Assembly (NCBI GenBank): GCA_964234715.1
Contig: OZ174282.1
DNA from: Podarcis melisellensis
Taxonomy: Eukaryota
Reading direction: 5' to 3' (one strand)
Length of the DNA stretch: 64,000 bases
Shown: positions 1 through 64,000 of the stretch, one piece after another
How positions within the stretch are numbered: position 1 is the first letter of the stretch
Layout: every line of letters starts with the position of its first letter
Made by a program: the position numbers and the translations under genes
Notes under the pieces: model-generated
Told to the model about the DNA's origin: nothing
What the model saw: only the letters and a program-made list of their open reading frames with translations
Database searches by the model: none

Positions 1-51
1 GGAAACCCAGCCAGATGGGCAGGGTATAAATAATAAATTATTATTATTATT
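1..51 (+). mobile_element. L2 LINE extreme 3' tail
   Basis: cccagccagatgggcagggtataaataataaattattattatt matches the reverse complement of the L2 tail at ~20832-20885. Confidence 0.75.
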
Positions 52-196
52 CTCTGCAAAATATTGACATTGTTTCTCCCTTTCTAACACACCCAAATAA
101 ACCCACCAAGCAAGGTCTTAGGCAAACAAGACCCGACGAGGCACTGTTTTGAATGTTAGGACTTGGTGGCTGTAATTTTCACTTGTGGGTGGGTGG

Positions 197-355
197 CAGG
201 AGTGCCAACTTGGCCCTGCAAGTGTGGGTGCCTGGGGGCATGGGTGCCATGCAGCGTGCACGGCCCTGGCACTGAAATCTGTGGGTGCCCGGCCCCTGCA
301 TGGGGAATTTTGAGAGTGCTCAGGCACCCAGGGCCCCAGGGAGTTGGCACCCATG
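197..355. mobile_element. hAT-type MITE
   Basis: TIR caggagtgccaact / agttggcacccatg (12/14); 8-bp TSD gtgggtgg (189-196) / gtgggtgc (356-363); internal gggtgcc repeats. Confidence 0.7.
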
Positions 356-583
356 GTGGGTGCTTTGTATAAAGTGGCAGACATGCACTCTGGGATTGCA
401 GAGAAACAAAGAACACTCATTTCTGCTCTGATGCCAGGCGAACAGCTCTAGGAATCAATCAGTTAAAGCAAGAAACAAAAACACCAGATACTGATGCACC
501 ACAAAATGCAACTCCCTGCCCCATCTCATTACTTTGTTGTTTGTGATGGAGTGTCCTGTTTTGCAAGTGGCCCAGAGCTACAA

Positions 584-584
<1 letters not shown>

Positions 585-656
<72 letters not shown>
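585..656. repeat. compound (CA)n(GA)n microsatellite
   Basis: direct reading. Confidence 0.98.
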
Positions 657-659
<3 letters not shown>

Positions 660-2038
660 TGGTGGAGGTGTGTATGTCTGGCTAGAAGCAGCCACTTGCT
701 ACTGCTTTCAGCTGGCCTCTCTGTGCTGTTGCTTACCTTTCCATTTGTGCCATTGCCAAGCCTACCATGTGACGGGTGCTTCAATTGGGTTGCCAGTAGC
801 AGTTTGTTAGAAGCTTCATTCCCCCTGCCCATGGGTTATGCTCTTGCATTGATGGGAGAGTGAGATAAATACATTTTTGTCTTTCTGCATTAACTCAGCA
901 AAAAAGAAAGCCGATGATTCAACCTTTAACCTCCAACCAGTTTTCTAGAGTGAAAAACTTACCCAGGGCACACTTTTCATTATGCAGGTTACACACAAGT
1001 AGACCTACAGGGTAGTCCTCCATTGTGAAGTTTACACACAAGTAGACCTACAAGGCAGCCCCAAATTGCCACCTGTATGACACCGCCAAATTTCAGCCTC
1101 AATGTTGTCATTCTGGAAATGAAAAACCACATGTGACATAAAATACCCCAGAATTGCGTTGGATTTTGCCAGTGGGGTGTTTATTACCCCAGCCCAAGTT
1201 AGTGGATTGGGATACTAATACTTCATCATTTTTCCATAGAAAAATGGTCAGGGAAAGGTCAAGAAACTGTGTGTGGTGTGTAAATAGACAGAACACAGAT
1301 CTGATGGACTGCATTTGGGTTGCTGAGTGTGTGAGTGAACATAGTTGGAGAAAAAGTAAATTAAAATGAAGAGATTTTAGCCTGTAGGGTTTCAGTACAA
1401 CTAGACTTTATTGAGTTATACTCACTATGCACACAGGAGGGGCACCAGGTTGGGGAAAGCTGACATTCTCTGACTCTGTCTTCATCATTACAAACTGGTG
1501 TAATCTGGCTATGAAACATGATGGACTGTATTGTGAGATGGTGAATGCACTCAGATTCCCTGTGGTTTCCTTTCCCTCCAGTTCCCAGAATTTATTCCCA
1601 GGAAACAGGGGACCAGTGGAAGAGATAAATTAGAATTATTTTTAATAAAATGGAGATCATTTTTAATCACGTTTAAGTTATTTTTCTTTAGCCAGCTTGC
1701 ATGGTGTAGATGTCCCTGAAAAATGGGGGACTTACATCTCTTGCCGCACAGAAATTAATTCCGACCTGTCAGCCGTGGTGTTTAATGTAGATAATAACTA
1801 TTAGTTCTATGCCAGACAGTCTACTCCATTCCATAGCTCTCCCCCCTCCCACTGCAGCCGCCACAGTCTGCTAACCCTCTACCAGGAACTAAAATTCTTC
1901 AGAGGTAGAAATGATTGGGTCTCTGTGTGTGGCAATGATGATGCATGGAAAGTACATTGTTATATATTATAAATGAAACAGATTTCCACTCCCTAATCTG
2001 TAACAAAAATTCTTGGAATCCTGGCCCTTTGACCTGGA

Positions 2039-2212
2039 NNNNNNNNNNNNNNNNNNNNNNNNNNNNNNNNNNNNNNNNNNNNNNNNNNNNNNNNNNNNNN
2101 NNNNNNNNNNNNNNNNNNNNNNNNNNNNNNNNNNNNNNNNNNNNNNNNNNNNNNNNNNNNNNNNNNNNNNNNNNNNNNNNNNNNNNNNNNNNNNNNNNNN
2201 NNNNNNNNNNNN
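2039..2212. other. assembly gap (174 N)
   Basis: run of N. Confidence 1.
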
Positions 2213-2974
2213 ACTTCCAAAGCAGGGGTGTTTCACACTGGTGAGGAAGCTAAATTTTAAAGGCAGTTCTATTCTCCCGCCCTAAGTATTCCAGAATGGT
2301 GCTAAGGGCCTCTTGGCACTGAACCCAGTATTCTTTGATGGGACAATGCCCTTCTGCAGAGCATGAAGAGAGGCAATGGAGTTCAGATGCTGACAGATAA
2401 GGGCCCAGATGCAAGCAATCTCTCTCCCCTCCTGCAAAACTCCTTTCTGGCTTTCTGTGTTCCAACCTGTGGGAGCTGCTGTGAGCACATGGCTCAGCAT
2501 TGTAATAGAGTCATTACAGAGCTGATAGAATTCCGAAGCATGGATGGCCTGAGGTGGAAGGAGCTGGAGCATGAAACAGCAGCTCCTCCAGCTGCCTTGC
2601 CTGTATTCTTTGGGGACCTAGCATTTGTGACAGCAAAAAAATGGGCAGCGGCAATAGCAGTGCAGGGGTGTGTGTGTGCTGCACCAACCCCACTATCCAG
2701 TGTGCAGACTGCAACTTTCAGAAACAAATGGATGGTATCCATCTGAAATGGGTTGGGAACACATTCCCATCCAAAAGCAATCTCTTTTCACTTTTTCTAT
2801 CTATCCTGGTCCAGTCAGTTCAGGGAGTAGACTGAGTCAATAGAGCTGGGGATTACTAAGGAGTTGATGGTTCCATTGATGGAAGGACAAGTTGCTGGAC
2901 CTGGAAGGTAGGAACCCCCCCCCCCCAAGGCCTAAGGGTGACACATGTGACTGCCTCCTCCCAGGCTTTGAAAT

Positions 2975-3242
2975 TGGGCAAGTGTGCACTCCTGAACAAG
3001 AAATAGAGAAATGCATATATAATAGGAGAAAGTGCATACAAAAATGCATTATATGCCAGAAAATTTCTTGCAAGAAGTGTTGTGTGAGGAGCAAACTTGC
3101 ATAAAAAAACATGTATGTGCAATAGGGGAAATGTGCACTGCCTTTGAAAAATATATATATTGTAAACTGTTATGGAAATGTGACAAACTGAATTTAAACT
3201 TGGAAAAATGAGAGACTAAAATTGACATATTTGCCCATCCCT
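2975..3242 (-). mobile_element. old non-autonomous DNA transposon fragment
   Basis: ends ...tttgcccatccct; AT-rich tgcat-repeat interior resembles 52639-53020 in opposite orientation. Confidence 0.45.
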
Positions 3243-5420
3243 TTTTGAGGCAGATGCACATAGAGCAAGTCAGAAAATGAGGAAAGCAATCAAACAGAGG
3301 CATGCTAGCAATTTAAATAGGAATACAATTTTGCAAGATCTTTTGCATTCCTGATGAAAAGCTAAAGGCTGCAGTTCAGCTGGCAGACAATTTTTTTTTG
3401 TTAAAGCTCAGTGTGTCTTACCAGTTGAACTTTTGCACCCAGAAGGAAGGACCACTTATTCCCAGGAAACAATGCATAACATTGCAGCCATTTTGATTCT
3501 AGTAAACTGGGTGTTGTGCCCTGTACTGCTGCTGTTTGGTATGGGTACCAACACATCTGCTTTTCTAGACTGTCCTTGTGGGCAGAGATATGGGACTTGT
3601 CATGATGAGTTCCAGCACTTCAGGATTTACCACTGTGCCCCTGAGATTCTGAAGGGAGCCATGTGGAACCAGCAGATCAAAAGGGTGCATATTTAGAGAT
3701 TGGAATTGAGGAGCCAGGACCATGGACAGCTCCCGCATGGCAAAGTCTAGTTTTGATCAACATATTCTGCACCATTTCTTTCTAGGGTAAAGAGGGACTT
3801 ATCGTATAAACAGGAGCTTTTTACAAGTTGAGCGTATGCAGTCAGAAATAGGAGCTTACTCTCAAGAAAGTATACATAAGTATTTCAATTATGGTAATCC
3901 TTGTAAATTAGGTATTATGCAGTGTATTGAGGCCCCCTTCATAACGGAGCCACATGGCTGGGCTGGCTGCATTTTTGGACTCATGACTCGGTGGGCCTGT
4001 AGTTATGAGCTTCTGTACTTCAAAATTTACTACTATATCACTGGTAGAACTGCTGCAGCTCAATGGGCCAATGAGCTTTTTACAGATTTTTATGCAGGAG
4101 TGACACAGCCAGCCAGAACATACTTCTTCCCCTCTCCTCCAAAACCAATATTTTTCCGAGTGCCACCACTGACAATTCAGAAAACACTTTCAGGCATTCA
4201 GACCTGAAACCAAATTTGGAGCTGCAATGACAGTTGAGACCTATTTGCGAGATCTGAAAGGCCTTTCCCGGCATACGCTGAGAGCTATGATAGTCCTTGG
4301 AGGTGCTTCAAGGCTGCCCTTTGCCAGAATGTCGTTTTTCACTTCCTAACAATGCACAATAAAACAGTTCCAGAGTTTACAGGTAAAAAAAATATAAAAA
4401 TCTGTGGAGGGCTGTGTAAAATGCTTTGCCATTAATTTCCAGTTACACAGCAGCAAGCGTAATTCAAGCCAGCCCGACAGCTCAGGAGCACCAAAGTTGT
4501 ACTAGTCAGAGAGGGATGAAGCTGGAAGTTTGGCTCCTGAGAGGAACAAGGCTTCCCAAAGGGGTTCAAGCTGTCTCCCAGCTTTGGTATATACTAAGCA
4601 ACCAAGTGGGCTTTATGAAGTGAGAGATGACACTCAGGTAGAGTCATGTCAATAGCCTAAGCCATTGACATGTTCCACAAATCAGCCACAGCTGCAACAG
4701 TTGTTATCCAACTCCATATTCTGCCTCTGAAAATGGAGGTTCCATAGCCATAATGATAATCAGATATAGAGAGCATTGGGATGCTCAGGATTCAAGGGAC
4801 TCCAAAATCAACAAACCTGGAGAGGCTCTGAGAGTTCAATTTTGTACAGCTTGCCTCTGAATACTGAATGGCTGTGCAAGGGGAGAGGAGAAGGGGGGAA
4901 TTCATATTTGTTACAAAGGAGCAAGTGTAATGGATTACATGGCAGTTGATGAACTATAAGCATGCTTTTTTGTCATCTTTGAATCTGGAAAAATTGTTTC
5001 ATACTTTGAAACAAATGATTGAATTATTAGGATCAATTTTAGTCAGGGTTTTGAAAAAGAAGAAAGCAAACCAAGCTATGGATTGCTGCAATGCTAAGTT
5101 TGATTTGAGGAGGCCCTTGGTTAAGATGAAAGGAACCTGGGAGCCTTTCTTTGAATTAAGGAGAGGATATTGTTGCAGGTTGGGGGAGGGGTCAATCTGC
5201 ATGATGCTCTGAGTCCCTTCCATTTTTGGGTGTTTCTGTATCTGTGTGTGTGGGTAGGATATATGAGAGCAAGCTTGCCAATCCAGTCCCTTTGTATGGT
5301 GTCCAACAGTACCCAAATGTAGACCAAAACCTGTTACTCCATCTCATGCACTGTCATGTCAGATTGGCTAATGGTGTGGTCCGCCATCTTGATTCAAAAT
5401 GGTATCCAATGAACATAGAC

Positions 5421-5653
5421 CAGTGGTTCCCAAATGGTGGTTCATGGACTCCAGGGAAAGCAGGAATCATAGGTAAAGAATCCCTGTCAGATGGTCATTC
5501 AACCTCTCTTTCTTTTTTAATTTCTTACATGATATTCTAATTTGAATTCCATAGAATTCTATAGATTTCAAATTATACATATTCTGCACAGATATGCCTG
5601 AATGAAGCTTCTGTATCACTGGTGGTCTGTGGACCACAGTTTGGGAACCCCTT
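5421..5653. mobile_element. hAT (Charlie-like) MITE
   Basis: TIR cagtggttcccaaa / tttgggaacccct; TSD degenerate. Confidence 0.5.
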
Positions 5654-5860
5654 TACTAGAGCAAAATATGAATGTGCATAATAACCGACCATTGTGTACA
5701 TTCACCAAGCTTCATGGAGAATGTGCATATAAACCTTCCACGAAGAGGGACTTGAGTATATTTCCAGGTCAATATAAATAATATACAAATTTGCTAGTAT
5801 CTGCCTCCTCTTTCATGAAGGAAACCACTCCTGGAAAGATTAGCTTTGGTAATGACAAGA

Positions 5861-5917
5861 CAAGACTGTTTTGGGAAAAAGCAAGTTGTCAAGACTGTTT
5901 TGGGAAAAAGCAAGTTG
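5861..5917. repeat. 29-bp tandem duplication
   Basis: caagactgttttgggaaaaagcaagttg twice. Confidence 0.9.
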
Positions 5918-6594
5918 CTTTTCAGAGCAGGCTTCTACAACCTGGTGTACTCCAGATGTTTTAGACTACTGAAACTCAGTCTGGTGAGGGTTGTTGTTCA
6001 TGACCACTGGAAGGTACCAGTGGCTGTTTTAGAGGAAAGTTGGAAAACATGAAGATGGCTAACGATTTTAGAAAAAGAAAAAGATAATGCATGGAGAGCC
6101 ACTCTGTGGTAAGATGCTTACTCTCCTGTTTCACAGCTAGACCAAGAGAGGGTCATATTTATTAATGACCAGTGAGAGGAGATAATTTCCATCCCATTTA
6201 CAGTGGCTCTAGCACTCCCGGGCATGGCCTGCTGAACATGCCAGACAGATGGTTTTTCACGCAGGTCTGTGAAGAAATGCCAGCTTGGCTCCAAGGCCTT
6301 TGGAGAGTTGCCGGGCAGCATTGGAGGGGAGAGAAACCCTTCATCAGCGGGTAATATGACAGACTGACAGGAGGCTGAGTCTGACCCGAATTGCCAAAGA
6401 GAGAAAAGGCCATAAATATGAAGTTAATGGGGCCTGAAAATCTCCACCGTTTCCTCGATGAATTTCCCTGACAAGAGACTTAAGAGCCAGATATTAGTTA
6501 AGTCAGCTCAGAAATGTCCCATTAGACGGAAGGGGCTCGATCCAATGCTGAGGAGGTGAGTGAAGGTATCCACTTCTGGAACGCAAAATCACAG

Positions 6595-6637
6595 ATTTGC
6601 ATAAAATTAGCATATGCTAATTTGCATGTATGCTAAT
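6595..6637. promoter_or_regulatory. homotypic POU/octamer site cluster
   Basis: ATTTGCAT 6595 and 6620, ATTAGCAT 6606, ATGCTAAT 6614 and 6630; 20-bp perfect palindrome 6604-6623. Confidence 0.55.
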
Positions 6638-7499
6638 TTAGAAATAATTACAAATATTTATTCCCCCAAAGTTTTATTATTTTTTTATTGACTCAAACGG
6701 TAAACCTAAAAACAAATGAACAAATTCTTTGCTATAGTAAATATGGCATACAAATGGGGTCAAAGGTAAGTAGAAGATGGCATTACAGATAGGGGAATTA
6801 CTGTGCATAGACTGTCTAGAAATCTGTATGACCATCAGGAGGTTGGACCAGAGATGGATTTAGAGTAGTGCAACTGGTTCAGGTACACTGGACATGGAGC
6901 CTTGGGGGGAGCTGCAGGGAATGCCTCAACTATTATTTAGAACAGAGTGTGAGAAGCAAGGGGGCACTGAATTTTGGCATTGCGCAGGGCACTGCTGTAA
7001 TTTGAGTCCCCAAGGTCCACCACTGGTCAGAACCTTTGATTGTCATATTAATAAAAGTCAAACAGTGGAACCAGATTGTCAAACACCTTAGGTTTGGCAT
7101 GACCTTAAGCTAAGCACCTGTGGTGTGTAAACCTTCTATTAAAGCCAGGTGCCAAATGCCCCTATACTAGTTGTTAACAGAGAAGTCCGAAGGCATTTAC
7201 CAGCCTCCTGCCACTGTATTTCTGGTTGCTACGAGGAGAAATATAGCAAGATTTTTGTGCAGCAATTTAGGGCCAGTGAAAAATAGAGGGGGCGGAGCGA
7301 AGGAGGTGGGTTTTGAAACTGTTTGGCTCGTAATTCGGGAAATATGAATGAAAATGGAGCTTGATATGGGCAATATCACCACATGTGGCGACAGGAGCCC
7401 CAATTGTTGCAGCCTCTCCAGTGGCTGGATGAGAATGGTAAGTTCACAAAGCTCAGTCTTACTGGGGTTAAGGACCACCAGTGAAGCATCCTCATCCTC

Positions 7500-7790
7500 A
7501 TTATTATTTTATTTTGTTCATTTATACCCCACATTTTCTCCAGAACCACGACTGAAGGCAGCTCACAAAAATTTTAAAAGACATGGATAAAATACAGATA
7601 GCTAAAATATATATAATAGTAAGTAAACTGTAATAGAACTAAAATAATATGAAAAACAACCACAAATCTATTAAAATGCAAAGAGTAAATATACAGCACT
7701 ATCAAAAACCCTTTCCTTAAAAGCGGAAGTAAGACTACCTGCTGGCGGAAGGACAGCGAGAAGGGAGCCAATCTAACTTTTCTAGGAAGT
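7500..7790 (-). mobile_element. degenerate L2 LINE 3' end
   Basis: ttattatttt...tttataccccacatttt tail followed by decayed ORF2 end. Confidence 0.55.
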
Positions 7791-8095
7791 TTGGATTACT
7801 GTAACATACACTGTGTGGGGTTGCCTTTGGAAAGTGCTCAGAAATTCCAACTGGATCACAGAGCTGCAGCAGTATTTTTGGATGGGGCTGCTTATAGGAA
7901 GCACACAACTCCCTTGTTACAGCAGCTCTACCAGCTATGATCTGTTTCTGGGCTCAGTTCAAAGTGCTGGTTATGACATATAAAGCCCTATATGGCTTAA
8001 GCTATCTGAAAGTCCCCATTCCCACATAAAAACATTCCCTGGTGCTGGTCGGTGCTGTGATGCTTTTATTGTAATGATTGATATGTTTTAATAGA

Positions 8096-8141
<46 letters not shown>

Positions 8142-8281
8142 AGTCTATTAATGTTTATTTTTTAAATGATTGCTTCCTCCTGCCCACCCCCGGTGTTTTT
8201 AGCTATTTCTCTTTTAGCTGTAAGCCATGTTTAGTCTCTTGTCATGGAAAAAGGGGGGATATAAATAAATATAATAATAAC
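7791..8281 (+). mobile_element. L2 LINE ORF2 C-terminus and 3' tail, decayed
   Basis: translates to LDYCN...GLP...HTTPLLQQL...FKVLVMTYKALYGL; tail gatataaataaatataataataa. Confidence 0.8.
8097..8139. repeat. (CA)n microsatellite
   Basis: direct reading. Confidence 0.98.
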
Positions 8282-8382
8282 TATGCAGTAAAAATAATAC
8301 TAGTAATAGGGAGTTCCAAAGCTTGGAAGCAAGAAGGCCTATTCCTACATCCCCACCAAGTGTGCCTGTGAGTGTGATGGTA

Positions 8383-8968
8383 CTCCTTGAAAGATTCCAT
8401 CCATGTTGTGTCCGAAAAATTTTACACATCCCTTGGGAAGACAGGCAAACTAATGCCAGTGTACTGGAAGAAGCAAAGATCACCAGTGTCGAAGCAATGA
8501 TCTTCAACATCAACTTCACTGGACTGGTCATGTTGTGTGGATGTCTGATTATCGTCTTCCAGAGCAACTACTCTATTCTGAACTTAAAAATGGAAAGCAT
8601 AATGCTGGTGGTCAACAAAAGCGGCTTAAAGACTCTCTCAAGGCAAATCTTTAAAAATGTAGTATAAACACTGACAACTGGGAAACACTGGCCTGAGAGT
8701 GCTCCAATTGGAGAACAGCCTTTACTAAAGGTGTCATGGGCTTTGAAGATGCTCAAACTCAGGATGAAAGGGAGAAATGTGCTAAGAGGAAAGCACGTTT
8801 GGCAAACCCTCATCATGATCAACTTCCACCCAGAAACCTATGTCCCTACTGTGGAAGGATGTGTGGATCCAGAATTGGCCTCCACAGTCACTTATGGACT
8901 CACTGTTAAAACTGTGTTCATGGAAGACAATCTTACTTGGCTATGAGTGATCGCCAGAGAAGAAAGAG
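8383..8968 (+). mobile_element. RTE-clade LINE 3' fragment, 5'-truncated and pseudogenised
   Basis: LERFHPCCVRKILHIPWEDRQTNASVL...WTGHVV..RLPEQLLYSEL..GGQQKRLKDSLK...CPYCGRMCGSRIGLHSHLWTH (terminal C2H2 finger); frameshift and stops. Confidence 0.9.
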
Positions 8969-8974
8969 ACTAAG

Positions 8975-9560
8975 AAAAGGGCCACACCAGATGATCTCAG
9001 AGCCCAGGCTAGTTCACTTTCGGGAAATGGCCTTTCAGATAGCCTGGGCTTAAGCTGAATAGGGAATTTATAGGTCATAACCACCACTTTGAACTTTTCC
9101 CTGAAACAGACTGGTAGCTGATGGGGCTGTTGTCCCAAGGGAGCCATATGCTTTCTAAAAGCTATATCACCTCCCTATATTTTTAAGGATGCCTCATGAT
9201 CTGTGACTGAAATGGATTTAAAGAGTGCAGTTGTCCATAAGGAGAGCCAAGTGAAATCCGAGGAGTCTTCCAACTCGGTTTCTGAAACAGTCCATAAACT
9301 TGGAAATTGCCAAATTTATTGTCCAACAGTGTGTGGTGTATTTCTGAAACTAGCCCTTTCCTACATGTGCTGTACTGAAGGCATCCAGTTTCAAATGCAG
9401 ACCGAGGCTTATGAAAGTTCTTCGTTCAGCTGATTTGGTGGGCAAAACTGTGGAACTGGAACATCAGAAGCCAGCACTTCTCCAGTTCTGGGAGAGAGAG
9501 TTGCTCTGGGGATAGAGACTTGTTGTGTTCAAGCAATCACCAGGTTGAGTCGTTCCCACC
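8975..9560 (-). mobile_element. old L2 LINE ORF2 fragment
   Basis: QLPVCFREKFKVVVMTYK motif on the minus strand; more decayed continuation to ~9560. Confidence 0.65.
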
Positions 9561-9671
9561 TCTTCCCATTTGCAGAAATTGATTATGGTGCTCTGGTTTA
9601 GAGAACCCTGGGTTATTTAAATAGGGGTGTAGAGGGGAGGGCGAAGGAGCCAGAGCCCTCTGCCATCTCCC

Positions 9672-9929
9672 CTATGTCTGTAGTGTGGTGGTGAGGAAAG
9701 GATTTCCCAGGTCATGGAACATCTGTGTGGAAAGAAGGCCAAAGCGAAGAGCTTGCAATCTGGGAGATTTAGGAGAGTATTTCATTGCAATCCAAAGCAC
9801 ATAAGAATAGTTTTTGATTACAGGCTGCAACTGGTGAAGTTGACCAGCTTCCCAGTATAACCTTAGATTAGGGATTCCTAGACTGCCTTCTCTTGATTTC
9901 TTGTAAATAATTTGCCTGCCTCCTCTCAC
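9672..9929 (-). mobile_element. L1/Tx1-clade LINE ORF2 fragment
   Basis: KSREGSLGIPNLRLYWEAGQL matches the post-RT GGLGLPNL..YY.A.QL motif. Confidence 0.7.
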
Positions 9930-12117
9930 ACATTCCCTTCGATTGCAGAAGACCTCAATGTATCACTGTTAACATTGCGAGCGAAAAATTTGCATAAATT
10001 CCCTTATTTTGCATAACACACCCTACATTTTGCTTTGCATGGGAATAGGCAAGACATGGAACTGCCTTTCCCCCAGTCATTGGAAATCTGCCTGTGCACT
10101 TCCTTTTGTTTTTCACATGCAAGCTGAACTACTGTACTCAGGAAGCTGAGTTCCGTACTGCTGTACAATATCCTGCAGGTTTTCTGTGCTGCTGCAGAAT
10201 TATTGGTTGCAGAATGCACTGATGTTATCCACAGAACATGGGGACCAGATGGCCATTCTAGATTTAAGTTCCACACCATATTAATCTGCCTGCCTGCCTG
10301 ACTTCAGAACACATTCCCAGTTCCCCAAAGGCACAGGGATCAATTCGCAGCTTGGTCTCAAGGGAAGGGAACTTTGCTGGCTTTTCTGCATTTCTCCGCT
10401 GAGCCATGTGTATCCTGAATCCTTCGCTCCAATGATCCTGAAAATGGAAGGAGTTACAGTGGCAAGCATAGTTTCCATGCCAACAGGACCAGGCTGCATG
10501 ACACAGGCTGTTTTGCTAGGGACGCTTCAGTCAGGTTTTACATTTCATATGTGTGTAAATTGAACGGGAAATTTAGGGCCGGCCCTACCATAAGATAGGA
10601 GACAGCTGCCTCCGGTGGTAGATATTACGTGCCATTCAAGGGCAGCAAATTGCCAGTTATTGGATTATTTTTATTTCCATGGTGTCACCTTTTCGATTTC
10701 CCCTCAGGCTGGTTCTAGAAGAAGTTAGACTGATTAAAATGTACGTTTGATTTCAAAACAGTTCCCTTAACACCACACTTTTTCTCCTCCAACAACAGTG
10801 CTTGAAAGTGATGTCTTCCAGATGAAAATACATTATTAGCACCATTTGTGAAAGCAACCACAATGGTTATGGAGGGGTGGCAGGATTTCTCTTCATCAGG
10901 GGCCAGCCCTTGAAGTTGATTTCATTGGACCCATTTCCAGATGTGCTAGGATCAGTTGATTGATGGCAGAGTCATGACAGGACAGTAAGAAACACTCCTT
11001 CACACACTGCGTAATTCCTTATGAAATTCTCCACCAAGTAAGATATGATCTTAGATGGCCTAAAAAAGGACACATCCATGGAGATGTTAACCCATGAGAG
11101 GTCAAATGGAACCTCCAAGTTCAGAGGCAGTATATCTATAATTGAGTGTTGGATACTAGAAACAAAGATCAGTGGGTGGACTTTATTCCCAGTATTTGTG
11201 CCTTTCTTGTTAGTGAGAACTTGAGGAAACAGCATGTGGGACTTAGAATGGGGGCACCTGCCTCATTTTCACAACTTAGGCTCCCCCACCTTTTGCCCTG
11301 CCAACATCTGATCTAAAGTAGAGAAGCATTCTGCAGCAGGTATGCTAGTAAAGAGTCATACAGCTGGAGAAGACTTCCAAGCCTAGTCACAAAAACACAA
11401 CGGAGGGAAAGCACAAACAGGCTATGCCTTTAGATTGCCCACCAGCTGGGCCATGCTGGCTTGGTTTTGTTCTGCTGTAAACCAGTATCATGAAACCTTT
11501 GGCCCTTCAGATGTCATCATCCCTGAACTTGCTGGCTGGAGCTGGTGGGAGCTGGAGTCCCATCAGCTCCAGAACATCGTCCCTGCTGTAAATGGCTGTG
11601 GACATCAACCATGATATAGCAATAAACAAAGAAAATAGACTCATCTAGCCATAATATGGACAGTTCGAAGTCTTAAGGGGCAAAGTTCCTTTGGTGGGCC
11701 CCTTCCTATGTGGTGGACCTCTTTATGATTGTTTTGTGTAGAGGCTAATTTCTAGCATTGTAGAGTAGCTGTTTTTCTCTTCAACTGCATGGAGCTGCAG
11801 AGCTAATGAGAGGCAGACACCTGCTGGCTACCATTTTGTTTCCCCCATAATTTATTGGAGATTGCTGGACAGGGCCCCTAGCAGTTGCCCAAGGATTCCA
11901 ACACCAGTCCTGCTAACACCAGTCCTGAACTGTGACTGACTACCTCTGCAAATTGGTCAACCTTCTCTGCATGCTACTTTTTCAGTCAAACACCGAAAAA
12001 ACATCTTACATCTAAAGATGCAGTAGTGTATGAATTGAAGAAGCATCTATTGAAATGCATGTCTCATACCAGTATATCTGGCCTGGAATATGGGACTGAC
12101 CACAGCTCCCTTTTGAG

Positions 12118-12253
12118 CAGGCATAGGCAAACTCGGCCCTCCAGATGTTTTGGGACTACAGCTCCCATCATCCCAAGCTAACAGCACCAGTGGTCAGGGA
12201 TGATGGGAATTGTAGTCCCAAAACATCTGGAGGGCTGAGTTTGCCTATGCCTG
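12118..12253. mobile_element. palindromic hAT MITE (136 bp)
   Basis: near-perfect fold-back caggcataggcaaactc...gagtttgcctatgcctg; TSD cttttgag / cctttgag. Confidence 0.9.
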
Positions 12254-12959
12254 CCTTTGAGAGTATGCTTAGTGAAAAATATGCACTTTGTCATGTGTGA
12301 AACAGCCCCAAGGATGTACCTTAAGATGGAAAGAGCCTTAGGAGGAATCAGCTCATTCATGCTTCAAGAACACATCTGGAGATGATCACTGGAGGTCAGG
12401 ACCAAGATTGGCAGTGGGAAAGTGTGTGAAGGAATGTGGATGTCGCTGTTGTCATGCTTGCAAGCAATGCCTTTGTCTCCTGTTCATTTCCCCCCTCTTT
12501 TCATGCAGCAGCTACAACGGAACTGGCAGGAAGGACCACATTTTTCAATTATTGTGATTCCTTTTTATAAGGTGCCAAGAGGATGGTTGGCAAGTAGAGT
12601 TCCTCCTGACATGGAAGCTCGTATACACACTCAGCGGCATCAAACCAAGGAAATTAACAATAGAATACCGTTCCCTCCACTACTACAACTTGCAGAGAAA
12701 CTGAACTGTGTCCACCCTGCAGGGCTGTCATGCTGTGCCAGGAGATAGAAGGTTTCTAACTTGGCAGATTTAACTGAGAGCTTCTCCTTAGAGGAATTTC
12801 AAAGGAAACTTAAATAATTTTGGCAGTTTCTCTGATGTGGTCCCAGACATCCCTTTTGTTTTGGGGGGAGTGTCACTGCATTTCGCCTAAAGCAAAAATG
12901 GAAACCACAAGTGGTGGAACCTTTTCACCAGACAGGACAATAGGAGTGGGGAAACTGTG

Positions 12960-13745
12960 GCTGTATACACACTGTCCCTTTAGAGCATATTCGAAGACCA
13001 TCTGCCCCCTCAAAGAATTAAGGGCATTGTAGTTAGTTAAGGGTTGATGGGAATGGTAACTGTGAGGAGTTGTGCTGGTCCTGTGGGTTTCCGTGAGGCA
13101 AGGTCTGAGTCCAGTCCGAGGTCGAGGGAGCAGTATTGAGGCCGTCCATCAAAGCTGAAGCTAGGTCCAAAGCAGGGAGTTGGGAGAGGTCAGGAGATCT
13201 GCAGGGCAGGGTGCAGGCAGGAACTGGCTACCAACAACGTTACTCCCGCAACTTGGGACTGGGGCTGGCTGGCTTTTATCTGCCCCGAGGCATAGGGCGG
13301 CCTTGGTCCACAGGTGACTTGCCTCTCCTGGCCTGGAGGTGAGCCCTCCTCCTGCAGGAACTTAGTTCCCTCCGCCTCTCTGTCCTGAGCCTCTGCAGCT
13401 CAGGAGAGGCTGGAGGGTTACTGGACCCAGAGGCAACCTCAGCTTTCCCTGACGGGGCTGAGAGTGGAACACCTGCAGGCAATGGGTCCTCCATCACCTC
13501 AGGAGCCTGAGCAGACTCAGCTGGTGTCTGCACCTGAGGATCCAGCACAGGTGGGGACCCTTCAGGCTCATGCCCCAGCCCTGGCTCAGCTGGTTCTGGA
13601 GGTGGGGAATCCTGTGCAGGCTGGGATTCCTCAGGTTCAGCTTCCAAGTCCGAATCCCAGGCCATCACAGGAGTAAACTACAGTACCCACAATTCTTTGA
13701 GGGAAATAATGTTCTTTGAATGTGCTTTAAAGGCATGGTGTGTGA
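12960..13745. mobile_element. palindromic MITE split by a solo LTR
   Basis: 12960-13070 joined to 13675-13745 gives a copy of the family seen at 15036-15208. Confidence 0.7.
13071..13669 (-). mobile_element. solo LTR (probably Gypsy-type), 599 bp
   Basis: TG...CA termini with short imperfect IR; exact 5-bp TSD ggagt (13066-70 / 13670-74); GATAAAAG TATA-like box on the minus strand at 13280-13273; no AATAAA seen. Confidence 0.8.
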
Positions 13746-14015
13746 ATTGTAGCCACCAGATGATGTTGGACTACAGCTCTGATTTATCCTGAACCCCTGG
13801 CTACACAGGCTGGGCAGTTGGAGTCCAATATACCTGGAGGGCAGCTTTATAGGGCAGATGGGACTTGGTGGGCTCTTTGTGACACCTGCTGGGCTGATAG
13901 GTGCAGTTCTGCACTTTGGCCATGTGCAGTGATGGCGTTATAGCACAGCAGAAATCAGGCTTGCAGTTTCTCCTGTGTGCAAGCTGCAGTGGGGATATGA
14001 TGGAAGGATTAAGGG

Positions 14016-14053
14016 ATGAGCTTTCGTGTGCATGCACACTTCTTCAGATACAC
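14016..14053 (-). ncRNA. second hammerhead core on the opposite strand
   Basis: exact reverse complement of 14084-14121; 3' arm of helix I truncated to AU. Confidence 0.5.
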
Positions 14054-14218
14054 CCTGAATATGTGAATATTCTTCAGATATGTGTGTATCTGAAGAAGTG
14101 TGCATGCACACGAAAGCTCATACCAAGAACTAACTTAGTTGGTCTTTAAGGTGCTACTGGAAGGATTTTTTTTTTCTTTTGACTATGGCAGACCAACACG
14201 GCTACCTATCTGTAACTG
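14019..14218 (+). mobile_element. Penelope-like element remnant (pseudo-LTR with inverted 5' copy)
   Basis: 13-bp TSD ggattaagggatg (14006-18 / 14219-31); 38-bp perfect IR; tail ...taaggtgctactgg...cagaccaacacggctacc. Confidence 0.85.
14084..14123 (+). ncRNA. minimal type I hammerhead ribozyme motif (Penelope-associated)
   Basis: GUAU-CUGAAGA-A-GUGUG(CAUG)CACAC-GAAA-GC-UC^AUAC; helix I GUAU/AUAC; palindromic AGCU helix III. Confidence 0.7.
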
Positions 14219-15035
14219 GGATTAAGGGATGGGGGAAGAGTCTGATTGCTGTTGCCCTACAGCTTGGTTTGAGGACCCCCCCACTTCAGAGGTACATTTT
14301 GATAAGTAGCGAAATTTCCTCTGTGTGCATGTTGCAGTTTCCAAGCATTATTAACTTCTTGTATCTGCCCCTCAGTTTGTATGAGAACAGTTGGTGCTTT
14401 CAACAACAACAAAAAAGAACCCTCCCCACCTGACAGAGACGGAGGCACTAATTTCCACATGTCTCCTCCTCAATCGAGATTATCTGCCCCCATCAATAGG
14501 AGCCCCTGGGGGAAAGAAATGGCTGTTTAAAAGCAATTCAAAGGAGCCCAAAGTAATTTATGGGAAATTAGGGTTTTGTCGCCGTCGGAGCATGGCAGGT
14601 TCCTCCCCTCGCTGTCTCGTTTTCCTGAGACTGGAGCCATAATAGGCAGCTCATGCCTCGCTCTGGAGGTGTCTCGCAAGGTGATATTTTAAACAAATCT
14701 CTCCTGGAGTCCGATAAGAAGAATCATTAATCCCTGATGAACAGGGCTGCGATTAAAGGCAGGAGAAAAGGAGAGGGACCAGGTTGGAGGGAGGGGTGGT
14801 GAAGGGGAGGAACTGACTCCTTTTGTTCAAGCTCAACGGAGCTAGAAAACAATTTTAATGAAAAATTTAAATAGACACCATCCATCCGCTGGTCGGCTGC
14901 CTGATTTGATTGTGGGTTTTATTGGGTTTGATTAGGGCTTCTGTGCTGGGAGGGGGGCAGCCTAACATGTCTGCACATCTTCCTAGCTACAACTAGAGCC
15001 CTCCCATTTACTCTGCTTTGTCAGGTTAAACAATA

Positions 15036-15208
15036 AACACATTAATATATCTTTAAAGCACATTCGAAGCACATTCTTTCCCTCAGAGCATTCTGGACCT
15101 TGTAGTTTGTTAATGGTTGTAACTCTGTGAGGGGTAAACTACAGTGCCCAGAATTCTTTGAGGGAAAGAATGTGCTTTGGATGTGCTTTAAAGGTTTAAT
15201 GTGTACAC
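15036..15208. mobile_element. palindromic MITE (superfamily uncertain)
   Basis: ctttaaagcacattc..aagcacattctttccctca / tgagggaaagaatgtgctt..gatgtgctttaaag; related copy at ~45765-45920. Confidence 0.75.
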
Positions 15209-16125
15209 AGAACTGTGGTGTTCCATTCACATCTAGAGTAAGGCAGGAATGCCTTTGGATAGCCTTGGACTCCCCCACCCTCTGCCTAACCTACCACATA
15301 GGATTGTTGTGAAAATAGAACAGGGAGTGGAAAACCAGGTATGCTACCTTGTGCTTCCTTGGAAGACAGGTGTGTGTGAAGGGGGATCTAAATATAATGG
15401 ATAAATAAAACAAGCTCCTCAAATTTGGCGGAGACATCACCGATTAGCACACATCTTCATGAGGCTATCTTTGCACTCTCCCCCTTAGAATTTAAGAGGA
15501 ATCTGCATTATTAAGAAAACCTGGTGCCACATGCTCACACATACTGACTACAAAACACTGTGGGCTATGAAAAAGGAGAACAAGCAGCCTTTTCTGGAGA
15601 GAGTTTAAGGATAGGGAACAGAGATGTAGACTCACTGAGCACAATCCAGTGGGAACTTCTCTTCTAGTCTCGGTGAAATGAACAGGAGCTGTGAAAAAAG
15701 AATTCTGTTTGTATCATGTTTGGGAAGCAGGAAGTCATCGTTTTGGCCCCTTATTAAAAGGAATCACAGTAATTGAGAAGTGTCGTCCCTTAAAGCTACT
15801 GCATGAAGCTGGAAACCCTCAGTTTCTCTTTAGGCTTATGAGTTATTTAACAGCATTGCCATTACATTTTTATCTCACCTTTCTTCCAACATGGAGCATA
15901 AGGAGGCATTTGTGTGGTTCCTAGGAGCTTCAGCAAGCTGGTGCTGACCTCCCATGGCTTCAGGTTAGGATCCAGCATGTGGTATTTTCCAAGAAGCTCC
16001 AGGATACCTTTGGGTTGTGGGTAACATCATGTGTACTTGGCTTCAAACACCAGCAATGGGCTTGTGCTGGAGCTGGAGTAGGTGGTAACATGTGTACAGC
16101 CTGAGCCAGACCATTGCTCCATCTA

Positions 16126-16491
16126 CCGTATTTTTCGCTCCATAGGACGCACCGCCCCATAGGACGCACCTAGTTTTTTTGGGGGGGAAATAAAGAATCC
16201 CCCCCCCCAGGCACGGGGCTGGCGCGGGGGAAGCCCGAGCTGCTCCCGACCCCAGCCCCTAGAACAGCCTGCTATCCACAAGCCTAGGGAGCAGTGCTGG
16301 TCTCCCCAGGCTTGCGGAGAGCTGCGCAAAGCCCGGGCGCACTCTTCAGTGCGCCCCAGGCTTCAGAATGCACTGACCCCTCTCGCTCTCCAGGCTTCAG
16401 CGAAAGCCTGTATTTGCCCCATAGGACGCACACACATTTCCCCTTCATTTTTGGAGGGGGAAAAGTGCGTCCTATAGGGCGAAAAATACAG
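16126..16491. mobile_element. Tc1/mariner (Tc2/pogo-like) non-autonomous element
   Basis: TA TSD on both sides; 27-bp TIR ccgtatttttcgctccataggacgcac (3 mismatches); internal repeats of ccataggacgcac; GC-rich hairpin interior. Confidence 0.9.
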
Positions 16492-16499
16492 TAGTTCTC

Positions 16500-16790
16500 T
16501 ATCTGGCCCTGTGAGCTCTCTCCAGGCCACACCCACCCTCCACAGGCCACACCCCTCACAGGCCCTGCTTTGCATTACAAGCATTTTTGCCTAGTGGGAG
16601 TATGTCCTTGAACTCTTCCTTGTCTGAATAGAGGACAGAGTAGCAACTGGCTGACTTTTCAAATGTGAAACTTACACTTGTTACTCCACCCACTTTTTGT
16701 TTCTGGCCCCACCCGCCACTTGCATTTGACTTGTGGAGAGTTGCCCAGAAGGGAGTTTGGTCCCCAGGCTGAAAAAGTCCCCCACCAAGA
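16500..16790 (+). mobile_element. old hAT-like MITE fragment
   Basis: shares sequence and the end ...ggctgaaaaa.t.ccccacc with ~47285-47402 and ~58561-58888. Confidence 0.6.
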
Positions 16791-17307
16791 GCTGGCCTGC
16801 CCAAAAGGCAGATGAGATGGCTGCCTCAGGCGGCATGCCCAGGAAATAGCAAAGCCCCACTGCCTGGCGGGAGACCCCTCTCCTCTGTCCGGAGGTGGGG
16901 GAGAGATTCCACAAGGGTTTCTCCTTGAGTTTTCCCCCCACAGCCCATTGCTGAGGTGACAGCAGGACATTTCAGCTCAGGTCCCCAAACACCTTGGGTT
17001 GCCCCTATCCCCCATCCCCATGATCTACATGAGTTTTAAAGAGAGGGTCTTTCCCAGCCCTATCAGCCATTGCCAAAGATTGAACCTAAGGACCTTCTGC
17101 ATGCAATGCATATGTTCTGCTACTGAGCTACCACCCTGACTTTAGAGTTTTGAAACAAATGGAGTCTTTTCTTTAATCAGTCAGCACTCTCTCAATGATT
17201 TTATGGTTTTCAACATACCAGATGCTAAATACCAGCAAGAACCTCTGGAATCTTGCTAGTGCTTTGCACAGAGTGAGGGTGATGCCCAACCTTTGTAACA
17301 AGGCAAT

Positions 17308-17460
17308 AGCTCAATATTGTCTACACTGATTGGCAGCAGTTCTCCAGTATTTCAGCCGGGGTGTGTGTGTTCCCAGTCCTTCCTGGAGATGCTGGGGATT
17401 GAACCTTGGACGTCTTGTATGCAAAACAGATGTTTCACCACTGAGCTACAGCCCTTCCCC
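17308..17460 (-). mobile_element. tRNA-derived SINE (Squam3-like)
   Basis: minus strand: gggctgtagctcagtggt (A box)...ggttcaatcccc (B box)...ctgccaatcagtgtagacaatattgagc; further copies at ~17045-17132, 17770-17910, 21960-22128, 41372-41545, 61745-61822. Confidence 0.75.
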
Positions 17461-18761
17461 ACTCCACCTGTTGTGCTAAGAATGCCCCCTTAACCTCTGG
17501 TTTTCTTCTCTTGCTCCTCCCCTGCTGAAACAGTCTGCTGCTCTTATCAACGTTCTTTTAATTCCCCTCAAAACACCTACAGATGTTTCGCGCACAAAGG
17601 GCCTTCTAAATTCACCTTGAATTTCACATTCAGGCAAGCAGAGATGTATGAAGATCTCCTGCCAAATTCCATGAAGGTTATCTTTTAAACTTCCTGCAGA
17701 GGACCTACAAAGAGGAGGCTGACTTTTACCAGTCTGGGGTAATTTTCTACTTAGCCTAGAATTGCCTCCTCCGGCTGTCTGTGGTTCTCCAGGGTCTCAG
17801 GGTGAGACAGGTCTTTCCTGACACCTGGCTACTATGTAAACTCTTTTTAACCAGAGGTGCCGGAGACTGAACCTAAGTGCATGAGCTCTGCAACTGAGCC
17901 ATGCTCTCCCCCCGTGTTATGCCAGCACAGCACCCTCCCAGTTGGCTTCTGTAGGTCACATCCGGTGATTTCAGAGTTAAAAGGGGCTGCGATGGCAAAT
18001 GGATTTGCCACCGAGCACTGTGGAGTCAACGGTTGTTTTCTCCTTCCTTCCTGGTCCTGAATGTCCCTGCTTTGCGCCAGGCCCTTTGGCACCCATTCCC
18101 CTCTATTCTGTCCCAGCAAACTGCTCGGCGTTTTAAGGTTGTGTGCGTGTGGATGTGTGTGCCGCTTTGATTTGTGCTTTGTGAATCACACGCGTGCAGC
18201 CCAGAGTTGTGACAGAGGCTGTGTTTAATCTCTCACTCTTCACAAAGGGAGCGGGGATAGGAGGCGATTAGTGGGATGAGAGCTTCTTTTTGAAAGTCAG
18301 AAGCGCTGGGTCTTGGCGAGAGAATTAATGAAGCCGTTGAATTATGGATGGACTTTGAGAAAGTAAACACATCCAGAGCAGGTTGGGACTGGCAATGTAG
18401 CGTAGCTTGGTGTTCCATCGTCTGGACCTCTCTTTCTCTCCGCTGCCTTCATCCTCTTTCATATTAAGCTTCTTGTAGCTTAGCAATGCAGCTTAGAGCA
18501 CAGGGGAGGGCATGTTTTATTCCAGGAAGATGAGGAAAGGAAAATCCATATAGAAATGATTTGAGGTTACAATTGCATTCACTCTTTTTCAATTCAGCCT
18601 ACATCTGGAAATCTGAGAGAGAGACTGTGTTGTTGTTGTTTTGTCTGCTTATTCCTAATCAGAACTTCACAAAATGTTCACCGATGCACTTTTAGGGGAG
18701 AAAACAGCGCCCCACCCAATTTATATATTGTAGAGAGATGGAGGTTGGTTCGTCCGGATCA

Positions 18762-19310
18762 CATACCCTCCAAGTGTCTTGATTTTCCAGGGAAGGTCAC
18801 AAAATTACATAAGCCGTTCTGGTTTCTGATCCCAGAATGGCTCGCTTTTCCTTTTTCCTACACTCCACATCTCGTAGAACAATTAGAAGCAGTGTGTGGG
18901 TGTAAAAACGGAGTCCCGTTTATCCTAAAAATAAGATACCCACACCAAATGGAGGAAATGTTGAAGCTGGCATACAAAGCCCTTCCTATAATTTCGAAGG
19001 GAAAGGTAACCAATCCACTTCAAATTCTTCAGTTGCAAGGCTTCTGCAGCCAGCCGTTTTTGGGGGAACAAGGGAGCAGAGTTGGTTCCTTTATCTGTAG
19101 AAGGTGTTGCACACTATCCCTTCCTTTGCACATTTTTTCTTTACAACAACCCTGTGAGGTAGGTGAGGTAGAGAGGTTGTCATTGGGTCAAGGTGACCGA
19201 TGTAGATGAGTATATGATGTCTTATGTGTTTGGGAGATCAAACGCCAGAGAAGCTTCCTGATATAGAATAGAATGTTCCTATTTTCACTGGAGAAATGTT
19301 GGAGGGTATG
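18762..19310. mobile_element. hAT (Blackjack-like) MITE ends enclosing unrelated sequence
   Basis: TIR cataccctccaa / ttggagggtatg (12/12); no clean 8-bp TSD. Confidence 0.55.
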
Positions 19311-19314
19311 TGAT

Positions 19315-19750
19315 CAGGGATGTCCAACACACTAGCCAAGGGCTACATGCGGCCCTCAATGACTTTTTGGCAGCCCTCACACTGCCTTTCCAAAGCCAGG
19401 TAAGCAAGGCGCTTGGCTTTGGGAAGGAGGCATGAGGGCTCTGATATGGTCCCAGAGTCCTCCATCGTCTTCCTCAAAGCCTAGTTAGCACTTTTCCAGC
19501 TTTGGGAAGAAGTTGGGAGGATTCTAGGACCTTGTCAGACGCATGCAGAGCCTTGTCAGAGCCTTGTGTCTCTTTCCCAAAACCTGGCACCTCACTTATC
19601 TGGCTTGGGAAAGGCAGCATGAGGGCTGGGAGTGGGTGGAAACAACCCACTCCTTGCTCCTCTGCAACAAGGCAGCGTGTGGCCTGGTTGCTGGTTCCAT
19701 GTTGTAGGACTCTTGTGGCTCACTTGGTATGAAAAGTTGGACAATCCCTC
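19315..19750. mobile_element. hAT-type MITE with palindromic interior
   Basis: TIR cagggatgtccaac / gttggacaatccct; internal IR 19371-19463 vs 19516-19628. Confidence 0.6.
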
Positions 19751-20085
19751 GAGGACTCCCCCCCCCCCCAATGACTCTGCTTGTAAAAAGAGGTCAAACC
19801 AACTGGAGAAGTTTAACCAGGCAGATTTCCTACTTTTATGGAAATTATCTGGGTGGTGGCTCTTCTCAGTGATGACCATGGACTGTTTTGGAAGGGTTAT
19901 CTTTTTGCCAACCCTAAGAAATGTACCAATCTGGGTGATTGGAGGGTGTGTGGAGTTATGAATGAGAGGTAGGAGGAGGAGGCTGTAGTGGATCTAGATT
20001 CCAGGAACTGGACATTGAGACAGTGGGAACTGCTTTACTGCTAAGTATTGACTTGGGTAGGGAAATGGTCCAGACTAGGTTTTGA

Positions 20086-20373
20086 GTGCTCACTGGAAGG
20101 ACAGATAGTGAAGCTGAGACTCCAATACTTTGGCCACCTCATGAGAAGAGAAGACTCCCTGGAAAAGACCCTGATGTTGGGAAAGATGGAGAGCACAAGG
20201 AGAAGGGGACGACAGAGGATGAGATGGTTGGACAGTGTTCTCGAAGCTACCAGCATAAGTTTGACCAAACTGCGGGAGGCAGTGGAAGACAGAATTGCCT
20301 GGTGTGCTCTGGTCCATGGGGTCATGAAGAGTCGGACAAGACTAAATGACTAAACAACAACAACAACAACAAC
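20086..20373 (+). mobile_element. BovB (RTE) LINE 3' end
   Basis: SLEGQIVKLRLQYFGHLMRREDSLEKTLMLGK...RRGRQRMRWLD; (CAA)n tail; exact 9-bp TSD aggttttga (20077-85 / 20374-82). Confidence 0.95.
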
Positions 20374-20534
20374 AGGTTTTGAATGATGACTTTTGTTAAG
20401 TTATTTTAGTTTGCCCTTGCGCCTAACTCTTCAAATGCTTTTAGAAGTATCCCCTCTCCTCTACAATATAATCACAATAACTCTTCAGATGGCTGTTATA
20501 TACAAACCTTATTATGGCATGGTGTGGAAAAGGC

Positions 20535-21379
20535 AGATAGAGAGAAGCTGTCTTCTTTGTCTCTTAATGCCAGAACTTGGGGGCATTCCACGAAGCCGAA
20601 TGTTGGAAGATTCTGTGTAAACAAAGCGAGGCACTTGTAGTTGAAATGTGGAATTAGCTACCATGGGATGCAATCATGGCCACCAACTTGGACAGGGAGA
20701 TTAGGCAAATGAGTAGAGACTATAGGCCATCAATGGCTACTCCCCAGGATGGCTATGTTCCCCCACCACTGTCAGAGGCAATATGCCTCTGAATCCCAGT
20801 TGCTGAGAACGACAAGTGGGGAGAGAGCTATAATAATAATAATAATAATAATTTATTATTTGTACCCCGCCCATCTGGCTGGGTCTCCCCAGCCACTCTG
20901 GGCGGCTTCCAACAAAGATGAAAGATACACTAAAATGTCACATATTAAAAACTTCCCTGAACAGGGCTGCCTTCAGATGTCTTCTAAATGTCAGGTAGAT
21001 GTTTATCGCTTTGACATCTGATGGGAGGGCGTTCCACAGGGCGGGCGCCACTACCGAGAAGGCCCTCTGCCTGGTTCCCTGTAACTTGGCCTCTCGCAGT
21101 GAGGGAACCGCCAGAAGACCCTCGGAGCTGGACCTCAGTGTCCGGGCAGAACGATGGGGGAGGAGACGCTCCTTCAGGTATACTGGACCAAGGCCGTTTA
21201 GGGCTTTAAAGGTCAGCACCAACACTTTGAATTGTGCTCGGAAACGTACTGGGAGCCAATGTAGGTCTATGGTACTTTTGTCCCACTTGTGGACTTCTCA
21301 GAGGTGCATCTGGTTGGCCACTGTGACAAAAGGATGCCTGACTAGATAAGTCTCATCCAGCAGCAAGGCTCTTCTTATG
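20535..21379 (+). mobile_element. CR1 LINE 3' end, interrupted by L2
   Basis: gaatgttggaagattc...ggccaccaacttgga...gcatctggttggccactgtg...ctcttcttatg tail, continuous across the L2 insert. Confidence 0.8.
20832..21266 (-). mobile_element. young L2 LINE 3' end
   Basis: open LVLTFKALNGLGPVYLKERL...RTLRSS...RAFSVVAPALWNALP...FRRHLK; (TTA)n tail; possible ctat TSD. Confidence 0.92.
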
Positions 21380-22794
21380 CAACGTTTAGTAGAACCGAAT
21401 TTTGTTTTGTTCTGACTCTGCCTAAACCCTTATTGTTCACCCTACACCTAATTGCAGTCCCCCACTATCCAGTACAGAGAAGTGGTTGGTCCAGCCAAGA
21501 TTAAAGGTCTGCTGGGAGTGGAGACAGTCAGGGAATAAGGATGCTCACTTGATGGCTGTGGTGAGGATTGAGAGGGGGGGAGGTGGCTCAGCAGGCTTGC
21601 ATGCCTCCCGTCCTCTCTTGGTGCAGGCTTCAGCCCCTGCTGTGGCTGCAGGCAGCTCATCCGAGCATCTCAGCTTTCAGGAATGTGAACTGAATGGGTG
21701 ATGTGAACGCCATCACTTTCAATGACTACCTCACAGGCCTGTTTTGAAGATGTGTGACATAACCGTAAGCCATTTGTGCACTGAAAAGCGTGATAGAATT
21801 ACTTAATGTCTGCCCTTCTGACCCCAATAAACCACTGCTGAGGTGCTGATTTAAAACGAATGGCACAATATATCTTAACTTAAATATATCCAGCTCCATT
21901 TTCAGTTTCTTGGGCCTTTCATCGCTATCCATTTTCATTGTTGTGTTTGGTGTACAAATGCAGGACGCTGCCTTACATTAAGTCAGACAATTGGTCCATG
22001 CACCTCAGCATTTTCCACACTGACTGGCAGCAGTACTCCTCCAGGGGTCTTTCTCAGTCCCATTTGGAAATGCCTGGGACCGTCTGCATACAAAGCAGAT
22101 GCTCTACCACTGAACTAAGGCATTTTCCTGAAGTCATTGAGCCTTGTAGCCTGTTACTGGTGGCAGCTGATGATGCTGGAAGGAACTATCAGCGAGTCAC
22201 GTCTCTGGCGCCTGGGGGATGGGCTGGATCTTGTGGGTAAGAGAGCTTGAAGGGAAATATCATGCCTTAGCTATTCATTAGCCTATGGAAACTCCATTCC
22301 AGGTGTGCAGGCCCCATTCTTGGTGAGCTCCTTGGGATATTCTGCCCAGGTGTCAACATGTAACTGAAGGTCTTGCTTAGAGTCCCCCAGGGGACCTTTT
22401 AGATTCAGGAATACAGATGGAGGTGAGCTGGAATGGATGGACTTTATTCAGGGGCAATTATTCTGAAGTTTCTTAATCTTTCAGAGTGCCCAAGCACTTC
22501 TTTCTCCACAAATATTTAGGTGAGTTCTGAGAGGAGAAAAGCAGGTCTTCTCCTGAGAGCTGAGGGATATGTGAGGAGTTGGTTTGTCCACTGAACCAGC
22601 TTTGCTACCTCAGAACTAGGAATGGAAGAAGGGAGTGATTTCCATCTTGACCTGTATTCATCACAATAAGTGCTGTTTCCATTCTGCTGCAGTTTGGTTT
22701 CTTCCAAGCACTATATTATTCATATTGCTGGTTGCAAATTAACATGTCATATATCTATTTATGTAACTTATGTTCATTTCAATATAAAGGAACC

Positions 22795-22834
<40 letters not shown>

Positions 22835-22858
22835 GTAACAACAACAACAACAACAACA
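22795..22858. repeat. (AAT)n(AAC)n microsatellite
   Basis: direct reading. Confidence 0.97.
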
Positions 22859-24241
22859 TGTTGTTTGCAGATTTAAAAATGTGAGTGAATGACAGGAGTA
22901 TTCTCTTGACTGATTTCCAATTCTAACTGTAGACAAACATGAGGACTACAACAATTTCCACTTCCTTTTGTGTTCTCATCATCATTGCCTGACATTCCTC
23001 TTCAGGACTAATGTTTTTCCCACCTGAGTTTTTCCCCATTTCTACAGTTCCCCTGTCTGCTGCTACCTCTGCCTCTTGTGCCTTGCCTTGGAGACAGCAA
23101 AGTGAGCATGAGGGTTCCCCCTACAGTGGTGTCAGGAAAGTCCAATTACATTTTAATTAAAGCCTCAAATTAAGACCACAGATTTTCAGAACGGAGCTGT
23201 CAGTTCCCAAATAAAACTATGCTTGGCTTAAAGAGAAATGGCTGTTTCTGGCTCTCTCAGAGCAGAGCCAGAACCACCAGAGATGTTAACTAAGGGAATA
23301 TAACAGTGCAGGGATCCAATTAAAAGCAACAGATGACTCTACATGGGTGTTTGCAACTTTATGCCATCATAACTGGTTTCAATTTAACAGGGACTAATCT
23401 GCCTTCTCTTTCCCAAATGCCTATGAATACTGGATGTGAGAAATCAAGATCATTGGGAGAAACAATAAAAGATACCCATAAACAAAAGGTCTTTTTCTCA
23501 CATGAAAGAAAAGGATTAAATGGAGCTGGTGGGAGGCTGATGAGATAGGGAGACCTGGTGGAACACATTCTACCTGTCTCATTTGGGGATGGTAGAGCGT
23601 GATAACTGGGTCTCCAAAAGGCCTTTGAGCAAGCACCTCTTAATCTGTACATTATTCCTTTTCTTCCACAGGACTAACAAAAAGTGACTATTTTATGGTG
23701 TCCTACCTCTTCTCCAAGGAGCTTTAGGTGTTATCAACATCCTCATTTTACCCACATAATGACACTGCAAGTACATTAGGCTGAAACAGAGTGAGCGGCC
23801 CAAGGTGAGGTTCATGCCTGAGTGGGGATTTGAACCCTGGTCTCTGAGGATAGGGCCTTTTTCTGCCAGAACATCCCAGAGCACAGTTCCAGCACCTTTT
23901 TTTGCACTGCTTTGTCCATGAAGTTTCTCAGCAAGCAAAGGTAGTCCCTCACTGGTGAGGTGCACAGGATGGTGGCTGAAGTGGCCTAAGTGGGTGGGGG
24001 GGGGGCAAGTGGTGAGCAGCGAGCTTACTGTGATTTTGGTTTCAAGAGGGTGGTCCCGTCGTCTGAGTTGGCAAATGAGGCAGTGAGTTCTAGCACCTTT
24101 TTCCCTAGAAAGAAAATGGCACTGTCTCCGGCCATTGCCTCTCCAAATTCTTACATGTCCAATTTTCACAATGGTCCAATTTTCCAGTGGTCACCAATTG
24201 TTTTGGGCTCATTTGCAAACCGGAGAAGCTGTTGTGGACAC

Positions 24242-24242
<1 letters not shown>

Positions 24243-24272
<30 letters not shown>
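24243..24272. repeat. (AC)n microsatellite
   Basis: direct reading. Confidence 0.97.
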
Positions 24273-24274
<2 letters not shown>

Positions 24275-24460
24275 AAACCAAGCACATATCTCAGCCTACA
24301 TAGCAGGTAGAGAGGATTGTGGGACAAAGTGCTGCTGCAGGTGCCGGAGAAGGCCTCTGTGGTCACTTGTGTGCCTGCAGGCACCCCACTGGCTAGCTGA
24401 ATGTGTGTGGGGCTGGGCATCAGGGCCGCCGGTGGAATGGTGGTAGGTGGGAGTGTATTG

Positions 24461-24770
24461 TGTTACGTATTCAGTGGTCTGTGTTTGCCTGAGCTTGAGT
24501 TTGGACTAAGGATTCTTAGCCCCCGTGTTCTGATTTGATACATGATATCCAAATCACAGACCATTTCAGGATTTGGGCCTCTGCCATTGGCCCTTACGAT
24601 TTGCAGCTTGGAAGTTTAGGCAGCCAATCATGTTGGGAGTGGGAGTGGCCCAGGCCTTCAGAAATGTTTATAAGCAGTTGCTTTGCCCCTGTTGTCCAGT
24701 TCTGTTAGTGCAATAAAGGTTCTTGCTGTTATCACTGTGTCTTGCCTTGTGGAAACCCACCTACACTTCA
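24461..24770 (+). mobile_element. solo LTR, 310 bp
   Basis: TG...CA; exact 5-bp TSD tattg (24456-60 / 24771-75); CCAAT 24624, TATAA 24669, AATAAA 24712 in U3-R order. Confidence 0.88.
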
Positions 24771-26370
24771 TATTGCACGGGGGCAGAAGTGGTGAGGGGG
24801 GGGGGACCTGAGCTGATGGGGACAGTTTACAGATGCTGACAAATGGGACGGCTCAGCACCCACCTGTGAGAGGGCAAGGCCAGAGTATGTTGCTCTCTTT
24901 GTTAATGCGATTTTCGGTGTGTAATTTGCTTTTGTAGCTTCTTGTGGATCAAAGGTATTTATTTCACACACAACACATCAAACATTCATTGAAAACCCTG
25001 ATCTCCATGTCGGCTTGGAACATGCGGAGCTGGTGGTGGAACTTGGAAATCCCCAGAGTGGATTTCACGGGTGCTTGTCGTACAGTAGTTGCTCTTCCCA
25101 GCCTCCTGCTCCAGGCTGTTTGCTCTGCATACGCAGCTCCATCTGAAGCAGCACCAGGATGTTCTGTTCCAGTTTCCTGGCCTCAATGCTCCCCCCTCTG
25201 CCAAAGGCTTTATGGTTCAGCACTTAAGAGATCCCAACAAACAAAACACAGAGGGATAGTATTTTTTATAGCTGTCAAGCAAGGGGTAGGCATATCCTCT
25301 AGGCTTTTCTCCAGTTAAAGAGATTACTGATGCTTACATGAGCATTGATGGCTGGTGGCTACTAGCTCTTGTTTCTCACCTGACTGAGTCAGTTTGGCAG
25401 GCTGGAATGTATCTAGCGATGGAGTTATTTTTTGGGCTGACTAGTCTCAGGGTGACATTATAAATCCTGACTTTCTTCGTTATCTAACACCTCAGTATTT
25501 AGAGTGATTAAAATCAGCATTTGTTTTCATGTAGGACAGAAAAAGTTACTCTTAGAAAAACCATATCTTCTCTGACTGGCTTTTTAAAACCTGTCCCTTG
25601 CTGTCTTTGTGGCTCAATTTCCTCACCAAAAAACCCCCTAAGAGTGGGACTGCACTCAAGAGATTCTGCTATTACAGGGTACATTTTTTGTTTCTTCTTT
25701 TTTATTATCTGTCAGCATTATCCTGAGAGCAAAGTAGGTTGGCTGCGTACCTCTATGCCCTAAGTTATGGTTATAAAATGGACATTTACATTTAGAACCT
25801 TGTAATTAACCCAAGTATGAATCTAGTCTGCCCATGGCATAGGGAGCCATTTTCCTTTCTTGTAAAATTCTGAGTTAATTTGACCTCCAGATTTGAATGT
25901 TCTACACTTCCCTATTCTTTAAAAAATACATTCTGATAAACAGATGCTTTCATTTTATAGGAGAAACTGAGGTACCTCCAAATGCCTAGAAGACAACAGT
26001 AAGGAAATTACAAAGACTCGTTCTGAGTAACTGCAAAGTAATTACTACCTTTTAAATATGCTGTTTTATTTGAAGAGGAAAACATCTGAAAGTACAAAGG
26101 TAGGAAGCTGGTGAAAAACAACAAACTTGGTTTCCCTGAGGTTCTCCATGAAATGGTTCTCTGCAAATGCTCAGAGGCACTCTATTTTAATTAAAACTTC
26201 ATGTTTTGATGCACACATTAAGTCCTGCCATTAGAACTGAATGTAATCATGAGGAGCAAAATACCTGTAACTTTGCCAGCTGTGTTGCTGATCAATTTTC
26301 TCCTCAACATTAAAATACACAGTAAAAATGCTCACGGTATGATGTGCATGGGATTTATGGAGTGTTAATG

Positions 26371-26975
26371 GAGGGGTAGTACCTCTGGTAGGGGACATGC
26401 CATGTTCCTTCTGGCATAGTTGTAGAGGGAAGTGAGGGGCAGATGGGGCTCATCAACCTGGGAAGGTAGCCCATCTAGGAAAAGGAAAACTCTGAACCTA
26501 AACCTCTGCTGTGGCTATATTCATTCATGATAAAGGCTTTGGGAGTAAATCCCAAGGAAAAATCCATACCCACTGCCTTGTGGGACATCTTCAGGAGAAG
26601 AAAGGTCTAGGAAATAAACACTATACAAATCTGGAGTCCTTAAGACAGTTGCATGGCATCTTGCTTGCCTCCTTCTGGCATCTCCTGCGGCCAAGCTGGT
26701 GCCAAATGCTTTGGTCTGCTTTTCTGTGGACTACATCAGCGATGCTGAGAGGAGGTCTTGTCGTCTGGGCAGCCCAGGACCTCCATACACATTGCCCAGG
26801 CTTGAGCCCCAGAGAGGTCGCTTTGGTGCTGCTAACGCAGCAAAAACAACGCCGGAGGCAGTAGTTATGAGTTATCAGTCTCTGCAGTCACAGCAGGTGC
26901 TGTCATTCTCCAGTGGTTTGACTTCACCCCCTGAGGTGCACTCCATTGTCTCGAGACAGATGGATGCCAACAATG
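26371..26975 (+). mobile_element. non-autonomous RTE-related retroposon (5'UTR-like body plus RTE-type 3' end)
   Basis: 3' end ccattgtctcgagacagatggatgccaacaa resembles RTE tails; no RT coding remnant. Confidence 0.55.
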
Positions 26976-28952
26976 ATATCAATGTGTGTGTATTTGTGTA
27001 TTTGCATCTAGAATTCGCATATTGCACTTCTGTGCAGAGACACATTTTGTATCTCACCATGGGCTTCCCTGGGTGAGTGCCTGGAACCTCTGGAATCTCA
27101 GACCTCTGAGAGACTGGGGTGGCCTGCAACAATATCATGTTTCTTCTAGTACTATATGTCTTGGGAGAGATTGTTCTTGCATTTCAAAAATGCCACGGCA
27201 AGGCCAAAAATTTATTATGTCTGATTGTAGGAAGTTTTTTGGACACAGAGTTTCCTTCAACATTTCCGTTTCAAATTGCCTGCTTGTTTCTTTACATACC
27301 ATTAGTATTATTATTGTTATGGGTGACGGTATTTTGAAAGACCTCCTGCATTATTTACATGTTTCCAAATGGGCTGCAAAGGCACTTTATATAATTACTG
27401 CTTCTCAGGCACTCTATCGTGTAGAGTACAAACAGCAACACCTTAATTAACTTCTTTTGGCGAGAAAACTCATTCATGTTCCCTGCCATCAGAGAACAAC
27501 GTGTTTTGGAATTTGATCTTGAGAAGGAGATGACAGCTAGGGACACGGTAGTGTTTGTTGACATTCTCCAGGTTCTCTAAAGATGCACAAAAAGGGTAGC
27601 CATGACATGAACATGACCCGACATGGATGGCTCCATAGTTACATGGATCTCTGTACTTCTAGGGATTAAAACACCTTGCACAATGACTTCCGTACCTTGA
27701 TGAGGTCCAAGACTGCTGAATGCCTCCTTTTCTAGCTGTGCTTTATTTTTCCAGAATGGAGATAGGCTTTTTTCCTCAAACAGAGTTGAAGGGAATTTGA
27801 AAGAAGGATCACAGCGCATCCCACTTTTGCTTCCAGTCAACAGTTTTAAAAAATGACAATAAAAAAACCTGCCAATTCTGTTTGCCTGCTGATGAGAGTT
27901 GTCACGACACTGCTGAAGTGTGGCAGAAACTTAACTTCCCTGGTTCAGCTCCTCTTCACCACAAGCCCATTACCAACTCCCCTGATGTTTGGGCTCAACT
28001 CATAATAGGCTCCACCTGTTGCGATTCTTGAGTGTCCTCCCCATTGCTGCCCTGCCCCCTCTTCCATCTCCCCGCCCATTTCCAATGCATGGCAGCAGGG
28101 ATGTGGAAGAATCCTATGGGGAGTTTCAATTAGGCCTTAAAGCAGGCAGGCATGGGAATGACACGTAAGAAAGGTGTAAGAAATCCATCCATCCAAGACG
28201 GATGTGACCAAACAGCACTACGGTTTGAAAGACATATTCCAGCTGTGCAAAAGCAGGTGTGGAACTTGAGGGGAAACAGTGTAGCCTGAGAAAAGTTTCC
28301 AAGGTTGAAGTAGAGAGTCTTGGAGCAGCACTACATTCAGCCCCTGGGTCTGAGGTTCTCCACCCCTGCCTTAATGGCACAGGCACAGTACTCAAGGCTG
28401 CCAGAAACCACGTGGGTGGGGGGATGTAGCCCAAGCTTTCACTGAGATGGCCACCCTGTGTTTGAACTGCACGACTTTGCTCGCAAGGCTGAATGCTCCT
28501 CCAGAAAGAAATATTCTGTCCACATAAATACTAAACGTTGTGCAGGCAGGGTCCGCGGCCTCACCTAGTTTTCAATAGGTAAAAATATTTTCTTCTGGAG
28601 GTATTTACCTGTATTGATGTTGCTGAAATTCACAACCACCAGCTCAGATTTGAACTTGGCCAACTCAGAATATGTTCTTTTCAGGCTCACAGTGCTTGAC
28701 CGCATTTCTGATTGAGTGGCATGTAACTCCCAGAGTTTTTGGCTCAGAATTTAAATTGAGCTGTCCCTCTCCTCCTTAGTGCCTTGAGTCTTGCAGTGAC
28801 AGCACCCTCCACACTCGGGGGATTTAGTTCAAGCATCCTAAAAATTACACATTCCTGAAGTTTCCTATCCCTATCCTGGGTTCAGCAGTACATCAGGGAC
28901 AAGACTCTGGGGTGGTGGTGCTGGTGCTGGTAAGGATTCAGGTGCCCTAGAC

Positions 28953-29646
28953 CAGTGTTTCCCAACCGGTGTTCCGCGGCACACGAGTGTGCCGTGAGAC
29001 GTTGCCTCGTGTGCCGCGAGATGCCTGGAGGGAGGCGGGCGAGTCGGGCGGCGAGAGGCGGGGCGGCGGCGGCGAGGAGAGGCCGCGCCTCCTGCTGCTG
29101 CCTGGTGCTCCTCCTCGCAGCCGGCAGCGCTGCCTGGGCGCCTCCGCGCGACTCTGCCTCGCTGGGTTTGGTCTCCCAGCAGAGACGGGTCACACGCGCC
29201 CCTCCCTCCCTCCCTCAGCCTGCGCGGAGGGAGAGCCAGAGAGAGGCATCGCTCCTGCGCGGCGGGAGAGGGAGCAGCCGGAGCGATGCCCCAAACGAAC
29301 GCATGGGACCGGAGGGGAAATCCTCTCCGAGGCGGATTGAGCGCAGCTGAGAGAAGCCTTTCGAGGAGCTGCCGTGTCCCCTGGAAACCCCCTTCCCAGC
29401 TCTGCCTCAGCCGCCGCCGCCTCAGTTGCCGCCGTCCCTCAGTCCCTCGCTCTGCTGCCTCCTCCCACCCCCAAAGCTTGGAGGTTCCCCAGCAAGGGGG
29501 AGGGAAAAAACTTTCACTTTTGTGCGTCCCTCCCGGCGTGACGCTGCACGCTGACGTCACGGGGCGGGGCTTTAATGGTGGTGTGCCGCGAGATTTTTTT
29601 TCAGTAAACAGGTGTGCCGTTGCCCAAAAACGTTTGGGAAACACTG
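28953..29646. mobile_element. young hAT (Charlie-like) non-autonomous element with CpG-rich interior
   Basis: TIR cagtgtttcccaa / ttgggaaacactg (13/13); TSD ccctagac / ccctagaa; subterminal gtgtgccg repeats at both ends. Confidence 0.92.
29552..29570 (+). promoter_or_regulatory. adjacent CRE and GC box
   Basis: TGACGTCA (29552-59), c, GGGGCGGGGC (29561-70). Confidence 0.5.
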
Positions 29647-30139
29647 CCCTAGAAAACTACATTTTCCAGCAGGTCACTGTTATCCATCAGCTGTGGTCCT
29701 GCATTCTCTGGGAAGGTCAGCGGATCTCTGGATCGGTGGTCTCAACATCCCCAACATTGCCACAACTTCTCAGTGCTGCAGTGGGGAGTGCACCTCACTG
29801 TGCCCCATCCCTGTGAATGCAATGCTGCCACCACTGTGAGATCACTGCTGCTGCTCCAGCCCCCTTCATGAATCCCCACTATTATCATCCCTGATCCTGG
29901 GAGAGCCTTTTGCTTGAAATCCCAGGGAGCCACTTTCAGTCGGTGTAGATAATCTCATTGTGTGGTATATTGCTCATGGTTTCTAGCAGCCCAGGACACT
30001 GTCCTCTTAGGTCCAATGGAGGCCTAAACCAAAGCCTCTCTGCTTCCCGTGAGTCTTCCACGGTCTCCTTGCCATGTACATGTGGGTGCTGAAGAGAAGA
30101 GGTCACAAACAGAGGGTCTGTCTGGGATGCTGACAGACC

Positions 30140-30345
30140 TATTCTGCTCCATGAATTTCTCCAGTCCTTTTTTAAAGTCACCAGAACTAATGGCCACCAC
30201 CAGCACCACATCTTGTGGCAGTGAACCCCATAAACCAATTACGCATTGTGTGATGTATTTCCTTGGTCCTGAATTAGCCCACTGCTAGTCAGTTTCATTG
30301 GGTGAGCCTGAGTTCCAGTACTGAGAGAGATATTTCTCCCTCTGT
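30140..30345 (-). mobile_element. CR1 fragment
   Basis: ctccatgaattt.tccagtcct...tggccaccaccagcaccacatcttgtggcagtgaa; CR1 ORF2 end in reverse. Confidence 0.7.
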
Positions 30346-33300
30346 GGTGACTGACCATAGTATAATCTTCCTCCATTACTCTTCCCAAATGATGATGTCC
30401 AGTCTGATGATGTCCGGTGCTAGAACAGAGCTGATAGCTGGCCTCTGCTGGATTCATAATCTATCTTTCTACTGGATTATAAACTAGCTGCTAGCACAAT
30501 GGAAAATGATTTCCTCTGTATAAAATGATCCTCCACCTCCACCTCCTCCTCTTGATTTGTCAGGGATAGATGCCTCTGCGTGTTGTTGTCTGTAGGATGT
30601 GAGGATACCTGCTTGTTTTCCTAGCCTGGCAGCCACATATATCCCTCACAAGACACAGGTGACACCTTGACACTGACAAGTCCATCTGTCACCCATTTGC
30701 CAACAGTCAGCCGCCACCACCACAGGACTCATCTGTCAAGCAGCTCCAGTACTGATATGATGCGTCTGCAAGGCCACAACTGCCTGTCAGTGGACTGACT
30801 TCTCTAGAACATCGCCGCCTTAACCCTGCCTCATTGTGACAGCTTGAAGCCTCAGGCTGGACTCTCAAGTGCAGTCAGAGGTGATGCTGCTTCAAGGCAG
30901 ACGATCCTCAAGGTGAAAGGGGTCTCATTGTAACAGGAATATGGCCAGTGAAAACAATCCAGAGATAGTTTTGAAGACATGTGCATCCTTGTGTTTCAAG
31001 CAGCATTCACACTCCAGATCCCTGTTACTATTTCTAAGGGTAGCTTGATACTAGGACTTTTATGTTGTTGGAACTATGGTTTTTCTTCATATGTGCACCT
31101 CTTACTGTTTTTCATTTATTTTCTTTCTTTTTAAAAAATGCTCAGATAAACACTTTCATATCTTAATATGGTTCAGATATCCTAGTGTTGCACCAGCACT
31201 TTGGGGGGAGGGGAGAAGTTGAAAGTAAATGGAGAAAAGAATCACACACTTTATTAGATGTGATCCTAAACTGATTTCTCTTATACTGTTGGAATATTCT
31301 GTTAATATAAGCAAATATAAAAGGTGCGCACACAAAATGAAATATTATCCTATGTACTTTATTACTATTATATTATGATTATTACTATTCTCATTATTTT
31401 TTCTGTTTTGCATCTCCTCCTACTGTTTTTAATTTCGATTATTGACAGTGCAAATGTAAACGTCAATGCTTTTGGAAGGCAACAGTTGACTTTCAAGCAT
31501 CTTAAGAAGGCCAGATTAAAAATAACCCATAAAACTAAGTTTTATATCATAAATCACTTTTAAAATGAAAGCCTTTAAAGAGTTTAGGGACACCACTCTG
31601 GAGCCTCTGATCATACTGAAATTAAGTTTGCTCTTTAATACTAACTCTCTCCGATAAACCATTTTAACGCATTAACATTTCAGTCATCCAAGTAACATTC
31701 ATAATACAAGCACTCACTGAAATGCGAAAGTTCAGCTAGCAGACCCCCAAGATTGGCAGCATTTAGGCAATTATCATTCTGTTTTTCAATTCTGAAGATG
31801 AGATGTTCACATTTTTACCCAGTGGGGAATTTGAGCTGCACTTTACCACCTCCTAAAATGCAGTTCTTTTAAGCTAATATTATTCAAAAGGCAGTTGGCG
31901 GCCCTTAGCCTATTTGTTTGATTGTGCTGGAGCATGACACTGATTTTTGCCTAGAGCAAAAACATGAAACGAAATTTGGTGAGAATGTCCAAGGGATTTC
32001 AAGGGAAGCACCAAGAGTGTAGAGAAGACCAGGGCTGTTCGTAGTGGGATTTGAAATAAAAGCCCTGAAGCTGGATCAGGCCCAGCCCAGCATTATGTTT
32101 CCAAGGTGACCAGTCAGATGACTCTGGTAATTCCCCAAGCAAAAGAAGAGGGCAACAGCCACCTGCCAACATCCCAGAGTTGCTATCAAGTTTTGCCTGA
32201 AGGAAGCTGAGGCACATTTTGAAATAAAAAAGCCTATTTAAGAGATTGCATAAACAAACAATTTATTTCCATGTGCTTTTATTTTAATTCCTGCCTTTAA
32301 TGTTGTTTACGCCTTTTTAACTGTTGTTATATCAGTCTTTTTTATCAGTCTGGAAAAGTCCATTTATTATTTTGAGTGTTGCTTTATAACAAAAGCTGTT
32401 TAGAAGTGTCGTAAGATTTATAGTATAAGTGAAATAAACAAATGCAGCTCATTCTCAACCTTTATGGAAAATTAACCTGAGCATGTTTAAAGCCTGAATT
32501 TGTGAAATTCAGCCTTTGCTAACCTGGTACCCTCCAGATGTTTTGGAGCATAACTCCCATCAGTCCTTGCCAGCCCAAAGCTGTATGCCAAAGTTGGCAA
32601 ATGCTGGATTGTAACAGTATTTGCACATGTTCCTCCATGTGCCTCTTCCCTTCTTCACCGCCACTTTTAAAACTTAGCTTGGGAACGTCTTGGAGAACAA
32701 CCTGCCTTATGTTGCTCTGTAATATTACTAGTTATATAAAGACTACCACTATTATTATTTTTTCAAATAGTGTACTATCAAATACCAGAACTGAATATCA
32801 AATGCCACACCAAAATTTCATATTTGGTTCATATTTTGACAAATATTTGAATATCTAGTGAACATTTCATAGCAACAGTCACTGAGGAGAAATTTCTGAG
32901 CTCAGATTCATTGACCATTGACATCATAGGCACTACAAATCACACATTCATGTTTTTGGGTCAAATCTGACCTTCTCCATATGACCGACAACCTTCTCCA
33001 GCAATTAGTTTGGCTAAAATGACAAGTTTAAGGGGTGGAGAGAAAGAAGATAATTAATATCTGAGGGAGGTCAAGAACCCTGAATGTGTGTGTGCCACCA
33101 CTACAGCTAGCATCACATTTTATGTGTGTGACTCCTCATAAATTTTTATCCTGTCAGTAAAGTCTCCTGTTTTAAATGGTATTTAGATTTTATATCCCAC
33201 ATTTTACAATTAATAAAAAGCGCAATGGCTTTGGGGGCACCACAGATAATGAGGGGAGACTGGGAGAACTGCCAGAAATAGAAACTCCCTCTTCTTCTTC

Positions 33301-34044
33301 TCCTCAGCCCACTCCCCTAACTAGGCCTCAAATAACTGTGAGGTGAAGGAGAACTTTCATGGCTGTCAAAGATGGAGTGGAGGATGGAGTAATAGGGCAC
33401 AGGGCATCCAAGAACTTGAGCAATGAAAAAAGTCCTTAGGAGAAATAGGAGCAACATGACTGTTTGGTGTTTCCCCCTTTCCATTCCTACAAGCTGCATA
33501 TCTGAGGAGACCAAACAGATGTTGTTTTCTTCACACAGGCTCTAATTTACAGTAGTAACCAGGAAATAGGATGAAAAAATGGGGGAAGAAAAGTGTTTAC
33601 ACAAAGGATTTTGTGTCATTTGCTCAGCCAACTGTTGCAGCCAGTGCTTTCTCACCATGCAATTTTTGTTTTCCTTTTAGAATGAATTAAAACCTCACCC
33701 TGTGCATTCATCATTTTCACTGAATACTGGATGGGGAGGATAGCCACTTTCAGGGAAATCCCAACCTGAATTGGGCCAGAATCTAAATTTCTACTCAAAA
33801 ACCAAAGACTCCAATGATCCCTCTAGTCCAGAAGTGTAGCCAGCCAGATGCCTCTGACATGCCTGCAAACAGGTTGTGAATGTACACCCCCCCAAACTAG
33901 CAAAATAAACCCACAAAAACACCACCAGTCTTTAGGGGTCCAGAGAAATTTGGGGAATTGTTTTCTAAAAGGAAAAGAAAAACATAGAATTAATTAGCTG
34001 AACTCTACTTATCAAGAAAGTTGCAGTGGAATACGAGAAGCCAA

Positions 34045-34280
34045 CTGTCGCTGGATCAGGTCAAAGGCTCATCTAGTCCATCTGGTGGTGACCAACCAAA
34101 TCCTAATAGAAAGCCCACAAGTAGGACTTGAAGGCAACAATACTGTCCCCATTTGGGATTTCCAGCAATTAATATTCAGAAGCACACTGCCTCCAACAGT
34201 GGAGGGAGAAGATAGCCTTCATGGTTAGTAACCATTTATTCCCCATGAATTTGTCTCATCCTCTTTTGAAGTCTTTCAAA
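34045..34280 (-). mobile_element. CR1 3' UTR fragment
   Basis: gctggatcagg...catctagtcca...ccatgaatttgtc. Confidence 0.7.
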
Positions 34281-34369
34281 CACAGTGTTTCTAGTATTCC
34301 CCCCCCCCAAAAAAAAATTCTAACAGCAAAGCAGTTGATTGTAAGAAGCTGGTATATCTGAAAAAGGTC

Positions 34370-35190
34370 TAAGATATTATTTTGCATGCCTTGTGTTTTT
34401 GTTTGTGGCAAACACACCTGAAACCTATTCAAATATTTGCAGTAAATGGAAGCGTTTCGGTGATTGGGAGCATTTGAATAACATTTTTATAATTGTTGGT
34501 CATAGAAACACATCGGACTGAGATGCATAATTAAAATGGAATAGCTTAAAAATGGTGGACTTAGCGATGATTCTCTACAAAAAGCAATTCAGACACAAAG
34601 AGAAATGGCAACATATTTTGAAGGTTATGTTGGATATTAACCTGCTTTGTGCAAAAAATTAATTTTGTTCTTCAAGGCACTACAGCAACTGCGGTCTTAG
34701 CACAGGAATTTTTCTAAATCTCATTGAATTGATTAGCCATTATGATAATGAAGTCAACATCCATTAGTGAAGCCATAAAAAGAGGACTGTAAACTATTGA
34801 TCACATAACATATATAAGGAATTCCTTGAATTATTGGAGGAAAACATTCGTATTGAGGTAATTTCTAGGATAAAAAAGGCAAAGTATTATTCCTTACCAT
34901 TTGATTGCACTCCACATGTTTCTCACTGTAGGCAAATGTGCCAGATTATCAGGCAAGTCCATTCTGATACTGGAAATGTTTTGAGTGAGGAAAGTTTTGT
35001 AGAGTTCATTGAAACAAAACAGAAAACAAGAAGCACTTTAGCGGACGAAATCATGAACAAATTAAAACAAGATAGAACAAATATTAAAAATGCCTGAGGC
35101 CAAGGATACGGCAATGGGGCAAATACGTCTGCTGTGCACAAAGGTGCTAAAGCCCTTATAATAAAACAAAATGAATTTGGCAATGTCTAT
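34370..35190 (+). pseudogene. decayed hAT (Tip100 / ZMYM1-like DUF4371) transposase
   Basis: GIFLNLIELISHYD...KKAKYYSLPFDCTPHVSH..Q...EESFVEF...*GQGYGNGAN...GAKALI vs family YFSI..DCTPDVSH.EQ and RGQGYDNGANMSG; stops and frameshifts. Confidence 0.88.
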
Positions 35191-36226
35191 TATTTTACTA
35201 CAATTGTTGATTTTTAACATGGCTTAGGGGCACATTTCATATCATTTGCCCAGTCATCAAGATATCCTTCTTGCAGTTCCTAAGTCCGTGGGCAGCAGAT
35301 TTATTTGGCTGGGCACAGAGGGCACCTGGTTACATTCTTCACTGCTGTTTACATTATGACAATTATTTCTAAATTTGTTTCTAAACACGTACGCGGGCAC
35401 ACACACATTTTTAAAATGAAAATTAATGTTTCCTTTTGTCCTGTTTTTGGCAGTGTGTGAGTGGTCACTCTCCTTGGCTGTGAAGTCATAAATGTCATAG
35501 TGTGAAATGAGAATATGAAAATGATTCTTCTGTTCATGTACAGAATGCCTTTGCTGCAGAACCCTGCACTCAGCATCAAGTTCCAGGCATCTGGGATTAG
35601 GAGGGAAGGGTTTCTCAGTTTGAGGTTGCAACTTGCAGGCCAGCCTGAGCCCTAGTGCCTCTGTCTTTAGGAAGAAGGCCCTGCCTAACTTGTGACCTGC
35701 CAGGCTGACAGCAACCCATCAATCAAACATGTCATCCTTATCAAGAGTTTCACAAACCTCCTCCTGTTGCTGGTGCAAAATCATTGGAGAGGAAAGCAGG
35801 CTGCTAGGAACTCTGTGTTTGTAAGACTGGCTCATGAGTTTTTCTGCTTCCCTCTTCAATATGTTTTCTTTTCTTTTTATGTAATGCTTTTCAGATTGTA
35901 GGTTTGCAGGCAGAAATTTTCTTGTTTTTAATCTGTGAACAGCACTTAGTAAATTTCAAGCACTAACATAATATTTTTAGAAGCACCAGTAATGGCTGGT
36001 GGGATGCATTTTGCTTGGTAAACACTGCTAAGTAGAAGAACACCTCCCCCCCTCCCTCCCCCCCTCTCTCACACACAACAACTCTGTTTATCCAAATGTT
36101 CTGGCATGTACTTTGATGTCTCTGTGAACAACCCTTTATTTCTTTATCCAATTTCTGAGTGCGCCAATATTTTAGATCCCACTCCGTTACGCTCTGGCAA
36201 TTTGGATAAAAAAGGTGGCACTATGT

Positions 36227-36394
36227 ACGGTTGCCAACTTTCCACCCCCTGCCTTGCCTGGTTCATGTGCCTTTAAAACAGCTTGGCATGCAGATAGTTA
36301 TCAGAAATTTAAAGTGGGAAACTCTTTGCTGTTTCATCCTCAGGCTGTTAGGAAAGGTACAGGAGCAGAACCAGTAAAACAGCAGGCAACTCTT
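36227..36394. mobile_element. old hAT-like MITE
   Basis: termini tacggttgcc / ggcaactctt; partly palindromic interior. Confidence 0.4.
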
Positions 36395-36838
36395 CCACCA
36401 CTGGGCCTTGAATGCTCTCTTAGGTATATTGAATGAAAATGTGGCAGAAGCTGTTGCTCTTGATTACAGGGTCATGTGTGCTTACATGGTTGCTATGAAG
36501 ATGAGATTCCAAGCCATCCCAACTCATTGTGAAGGTTCTATTGATGCTCTTTGACTGCCTGGACTACGTTGGAAAGGCATTTTGCCTCCATTTCAGTGAT
36601 CTTTGACAGTGACTTACCACTCCTACCATTCCGATTCATGGAATATTTATTTGATTCTTACTAATTTGTGACTCCATGCACATATTATATGTCTTCTGTT
36701 TATGAATTTTGAAGCAGTATAGTGTTATAAAAATATTGTCAGTATATTATTAGCCGCCATGTTGCTTGTTGTTGTTGTTCAGAGTGTTCTGTTTTGCAAC
36801 ACAGGATATTTTCTTTGGTGGTCTACATTACTGGCAGA

Positions 36839-37260
36839 CAGAGCCGTCTTTCCCATAGGGCTTAGTGGTGCGTCGTGCCAGGGCGCCAGCCTCTCAGGGG
36901 CACCCCAGCGAGTGGGGGAGCTGTGCGGCTTTGCTGGTGGCCTCCCCTTTCCCTGCACGCCCGCCAGCTGTGCCCCGCCAACCATATGACTGGCAGGCAT
37001 GCAGCATACCTCCCAAGCTTCCGCAGGAGGAGAGTGATCCCTGCAGAGGCTTAGGATGGAAGCTGCACCCCGCCAACCATATGGCTGGCAGGTGCACAGC
37101 TTCCCTCCCAAGCCTGTGCGAGGATCGCTCTCCCGCAGCAGCATGGGGGAGAGTTGCGCCCCCCAATGGCTGGCAGTCCGTAGCTCTCCCCCACTATTCA
37201 TGGTAATTTTGGGGCACTGGGAGGATATTTGCACCCTGGCATCTGCTGAAGACGGCCCTG
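36839..37260. mobile_element. hAT (Tip100-like) non-autonomous element
   Basis: TIR cagagccgtctt / aagacggccctg (11/12); TSD ctggcaga / ctggcaaa; 95-bp-period palindromic units. Confidence 0.85.
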
Positions 37261-38934
37261 CTGGCAAAAGCACCTTTGGGCGATTATTGCTATTGCCAAG
37301 TTTCCTGCTGCTTGGCTGCCTGTGACTGTCCTGGTCCACTATTGCCACATCTGAGAAGGAGAAACAGTTTGAAATGAGTGCTGATCACCCGGCCCCAAAG
37401 ACGTCTGGTGGAAATAGACCACTGGGAATTGAATCATGGAAGCCAGTTATGAGCATTTGAGAGCATGGTCCAGGTGGGCACAAGAAACTCATCCCGATCC
37501 AGAAATGAAAGGTCATGGAGAGCAAAGCAAGAAGGGGTTGAAAGGTTCTGGTCTTGCTCCAAACCTCAGCTTAAGCACCCACAGAGGTCAGCTGTGGGTG
37601 AGATGGAAAGGCAAGGCAGATGAAACAGAGGAAGGCATCAACTGCTATTGTTCTGCTTGCATCATTAAAGCTTTCAGAAGGGAACCACGCTGTGCTAACA
37701 GGACTGGAATTTCCCATTAGTCAAACTAGCAGCCGTGAACATTAATAAGGTGCATGTTTAACAAAATATCTCTCCCCCTCCTTCTCCCCCTTCGCCCCTC
37801 CTCATTCTAAGGAACAGGTTGCAATTAAACCCCTGCTCTTTAAATGCAAGCTCAGAGAGAGGAAAAATTGGTATAAAATATGAAAAGGCCCGGCTCCTCT
37901 CTAATATTCACCGTAATGAGATAAACTTAATTGAACATTTTACAATGTCATCCTCATTTCCCTTTTTAATTAGGTCCTTCTTCCAGAACAACATTAGACC
38001 ATATGATTGCGAGCCGTTCGTTATGGAAAGCGCCACAAACGAAAATTAGCAAGGGGTTAAGAAGGCACCAAAGGGATGCTCCGCCAGAGCTTTTAGAAAC
38101 CCATTAGAAGCGGAGTGCTGGGAAAGGGGAAGAGGCGAGGCTAAAGCTCAGCCAGGTGCTTTGGCTATGCCTTCCCCCAGCCAGGCCTTTCCTCTGATCC
38201 AGACCTGCGGGTCTCTATCAGGTCAGCACTGCAATCACAGGGCTAGGGAGGGCTGGGTGGATTTCAAAGGGGTTTGAAATGATGATGCCAGGAGGGACTG
38301 GCAATGAGGGGGGCATGATGAATATCTGCAGATTATTACCTCCTAAAGTGAACCCCACCTATTTGCTGCTGTAAGCTTGTGTCCTAAAATTAAGTTTTGT
38401 GCCTGTTTTAGCCAGAGCTGCATGTATGTATTTGTGTGTGTGTGGTGGGAAAACAGTGGCTCAATCGTGCAAGCTGTCACACAATGAAGCCAAGTGCATA
38501 TGTTCTGCACAGTGGGGGTTCACATCTTTGCACACAATTCCGCTAATGGCGCAGATGCTGTCAAGGCTGCTGGGTGACAAACATCCCTGTGCCTTTGAGG
38601 GCCAGGCTGCACATCACATGCTAATGTGCATGACGGCAACCGAAAAGTCCCCCTTTCCAATATTTAAGTAGGAAAAACGTCAACAGGAAGGGGAGTTTGG
38701 GATCATGGATGTAGCAAAAGATGGGGGAAACTCAACCCTTTTGACACCTATTTCTCCAAACATTCCCCAAGCAGCTTTTCTGTCTCCCCTTCATGTAGGG
38801 TTGCCAGTGTGTCTCCCCCTCCAGAAAAGGAAAAGACTTTGGGGAGGGGGCTGTTAGGAATGGAGAAATGCCAGGCATGGAAATGGTGAAGCACCCCTCC
38901 CCTTCACTGCTCCTGTGATCCCAACTGTCACCGA

Positions 38935-38990
<56 letters not shown>
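38935..38990. repeat. (AAT)n microsatellite
   Basis: direct reading. Confidence 0.98.
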
Positions 38991-39046
38991 GTTGGCCTCA
39001 AGCTGTATTTTTATTTTATATCTTTTTATTTTCAAAGATCTTTATA

Positions 39047-39272
39047 CAGTGGTACCTCGGGTTAAGTACTTAATTCATTCTGGAGGTCCGTTCTTAACCT
39101 GAAACTATTCTTAACCTGAAGCACCACTTTAGCTAATGGGGCCTCCTGCTGCTGCCGCGCCACCGGAGCACGATTTCTGTTCTCATCCTGAAGCAAAGTT
39201 CTTAACCTGAGGTACTATTTCTGGGTTAGTGGAGTCTGTAACCTGAAGTGTATGTAACCTGAGGTACCACTG
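39047..39272 (+). mobile_element. Tigger/pogo-like MITE
   Basis: TA TSD; TIR cagtggtacctcgggtta / taacctgaggtaccactg; four copies in the window. Confidence 0.92.
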
Positions 39273-39340
39273 TACAGAAAAAAAATCATGGCATTAACAT
39301 TATAAAATCAACAATAAAATTGCACCCATAAAACAAAAAC

Positions 39341-39592
39341 AGAAGGAGAAGAAGAAGAGTTTGGATTTGATATCACGCTTTATCACTACCCTAAGGAGTC
39401 TCAAAGCAGCTAACAATCTCCTTTTCCCTTTCTCCCCCACAACAAACACTCTGTGAGGTGAGTGAGGCTGAGAGACTTCAGAGAAGTGTGTCTAGCTCAA
39501 GGTCACCCAGCAGCTGCATGTGGAGGAGCAGGGACACGAACCTGGTTCACCAGATTACGAGTCCACCGCTCTTAACCACTACACCACACTGG
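39341..39592 (-). mobile_element. tRNA-derived CORE/MIR-like SINE
   Basis: minus strand: ccagtgtggtgtagtggttaagagcgg (A box)...ggttcgtgtcc (B box)...ctcacctcacagagtgtttgttgtggg core; related copies at ~15250-15410, 19100-19200, 23690-23845, 61315-61485. Confidence 0.85.
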
Positions 39593-39884
39593 TTCCCTGA
39601 AGACATCACAAATCAGTAGAGATCAGATGAATACATTCACATAGCTGGATCAGCCCTCAGGGAAAGCCTGAGTGATGTGTAGTGGCTTATTGTGTGTTGT
39701 CTACTTCCTCTGCTAAGATCCACAGGTTCAGTTTCTTTTGAAAAAGAGCACTGGAGGCCAATCAGTGACTCCATTTAAACAAATATGCAGAGCAGAAAGA
39801 GAACAGGCATTACTACAAGGCAGCAGATTTGCCACCCCACATCAGACCACCCAAGAGATGCCCATGTCCTCAAGGGGCCTCCAG

Positions 39885-40195
39885 CCTACTCATGTCCAGT
39901 GTACCTGAACAATGAGAGATTCAGGACATGCAGAAAGGAAGCAATTATTCACACAGCACAGCATACTGTTTAACTGTGGAATTCACTCCCAGCACAAGAG
40001 GTGGTGATAGCCACCAATTATAGACAGCTTTATAAGGTGATTCGACACCATCACAGTGGAGAAGACTATCGCTGGCTACTAGTCATAGTGATGATGGCTA
40101 TTGCTTTCTCAAGGATTGGGATTGCATGTCTCTGAATGCCAGTTGCTAGGGGAGAACAGTGTGTAAATGCTATTGCCTTCAGGTCCTGAGCTAAC
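39885..40195 (+). mobile_element. CR1 3' fragment
   Basis: agattcaggaca...ctgtggaattcactccc...gccaccaa...ggctactag. Confidence 0.75.
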
Positions 40196-40377
40196 AGGCA
40201 GCCAACAGGTAGTTAAGAAACCAGCTGTAAAGCCTGGGTTGGGAGAAAACAGATCTGCTTCTCGGAAGGAAAATGTCTGGCTGGTTTGTTTTTGAGTTGA
40301 CATTAGTTTGGAGAGCAACAGCAAACCACAAAGTGATTAGTCCAACATTTCATTTCCTACAGTGGTCGACCATATCC

Positions 40378-40925
40378 ATGTGGGAAGCCCACAAGGAGGA
40401 CAGGAGGGCAAAGGCCTTCCTTGTTGTTATTCCCTATCCAAGTTGGTAGCCCTCACTGCCTCCTGTGGGAGCAAGTACCAAAGTTCAGCTACGTGCTTCA
40501 TGAAGAAGTCCTTTCTTTTATCTTCCAAAATTCAGCTTTATTGGATGGCCACAAGTTCTAGCATTAAGAGGGAGAAAGAAAATTGTTTCTCTGTCCACTT
40601 TCTCAATAGCATGCATAAATTTACAAACTATCATATCGTCTCTTACTCATCTTTTCTCTAAAAATCCCAAGCACTGGAACCTTTCTCCACAGAAGAGTCA
40701 ATCCGCCCCCTTGATAATTTTGCTCACCCTTTCTGAACCCTCCTTTCTGAGGGGAGGCGACCAGAACTATACACAGTATTCCAAATGCAGCCACACCATA
40801 ACTGCATTGCGATATTGACAATTTTATTTTAAATTCCTTTCTAATGATACCTAGCATGGAATTTGCTTTTTTCATCCCTACTGCACACTGGGTCAACATC
40901 TTCACTGAGCTATCAGCTACGACCC
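40378..40925 (-). mobile_element. CR1 ORF2 C-terminal fragment
   Basis: TQCAVGMKKANSMLGIIRK motif; gaatactgtgtatagttctggtcgcc (EYCV.FWSP). Confidence 0.85.
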
Positions 40926-40966
40926 ACTTTCTGCACCTCTCCATTGGGAGAAGTGACCATTTAGCT

Positions 40967-41165
40967 CAGAGCTTTCCAAACTGTGTGTTGTGACACGTTA
41001 GTGTGTCGGCTGCAGTGTGCAGGTGTGTGACGCGAATGCTCCCCGCGCTCCTCTGGGGCCTGGAAAGCGGTTAGTTTAATCTCCAGTTTGCCATTAAAAC
41101 TGAATGACTGTGCTGTGAAATGATGCACAGGTATGTCACCAACATGAGAAGTTGGGAAAGCTCTG
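40967..41165. mobile_element. hAT MITE
   Basis: TIR cagagctttccaaact / agttgggaaagctctg (15/16); TSD only partly preserved. Confidence 0.75.
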
Positions 41166-42584
41166 ATTTCATCCTACTCTCTACTTCCTGCTACTTCACC
41201 AATTCCTGATCCATAAGAGAACCTCTTGCTGCTAATGCTGTGAGCCCTTCTGTCGTATGCTCAGCCTGCATGTATGTGTAAATAAAGCCAGTTATCAGCA
41301 CCATCATCCCCAGTGACCTTCATTCAAAGGAAACCAAACACAAGGTCTCACTGCTCAGAAATAAGGGTGTGTGGGAGCCCAGTAGCAGAGCCCACATACA
41401 GCATCTGGAAGTTCATTGGTTTAATCTCTGGCAGCATCTCTGGGAAATACTAGGAAAGATCCCTGGAAAGTTCTTGCCAGTCAGTGCAGACAATAATGGG
41501 CTACATGGACAAACGATCTGACTTGGTATAAGGCAACTTTCTGTGATAAAATATATCACCCCAATATATTGCAAGTTTAAAGGTCTGCTTTAAAGTTTAT
41601 TTCAATAGCCCAAGCATATGGAATATTCTTTGTGGAGTTATGGAATAATGGAATATAGTTACACACGATAAGGAATATGGCTATTTGGAATATCAGATAT
41701 TTCAATAGCCCAAGAATGTTGACTATTTTTTACTGTCAATAATTCAAGAAGGTGGCTGCCCCTTTTTGCCCAACCCTCCGGGCTGGCAGAGTTTTTACAA
41801 TTCACCAGGCAGAAGTAATAGAGGAGGCTATGGAAACCCTTCAGGGCAGGGTTGTTTGATTTAATAAGACCCTTTTGGCACAGGAGCCCTGATCTGCAGT
41901 GGAAAACAAGAGTTGGGGACCTGCAGTTTCCTTGTTCTGGGCTCCCAAACAAGCTCCCAGAGCTAGTCCTATGCGGACCCTTCCAAAATTGATGGATGCC
42001 TTTAGCTTTTGGCCGACGTTGCTGTACATTTAATTTTATGCTCCTATGCATTAGTCTTAATGACAGTCAGTGTAGTAGGTTAGGATTCTGGTGTGTGTGT
42101 GTAGATTTATTGCCATGAGCCCCCTTCGGTGCCCAAATTTTTATAAGAGGGAATACCGGTATTTAGGGAATCTTGAGGCTCCTGGGGGGATCCTCTTCCC
42201 TGATCCCCTTTCAACTTAGAGCAAAGAAATTCATTGAGATTAATTCAGCTCTTGCCCTACCTCTCCATCAGTGACTGATGGAACTTCCCACCCTCCAGAG
42301 CCTTGGAATCAAGAATTAATCTCGTTTAGTAACGTAAACAACCTAATAAAACTCTGAAAAAAAGGGAGAAAGATGAGCTAACACTTTGATTTAATGACCT
42401 TGTCATTAGGGATTCATTAGATATTCATAGCGATAGCACAATGGAGCTGGCACAGTTTCGTAGGCAAACATTCAGACTTGGAGGACTTTGGGGGTTCATT
42501 GGCATGCGGCATGCATGGCATCCTCCATGGCACCTTGGTGGGGCAGCAGAAAGACAAGCATGCTTTTCCTTGGCTTTGGAGCGC

Positions 42585-42709
42585 CAGCCTCTGCCAACCT
42601 GGGGCCCTCCAGATGTCGTTGGATGGCCACTCCCATCAGCCCCAGCCAGCACAATGCTGTGGGGGAGTTGTAGCCCAACATCTTGAGGGCACCCAGTTGG
42701 TGAAGGCTG
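42585..42709. mobile_element. palindromic hAT MITE
   Basis: same gccctccagatg...catct.gagggc family as 12118; more decayed copies at ~11490, 13755, 32512, 57125. Confidence 0.7.
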
Positions 42710-42955
42710 GCCTATACTGTACTGATGATAGGGAAAGAGTTTATTCGCGGTGAAGACAGACAGCACTCCTCAGCCTGCTTTAAAACAGGGCTCTTCTTTG
42801 ATTGATCTTTTCATGCATCTTTCAAATTAATATGTATTATTATTGTTTTCTTTTTTGAGTTTATGTAGATTTAAAAATAAAAATATAAAAAAATATTTAT
42901 TTAAAGGTGTGCCCCCCACTTCTTCCTTCGTTCCTTCCTTTCTTATTTTTATATA

Positions 42956-43180
42956 CAGTGATACCTCGGGTTACAGACACTTCAGGTTACAGATGCTTCG
43001 GGTTACAAACTCCACTAACCAGGAAGTGGTTGCTCCAGGTTAAGAACTTTGCCTCAGGATAAGAACGGAAATCGCACTCAAGCACTGCAGCGGCAACAGG
43101 AGGCCCCATTAGCAAAAGCACACCTCAGGTTAAGAACCATTTCAGGTTAAGAATTAAGTTCTTAATCCGAGGTGCCACTG
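42956..43180 (-). mobile_element. Tigger/pogo-like MITE
   Basis: TA TSD, TIRs; reverse copy of the 39047 family. Confidence 0.88.
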
Positions 43181-43910
43181 TACTTTTCTTTTCTCCATTA
43201 CTAACAGGTTCATAATATTCTAACAGATGGATTAATGATACTAATTTATACGACTTTTTAAATTTAGCAATATCTTTCTTTCTCTCCATTTATTTTTGAC
43301 TTTTTGATTAGCAAGGCACTCTCATAACACAATGATGAGATAATGCTGTTATACTTGTGATGATATGGAAGTGTATTTCCGAGCTTTAAAATACAACAAA
43401 AGAAAACAAGGCTCTTCCAGTACATTTGATGGGCCTGGTGTACAAAAAACGGTAAAGTCAGATGGTACCATTGCTTGACCAGTTTGCCACTGCAGACTGC
43501 AGACAAGGCCACTTTGGATGCTGGTGGGAGACAGTTTAGAGAGTTTGGGAGTGGGTGGTAATTGGCGTTTGAGATGGAAAAAGTATTTGTATGATAGGGA
43601 ATTCAGAAATACCCAGCTCAGGACTGTACATCTTTGGCAGAGTTGTATGATGTTACAGGGGATTCTGTGGGTAGTGCCAGAGCCCTACATAGCTTAGGGG
43701 GATGGTGGAATGTCAATATTCTCTTGACGCCAGTGCCACTGTAGCTTACCTAGATGGTGCTGATGTGAGCCAGAACACTGGTGAGCTCAGGGGTGCACTG
43801 GTGGAGTCAATCCTTGCTGCTGCTTTGCTGCAACCCATACCACACTGCCCATATCAAACTGCCTGCTTTGGATCCTGGGGCTGTGAAAACCTTTGTTTAA
43901 TTTGAAGGTA

Positions 43911-44135
43911 CAGTGGTACCTTGGGTTACAGACGCTTCAGGTTACAGACACTTTAGGTTACAGACTCCGCTAACCCAGAAATTGTACCTCGGGCTAGGAA
44001 CTTTGTTTCAGGATGAGAACAGTAATTGCGCAGCAGTGGTGTGGCAGCAGCGGGAGGCCCCATTAGCTAAAGTGGTGCTTCAGGTTAAGAACAGAGCTCC
44101 AGAACGAATTAAGTACTTAACCTGAGTATCTCTGT
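43911..44135 (-). mobile_element. Tigger/pogo-like MITE
   Basis: same family; right TIR degenerate. Confidence 0.85.
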
Positions 44136-46279
44136 CTTGCTTCCACAGTGATTGGCACAGGGCCACCTTGAGCTTGTAATGAGAGTGACTAGTGTTAATT
44201 CATGGCAAACCTTGTGATTATGTATATTCTCTTCCTTTAACCTTTGCATTCCCCAGGAGCTACTGCTGGGGGCAGACTGTGCACTAAACGAAACAACCCA
44301 AATCTTGTTTGCACCCAATTCTAGCACAGAGAACGCAACACACAAGAGAGAGGCGCTGTCATTTTAGTCAAAGCAAATATCCCTCTCTAATGGAAAACTT
44401 TTGGTGCTTGATTTCAGTCACTGTTGCTGCTTTCCTTAACTGCTGTTTCTAACTATACTTGTACATTTTGTACTGTGAATGAACGCAGAGTTCCTTAACA
44501 GGTTCTCAGTCTGGGAATAGATCTTTGAGAACTTCTGAAAGAAGGCCAACAGCTTTCAGTTACAACGCCCAGAACCAAGTAGCAGACAACTTCTTAAAAA
44601 CAAAAGGATAGACAAGATGGAATATTCTAAGACAATATACAGCTTTAAAATACAGCCCCAGACCTCCTTGAACTTCGGGCATCTGCTCCAGGCTGGAGCA
44701 TAGGCTGTAGAAGTCCTTTCGCTGTTTTCACATCAGACTAGAGAAGGATGTCATGAATCCCAAGGAGACATTGTGGAGGGGCAGGTTGAGTTCTGTTAGG
44801 ACCACTGGGACCATAGACCGAGCACGCACACAGGTCCAGCTGGTCACAGCCTTCCCCATTATGGTGAGATTACTGCGTTTCTCTTGAAATTATAGTTTGC
44901 ACCTATATCTATAAATTAGCACATATGCATTTTTAAAATGCAAATAAGTGTCCTCTTTTATACTTTCTCTTGAAGGTAGATTTTCTCACTCTTGGCCAAG
45001 CACACAGCCTGATTGCCCAGCTGATGGGGGAAAAACAGATGTGAGTTTCAAGATTAGCTATGGAAAAATGACGACCATCTTGACCACTTGATCCCAGTTG
45101 CCCTACTGCTATTATGCAGATTATGTGGGTCTTACATGTTCCAAATAAAACTGTACTGTGGTGGTATCATTAGTCTGTTGTCTTTCTGGTTTAAACAAGA
45201 AATAAAGTCATACCAGGCTGCATAAAAGGAATGTGGCTGATTATGCTGTGAACTGCCCCGAGATCTACAGATGAAAGGTGGTATACAAAATTAATAAACA
45301 ACAACAACAACAGTTATTATTACTGGCCAGGTGCCTTATGAGCAAGCTGTCTGTCTAGCAACTCCTCCTCCTCTACATTCATGAAACAGGAATAATAATA
45401 TGCTTTACATGTAGGGACTGTGTTTCTCCAACTCCATCCATCTTCTTCAAAGTCTGGTGGGTTGAGAACAGGACTAAGGGGAAAGCTGTCTCTAAGTTGT
45501 GAGTTCAAAGCAAAGAGGAAACCTGAAAGTTTTCTTAGGTTCAAGGAGTATCCTCTGACTCTCTGACCTGGTCATTTTAATAGATTTAGGGATTATCCAA
45601 AATTTCTCTTCTCCCACTGCTCTCCCTGCCCCCACCTTTAGAACTCACCCAGATTGCCATTTATTCTGATCTATCCATAAGCAGTGGATTTTCTTTGGGA
45701 AAGGAGTGGAACAAGGTGAAAACCACCTGCACCTGTGTCTAGACAGCATGGGTTAAGCTGAAAATACCATACATTTAAAGCATGTCCCCCACCCACCCTG
45801 GAAACCTGGGAACTGTAGTTCCCCACCACAGAACTATACTTCCCACCACCTTTAGCAAACTACAGTTCCCAGGATTCTGAGGTGGGAATGGGATGTGCTT
45901 TAAATGTATATGTTGTGTGAAGTGGCAATTCCCATCTTGGCCATTTTCTAGGTTATGGTGCATGGAGGACTGAAGTCTTCTGGTTGTTCCAGCATCTCCC
46001 ATTTGAGCAATGAAACTTCAGGAAGGTATATGTGTCTGTGTAGCCTTTAGGGCAGGTTTTGCTTGCTTAGCACAGTTGCAAAGGGGTTCATAATCCAATG
46101 ACCTGGATGGGTGAGGGAGTTCCCCCCTCTTTCCCCCCCAATCCTAATTTTTTTGAGAGATGCTAGAACACCTTCGCTGCACATGCTAATTTGCTTTGTA
46201 TGGGGAATTTTTATTTTGGAGGGAGGAGCATTCAGTATATTACAATACAACGCGGTTGTTTTTTTTTTACACAGTTTAA

Positions 46280-46990
46280 TATCACTTAAAACTAAGTGAG
46301 CAGAAGAGTTAAGAATAGATATAATAGGTCTGAGTTAAGAGACAGGAAGTCTGTTAAGCAAAACATTAGAATAATCAACAGAAGATAGAATGTGGGTCTG
46401 AATAAAGGCTTTGGTAGAATCAGAAGATAAGAGAGCATGAATTTTAGAAATACTACAAACAGGCAGACCTAAGCTACATCAGTAATGGGAACTGAGAAAG
46501 ATCAAAGATAACACCCAAGCCCTTAACTTGCTGAGAAGACTGAAGAGTTATGCTGCTATTTGAGAGTCAAAGAGAAGGTGAAAGAGGGATTTTTTTTGGG
46601 AGGGAGGGGGAGGGAATATATAATCAATCCTGTCTTCTACATATTGAGTTTGAGATAACAATCTTGACATCCAAGCAGAACTAGCTGCAAGACAATTGGA
46701 AATATTAGTAAGCGGGGGAGAGAAAGAGAGAGCAGGAAAGATAGAACTGGATTTCATCAGTCCAACAGACGAAAAGCCAAAATCAGATGGGCAAGAGGAA
46801 GAGTACACAGAATGAAGGAAATGAGAGAAGGAAACTGAGGGCATCTACCTTTGGAAGGATGCTAGGACTGAAACAAAAAGGAGACAATGCCAAACCCTGG
46901 GAAGGAAACGAACACAAGAATGAGACCAGCCATATCAAAAGCTGAATGAAGATAAGTGAGGCTATGAACAAATGAGCTCCTCTCAGCATA
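46280..46990 (-). mobile_element. ancient L2 RT-domain fragment
   Basis: LTYLHSAFDM (cf. LLDLSAAFDT) and NISNCLAASSAWMS (cf. RIS.CL.DI..WM) on the minus strand. Confidence 0.65.
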
Positions 46991-49479
46991 AAGGATGGGC
47001 ATGGGGAACATCAGGCCTGGGGCCAAATACAGCCATCCAGGACTCCTTGTCCTGACCATTGAACTCTGACTGGAATGCACCCTTGAACTGTGACGATGAT
47101 GCTTGCTTGTCTGGCTGGAGGTGTGTGTGTGCATCTGTGTACAAACCCCTAGCTCAGTCAGTAAATCATAAATCTCTTAATCCCAGGGACATTGGTTAGA
47201 GACCCTCGGGGTTCCCTTCTAAGTCTACAGTTCTGTGATTTTATGACTTCTGTGTGGTTGGGATGTAGTCTACTGTAAAAGTCACATTGATTACTCCTCC
47301 CACTTTTGGCTCTGGCCCTACCCATCACGGGCATGTGCCCCCTGTCCCAAAGGTTGCTCATTAGGGAATGCAGCCCTTGGGCTGAAAAACCTTCCCCACC
47401 CTTGACACAGAAGTTCATTGGAGGTTTTGCACAGAGCAGGCTCAGTACCATGACGTAGAGGTAGAAAAACAGGTTTAGAAATTGCTAATAAGGGAATTAG
47501 ATGGGAAATGAATGGCAGCACTGGGAAGGGTCTAGACTTTCAGGGCACTTTCAGAATGAATGAAAGAAGAGAAATAGTACAATAGTTGAAGCAAAAGTGT
47601 GGGAGGTCCAGAGAAAGGTTTTTTTTGTTTTTTAAAAGTGTGATGATGCCATGCCTTCTGAAGCAAGAAGGAACCAATAAGAGAAGAGAAGGAAATAATA
47701 TGAATGTTGGCTGTTTGTTGTGCATTGATTCTGATTTGTTTGTGGAGAGGTTAGACAACATTCCATCAAGCAATTGTTATCCTATACCTTACAGTGCATA
47801 TCTATATGGCATATTTCCTTGTTGGAAAAAGACCGCTTCTTTTTTGGAGGGCGGGGAGTGAGGTTGTTGCACATGAGTACTAATGCATTTTAATTGTGCA
47901 ACCAGAATTTGCTGGCATGTGATTGAATCCCACCCCAAATAGCAATTAGTCCTCTAGTGGGATGGGAGGAGATGCAGAAGGCACCTGGTAATAATGAAGA
48001 ATGCATGATTTATTGATAAAATATTGAGAGAAGAAAATTGCTTATCAAAAAATAAAGCTGAGGAGTAGGTTGAAAGCATGAATTTATAATGAAGTTATTC
48101 CACCTTTTTTTTTAGTTTATTAGAGAATGATGGGAGGTTGGGGAGCTGCAGTTTTTGGTGCCAGCCATGAAATCTCAAAACATGATGTTTCAGCCACAGG
48201 TTGCCTCTTTTATTGGAATATATCTGGAAGAACTTTGTCTCTTGAGGAGATTAGGAATGGATCCTTCTTCTTATCAATGAGTATTCCTTAACATAAGAGC
48301 ATCTTAAGACTTCTGACATGTGTTTCATGTGGGCATAAGTAATGCACCAGTTAGTTTGTGCAGCGTGATGCAGTGCGCGTGCACACACACAAAAGTTGGA
48401 AGCCCTGTTGGACCCAGCATAGACCAGGAGATCCCAGAACAGTGTCATGTGTCAGCCAGTCAACTTGAGCTATGAAGGTGTTCATCTGCTGTTGTTTGTA
48501 AGGAATCCCTCAACAGCAGATGAAGCAGTCAGTTTCTAATAATTGTAAGTGCTCAGTAGCCTGGCTTGCTTAGTCTAATTGGGCTCTGTATAGGTTTATT
48601 GTGCATGTTTATGTCTAATACTTGCTGTGCAACCTATACAACCCACAGTCTTCACCCTTCACACACTTATTGTCCCCAAATTCACAAAGAGAAGCTCCCC
48701 CTGGCACCCTTTCCCTCCAAGCATGTATACAAATATAACCGCAAACACAGATGACTTTGAAAAATGACTAGATCAATTCATGGAGGACAGTTCTATTCAG
48801 GGGCAATTGGCCATCATGATTAAGGACTGAACATTCATGCACTTCCAATTAGCCAATGATTTGGGCATAAACACACCACCCTCACTCTGATGCCTTTGAG
48901 CTTCTGAGTGGCATCAGTCTGGTCACTGTTGGGGAAACATTGTTGATGTGCCTACTTTATCTATGTGTCATCCCTGTTGTGTATGCCACTTTGTGAGGCA
49001 ATGGTCCTAAATGACAGCCCATATGTCTAGCAGATAAACAAATAATGGCTTATCTACACTTACCTTTCCTCTACTCTTTCCAGGCATGGTCTGTGATTTA
49101 ATGCTCTGTGTCCGAGTGCCCTTTCTTTTCTCTGGCAGTCCATGGAAAACATTTGCTCCACTGAGCATTGAAGAGCGGGTTTTTGTGAGGAAATATCTCA
49201 GGCAAAAACAAAACAAATACCAATGCCTGGACATGAAGCTTTTAAGCAGAGACCTGGGCCTGGAAAGAACAGGGCAAAATATAAGTGTGGATAAGTCCCC
49301 TGTGGTGACAGCAGGAACAGAGGGAACAAAGGGAGCTACCACCTTCTAGAGGTGGTTGCCATGTTGGCTGTTGTAGCAAAAAATCAGGAGTCTTCTGATG
49401 CCTTTTTTCCCATCTACTCCCTCTCCTTTCTACATCCATGTCTCCCTCTCACCTTCTCTCTCTGCCAGCTCAGGCCAAC

Positions 49480-49580
49480 ACTTCATGCATCTGAGAAAGT
49501 GGGCTCTAGTCCATCCATGCAATCTCCTTTCTCAATAAATCTGTTAGCTTTTAAGATGCCATAACAAGTCTCCCTGTTGC
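49480..49580 (+). mobile_element. decayed Penelope pseudo-LTR
   Basis: gcatctgagaaagtgggctctagtcca...aataaatctgttagcttttaagatgcc parallels 14086-14157; hammerhead GAAA lost. Confidence 0.55.
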
Positions 49581-50076
49581 TTCCCCATGAGTCAGTCCAC
49601 ATCTAGGTTGAAAGCAATATTAGTAGGTGGTTGAATAGTCTGGCTGCTTGACTAAGTCAAGTGTTTTGTCTGTGCATTATGCGTTAATAAGGGAGTTGAA
49701 TAGGAGAGGTTTGCTGTGAGCCTTTTCCACTCTCACCAACCAGTCATCTTATGGCAATGGACACAAGAACACAAGAAGAACCTGCTTTCTTGTCCAGCAT
49801 CCTCTTCTCATGGTGGCCAACCAGATGCAGGTGGGAAACCCTCAAACAGTTCCTTCCTGTCCAGAATCCAGATTCTAACAGAGGATTGCTAGTCCCACAG
49901 GCTCACAACTGGAGCATGAAACGATGCTTTCTACAAATCTGTGGTGTGACCACACTTGAAATGCCATGTGCACTTCTGGTCACAGCACATCAAAAATGAT
50001 ATTGTGGAGCTGGAAAATGTTCAGAAAAGAGCAACCAAAGTGATCAAGGTTGGAGCAACTCTATGGGGAAAGGTTA

Positions 50077-50080
<4 letters not shown>

Positions 50081-50125
<45 letters not shown>

Positions 50126-50411
50126 CTGCCCTATACCTGGGGGTCTCAGGGAGTTCACATAATAAAATCAAGATATAAAACCACAAAATACCTAATAAAA
50201 ATAAAAACAACAACCCAATAGCCCCCCCAACACATTTTAAAAGGACATAGGATGTAAACTGGATCGACCAAAGGCCTGGTTAAAAAGGAACGTTTTTGCC
50301 TGGCGCCTAAAGGTGTATAATGAAGGCGCCAGGTGAACATCCCTGGGAAGAGCATTCCACAGATGGGGAGCCACTGCAGAGAAGGCCCGTTCTCGTGTTG
50401 CCACCCTCCGA
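50081..50411 (-). mobile_element. L2 LINE 3' end
   Basis: (TTA)n tail; cgggccttctctgcagtggctccccatctgtggaatgctcttccc (RAFSAVAPHLWNALP); TSD acatt 50076-80 / 50412-16. Confidence 0.88.
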
Positions 50412-50685
50412 ACATTTAGGGCTTTTTAGTTTAGAGAAAAGGCAAGTAAGAGATGCTATAATGGAAGCTTATGAAATTATGCATGTCATGAAGAGAGTGG
50501 ATGGAGAAAAGTTTTTTCTCCTCTCATAACACTGGAACTGATGGACATCCAATGAAGGTGAGTGTTGGAAGATTCAGGACATATGACAGAAAGTACTTTG
50601 CCATGCAGCACATAGTTAAATGATAGAATTCACTCCCACTTTAGGTAGTGATGGCTAGCAATTTGGATGGCTAGCAATTCATGGA

Positions 50686-51524
50686 TGTCAGGCTTGGGGG
50701 ATTCTTTCCTCCCTCAGCAGCATCAAGGATCAAAGAAGTTCATATTTATGGTTTTATTTAGTTCTCGTGGCGCAAGACAAGAATCCAGTCCTTAACTCCA
50801 TCATGACGCTGCTCACTCTGCGCTCCTCCTCTTCTTTCCCCAGCAACAGCCTGTGGCCCTATGAGTGGCCTCAGGAGTCAAATGTCTTTGAGCCCTTTGC
50901 TCTTGAATTCTAAGTGAGCTTTGAGTATGCAGAGATGGTGGCGCTTCTATTCTTTCCACAGGTGTCTCTGCTGGCAGCTCTCCCACTTCCCCTCCTTCTC
51001 CTAACACCTCATAACTTGGAAGCTCTGGGTTCTGCTGCAATTCATATTTTTTTAAATAAATTTTTGTAAGTTTTTTTAAACATATTATTTCCAACAGTAA
51101 TTAAACATACTTTTACATCGTATGCCATTTTTTTACTTCCATCAATCACATCTGAAAATTTTCCAATCTATTCACTTAATATACATTTACATTCGCTATT
51201 ACATTTAAGTCTCATATCTAATATGTCTATTCTTTCTCTACTTTGCAATATTTCATATGCTTCTTCTTACAAAACATCTTGTAGTCCTACTAGCGTAATT
51301 TGTTGATTACAGTTGCTCTTCAAATAGTTCGTATGTTTCTTCCAATCTTCTGTGAATCTCTGGTCCCTCAGGTTTCGGATCCTTCCGGGTTCTGCTGCAA
51401 TTCAAGCCTGTCTCCCTCTTCTTTTGAAACTACTGGAGAAGGGGGGCGGCGACCCTTCTCTGAGGGAAGCAAAGGAAGAGGAGGGGGCAATTCCCAGCCT
51501 TCCCCTTCAGTCCAGTTCCTGACA
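50686..51524 (-). mobile_element. solo-LTR-like element containing an L1 insertion
   Basis: tgtcagg...cctgaca 7-bp terminal IR; AATAAA on the minus strand ~70 bp from the end; no clean TSD. Confidence 0.7.
51045..51383 (-). mobile_element. L1 LINE 3' end
   Basis: exact 18-bp TSD gggttctgctgcaattca (51027-44 / 51387-404); RIRNLRDQRFTEDWKKHTNYL ORF2 end; A-rich tail. Confidence 0.85.
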
Positions 51525-51536
51525 TCAGATGATAAA

Positions 51537-51758
51537 CAGAGGCATATCTAGGCTACCTTGTGCCCTTGGCACGGAGCTTCCAGAGCAGCCCGTTCGCCTT
51601 GCCGGGCAGGGCAGCAGACAGGCAACCTGGAGAGGATGTGGATATGTGGGCAGCTCCTAGACTCTCTGAGCCAGAGTAGAGAGGCATGATTTTTGCTTCT
51701 CCCCTAGGCTTGCACCCTTGGTGGACGCCAACCTAACCAGCCTCCAGGTACGCCCCTG
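51537..51758. mobile_element. hAT MITE
   Basis: TIR cagaggcatatct / aggtacgcccctg (differences are transitions only); TSD atgataaa / atgataat. Confidence 0.7.
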
Positions 51759-51835
51759 ATGATAATGGCTATCAATGGTTACTAGTCATGATGGCTATTT
51801 TCTGCCTCCACTGCCTCACAGCATCTCTCTGAATA

Positions 51836-52041
51836 CAGTGGTACCTTGGGTTAAGAACTTAATTTGTTCTGGAGGTCCGTTCTTAACCTGAAACTGTTTT
51901 TAACCTGAGGGACCACTTTAGCTAATGGGCCTCCCACTGCCGCCGCACAATTTCTCTTCTCACCCTGAAGCAAACACGAGGTACTATTTCTGGGCTAGTG
52001 GAGTCTGTAACCTGAAGTGTCTGTAACCCGAGGTACCACTG
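51836..52041 (+). mobile_element. Tigger/pogo-like MITE
   Basis: TA TSD, TIRs; inserted in the CR1 3' UTR. Confidence 0.9.
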
Positions 52042-53574
52042 TACAAGTTGCTGGGAATCGCAGGTGGGGAGAGTGCTGTGGCACTCAGGTCCTGCTTGTG
52101 TGCTTCATCCTGGGGCATCTGGTTGGCCACTGTGAGAACAGGATGCTGGACTCGATGGCTCCTTGGCCTGATCCAGCAGGCTCTTCTTATGCTTTTATAT
52201 TCACGAAAACAGCTGCCTTGCCGCAGTTGTAGATCCTGCCCCCCTCACCCCAGTTTTCAGTGGCAAGTTCAGACTTCAAACTTATGCTCTCAATGCAAAG
52301 ATCTGGCATCTTTTATTAAGTGAAATGCTGAGAAAATGAATTTTTCACTTACCGCAGGGTGCTGGCAAGGTGATGATCAATAAATAAAATCTAAAGAACT
52401 TTAATTACTCCAAATTGTAGCCCACTTTTAATTACTTCACCTGAACCTTGCAATTGATTTTTAAACTTTCACCTCTGATTTTTAGATGGAGAAAGAAAGC
52501 TGGTTGCCTCTGCCAAGGCTGCAGCTGAAACGAGCTGAGCAATTGTTCTTCCCCTTTTAATAAAAGTGACTTGCAGCTTAATCCTATACTTGTCTACTCA
52601 AAAGTCAATCTCACTTACTTTCTGTTGGGACTTCTGGTTAGGGCTGGATGAATCAGCCTATTTCTCACCTGTGTCAATTTCAGTTGTCTTTAATCATAAC
52701 TCCATCCTATTTCTGCATTAATCTTTTTTTAAAAAAAGAAGTTTGTGTATTTAAAATGTGTATTTAAAGAAACATTTACATGCATACATATTTACATACA
52801 TATCACAAAATTAGTATTCTATCTTAATACTCACATTTCTAAGCACACATTATCTCCAAATGTGCATTTTGGTATGTTTTTAGACTTGAGCAGAGTAGCA
52901 CGAAATCTGGAAAAGTGTTAAATGCAAAGGATAATTACATTCCAATCCATGTGCTATTCCAGGAGGTGTAAATTAAGCAAATTAAGTCAGTTTGCATTAA
53001 AAAAATGGAACAAACGAGGTTCTGCTTCCAGGTCAGCTTATATGTTGAAACAGGGAGATAAAAGCTGTTCTGGAGCCCGTCTAAGCCAAGGTGCAGAATA
53101 CCCAAGACTGGGCCCCGAGGCAGAACATTTCACAAGAGCCTCTCCCCAGCATTAAAAATGATAATAGCATTAAAAATTAAGAATTTGCTGCCCTTTCATG
53201 ACACCCGGAATCAGTTACCTGAGGCGGTTATCACCGCACTCAGTCTAATGATAGCCTGTTTTAAGTCTATTGTTTAGACTTAAATTTTGAAGCTTTTGAA
53301 TTATTATTGTTAATTTTTCTTATCATTTTCTTTAATCCGCATTTAATTTTTCCTTCCAATTAAGCAGTGTATCAATTTTACTAAATAAACAATGAACAGT
53401 CCAGCCCTATCTATTTGCTTCTAAAAACACACAGAGGGAAGAAAGACATGATTTGCCTGCACTTGTTGTCAGTGCAGAGAGGGATCTGGTTGGCTGAAAA
53501 CAGCAAGGAAATGTAGCCACTGGGTGAGGTTTCCCTGCCCTCAGTTGATCATATGAACTCAGTCTAATCAACTG

Positions 53575-53935
53575 GGTTTGAGAGCCTGTGGGGAACCCAC
53601 AAGTGAGCAAAAGAGCCCTTTCTCTTACTGTGGTTTCCAGTAGCTGTTATTTCGAAGCCTTGCTGTCTTCAACTGTGGAGGCAGAGTGTAGCCATCATGG
53701 CTAGTAGCCATTGATAGCTTTATCCTTGCCCATAAATCTGCCCAATCCTCTTTGAAAGCCATCCAAGTTGGTGCCCCCACTGTCTCCTGTGGGAGTGAGT
53801 TCCATAGTTTAACTATGTGAAGAAGGACTGTCTCGAGTCTTCCAACATCCAGCTTCATCATATGTCCATGAGTTTTATTGTTACAAGAGAGGGAAGAAAA
53901 CTTTTCTCTCTTCACTTTCTCAATGGCATGCATCT
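53575..53935 (-). mobile_element. CR1 3' fragment
   Basis: HIVKLWNSLPQETV motif. Confidence 0.85.
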
Positions 53936-55061
53936 TTCGAACATTACATTTCCTCCATATCCTGGTCCTAAATGCTTCAAGTCCTTCGAAATGCATGTGA
54001 GAAGAGACACTCCTGAATGCAGGTCTCTCTCTCTGTGGGTGGCCAGTGGGTACGGCCTCCCCCTTTAATGTAAATTTCTCCCCACCTTTCCTGTCCAGAC
54101 CCTTTTCTGATCACCAAATTCCCAGCAGCTGCCTGTCTCCTGTGGAGGATGATGTGTGCTGGGGACATGGGCTGCTGGACAAGGAAAACTTGCCGTCCCT
54201 TTCCTTGCGCTTCTCTCTGTGCTGTACATCGTGCTTGTAATTAATCATTCACCAGCCCTGGGAAACTTGGCATTGTTTAGAGGGAGTAATTATATCTCGC
54301 TCTCTTCTGCGGTGTCTGTCTCTCTCCCCTCCCTGTTCCAAGATGGCCTCTCCAGCAAGTGGAAAAGAAAAACTTTGACAAGTTGATCAATGGGGCCTGC
54401 AGCAGAGTCTGCTGGGGGAAGTAAGCTCTGCTTAAGTGGAGAGAGAGGTAATTAGAGCAGAGAAAGGGGATCAAGAGGAACATCTGGGCCAATGGAACAC
54501 CAGGCCTGGTTCTGGGAAGGCTGCCTGACACCAGAGAAGGAAGAAAGGGGCTCTTTAGCCTCTCCAGTTTGCTGCACTCCCCCACCCATCATGTGAGTTC
54601 AAAGCAATATCCATAATTCAGAGGGCTCCTAACTCACTCCTCTACTTTACCAGCACACCATCCTCACAAGTCCCACACGGTATCAGGTATTTCATAGATG
54701 GAGCATGGATAGTTCCCTTTGTAAGAGGGAAACTTGAAGAGGTCTTTAGCGACGGGTTGTTGCTTGGTCACACCAGCTGTTTGGGGGCTGGATGGCAGGG
54801 TAGCAAAAACAGAGAAATCTTCCCTGGCTCAGATTTTGTGTAGCTCAAGAAGGTCACTTGATGCAAACACTACTGCGTTCCAGCAGCTCATCTCGTGCCC
54901 GGGGCTCTGTAACCTTTGCAGACATCTCTCCTTGCATGGTACAGTCTCCATTAACTGTGTGACAGGATGTCCTGCTCCAGTTGAAAAGGATAGAGGGCCC
55001 AGCCTTCCACAATCAGAATACCCCTCCATGTCCATTCTCAAGTTCTGTTTGGGGATACAAG

Positions 55062-55161
55062 GGGTGGTATTCCACTAAGCTTCCCTCAGAGGACATGATT
55101 AAGTTAGGTCCATTACTTTCAGGGGGGTCTCCTCTGAGTGAAACTTAGTTGAACACCACCC
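55062..55161. mobile_element. short palindromic MITE
   Basis: gggtggtattccactaag...ctcagagga / tcctctgag...cttagttgaacaccaccc. Confidence 0.65.
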
Positions 55162-55400
55162 AAGGTCTCATTTGAGCTTTGGCCCTTTCGGAGGAACCTA
55201 GATATCACTGGCCTGGATGGTTTGCCTCTGGAACACATTGCCCAGAACACATTGCCCAGAACAGCCACTTGCTTCTCCTAGCCAGATGATGCCTGCTCAA
55301 GGTGCTGGTTGTTTGGGGAGAGTTCTTCAGGATCTTCTGGGCTCCCAGCTTTGCTAGAGCCAAACAGGCTGAGAAAGGAGCCTGCTTCAGAATCCTAGAT

Positions 55401-55748
55401 AAAGGTAAAGGTACCCCTGACCATTAGGTCCAGTCGTGGATGACTCTGGGGTTGTGGCGCTCATCTCATTCTATAGGCCGAGGGAGCCAGTGTTTGTCCA
55501 CAGACAGCTTCTGGGTCATGTGGCCAGCATGACTAAGCCACTTCTGGTGAACCAGAGCAGTGCACGGAAACACCATTTACCTTCCAGCTGGAGCGGTACC
55601 TATTTATCTACTTGCACTTGACGTGCTTTCGAACTGCTAGGTGGGCAGGAGCTGGGACCGAACATTGGGAGCTCACCCTGTCGTGGGGATTCGAACCGCC
55701 GACTTTCTGATCGGCGAGCCCTAGGCTCTGTGGTTTAGACCACAGCAC
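55401..55748 (-). mobile_element. Sauria SINE, near full length
   Basis: tRNA-like head gtgctgtggtctaaacc...ggttcgaatcc; central gcttagtcatgctggccacatgacc; (ACCTTT)n tail. Confidence 0.95.
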
Positions 55749-56831
55749 AAAAAACGAAGCCTTGACAGGGACTCTACTTCTGTTGGTTGTGATTTTTCTT
55801 TCACGGAAGGAGGTTGAACAGCAACACATCAGGCTGCATGAGAAAATTCCTGGGGTTGTACAGGCGGGAAACAAATGCATCCTCCATGTGGAACGCGACT
55901 GGATAATTAGAGGCAAGAAGTCAAAAGTACAGTGGAGCATTCCCCATTTTGCCTCTACATAAGCTAGGAAGAGATGCAGGAAACGTATTCTTCCTTCCAC
56001 TCCAGTGATGCTCTACAGCCTCAGACATCACTGTAGAGTCCCATGAAAGGGAGGCTTGTCATGGGTACATCCCTATCAGCTTCCACAGCCTGGCTTTCTT
56101 GCTTCCCTCTCACCCTCCCCTCTCTACTCCTCAGTCTTTCAGGCATGGTCCTTTGATGCTGTCAGCTATGTGACAGCTCCCATTTTCAAGCCTTCTCTTC
56201 TGCCTATAAATATATGTATTCTCTGCTCCGGTACCTGGAAACTGAAAGTTTTGACTGGTTCATCTCTGCTTGAATTACAATATATCAAAGGCGAGCAAAA
56301 CTCTTGCGGAATACTGAAATCCAGTTGGAGTTGCCGGAGGGGCCGGCTCTCCCTTCCCGTCTTCAGTATGGCTGCTGAAGGGGCCCATGAGCATGATGGG
56401 AGCAGAGATCAAAGAGTACTGGGGAAGGGAAGGAGCTCCAGGCAGCTCTTCCGAGCAGCTCGCAGGTCAAAGTGAGAAGCATTTGCTGCAAGCATCAGGA
56501 GCCAAAGGCAAGGGAAAGCACTGCAAAAATTTGGGGTGGTGCCTGGATTTCAGAATGCGGAAAAGTTTTAAAATGTGCGATGATGATTTATTTCCTATTT
56601 CCATAAAAGTAATCTTACAGCCCACGCATAAGGCTACTTTGCAGATAGTGGCCGTGTCAGATTTCAGCTGGGGAGGGACAGGTGACACATACAGAGTTTG
56701 GATGGAGTGGGGACAAATTTCTCAGCAAAATTGGGGTGTGTGTCTTCCATTGCAAAAACTACAATGTATTTAAAAGAGTGTTTGTTGTAATTAGTCCCTA
56801 AAGACAAAATATTTATCATCAATGCAAAACA

Positions 56832-57051
56832 NNNNNNNNNNNNNNNNNNNNNNNNNNNNNNNNNNNNNNNNNNNNNNNNNNNNNNNNNNNNNNNNNNNNN
56901 NNNNNNNNNNNNNNNNNNNNNNNNNNNNNNNNNNNNNNNNNNNNNNNNNNNNNNNNNNNNNNNNNNNNNNNNNNNNNNNNNNNNNNNNNNNNNNNNNNNN
57001 NNNNNNNNNNNNNNNNNNNNNNNNNNNNNNNNNNNNNNNNNNNNNNNNNNN
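56832..57051. other. assembly gap (220 N)
   Basis: run of N. Confidence 1.
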
Positions 57052-59716
57052 GAGTGGCCTGGGGTCAGTGTACAATGATTTGTGATGGCATATAGATCTG
57101 GTGAGTTGGTAAAGTACTCAAAATTGGGAACCCGTGGCTCTCCAAATATTGGTGAACTGACACTCCCATCATTCTTGAGCATTGGCAATGCTGGCTGGGG
57201 CTGATGGGAACTGGAGTCCAACGACAGCTGGAGAGCCAATGGTTAGTCGCCTGTGTGCTAGAGCCAACTACAAATTTCTGAGCTCCTTTGCAGCTCCAAG
57301 CTGTCTCTCTCCTAGCTTTCAGGCACTGTGACCACTTTATGAACCTTAATGCACTCATCTCTGTTGTTCAATCTCCTCCTCCTTATTGTTGCCTAAGGTG
57401 TACAGAGTTTGTGAGGAGTAGCTGGCTCTCCCTTACCTACAGACATTGTACTTTGACTATCTTCAGACATTCAGTTTTCCAACTCCTGGAAAATAGTGGG
57501 ATCCAGCTTCTTTGGGTGTTCTACTTTCAAGAATCTCAGAAAAAGATGAGTCCTTGGGATCTGCTTTGTTGACTGAAGGTTGGAGTTGGAGCATGACAGG
57601 AATGGGGAACTTAACTGAGCTGGAGGCCCAGGAATAGCATCTCCTTGACAATCAAAATGACTTTTGCTCCTCAGATGGAAAATCTATATAGTACTCCCAA
57701 ATAAATACTTCTGTTGATAATAAATCATGCTACTGCCTAAGCTTATGCATGTTTACTCAGATCAGAGATATGTCTCACTGTATTCAGTGGGGCTTACTCC
57801 CAGGTAAGGATGCATAGAATTGGAGCATATACAACAAGGACAAAAAGAAAGAAAGTTAGAAGACAGAAAAGTATTGTTCTTTTCTACTTACAAGGCCCAA
57901 CTCTCATGCTTGGGATAATGGAGAAAAATTCTGGAAATTAGAGGAGTTCCCACAGGTGTCCTCTGATACGCCCACCTAATCTCTCTTCTCCTTGCCCCAC
58001 TGTGGCAGCAGCAAGACCCCATATGTCTTAGTGACTTTGGAGGTTAGGATGCTCTTTTCCTTCACAGGCAATCAGAGAGAATTATGGCTAATAGCATGCA
58101 AATTACCTTCTGGCCTAAGGAACAGAGTACTTTAGCTGCCACCTTCTAGTTCTGCCATAACAGCCTGAAAGCTCCTGAAGAACCCTTGAGTTTCTTCTTT
58201 AAAATTCTTTTCTGTTAATTTCCTTTTCACCCAGGGTGCCTTGCTTGGCACATTTTACATTGAGGCTTTCATGTGGTTACAAAAAGGAAAACTGTCTCAT
58301 CCTACTTCCATGAGAGGTAGGAAAATCCCTGTCTCTTTTTTAATATCTCAAACTTTTGTACCAAACTTTCCATGCTAGCTTCTGCTGACCATTTGCAGCG
58401 GGGAGAGGTGGCAGCCCTCCTGAGAAATCAGGTGCTACTTTCAAAAATTGGGGTGACTCCAATAATTTTCATAAATATTTGGAGTGGGTGGGAGTGCTTA
58501 CTTGTTTCAAGTGACAAAGTGCCTGGGGTGGTGGTGGTTTCTTTGCTCTTAAAACACCCAGACCCTTGGACCTAGAAACACAGCCCTCTGGGACTTCTGA
58601 TTCTTTTCCCAGGTCACATCCCTCCCCAGCTTTACTTTGCATCCTCCTTGAATGTTTTGGCTGTTTGGAATGTGTCCCTGAACTCTGATAATGCTTCTTG
58701 CTTACCTGGATGGGGGATAGAGAAGTGCATATGAGCAGGTGTAAAAACCAGTGTACTCTACAAAGGGAATATTCACATTTGTTTCTGTACCCACTTTTGC
58801 CTCTGGTCTTGCCTACCACTGGAATGTGGCCCCTGGGAGGTTGCCCAGGATAGAATGTGGCCCTCAGACAGAAAATTGTTCCACCCTGCCTTACATGTTT
58901 GCCACCCAGCACCCTTTGCCATCTCCAGCTGCATTTAATGTCTTCTAAAACTTGTATGATCCCCACACAGCTCTTTCTGCAGTGCAGTTTCCCAGGGCTG
59001 CTTCTGGGACCAAATTCACTTGGAACAAAATACATCTTGGAGGCTGCAGAGGGAGCTGGGCAGAAACTGTGCAAAGTTTAATAAGAATAATAATAAAGGA
59101 AATGCAGCTGGAGTGCTACAAAGAGGAATCTATTGCAACTTGTTTTTTAAAAAGAGCAAGGAAAACCACCTGGCCAACTCATCCCCTGAACTCCATCCTT
59201 GAATCCTCTGGAAAATTGCCATTTCAGTTCAAAAACAGCCAAAGTTCCCTTCACATTTTCATGGAGGTGGTGGAGGAGGCAGCAACACGAATGGTCTTTA
59301 TACACAAATATAGAAGAAGAGCACAGATGAAGCAAGCAGGCTCTTAAAGCAGGTAACATAAACACAAATCTTGCATCGGACTTCCAAAGAGTCACAGCGT
59401 AGTCCTGAAACCTGCTTCTCATTCTGCTACAGTCATAGCTCCCTGTCTCTCCAATCTTGATCTGCACCACTTGCTGATAGACGTGACATTTCAAAGATCG
59501 GAGAGATGTTCCTAAACATTAAGGAACATTACATTCTTTTGTTGAGCCCTCAGTCACCTGTTTGTAGCCAGGTAGGCAAAAGTGGAGCGAGTGGCCCAGT
59601 CCCAAAATTCAAGACAGAAAAATGCAGGTGGCAGACTCATTTGGAATTAGGTTTATGAAGGGTTTGTATGTGTGTGTGTGTCGGAAATGAGCATTCAATT
59701 CAGCATTCTTTGACAG

Positions 59717-59852
59717 CAGGGGTAGCCAATGTGGTGCCCTCCAGATGTTGTCAAACTCCAACTCCCATCAGCCTAGCCAACCTGGCCAAAGGTCAGGGAT
59801 GATGAGAGATGTAGTCCACAGCATCTGGAGGGCATGATCTTGGCTACCCCTG
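59717..59852. mobile_element. palindromic hAT MITE (136 bp)
   Basis: TIR caggggtagccaa / ttggctacccctg (13/13); same family as 12118. Confidence 0.85.
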
Positions 59853-59991
59853 CTTTACAAGCTGAGACCAAACTATTTCAGTTCTAGTGTTATGCAGAGT
59901 GTGCAAAACATGGCTTGTGAATTTCTTTAGAGAGTAGACTTTACCTTTAATTGCAGAATATGAATATGAAAATAGAAAAGTTGTTTATTAT

Positions 59992-60151
59992 AGAAGGGGA
60001 TGACAGAGGACGAGATGGTTGGACAGTGTTCTCGAAGCTACTAACATGAGTTTGACCAAACTGCAGGAGGCAGTGGAAGACAGGAGTGCCTGGCGTGCTC
60101 TGGTCCATGGGGTCATGAAGGGCCGGACATGACTAAACGACTAAACGACAA
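59992..60151 (+). mobile_element. BovB LINE short 3' end
   Basis: highly similar to 20201-20360. Confidence 0.92.
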
Positions 60152-61074
60152 GGTAATTTGGATCCAAAAGTTTCTAGTTCTAAACTGACAAACTAATCTA
60201 GAAAAGACAAAAGCAGACATGCTTGCTCCCTTGTTTTCAGAGGATAGATCCAAGTTGACCTCTCATATTGAGATTGGAGATAGAAGTGTATGGAGGAGGA
60301 AGTGGTAAACAGGATGCAACCTAAGACATTATCAGTCTAAACTTTTAACAGATAGGGAGAACAGCACAGAGTGTTCAGGGATGGTCTGGGAACCTGGAGA
60401 TCCCTTGCTCTGTCTCTTTTAACCAAATGCAAACCCATTTCTGCAAGCCGAGTTGCACCCAAACTTCCAACACAAACATGCTTCAAAATTGGCACGTGGC
60501 TCATAATGGGCTCAGCAGCACCTTCCATTACACATACAAAGCTACTAGTGGCACTGCAAGGAGGCATGGCACTGGGACCTCCAGCATGCCCAAGCATGGA
60601 AGACCACTCCGAGCATCCAGATCGCCGGGAAACATAGCTTGCCAGGTTTCTCAGGAATCCCAGCAACTGGAACATTGCTGGAACCTAATGGAGCCCCTCG
60701 TGCTGGTCCTCTGTGCTCTTGCCGCTGCTAAATGCTGGGAAAAGGGAAGAGGTGGTTATGGGGGCAAGGAGGGCCTCAAACAAGAAGGTAACGGGGGAGC
60801 AGTTGAGTTCCCAGTGATATAGTTGGGGCCACTCTGAATTTAGGGTGGTGGTGTGTGCAGATGGCTATCCCTAGCCATGCTGTATGCTGGTTTTACATAC
60901 ATGGAATTCCATCTCAGCTTAGGAGCAGAGGAAGTTACCTTATACTGAGCCAGCACCATTGGCCCACCTAGCACTGTACACAGATTCTCCAGGGTTTGAA
61001 GCAGGAGGCTGGTGCTGAGCCCATTATGAGCCAAGCCCAAAAGGATTAATGGGTTGAAGTAACCCTCTCACAAG

Positions 61075-61742
61075 GAAAAGTTGAAACATCTGTGGCATTT
61101 TAGCACAGAGAAAGGGCAAGGAAGAGACGACACGCTGGAAGTTTATAAAACTATGCATGGCATGGGGAAAGTGGAGAGAGAAAAGTTTCCCCTCCCTCTC
61201 TCATAACACTAGAATTCGTGGAAACCCAATGAAGCTGAATGTTGGAAGATTCAGGACGTTCTTCACGCTGTGGAACTTGCTCCCATGGAAGGCAGTGATG
61301 GCCACTAACATGGATTGTTTGTTTGTTCATTTATATCCCTCCATTTCCTCATTAAATCCCCACAACAACTCTGTGAGGTAGGCTAGGCTGAGAGGCAGTG
61401 CTTGGCTTAAGTTCAACCAGTAAGCTTATGGCTGAGTGGGGATTTGAATCCCTAGTCCAACACTGTAACCACTACACCACACTCGCTCTAAAAGAGGAGT
61501 CAACAAATGGATGAAGGACAGGGCTATCGATGGCTACTAGCAACTATTGCTATGCACTGCCTCCATGGTCAGAGGCAGCAATGCTTCTGTAGATCAGTTG
61601 CTGGAAGCCATGAGAGAGAAGAGAGCTCTGGCACTCAAGTCCTGATTGTGTCTTCCCTGCAGGCATCTGGTTGGCCACTGCAAGATCAGGATGCTGGACT
61701 AGATGAGCCACTGGCCCAGCCCAGCTGGCTATTATTCTTATA
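61075..61742 (+). mobile_element. CR1 3' end interrupted by a CORE-like SINE (61315-61485)
   Basis: SHNTRIRGNPMKLNVGRFRT..LWNLLP; resumes at aaaagaggag..aacaaat after the SINE. Confidence 0.85.
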
Positions 61743-62699
61743 TTCTTGCTGGATGTGCTGGGGATTGGACCTGAGTCCCTTCTGCATACCAAGCATTCGC
61801 CCTGCTTCTGAACTACAGCTCCTTTTTCTCATTAAAAAGCAGCCATCCTTGCCTCGCACTTTTGCCCCCAACTGAACCAACCATCTGGTATTTTGTGTGT
61901 GTGTGTGGCTGTGTTTGTTTTGTTAACACAGAGAAAGTAGAATCAATAGGTTATTTTTCATTGCCTTTTCCAATGCAGTCAGGGAAGAGAACACTGATGC
62001 AAGAATGAAGAAAACGGTATTTGAGAATGCAGAGGTAATTCTGTTCAAACAATTGTTCTCTTCTTTTTGCTACACTCTTACAAGAATATAAACAAGATGC
62101 ATTTTAAGCACCCCTCCCCCCCGACCATCCATCACCCAATTCCAGGTTTTCATTACAACTATTACACCCCTGTTGCATACATTATAAATTACAGTTTTAG
62201 TGATAAATTATGTACTTTTAAATGCTAGCCGTGGTCTCCCGTTGTTGTTAAAAACAATAATAGATTTGCTGGAAGTTGGGGAGGGGGAGTCATAGAATCC
62301 CAGGGAAATGAATATTTATGAGGCGGGTGCTGCTTTTTTTAAAAAAAAGGAAAAAGGGAAAAAGAAAAGGCAATTCTCTGCCAGGAATCTTGGGGGATTT
62401 ATAAATGACTTCCTGTTAAAACGTTCTTTGCAGCTTGTCATGCTCAAAATGCCAAGCCATTAGGAATGGAGGCAGTGGGGTGTGGGGGTGGAAAAGGAAT
62501 ATGATTGACACCCCCACCCACCCAGCCACCCCCCTACCCACCTTGGTTGCTGCAGCAATGCTGGCTGCAGCTTGCCATACAAATCTGGTCCTTCTGGAAA
62601 TGGCCGCTGTGACAGATTGTGCTCTCTCTGTGTGTCAGACATTCTTCCTCAGGGCTGGCCCAAAAGACATCTTTCAGCTTGAGACAAAGGACAAGATAG

Positions 62700-62863
62700 C
62701 CCCTGAGTCCCAGTTGCTGGGATGCACAGCTGGGAAGAGTATCATAGCACTCAGATCCTGCTTGCGGGCTTCTCAGGAGAGGCATCTGGTTGGCCACTGT
62801 GAGAGAAGAGGATGCTGGATTCGATGGGCCATTGGCCTGATCCAGCGGGCTCTTCTTATGTTC
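62700..62863 (+). mobile_element. CR1 3' UTR
   Basis: ggcatctggttggccactgtgag...gcctgatccagc..gctcttcttatgttc. Confidence 0.85.
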
Positions 62864-64000
62864 AACTCTGAGGCTAAGGAGGGGGAAGCTGAGTGTCAGG
62901 CAGATGTGGGTTGTCTGAGAGCAGACCAAGGTTGGTGGGGAAATGCCCCATTCATCTTAATGAGTGTCAGAATATATAATGCACAGTATCCAGTTCTGTG
63001 GATGTGGCTCATTGCTTCCTTGCCATGAAAGGATGGCCACTTTATTGGTCTACTGTTTCTTCTAGCAACACAATTCCCTCCTATTCCCTATGGAGGTTGG
63101 GTGAAGAGAGGGTCTTGCTCCTTGGCCCCTTCCCTCAGGCCCCTGCATCCCACCCTCCCTCTTGCAAGCCCATCTCACCTCCCTGCCCAGGTTTTTTTTT
63201 TGGGGGGGGGCATGTGTAAACTCTACTTATCTCCACAACAAGCCACCTAAAGTAGCCCAGGTTAGGCCTGGTTCAAGTGGCTTGCTGTGTGGGTAAGTAG
63301 ACTGAAAGATCTTGTACTGCTCTTCATTTCACAGGTTTTTCCTTCCTGACAAAGAAGCTTTAGATCAGATTCCTAAGGAGGTGGGTTGGATCTTGACGAT
63401 CTTCCAAGGAGCCTTCTGAAATCTGTTACCCCTTTGAATCGTGCCGTGCTCTTTTCTCTTCCAAGCCCTTCCCTGGGTCGGGAACAGATTCTGCTGGACA
63501 GCATCCACCTTAGATCTTGTTCTCCAGCATGCCATACATCACTATCCTTTTTGGGGAGTCTGACAGATGCTTTGTTAATGGGAGACGGTGCTGTTTTGCC
63601 TTTTGATGCTTCATTCATGCATTTGCTGGTGATTAGAGCATGAATTATTGCTGCAATTAGCTGGCAGCGCTGGCAAATCCTGGCAGCCAATGCAGACATG
63701 GCAGGCTGTGGAACATCATCCAAGAGAGGTTCCCCCCTCTAAGAGGACTAGACAGGTATCCATTTGGGTACACACCTCCTTCCTTGTCTTCTTCCTTCTT
63801 CCCTTCCTGCTCTGCCCCCCCCACTTTCCAGATGCCCTCCGATGCCCATTCTTTCCCCCACTTGTTCTCCTATCAGGGAAAAATGATTGCTCTATTTGTT
63901 CTGCCTAAAATTACTGTCAGTGTGAAGGATAGAAGCCCGTAACTGGGGCTTTGATCGCAAGCTGTTCTTTTTCTATCTCCTCACTGCCTTTGCCGGCGCT

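What the first reader, a model, noticed from the sequence alone, without database searches (positions are those of the whole stretch)
13071..13669. Solo LTR whose U3 is an intact 130-codon reading frame
Seen: on the sense (minus) strand the frame opens at LTR nucleotide 2 (t-GTG-ATG-GCC-TGG, V-M-A-W, ATG in good Kozak context). It runs 130 codons and stops at the TAA inside the TATA-like GATAAAAG. The product is acidic and Pro-rich, then Arg-rich (SPELQRLRTERRRELSSCRRRAHLQARR). Known: LTR-overlapping ORFs exist in some retroviruses (HIV nef, MMTV sag), and Gypsy pol frames often end just inside the 3' LTR. Inference: this family encodes a disordered accessory protein, or a long integrase tail, inside its LTR. 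The unrelated LTR at 50686-51524 shows the same layout.
Basis: partly seen in the sequence, partly recalled or inferred. Interest (0 to 1): 0.7.

Follow-up and report, generated by a model that had tools for sequence, protein, structure and literature searches.

The report
Retrotransposon integrase tail hidden in LTR
This stretch is the leftover end-repeat of a jumping gene, and its open reading frame is the floppy tail of the element's integrase protein; in most relatives the tail ends in a short motif matching the one HMGN proteins use to grip nucleosomes, so it likely helps tether the element to chromatin, though that binding is untested and this particular copy is a decaying relic.

Summary
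Observation confirmed: a 599-nt solo LTR (TG...CA ends, exact 5-bp target duplication) with a 130-codon frame from nucleotide 2. It belongs to an abundant Tf1/Sushi-type chromovirus of a lizard genome, probably lacertid. In full-length relatives one Gag-Pol frame runs through the chromodomain and PPT into this LTR frame, so it is an integrase tail, not a separate gene. It lies upstream of the LTR's inferred transcription start. Between subfamilies the frame is kept (in-frame indels of 18 and 30 nt; dN/dS about 0.5 against 1.2 in the other frames). Among solo copies it decays neutrally (24 of 51 intact). The tail ends in RRSARL, matching the HMGN/Dsup/Dot5 nucleosome acidic-patch motif; the window copy has decayed to RRRAHL. 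The same motif lies near the C-terminus of 3 of 115 distant chromodomain tails. A second chromovirus lineage in this genome has a similar LTR-encoded tail without the motif, so a nuclear-localisation role is a real rival. Binding is untested. Pol frames entering the 3' LTR are known in plant chromoviruses; I found no paper on this motif in a retrotransposon. The scan earlier noted other chromovirus/gypsy tails in two other genomes, not this family.

The parts
13071..13669 (-). Solo LTR (599 nt, TGTG...CACA) of a Tf1/Sushi-type chromovirus
   Evidence: linked to gag in L235/L236 and to the pol end in L355
13670..13674 (-). 5' copy of the 5-bp target-site duplication
13066..13070 (-). 3' copy of the 5-bp target-site duplication
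13276..13668 (-). 130-codon frame plus stop; the C-terminal tail of Gag-Pol after the chromodomain when the LTR is a 3' LTR
13414..13668 (-). Acidic, proline-rich part of the tail (residues 1-85), inferred disordered spacer
   Evidence: composition; no Pfam or PDB match
13324..13398 (-). Basic segment LQRL...QARR (residues 91-115)
13336..13353 (-). Position of the HMGN-like RRSARL motif; reads RRRAHL in this copy
   Evidence: motif definition from PMC12487698 and PMC13347269
13273..13280 (-). TATA-like GATAAAAG holding the stop codon
   Evidence: sequence; promoter role inferred
13239..13252 (-). Sequence that pairs with the bases just after the 5' LTR in full-length copies (self-priming site, inferred start of R)
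12967..13034 (.). One arm of the inverted-repeat element into which the LTR inserted (not part of the LTR)
   Evidence: I7
13676..13743 (.). Other arm of that inverted-repeat element
   Evidence: I7 and D15
50686..51524 (-). Unrelated older LTR with a frame from nt 2, split by an insertion at about 51044-51386

Best explanation
The element is a solo LTR of a chromovirus, and its U3 frame is the C-terminal tail of the Gag-Pol/integrase protein, which likely acts as a second chromatin tether beside the chromodomain. Shown: in full-length relatives one frame encodes Gag, protease, RT, RNase H, integrase, SH3 and chromodomain, then crosses the PPT and continues 109-120 codons in the 3' LTR (130 in the window's subfamily, where the junction itself was seen only in one decayed copy); the frame is conserved between subfamilies; solo copies decay neutrally. 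Inferred: the tail is translated only from the full-length RNA and stays on the integrase; the acidic Pro-rich part is a flexible spacer; the RRSARL motif would dock on the H2A-H2B acidic patch as in HMGN, Dsup and Dot5, holding the pre-integration complex on nucleosomes while the chromodomain reads histone marks. The window copy is probably untranslated and its motif has decayed. Confidence in the identity as an integrase tail is about 0.97; the number given here is for the full mechanism.
For: Continuity: 1573-1575-codon frames through the junction in L241, L242, L243, L252 and an in-frame junction in L245 and L249; domain order by Pfam; 5 of 6 members of the P. muralis cluster that reach the chromodomain end carry the tail. 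The window's own subfamily: L235/L236 have a 5' LTR 93% identical over U3 followed by the same gag, and L355 has a 92% identical LTR directly after the pol end and PPT. Selection: window subfamily against the others dN/dS 0.49 in frame versus 1.25 and 1.16 in the other two sense frames (62 x 22 copies); with intact copies only 0.46 (CI 0.32-0.69), or 0.57 (0.38-0.84) with transitions weighted; lineage-level indels 18 and 30 nt, tail lengths 111/117/120/130. Junction frame: in frame in 40 of 78 older-subfamily junctions, the modal class, with shifts on both sides (P=0.0008 against 1/3); in young copies the shifted junctions are scattered over sublineages that also hold in-frame copies. Motif: the helix plus RRSARL shows 4 synonymous and no replacement differences between lineages; intact in 24 of 30 3'-LTR tails; RRS[AS]R[LI] in 3 of 115 distant chromodomain tails, two of them 4 residues from the C-terminus, with 0 of 5000 shuffles reaching 3. 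HMGN RRSARLSA, Dsup RRSSRLTS and Dot5 RRSARIAT bind the acidic patch (PMC12487698, PMC13347269; passages).
Against: Binding was not shown by any search. A second chromovirus lineage in this genome also reads 96-104 codons into its 3' LTR (10 of 20 fetched copies) but ends in a different basic cluster without RRSARL; 112 of 115 distant tails lack the motif. Selection on the tail is weak beside integrase (pooled 0.56 versus 0.16), and its middle and last residues are near neutral. dS in the tail is about half that in integrase and the motif's codons are nearly invariant as DNA, so DNA-level promoter constraint could mimic protein constraint. 38 of 78 older junctions and 10 of 49 young full-length frames are shifted, so tail-less copies are common. 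The distant-motif count is biased: both searches used queries that contain the motif, the pattern was chosen after seeing it, and some of those tails are not retroelements. No in-frame junction was seen for the window's own subfamily; the one found (L355) is a decayed, shifted copy.
Confidence: 0.45

Rival explanations
1. It is the integrase tail, but the basic segment is a nuclear-localisation or general nucleic-acid-binding signal, and the RRSARL match is incidental.
For: The second lineage in this genome and a Rhineura element end in other basic clusters after an S/T-P site, without RRSARL. Basic C-terminal NLSs in LTR-retrotransposon integrases are recalled from Ty1 and Ty3, not from a call. 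Six-residue Arg-rich motifs arise easily in G/A-rich U3 sequence.
Against: The exact S-A-R-L/I core recurs near the C-terminus in unrelated chromodomain tails more than shuffles give, and the non-basic residues S, A and L are kept between lineages. The two roles are not exclusive.
Confidence: 0.3
2. The tail is tolerated read-through: pol lost its stop, U3 is open because it is GC/purine-rich, and the apparent selection reflects DNA-level promoter and att-site constraint.
For: 15% of shuffles have some open frame of this length; dS is depressed in U3; shifted junctions are frequent; the middle of the tail has dN close to dS; many chromovirus pol frames run a few codons into the LTR.
Against: The low dN/dS is specific to the pol frame; lineage indels are multiples of three while 13 of 26 shared indels after the stop are not; the in-frame junction stays modal despite frequent slippage and no tail-less clade was seen among 26 young copies; the N-terminal 28 codons have dN 0.10 against dS 0.36.
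Confidence: 0.17
3. The frame is a separate accessory gene like nef or sag, started at its own ATG, or a host-co-opted gene at this locus.
For: There is an ATG at codon 2; some P. muralis gene models begin at this ATG and join it to gag (P0001, P0043, P0045).
Against: No stop or separate start lies between chromodomain and tail in intact copies; the frame is upstream of the inferred transcription start; those gene models join it to gag at three different points, as automated mis-joins would; solo copies decay neutrally (27 of 33 private indels in the frame shift it) and this copy has lost two motif residues.
Confidence: 0.04

Closest known systems
[quoted passage not shown]
   Same: Gag-PR-RT-RH-IN-SH3-chromodomain order, no tRNA primer site but a self-priming complement, TG...CA ends, 5-bp target duplication.
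   Different: A 110-130 residue, selected tail after the chromodomain, encoded in the 3' LTR and ending in RRSARL. No tree against named reference elements was built.
Plant CRM group A chromoviruses with the CR motif (PMC3059260, PMC6317226, passages); Beta Bingo1-4 and 7 (PMC3605345, passages)
   Same: The pol frame extends into the 3' LTR; in CRM-A the LTR-encoded part is a putative chromatin-targeting domain.
   Different: In CRM-A the CR motif replaces the chromodomain; here a canonical chromodomain is kept and the tail is added. No similarity to the CR motif was tested. Bingo elements have chromodomain plus an LTR extension, but the passages seen assign it no motif or function.
HMGN, tardigrade Dsup and yeast Dot5 nucleosome-binding motif (PMC12487698, PMC13347269, passages)
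   Same: RRSARL core (6 of 8 residues of the HMGN consensus, including the three arginines) in a low-complexity protein with acidic regions.
   Different: Followed by K/Q-A rather than S-A; no HMG14_17 Pfam match for the tail; part of a retrotransposon polyprotein; binding untested.
Viral chromatin tethers: foamy virus Gag, KSHV LANA, CMV IE1 (PMC9040877, passages)
   Same: A short arginine-anchor peptide that tethers a foreign genome to the nucleosome acidic patch (the proposed role here).
   Different: Different sequence motif; here it sits on integrase, not Gag; that review's text has no mention of retrotransposons.
HIV nef and MMTV sag (recalled, not from a call)
   Same: Coding sequence overlapping U3.
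   Different: Those are separate genes from spliced RNAs; this frame is fused to pol.

Membership tests
Solo LTR | TG...CA ends with a target-site duplication and no internal sequence | tested here: met
   Exact 5-bp duplication in the window and in 17 of the 30 closest copies
Solo LTR | Same sequence flanks gag/pol in other copies | tested here: met
   L235/L236 (5' LTR plus gag) and L355 (pol end, PPT, LTR) for the window's subfamily; paired LTRs in sister subfamilies
Chromovirus (Ty3/Gypsy) | PR-RT-RH-IN order with a chromodomain after integrase | tested here: met
   Pfam on L241
Tf1/Sushi group | Self-priming: sequence after the 5' LTR complementary to the transcript's 5' end, no tRNA primer site | tested here: met
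   Pairing of about 13 bases in the fold of L251 (the whole fold is not better than shuffles, z 0.46); the post-LTR sequence does not begin TGG
Tf1/Sushi group | RT phylogeny with Sushi-ichi/Amn elements | not tested
   No reference sequences were fetched
CRM group A (CR motif) | Pol frame extends into the 3' LTR | tested here: met
CRM group A (CR motif) | CR motif in place of a chromodomain; plant host | tested here: not met
   A canonical chromodomain is present; vertebrate host. Not a member
HMGN-like acidic-patch motif | RRS[AS]R[LI] core with three arginines | tested here: met
   Family copies; not met by the window copy (RRRAHL)
HMGN-like acidic-patch motif | Acidic-patch-dependent nucleosome binding | not testable with these tools
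   Needs a binding assay
HMGN protein family | HMG14_17 profile match | tested here: not met
   No Pfam family on the tail. Not an HMGN protein
nef/sag-type accessory gene | Own start and RNA, separate from pol | tested here: not met
   Frame is continuous with pol

The most novel reading that the evidence does not exclude
Chromoviruses of lizards, and some very distant chromoviruses, have built a second targeting module into their LTR: an integrase tail ending in an HMGN-type RRSARL peptide that clamps the pre-integration complex on the nucleosome acidic patch. That would be a retrotransposon using HMGN mimicry, paired with a chromodomain as a two-point nucleosome reader, with a slippery G-run at the PPT switching the tail on or off in daughter copies.
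Probability: 0.4. Interest if true: 0.75.

Novelty: new variant of a known kind. Interest (0 to 1): 0.5.

Why it matters
How chromoviruses pick integration sites is only partly explained by the chromodomain. An LTR-encoded acidic-patch motif would give a short, directly testable second determinant, would extend HMGN-like motifs to mobile elements, and would parallel the plant CR motif and foamy-virus Gag. It also shows U3 carrying promoter and protein code at once, and warns annotators: thousands of solo LTRs in these genomes hold a 130-codon ATG frame that gene predictors join to other exons. The window copy itself is an ordinary decaying solo LTR.

Tried and rejected
Two PPT-pattern searches returned mostly solo copies and showed no shared flank in 150-nt comparisons; the link to pol came from the protein search and the gag search. 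A suspected LTR pair on C8 was two separate copies. Pfam and PDB gave nothing for the tail. Complex prediction of a tail segment with H2A and H2B from this genome: no verdict (score 0.02); PMC12487698 reports that AlphaFold 3 also fails on HMGN2. The IQ-TREE codon run returned no values. The shared-versus-private substitution test was not significant in any set (P 0.08-0.6). RNA: no RNA holder listed; contigs of three runs guessed to be RNA covered the repeat family but no unique flank, which says nothing on expression of this copy. Whether the G-run variants are biological or assembly errors stays open, as no reads were laid on the junction. The protein atlas gave no answer. No pol junction was found for the LTR at 50686-51524. 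Literature searches with no paper: retrotransposon+integrase+acidic patch+HMGN, RRSxR terms, Podarcis+gypsy+LTR+chromovirus; two searches listed 7 and 2 papers, none on this by title or abstract start. Subscription journals, Repbase/Dfam/GyDB entries and all supplements were not seen, so the tail may be noted there.

Full report
Observation. The minus strand from 13669 to 13071 is a 599-nt element with TGTG...CACA ends and an exact 5-bp duplication, inserted in a small inverted-repeat element. A frame opens at its second base, runs 130 codons and stops at the TAA in GATAAAAG. It is acidic and proline-rich for 85 residues, then basic. Dinucleotide shuffles leave this frame open in 45 of 3000 trials and any frame in 462 of 3000. 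The genome is a 1.57-Gb assembly; I infer a lacertid lizard from the likeness of the element's proteins to Podarcis entries.

Family. A DNA search gave 2431 candidates, of which 40 were scored; 558 places carry the exact 22-nt 5' end. Of the 30 closest copies, 17 have an exact 5-bp duplication and 19 are open for exactly 130 codons. For a sample not chosen by the frame I fetched the first 79 of the 100 places listed; 51 could be cut out whole, and 24 of those are open for 130 codons.

Link to pol. A search for longer homologues found one protein, a P. muralis model joining the first 70 residues to a Ty3/DUF4939 Gag. Searching that Gag in the genome returned full-length elements; by hand count 39 of 150 rows have open frames of 1573-1581 codons and 10 have 1464-1472. 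In L241, L242, L243 and L252 one frame encodes Gag, protease, RT, RNase H, integrase, SH3 and chromodomain, crosses the PPT and continues 109-111 codons in the 3' LTR, entering at LTR nt 2 with V-M-A-W exactly as in the window. Those LTRs are 72-78% identical to the window's U3 over aligned bases. The window's own subfamily is tied to the same element by L235/L236 (5' LTR 93% identical over U3, then gag) and L355 (pol end 86% identical to L242, PPT, then an LTR 92% identical over U3); L355 is decayed and its junction is out of frame. P. muralis proteins show the same fusion in 5 of the 6 cluster members that reach the chromodomain end.

Where transcription starts. All 5' LTRs are followed by a sequence that is not a tRNA primer site but pairs with the stretch at window 13252-13239. 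Self-priming is described for Tf1/Sushi elements (PMC6317226, passages). This places the RNA's 5' end about 25 nt after the TATA-like box, so the whole frame is in U3 (inference). The tail would be translated only from the 3' LTR of a full-length RNA. In a solo LTR it would need read-through from a host promoter.

Selection. All values are pairwise between real copies. Within the window's subfamily decay looks neutral: dN/dS 0.68 over all 62 copies, 0.74-0.87 over intact ones with intervals including 1; private changes are 70 synonymous, 142 replacement and 7 stops; 27 of 33 private indels in the frame shift it. Between that subfamily and the others dN/dS is 0.49 in the pol frame against 1.25 and 1.16 in the other sense frames (five second or near-duplicate LTRs dropped), and 0.46 (0.32-0.69) or 0.57 (0.38-0.84) on 29 x 19 intact copies. 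Lineage-level indels in the frame are 18 and 30 nt; one 1-nt gap was shared by two copies; 13 of 26 shared indels after the stop are not multiples of three. Constraint is strongest in the first 28 codons and the basic segment and absent in the middle and the last residues. Against integrase it is weak (0.56 versus 0.16 pooled over 31 copies, frameshifted rows included), and dS is about half as high in the tail, so DNA-level constraint on U3 is also present. A shared-versus-private test was not significant.

The junction. A G-run beside the PPT varies in length. Among 78 older-subfamily junctions 40 are in frame, 22 are one base short (five of them one tandem array), 13 one base long and 3 otherwise shifted (counted by hand; P=0.0008 against one third). 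In 26 young copies that I picked (10 for being shifted), shifted junctions fall in several sublineages that also hold in-frame copies. So shifts recur and no tail-less clade was seen. If they are real, keeping the in-frame state modal implies that in-frame copies are the progenitors; if they are assembly errors, the tail is simply always fused. My first seven older junctions were 1 in frame and 6 shifted.

The motif. The basic segment ends in RRSARL then K/Q-A. HMGN proteins bind the nucleosome acidic patch through RRSARLSA, Dsup through RRSSRLTS and yeast Dot5 through RRSARIAT (PMC12487698 and PMC13347269, passages). The motif is intact in 24 of 30 3'-LTR tails; in the 51 unbiased solo copies the core R-S-A-R-L-Q reads intact in 27, most losses being at one CpG codon. 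Between lineages the helix plus motif shows four synonymous and no replacement differences. The window copy reads RRRAHL. Among 115 single-chromodomain tails from two database searches, three unnamed ENA proteins carry RRS[AS]R[LI], two of them four residues from the end; 0 of 5000 shuffles reached three, and 1 of 5000 reached two among the 87 from the library search. Two have retrotransposon domains by Pfam, the third only a chromodomain. Both queries contained the motif and the pattern was set after seeing it, so this is suggestive only.

Against generality. A second young chromovirus lineage in this genome reads 96-104 codons into its 3' LTR in 10 of 20 fetched copies, in the same phase, and ends in a different basic cluster without RRSARL. 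Rhineura, Naja and Salvator proteins also show acidic tails without it. An LTR-encoded acidic-then-basic tail therefore looks common in squamate chromoviruses, while the HMGN-type motif is limited to some. The LTR at 50686-51524 fits the layout loosely but is split by an insertion and was not tied to a pol.

Mechanism. Shown: fusion to pol, moderate selection between lineages, neutral decay of solo copies. Inferred: a flexible spacer carries an arginine-anchor peptide that docks on H2A-H2B and tethers the integration complex, alongside the chromodomain (0.45). Rivals: nuclear-localisation or general basic tail (0.3), tolerated read-through (0.17), separate accessory gene (0.04).

Comparison with what is known. 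Pol frames entering the 3' LTR are described for plant CRM group A, where the LTR-encoded CR motif replaces the chromodomain, and for some Beta Bingo elements (PMC3059260, PMC3605345, PMC6317226; passages). Acidic-patch tethers are known from foamy virus Gag, LANA and IE1 (PMC9040877, passages). Searches showed no paper placing an HMGN-type motif on a retrotransposon integrase; the library lacks most subscription papers and repeat databases, and no supplements were read.

Verdict. A real feature, correctly seen. It is an integrase tail of a known kind of element, in a new variant with a testable chromatin-tether motif. The window copy is an ordinary relic. Interest 0.5.

Noticed in passing
L335-L354 (G000, several contigs): A second young chromovirus lineage (pol frames of about 1370-1420 codons) has a divergent chromodomain, a long acidic stretch before the PPT and about 100 more codons in the 3' LTR, entered in the same phase, ending in a T/S-P-x-x-R-R basic cluster. 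Eight of 20 fetched copies stop before the LTR, several near an AG-repeat.
   Followed up: partly
PPT-side G-run of full-length copies (L356-L375, L376-L405): The run varies by -2 to +3 nt; shifted copies end pol at or just inside the LTR start. Shifts recur in separate sublineages. Slippage or assembly error not resolved.
   Followed up: partly
G000:C1: Only 4 of 62 listed copies lie in the central 83 Mb of this 137-Mb contig; the rest cluster at both ends.
   Followed up: no
G000:C19: Full-length and decayed chromovirus copies are strongly concentrated on this 39-Mb contig, including dozens of near-identical 343-codon gag copies; it may be a non-recombining sex chromosome (inference).
   Followed up: no
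P0001, P0043, P0045: Podarcis muralis database proteins that join the 5'-LTR frame to gag at different points; likely gene-prediction artefacts.
   Followed up: partly
P0067, P0147, P0078: Rhineura, Naja and Salvator chromodomain proteins also continue through a G-[DS]-[SNG]-V-M junction into acidic tails, so LTR-encoded tails may be widespread in squamates; their LTR boundaries were not checked.
   Followed up: partly
window 12117-12254, 12961-13743, 15046-15210: Several short inverted-repeat (MITE-like) elements surround the LTR; one is its insertion site.
   Followed up: no
window 28871-29816: GC-rich island (62% GC in 29001-30000) with long open frames on both strands, probably a CpG-island promoter.
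   Followed up: no
L008, L025, L133, L245: Copies of this LTR inserted next to or inside other copies, and one inside the tail region of another chromovirus.
   Followed up: no
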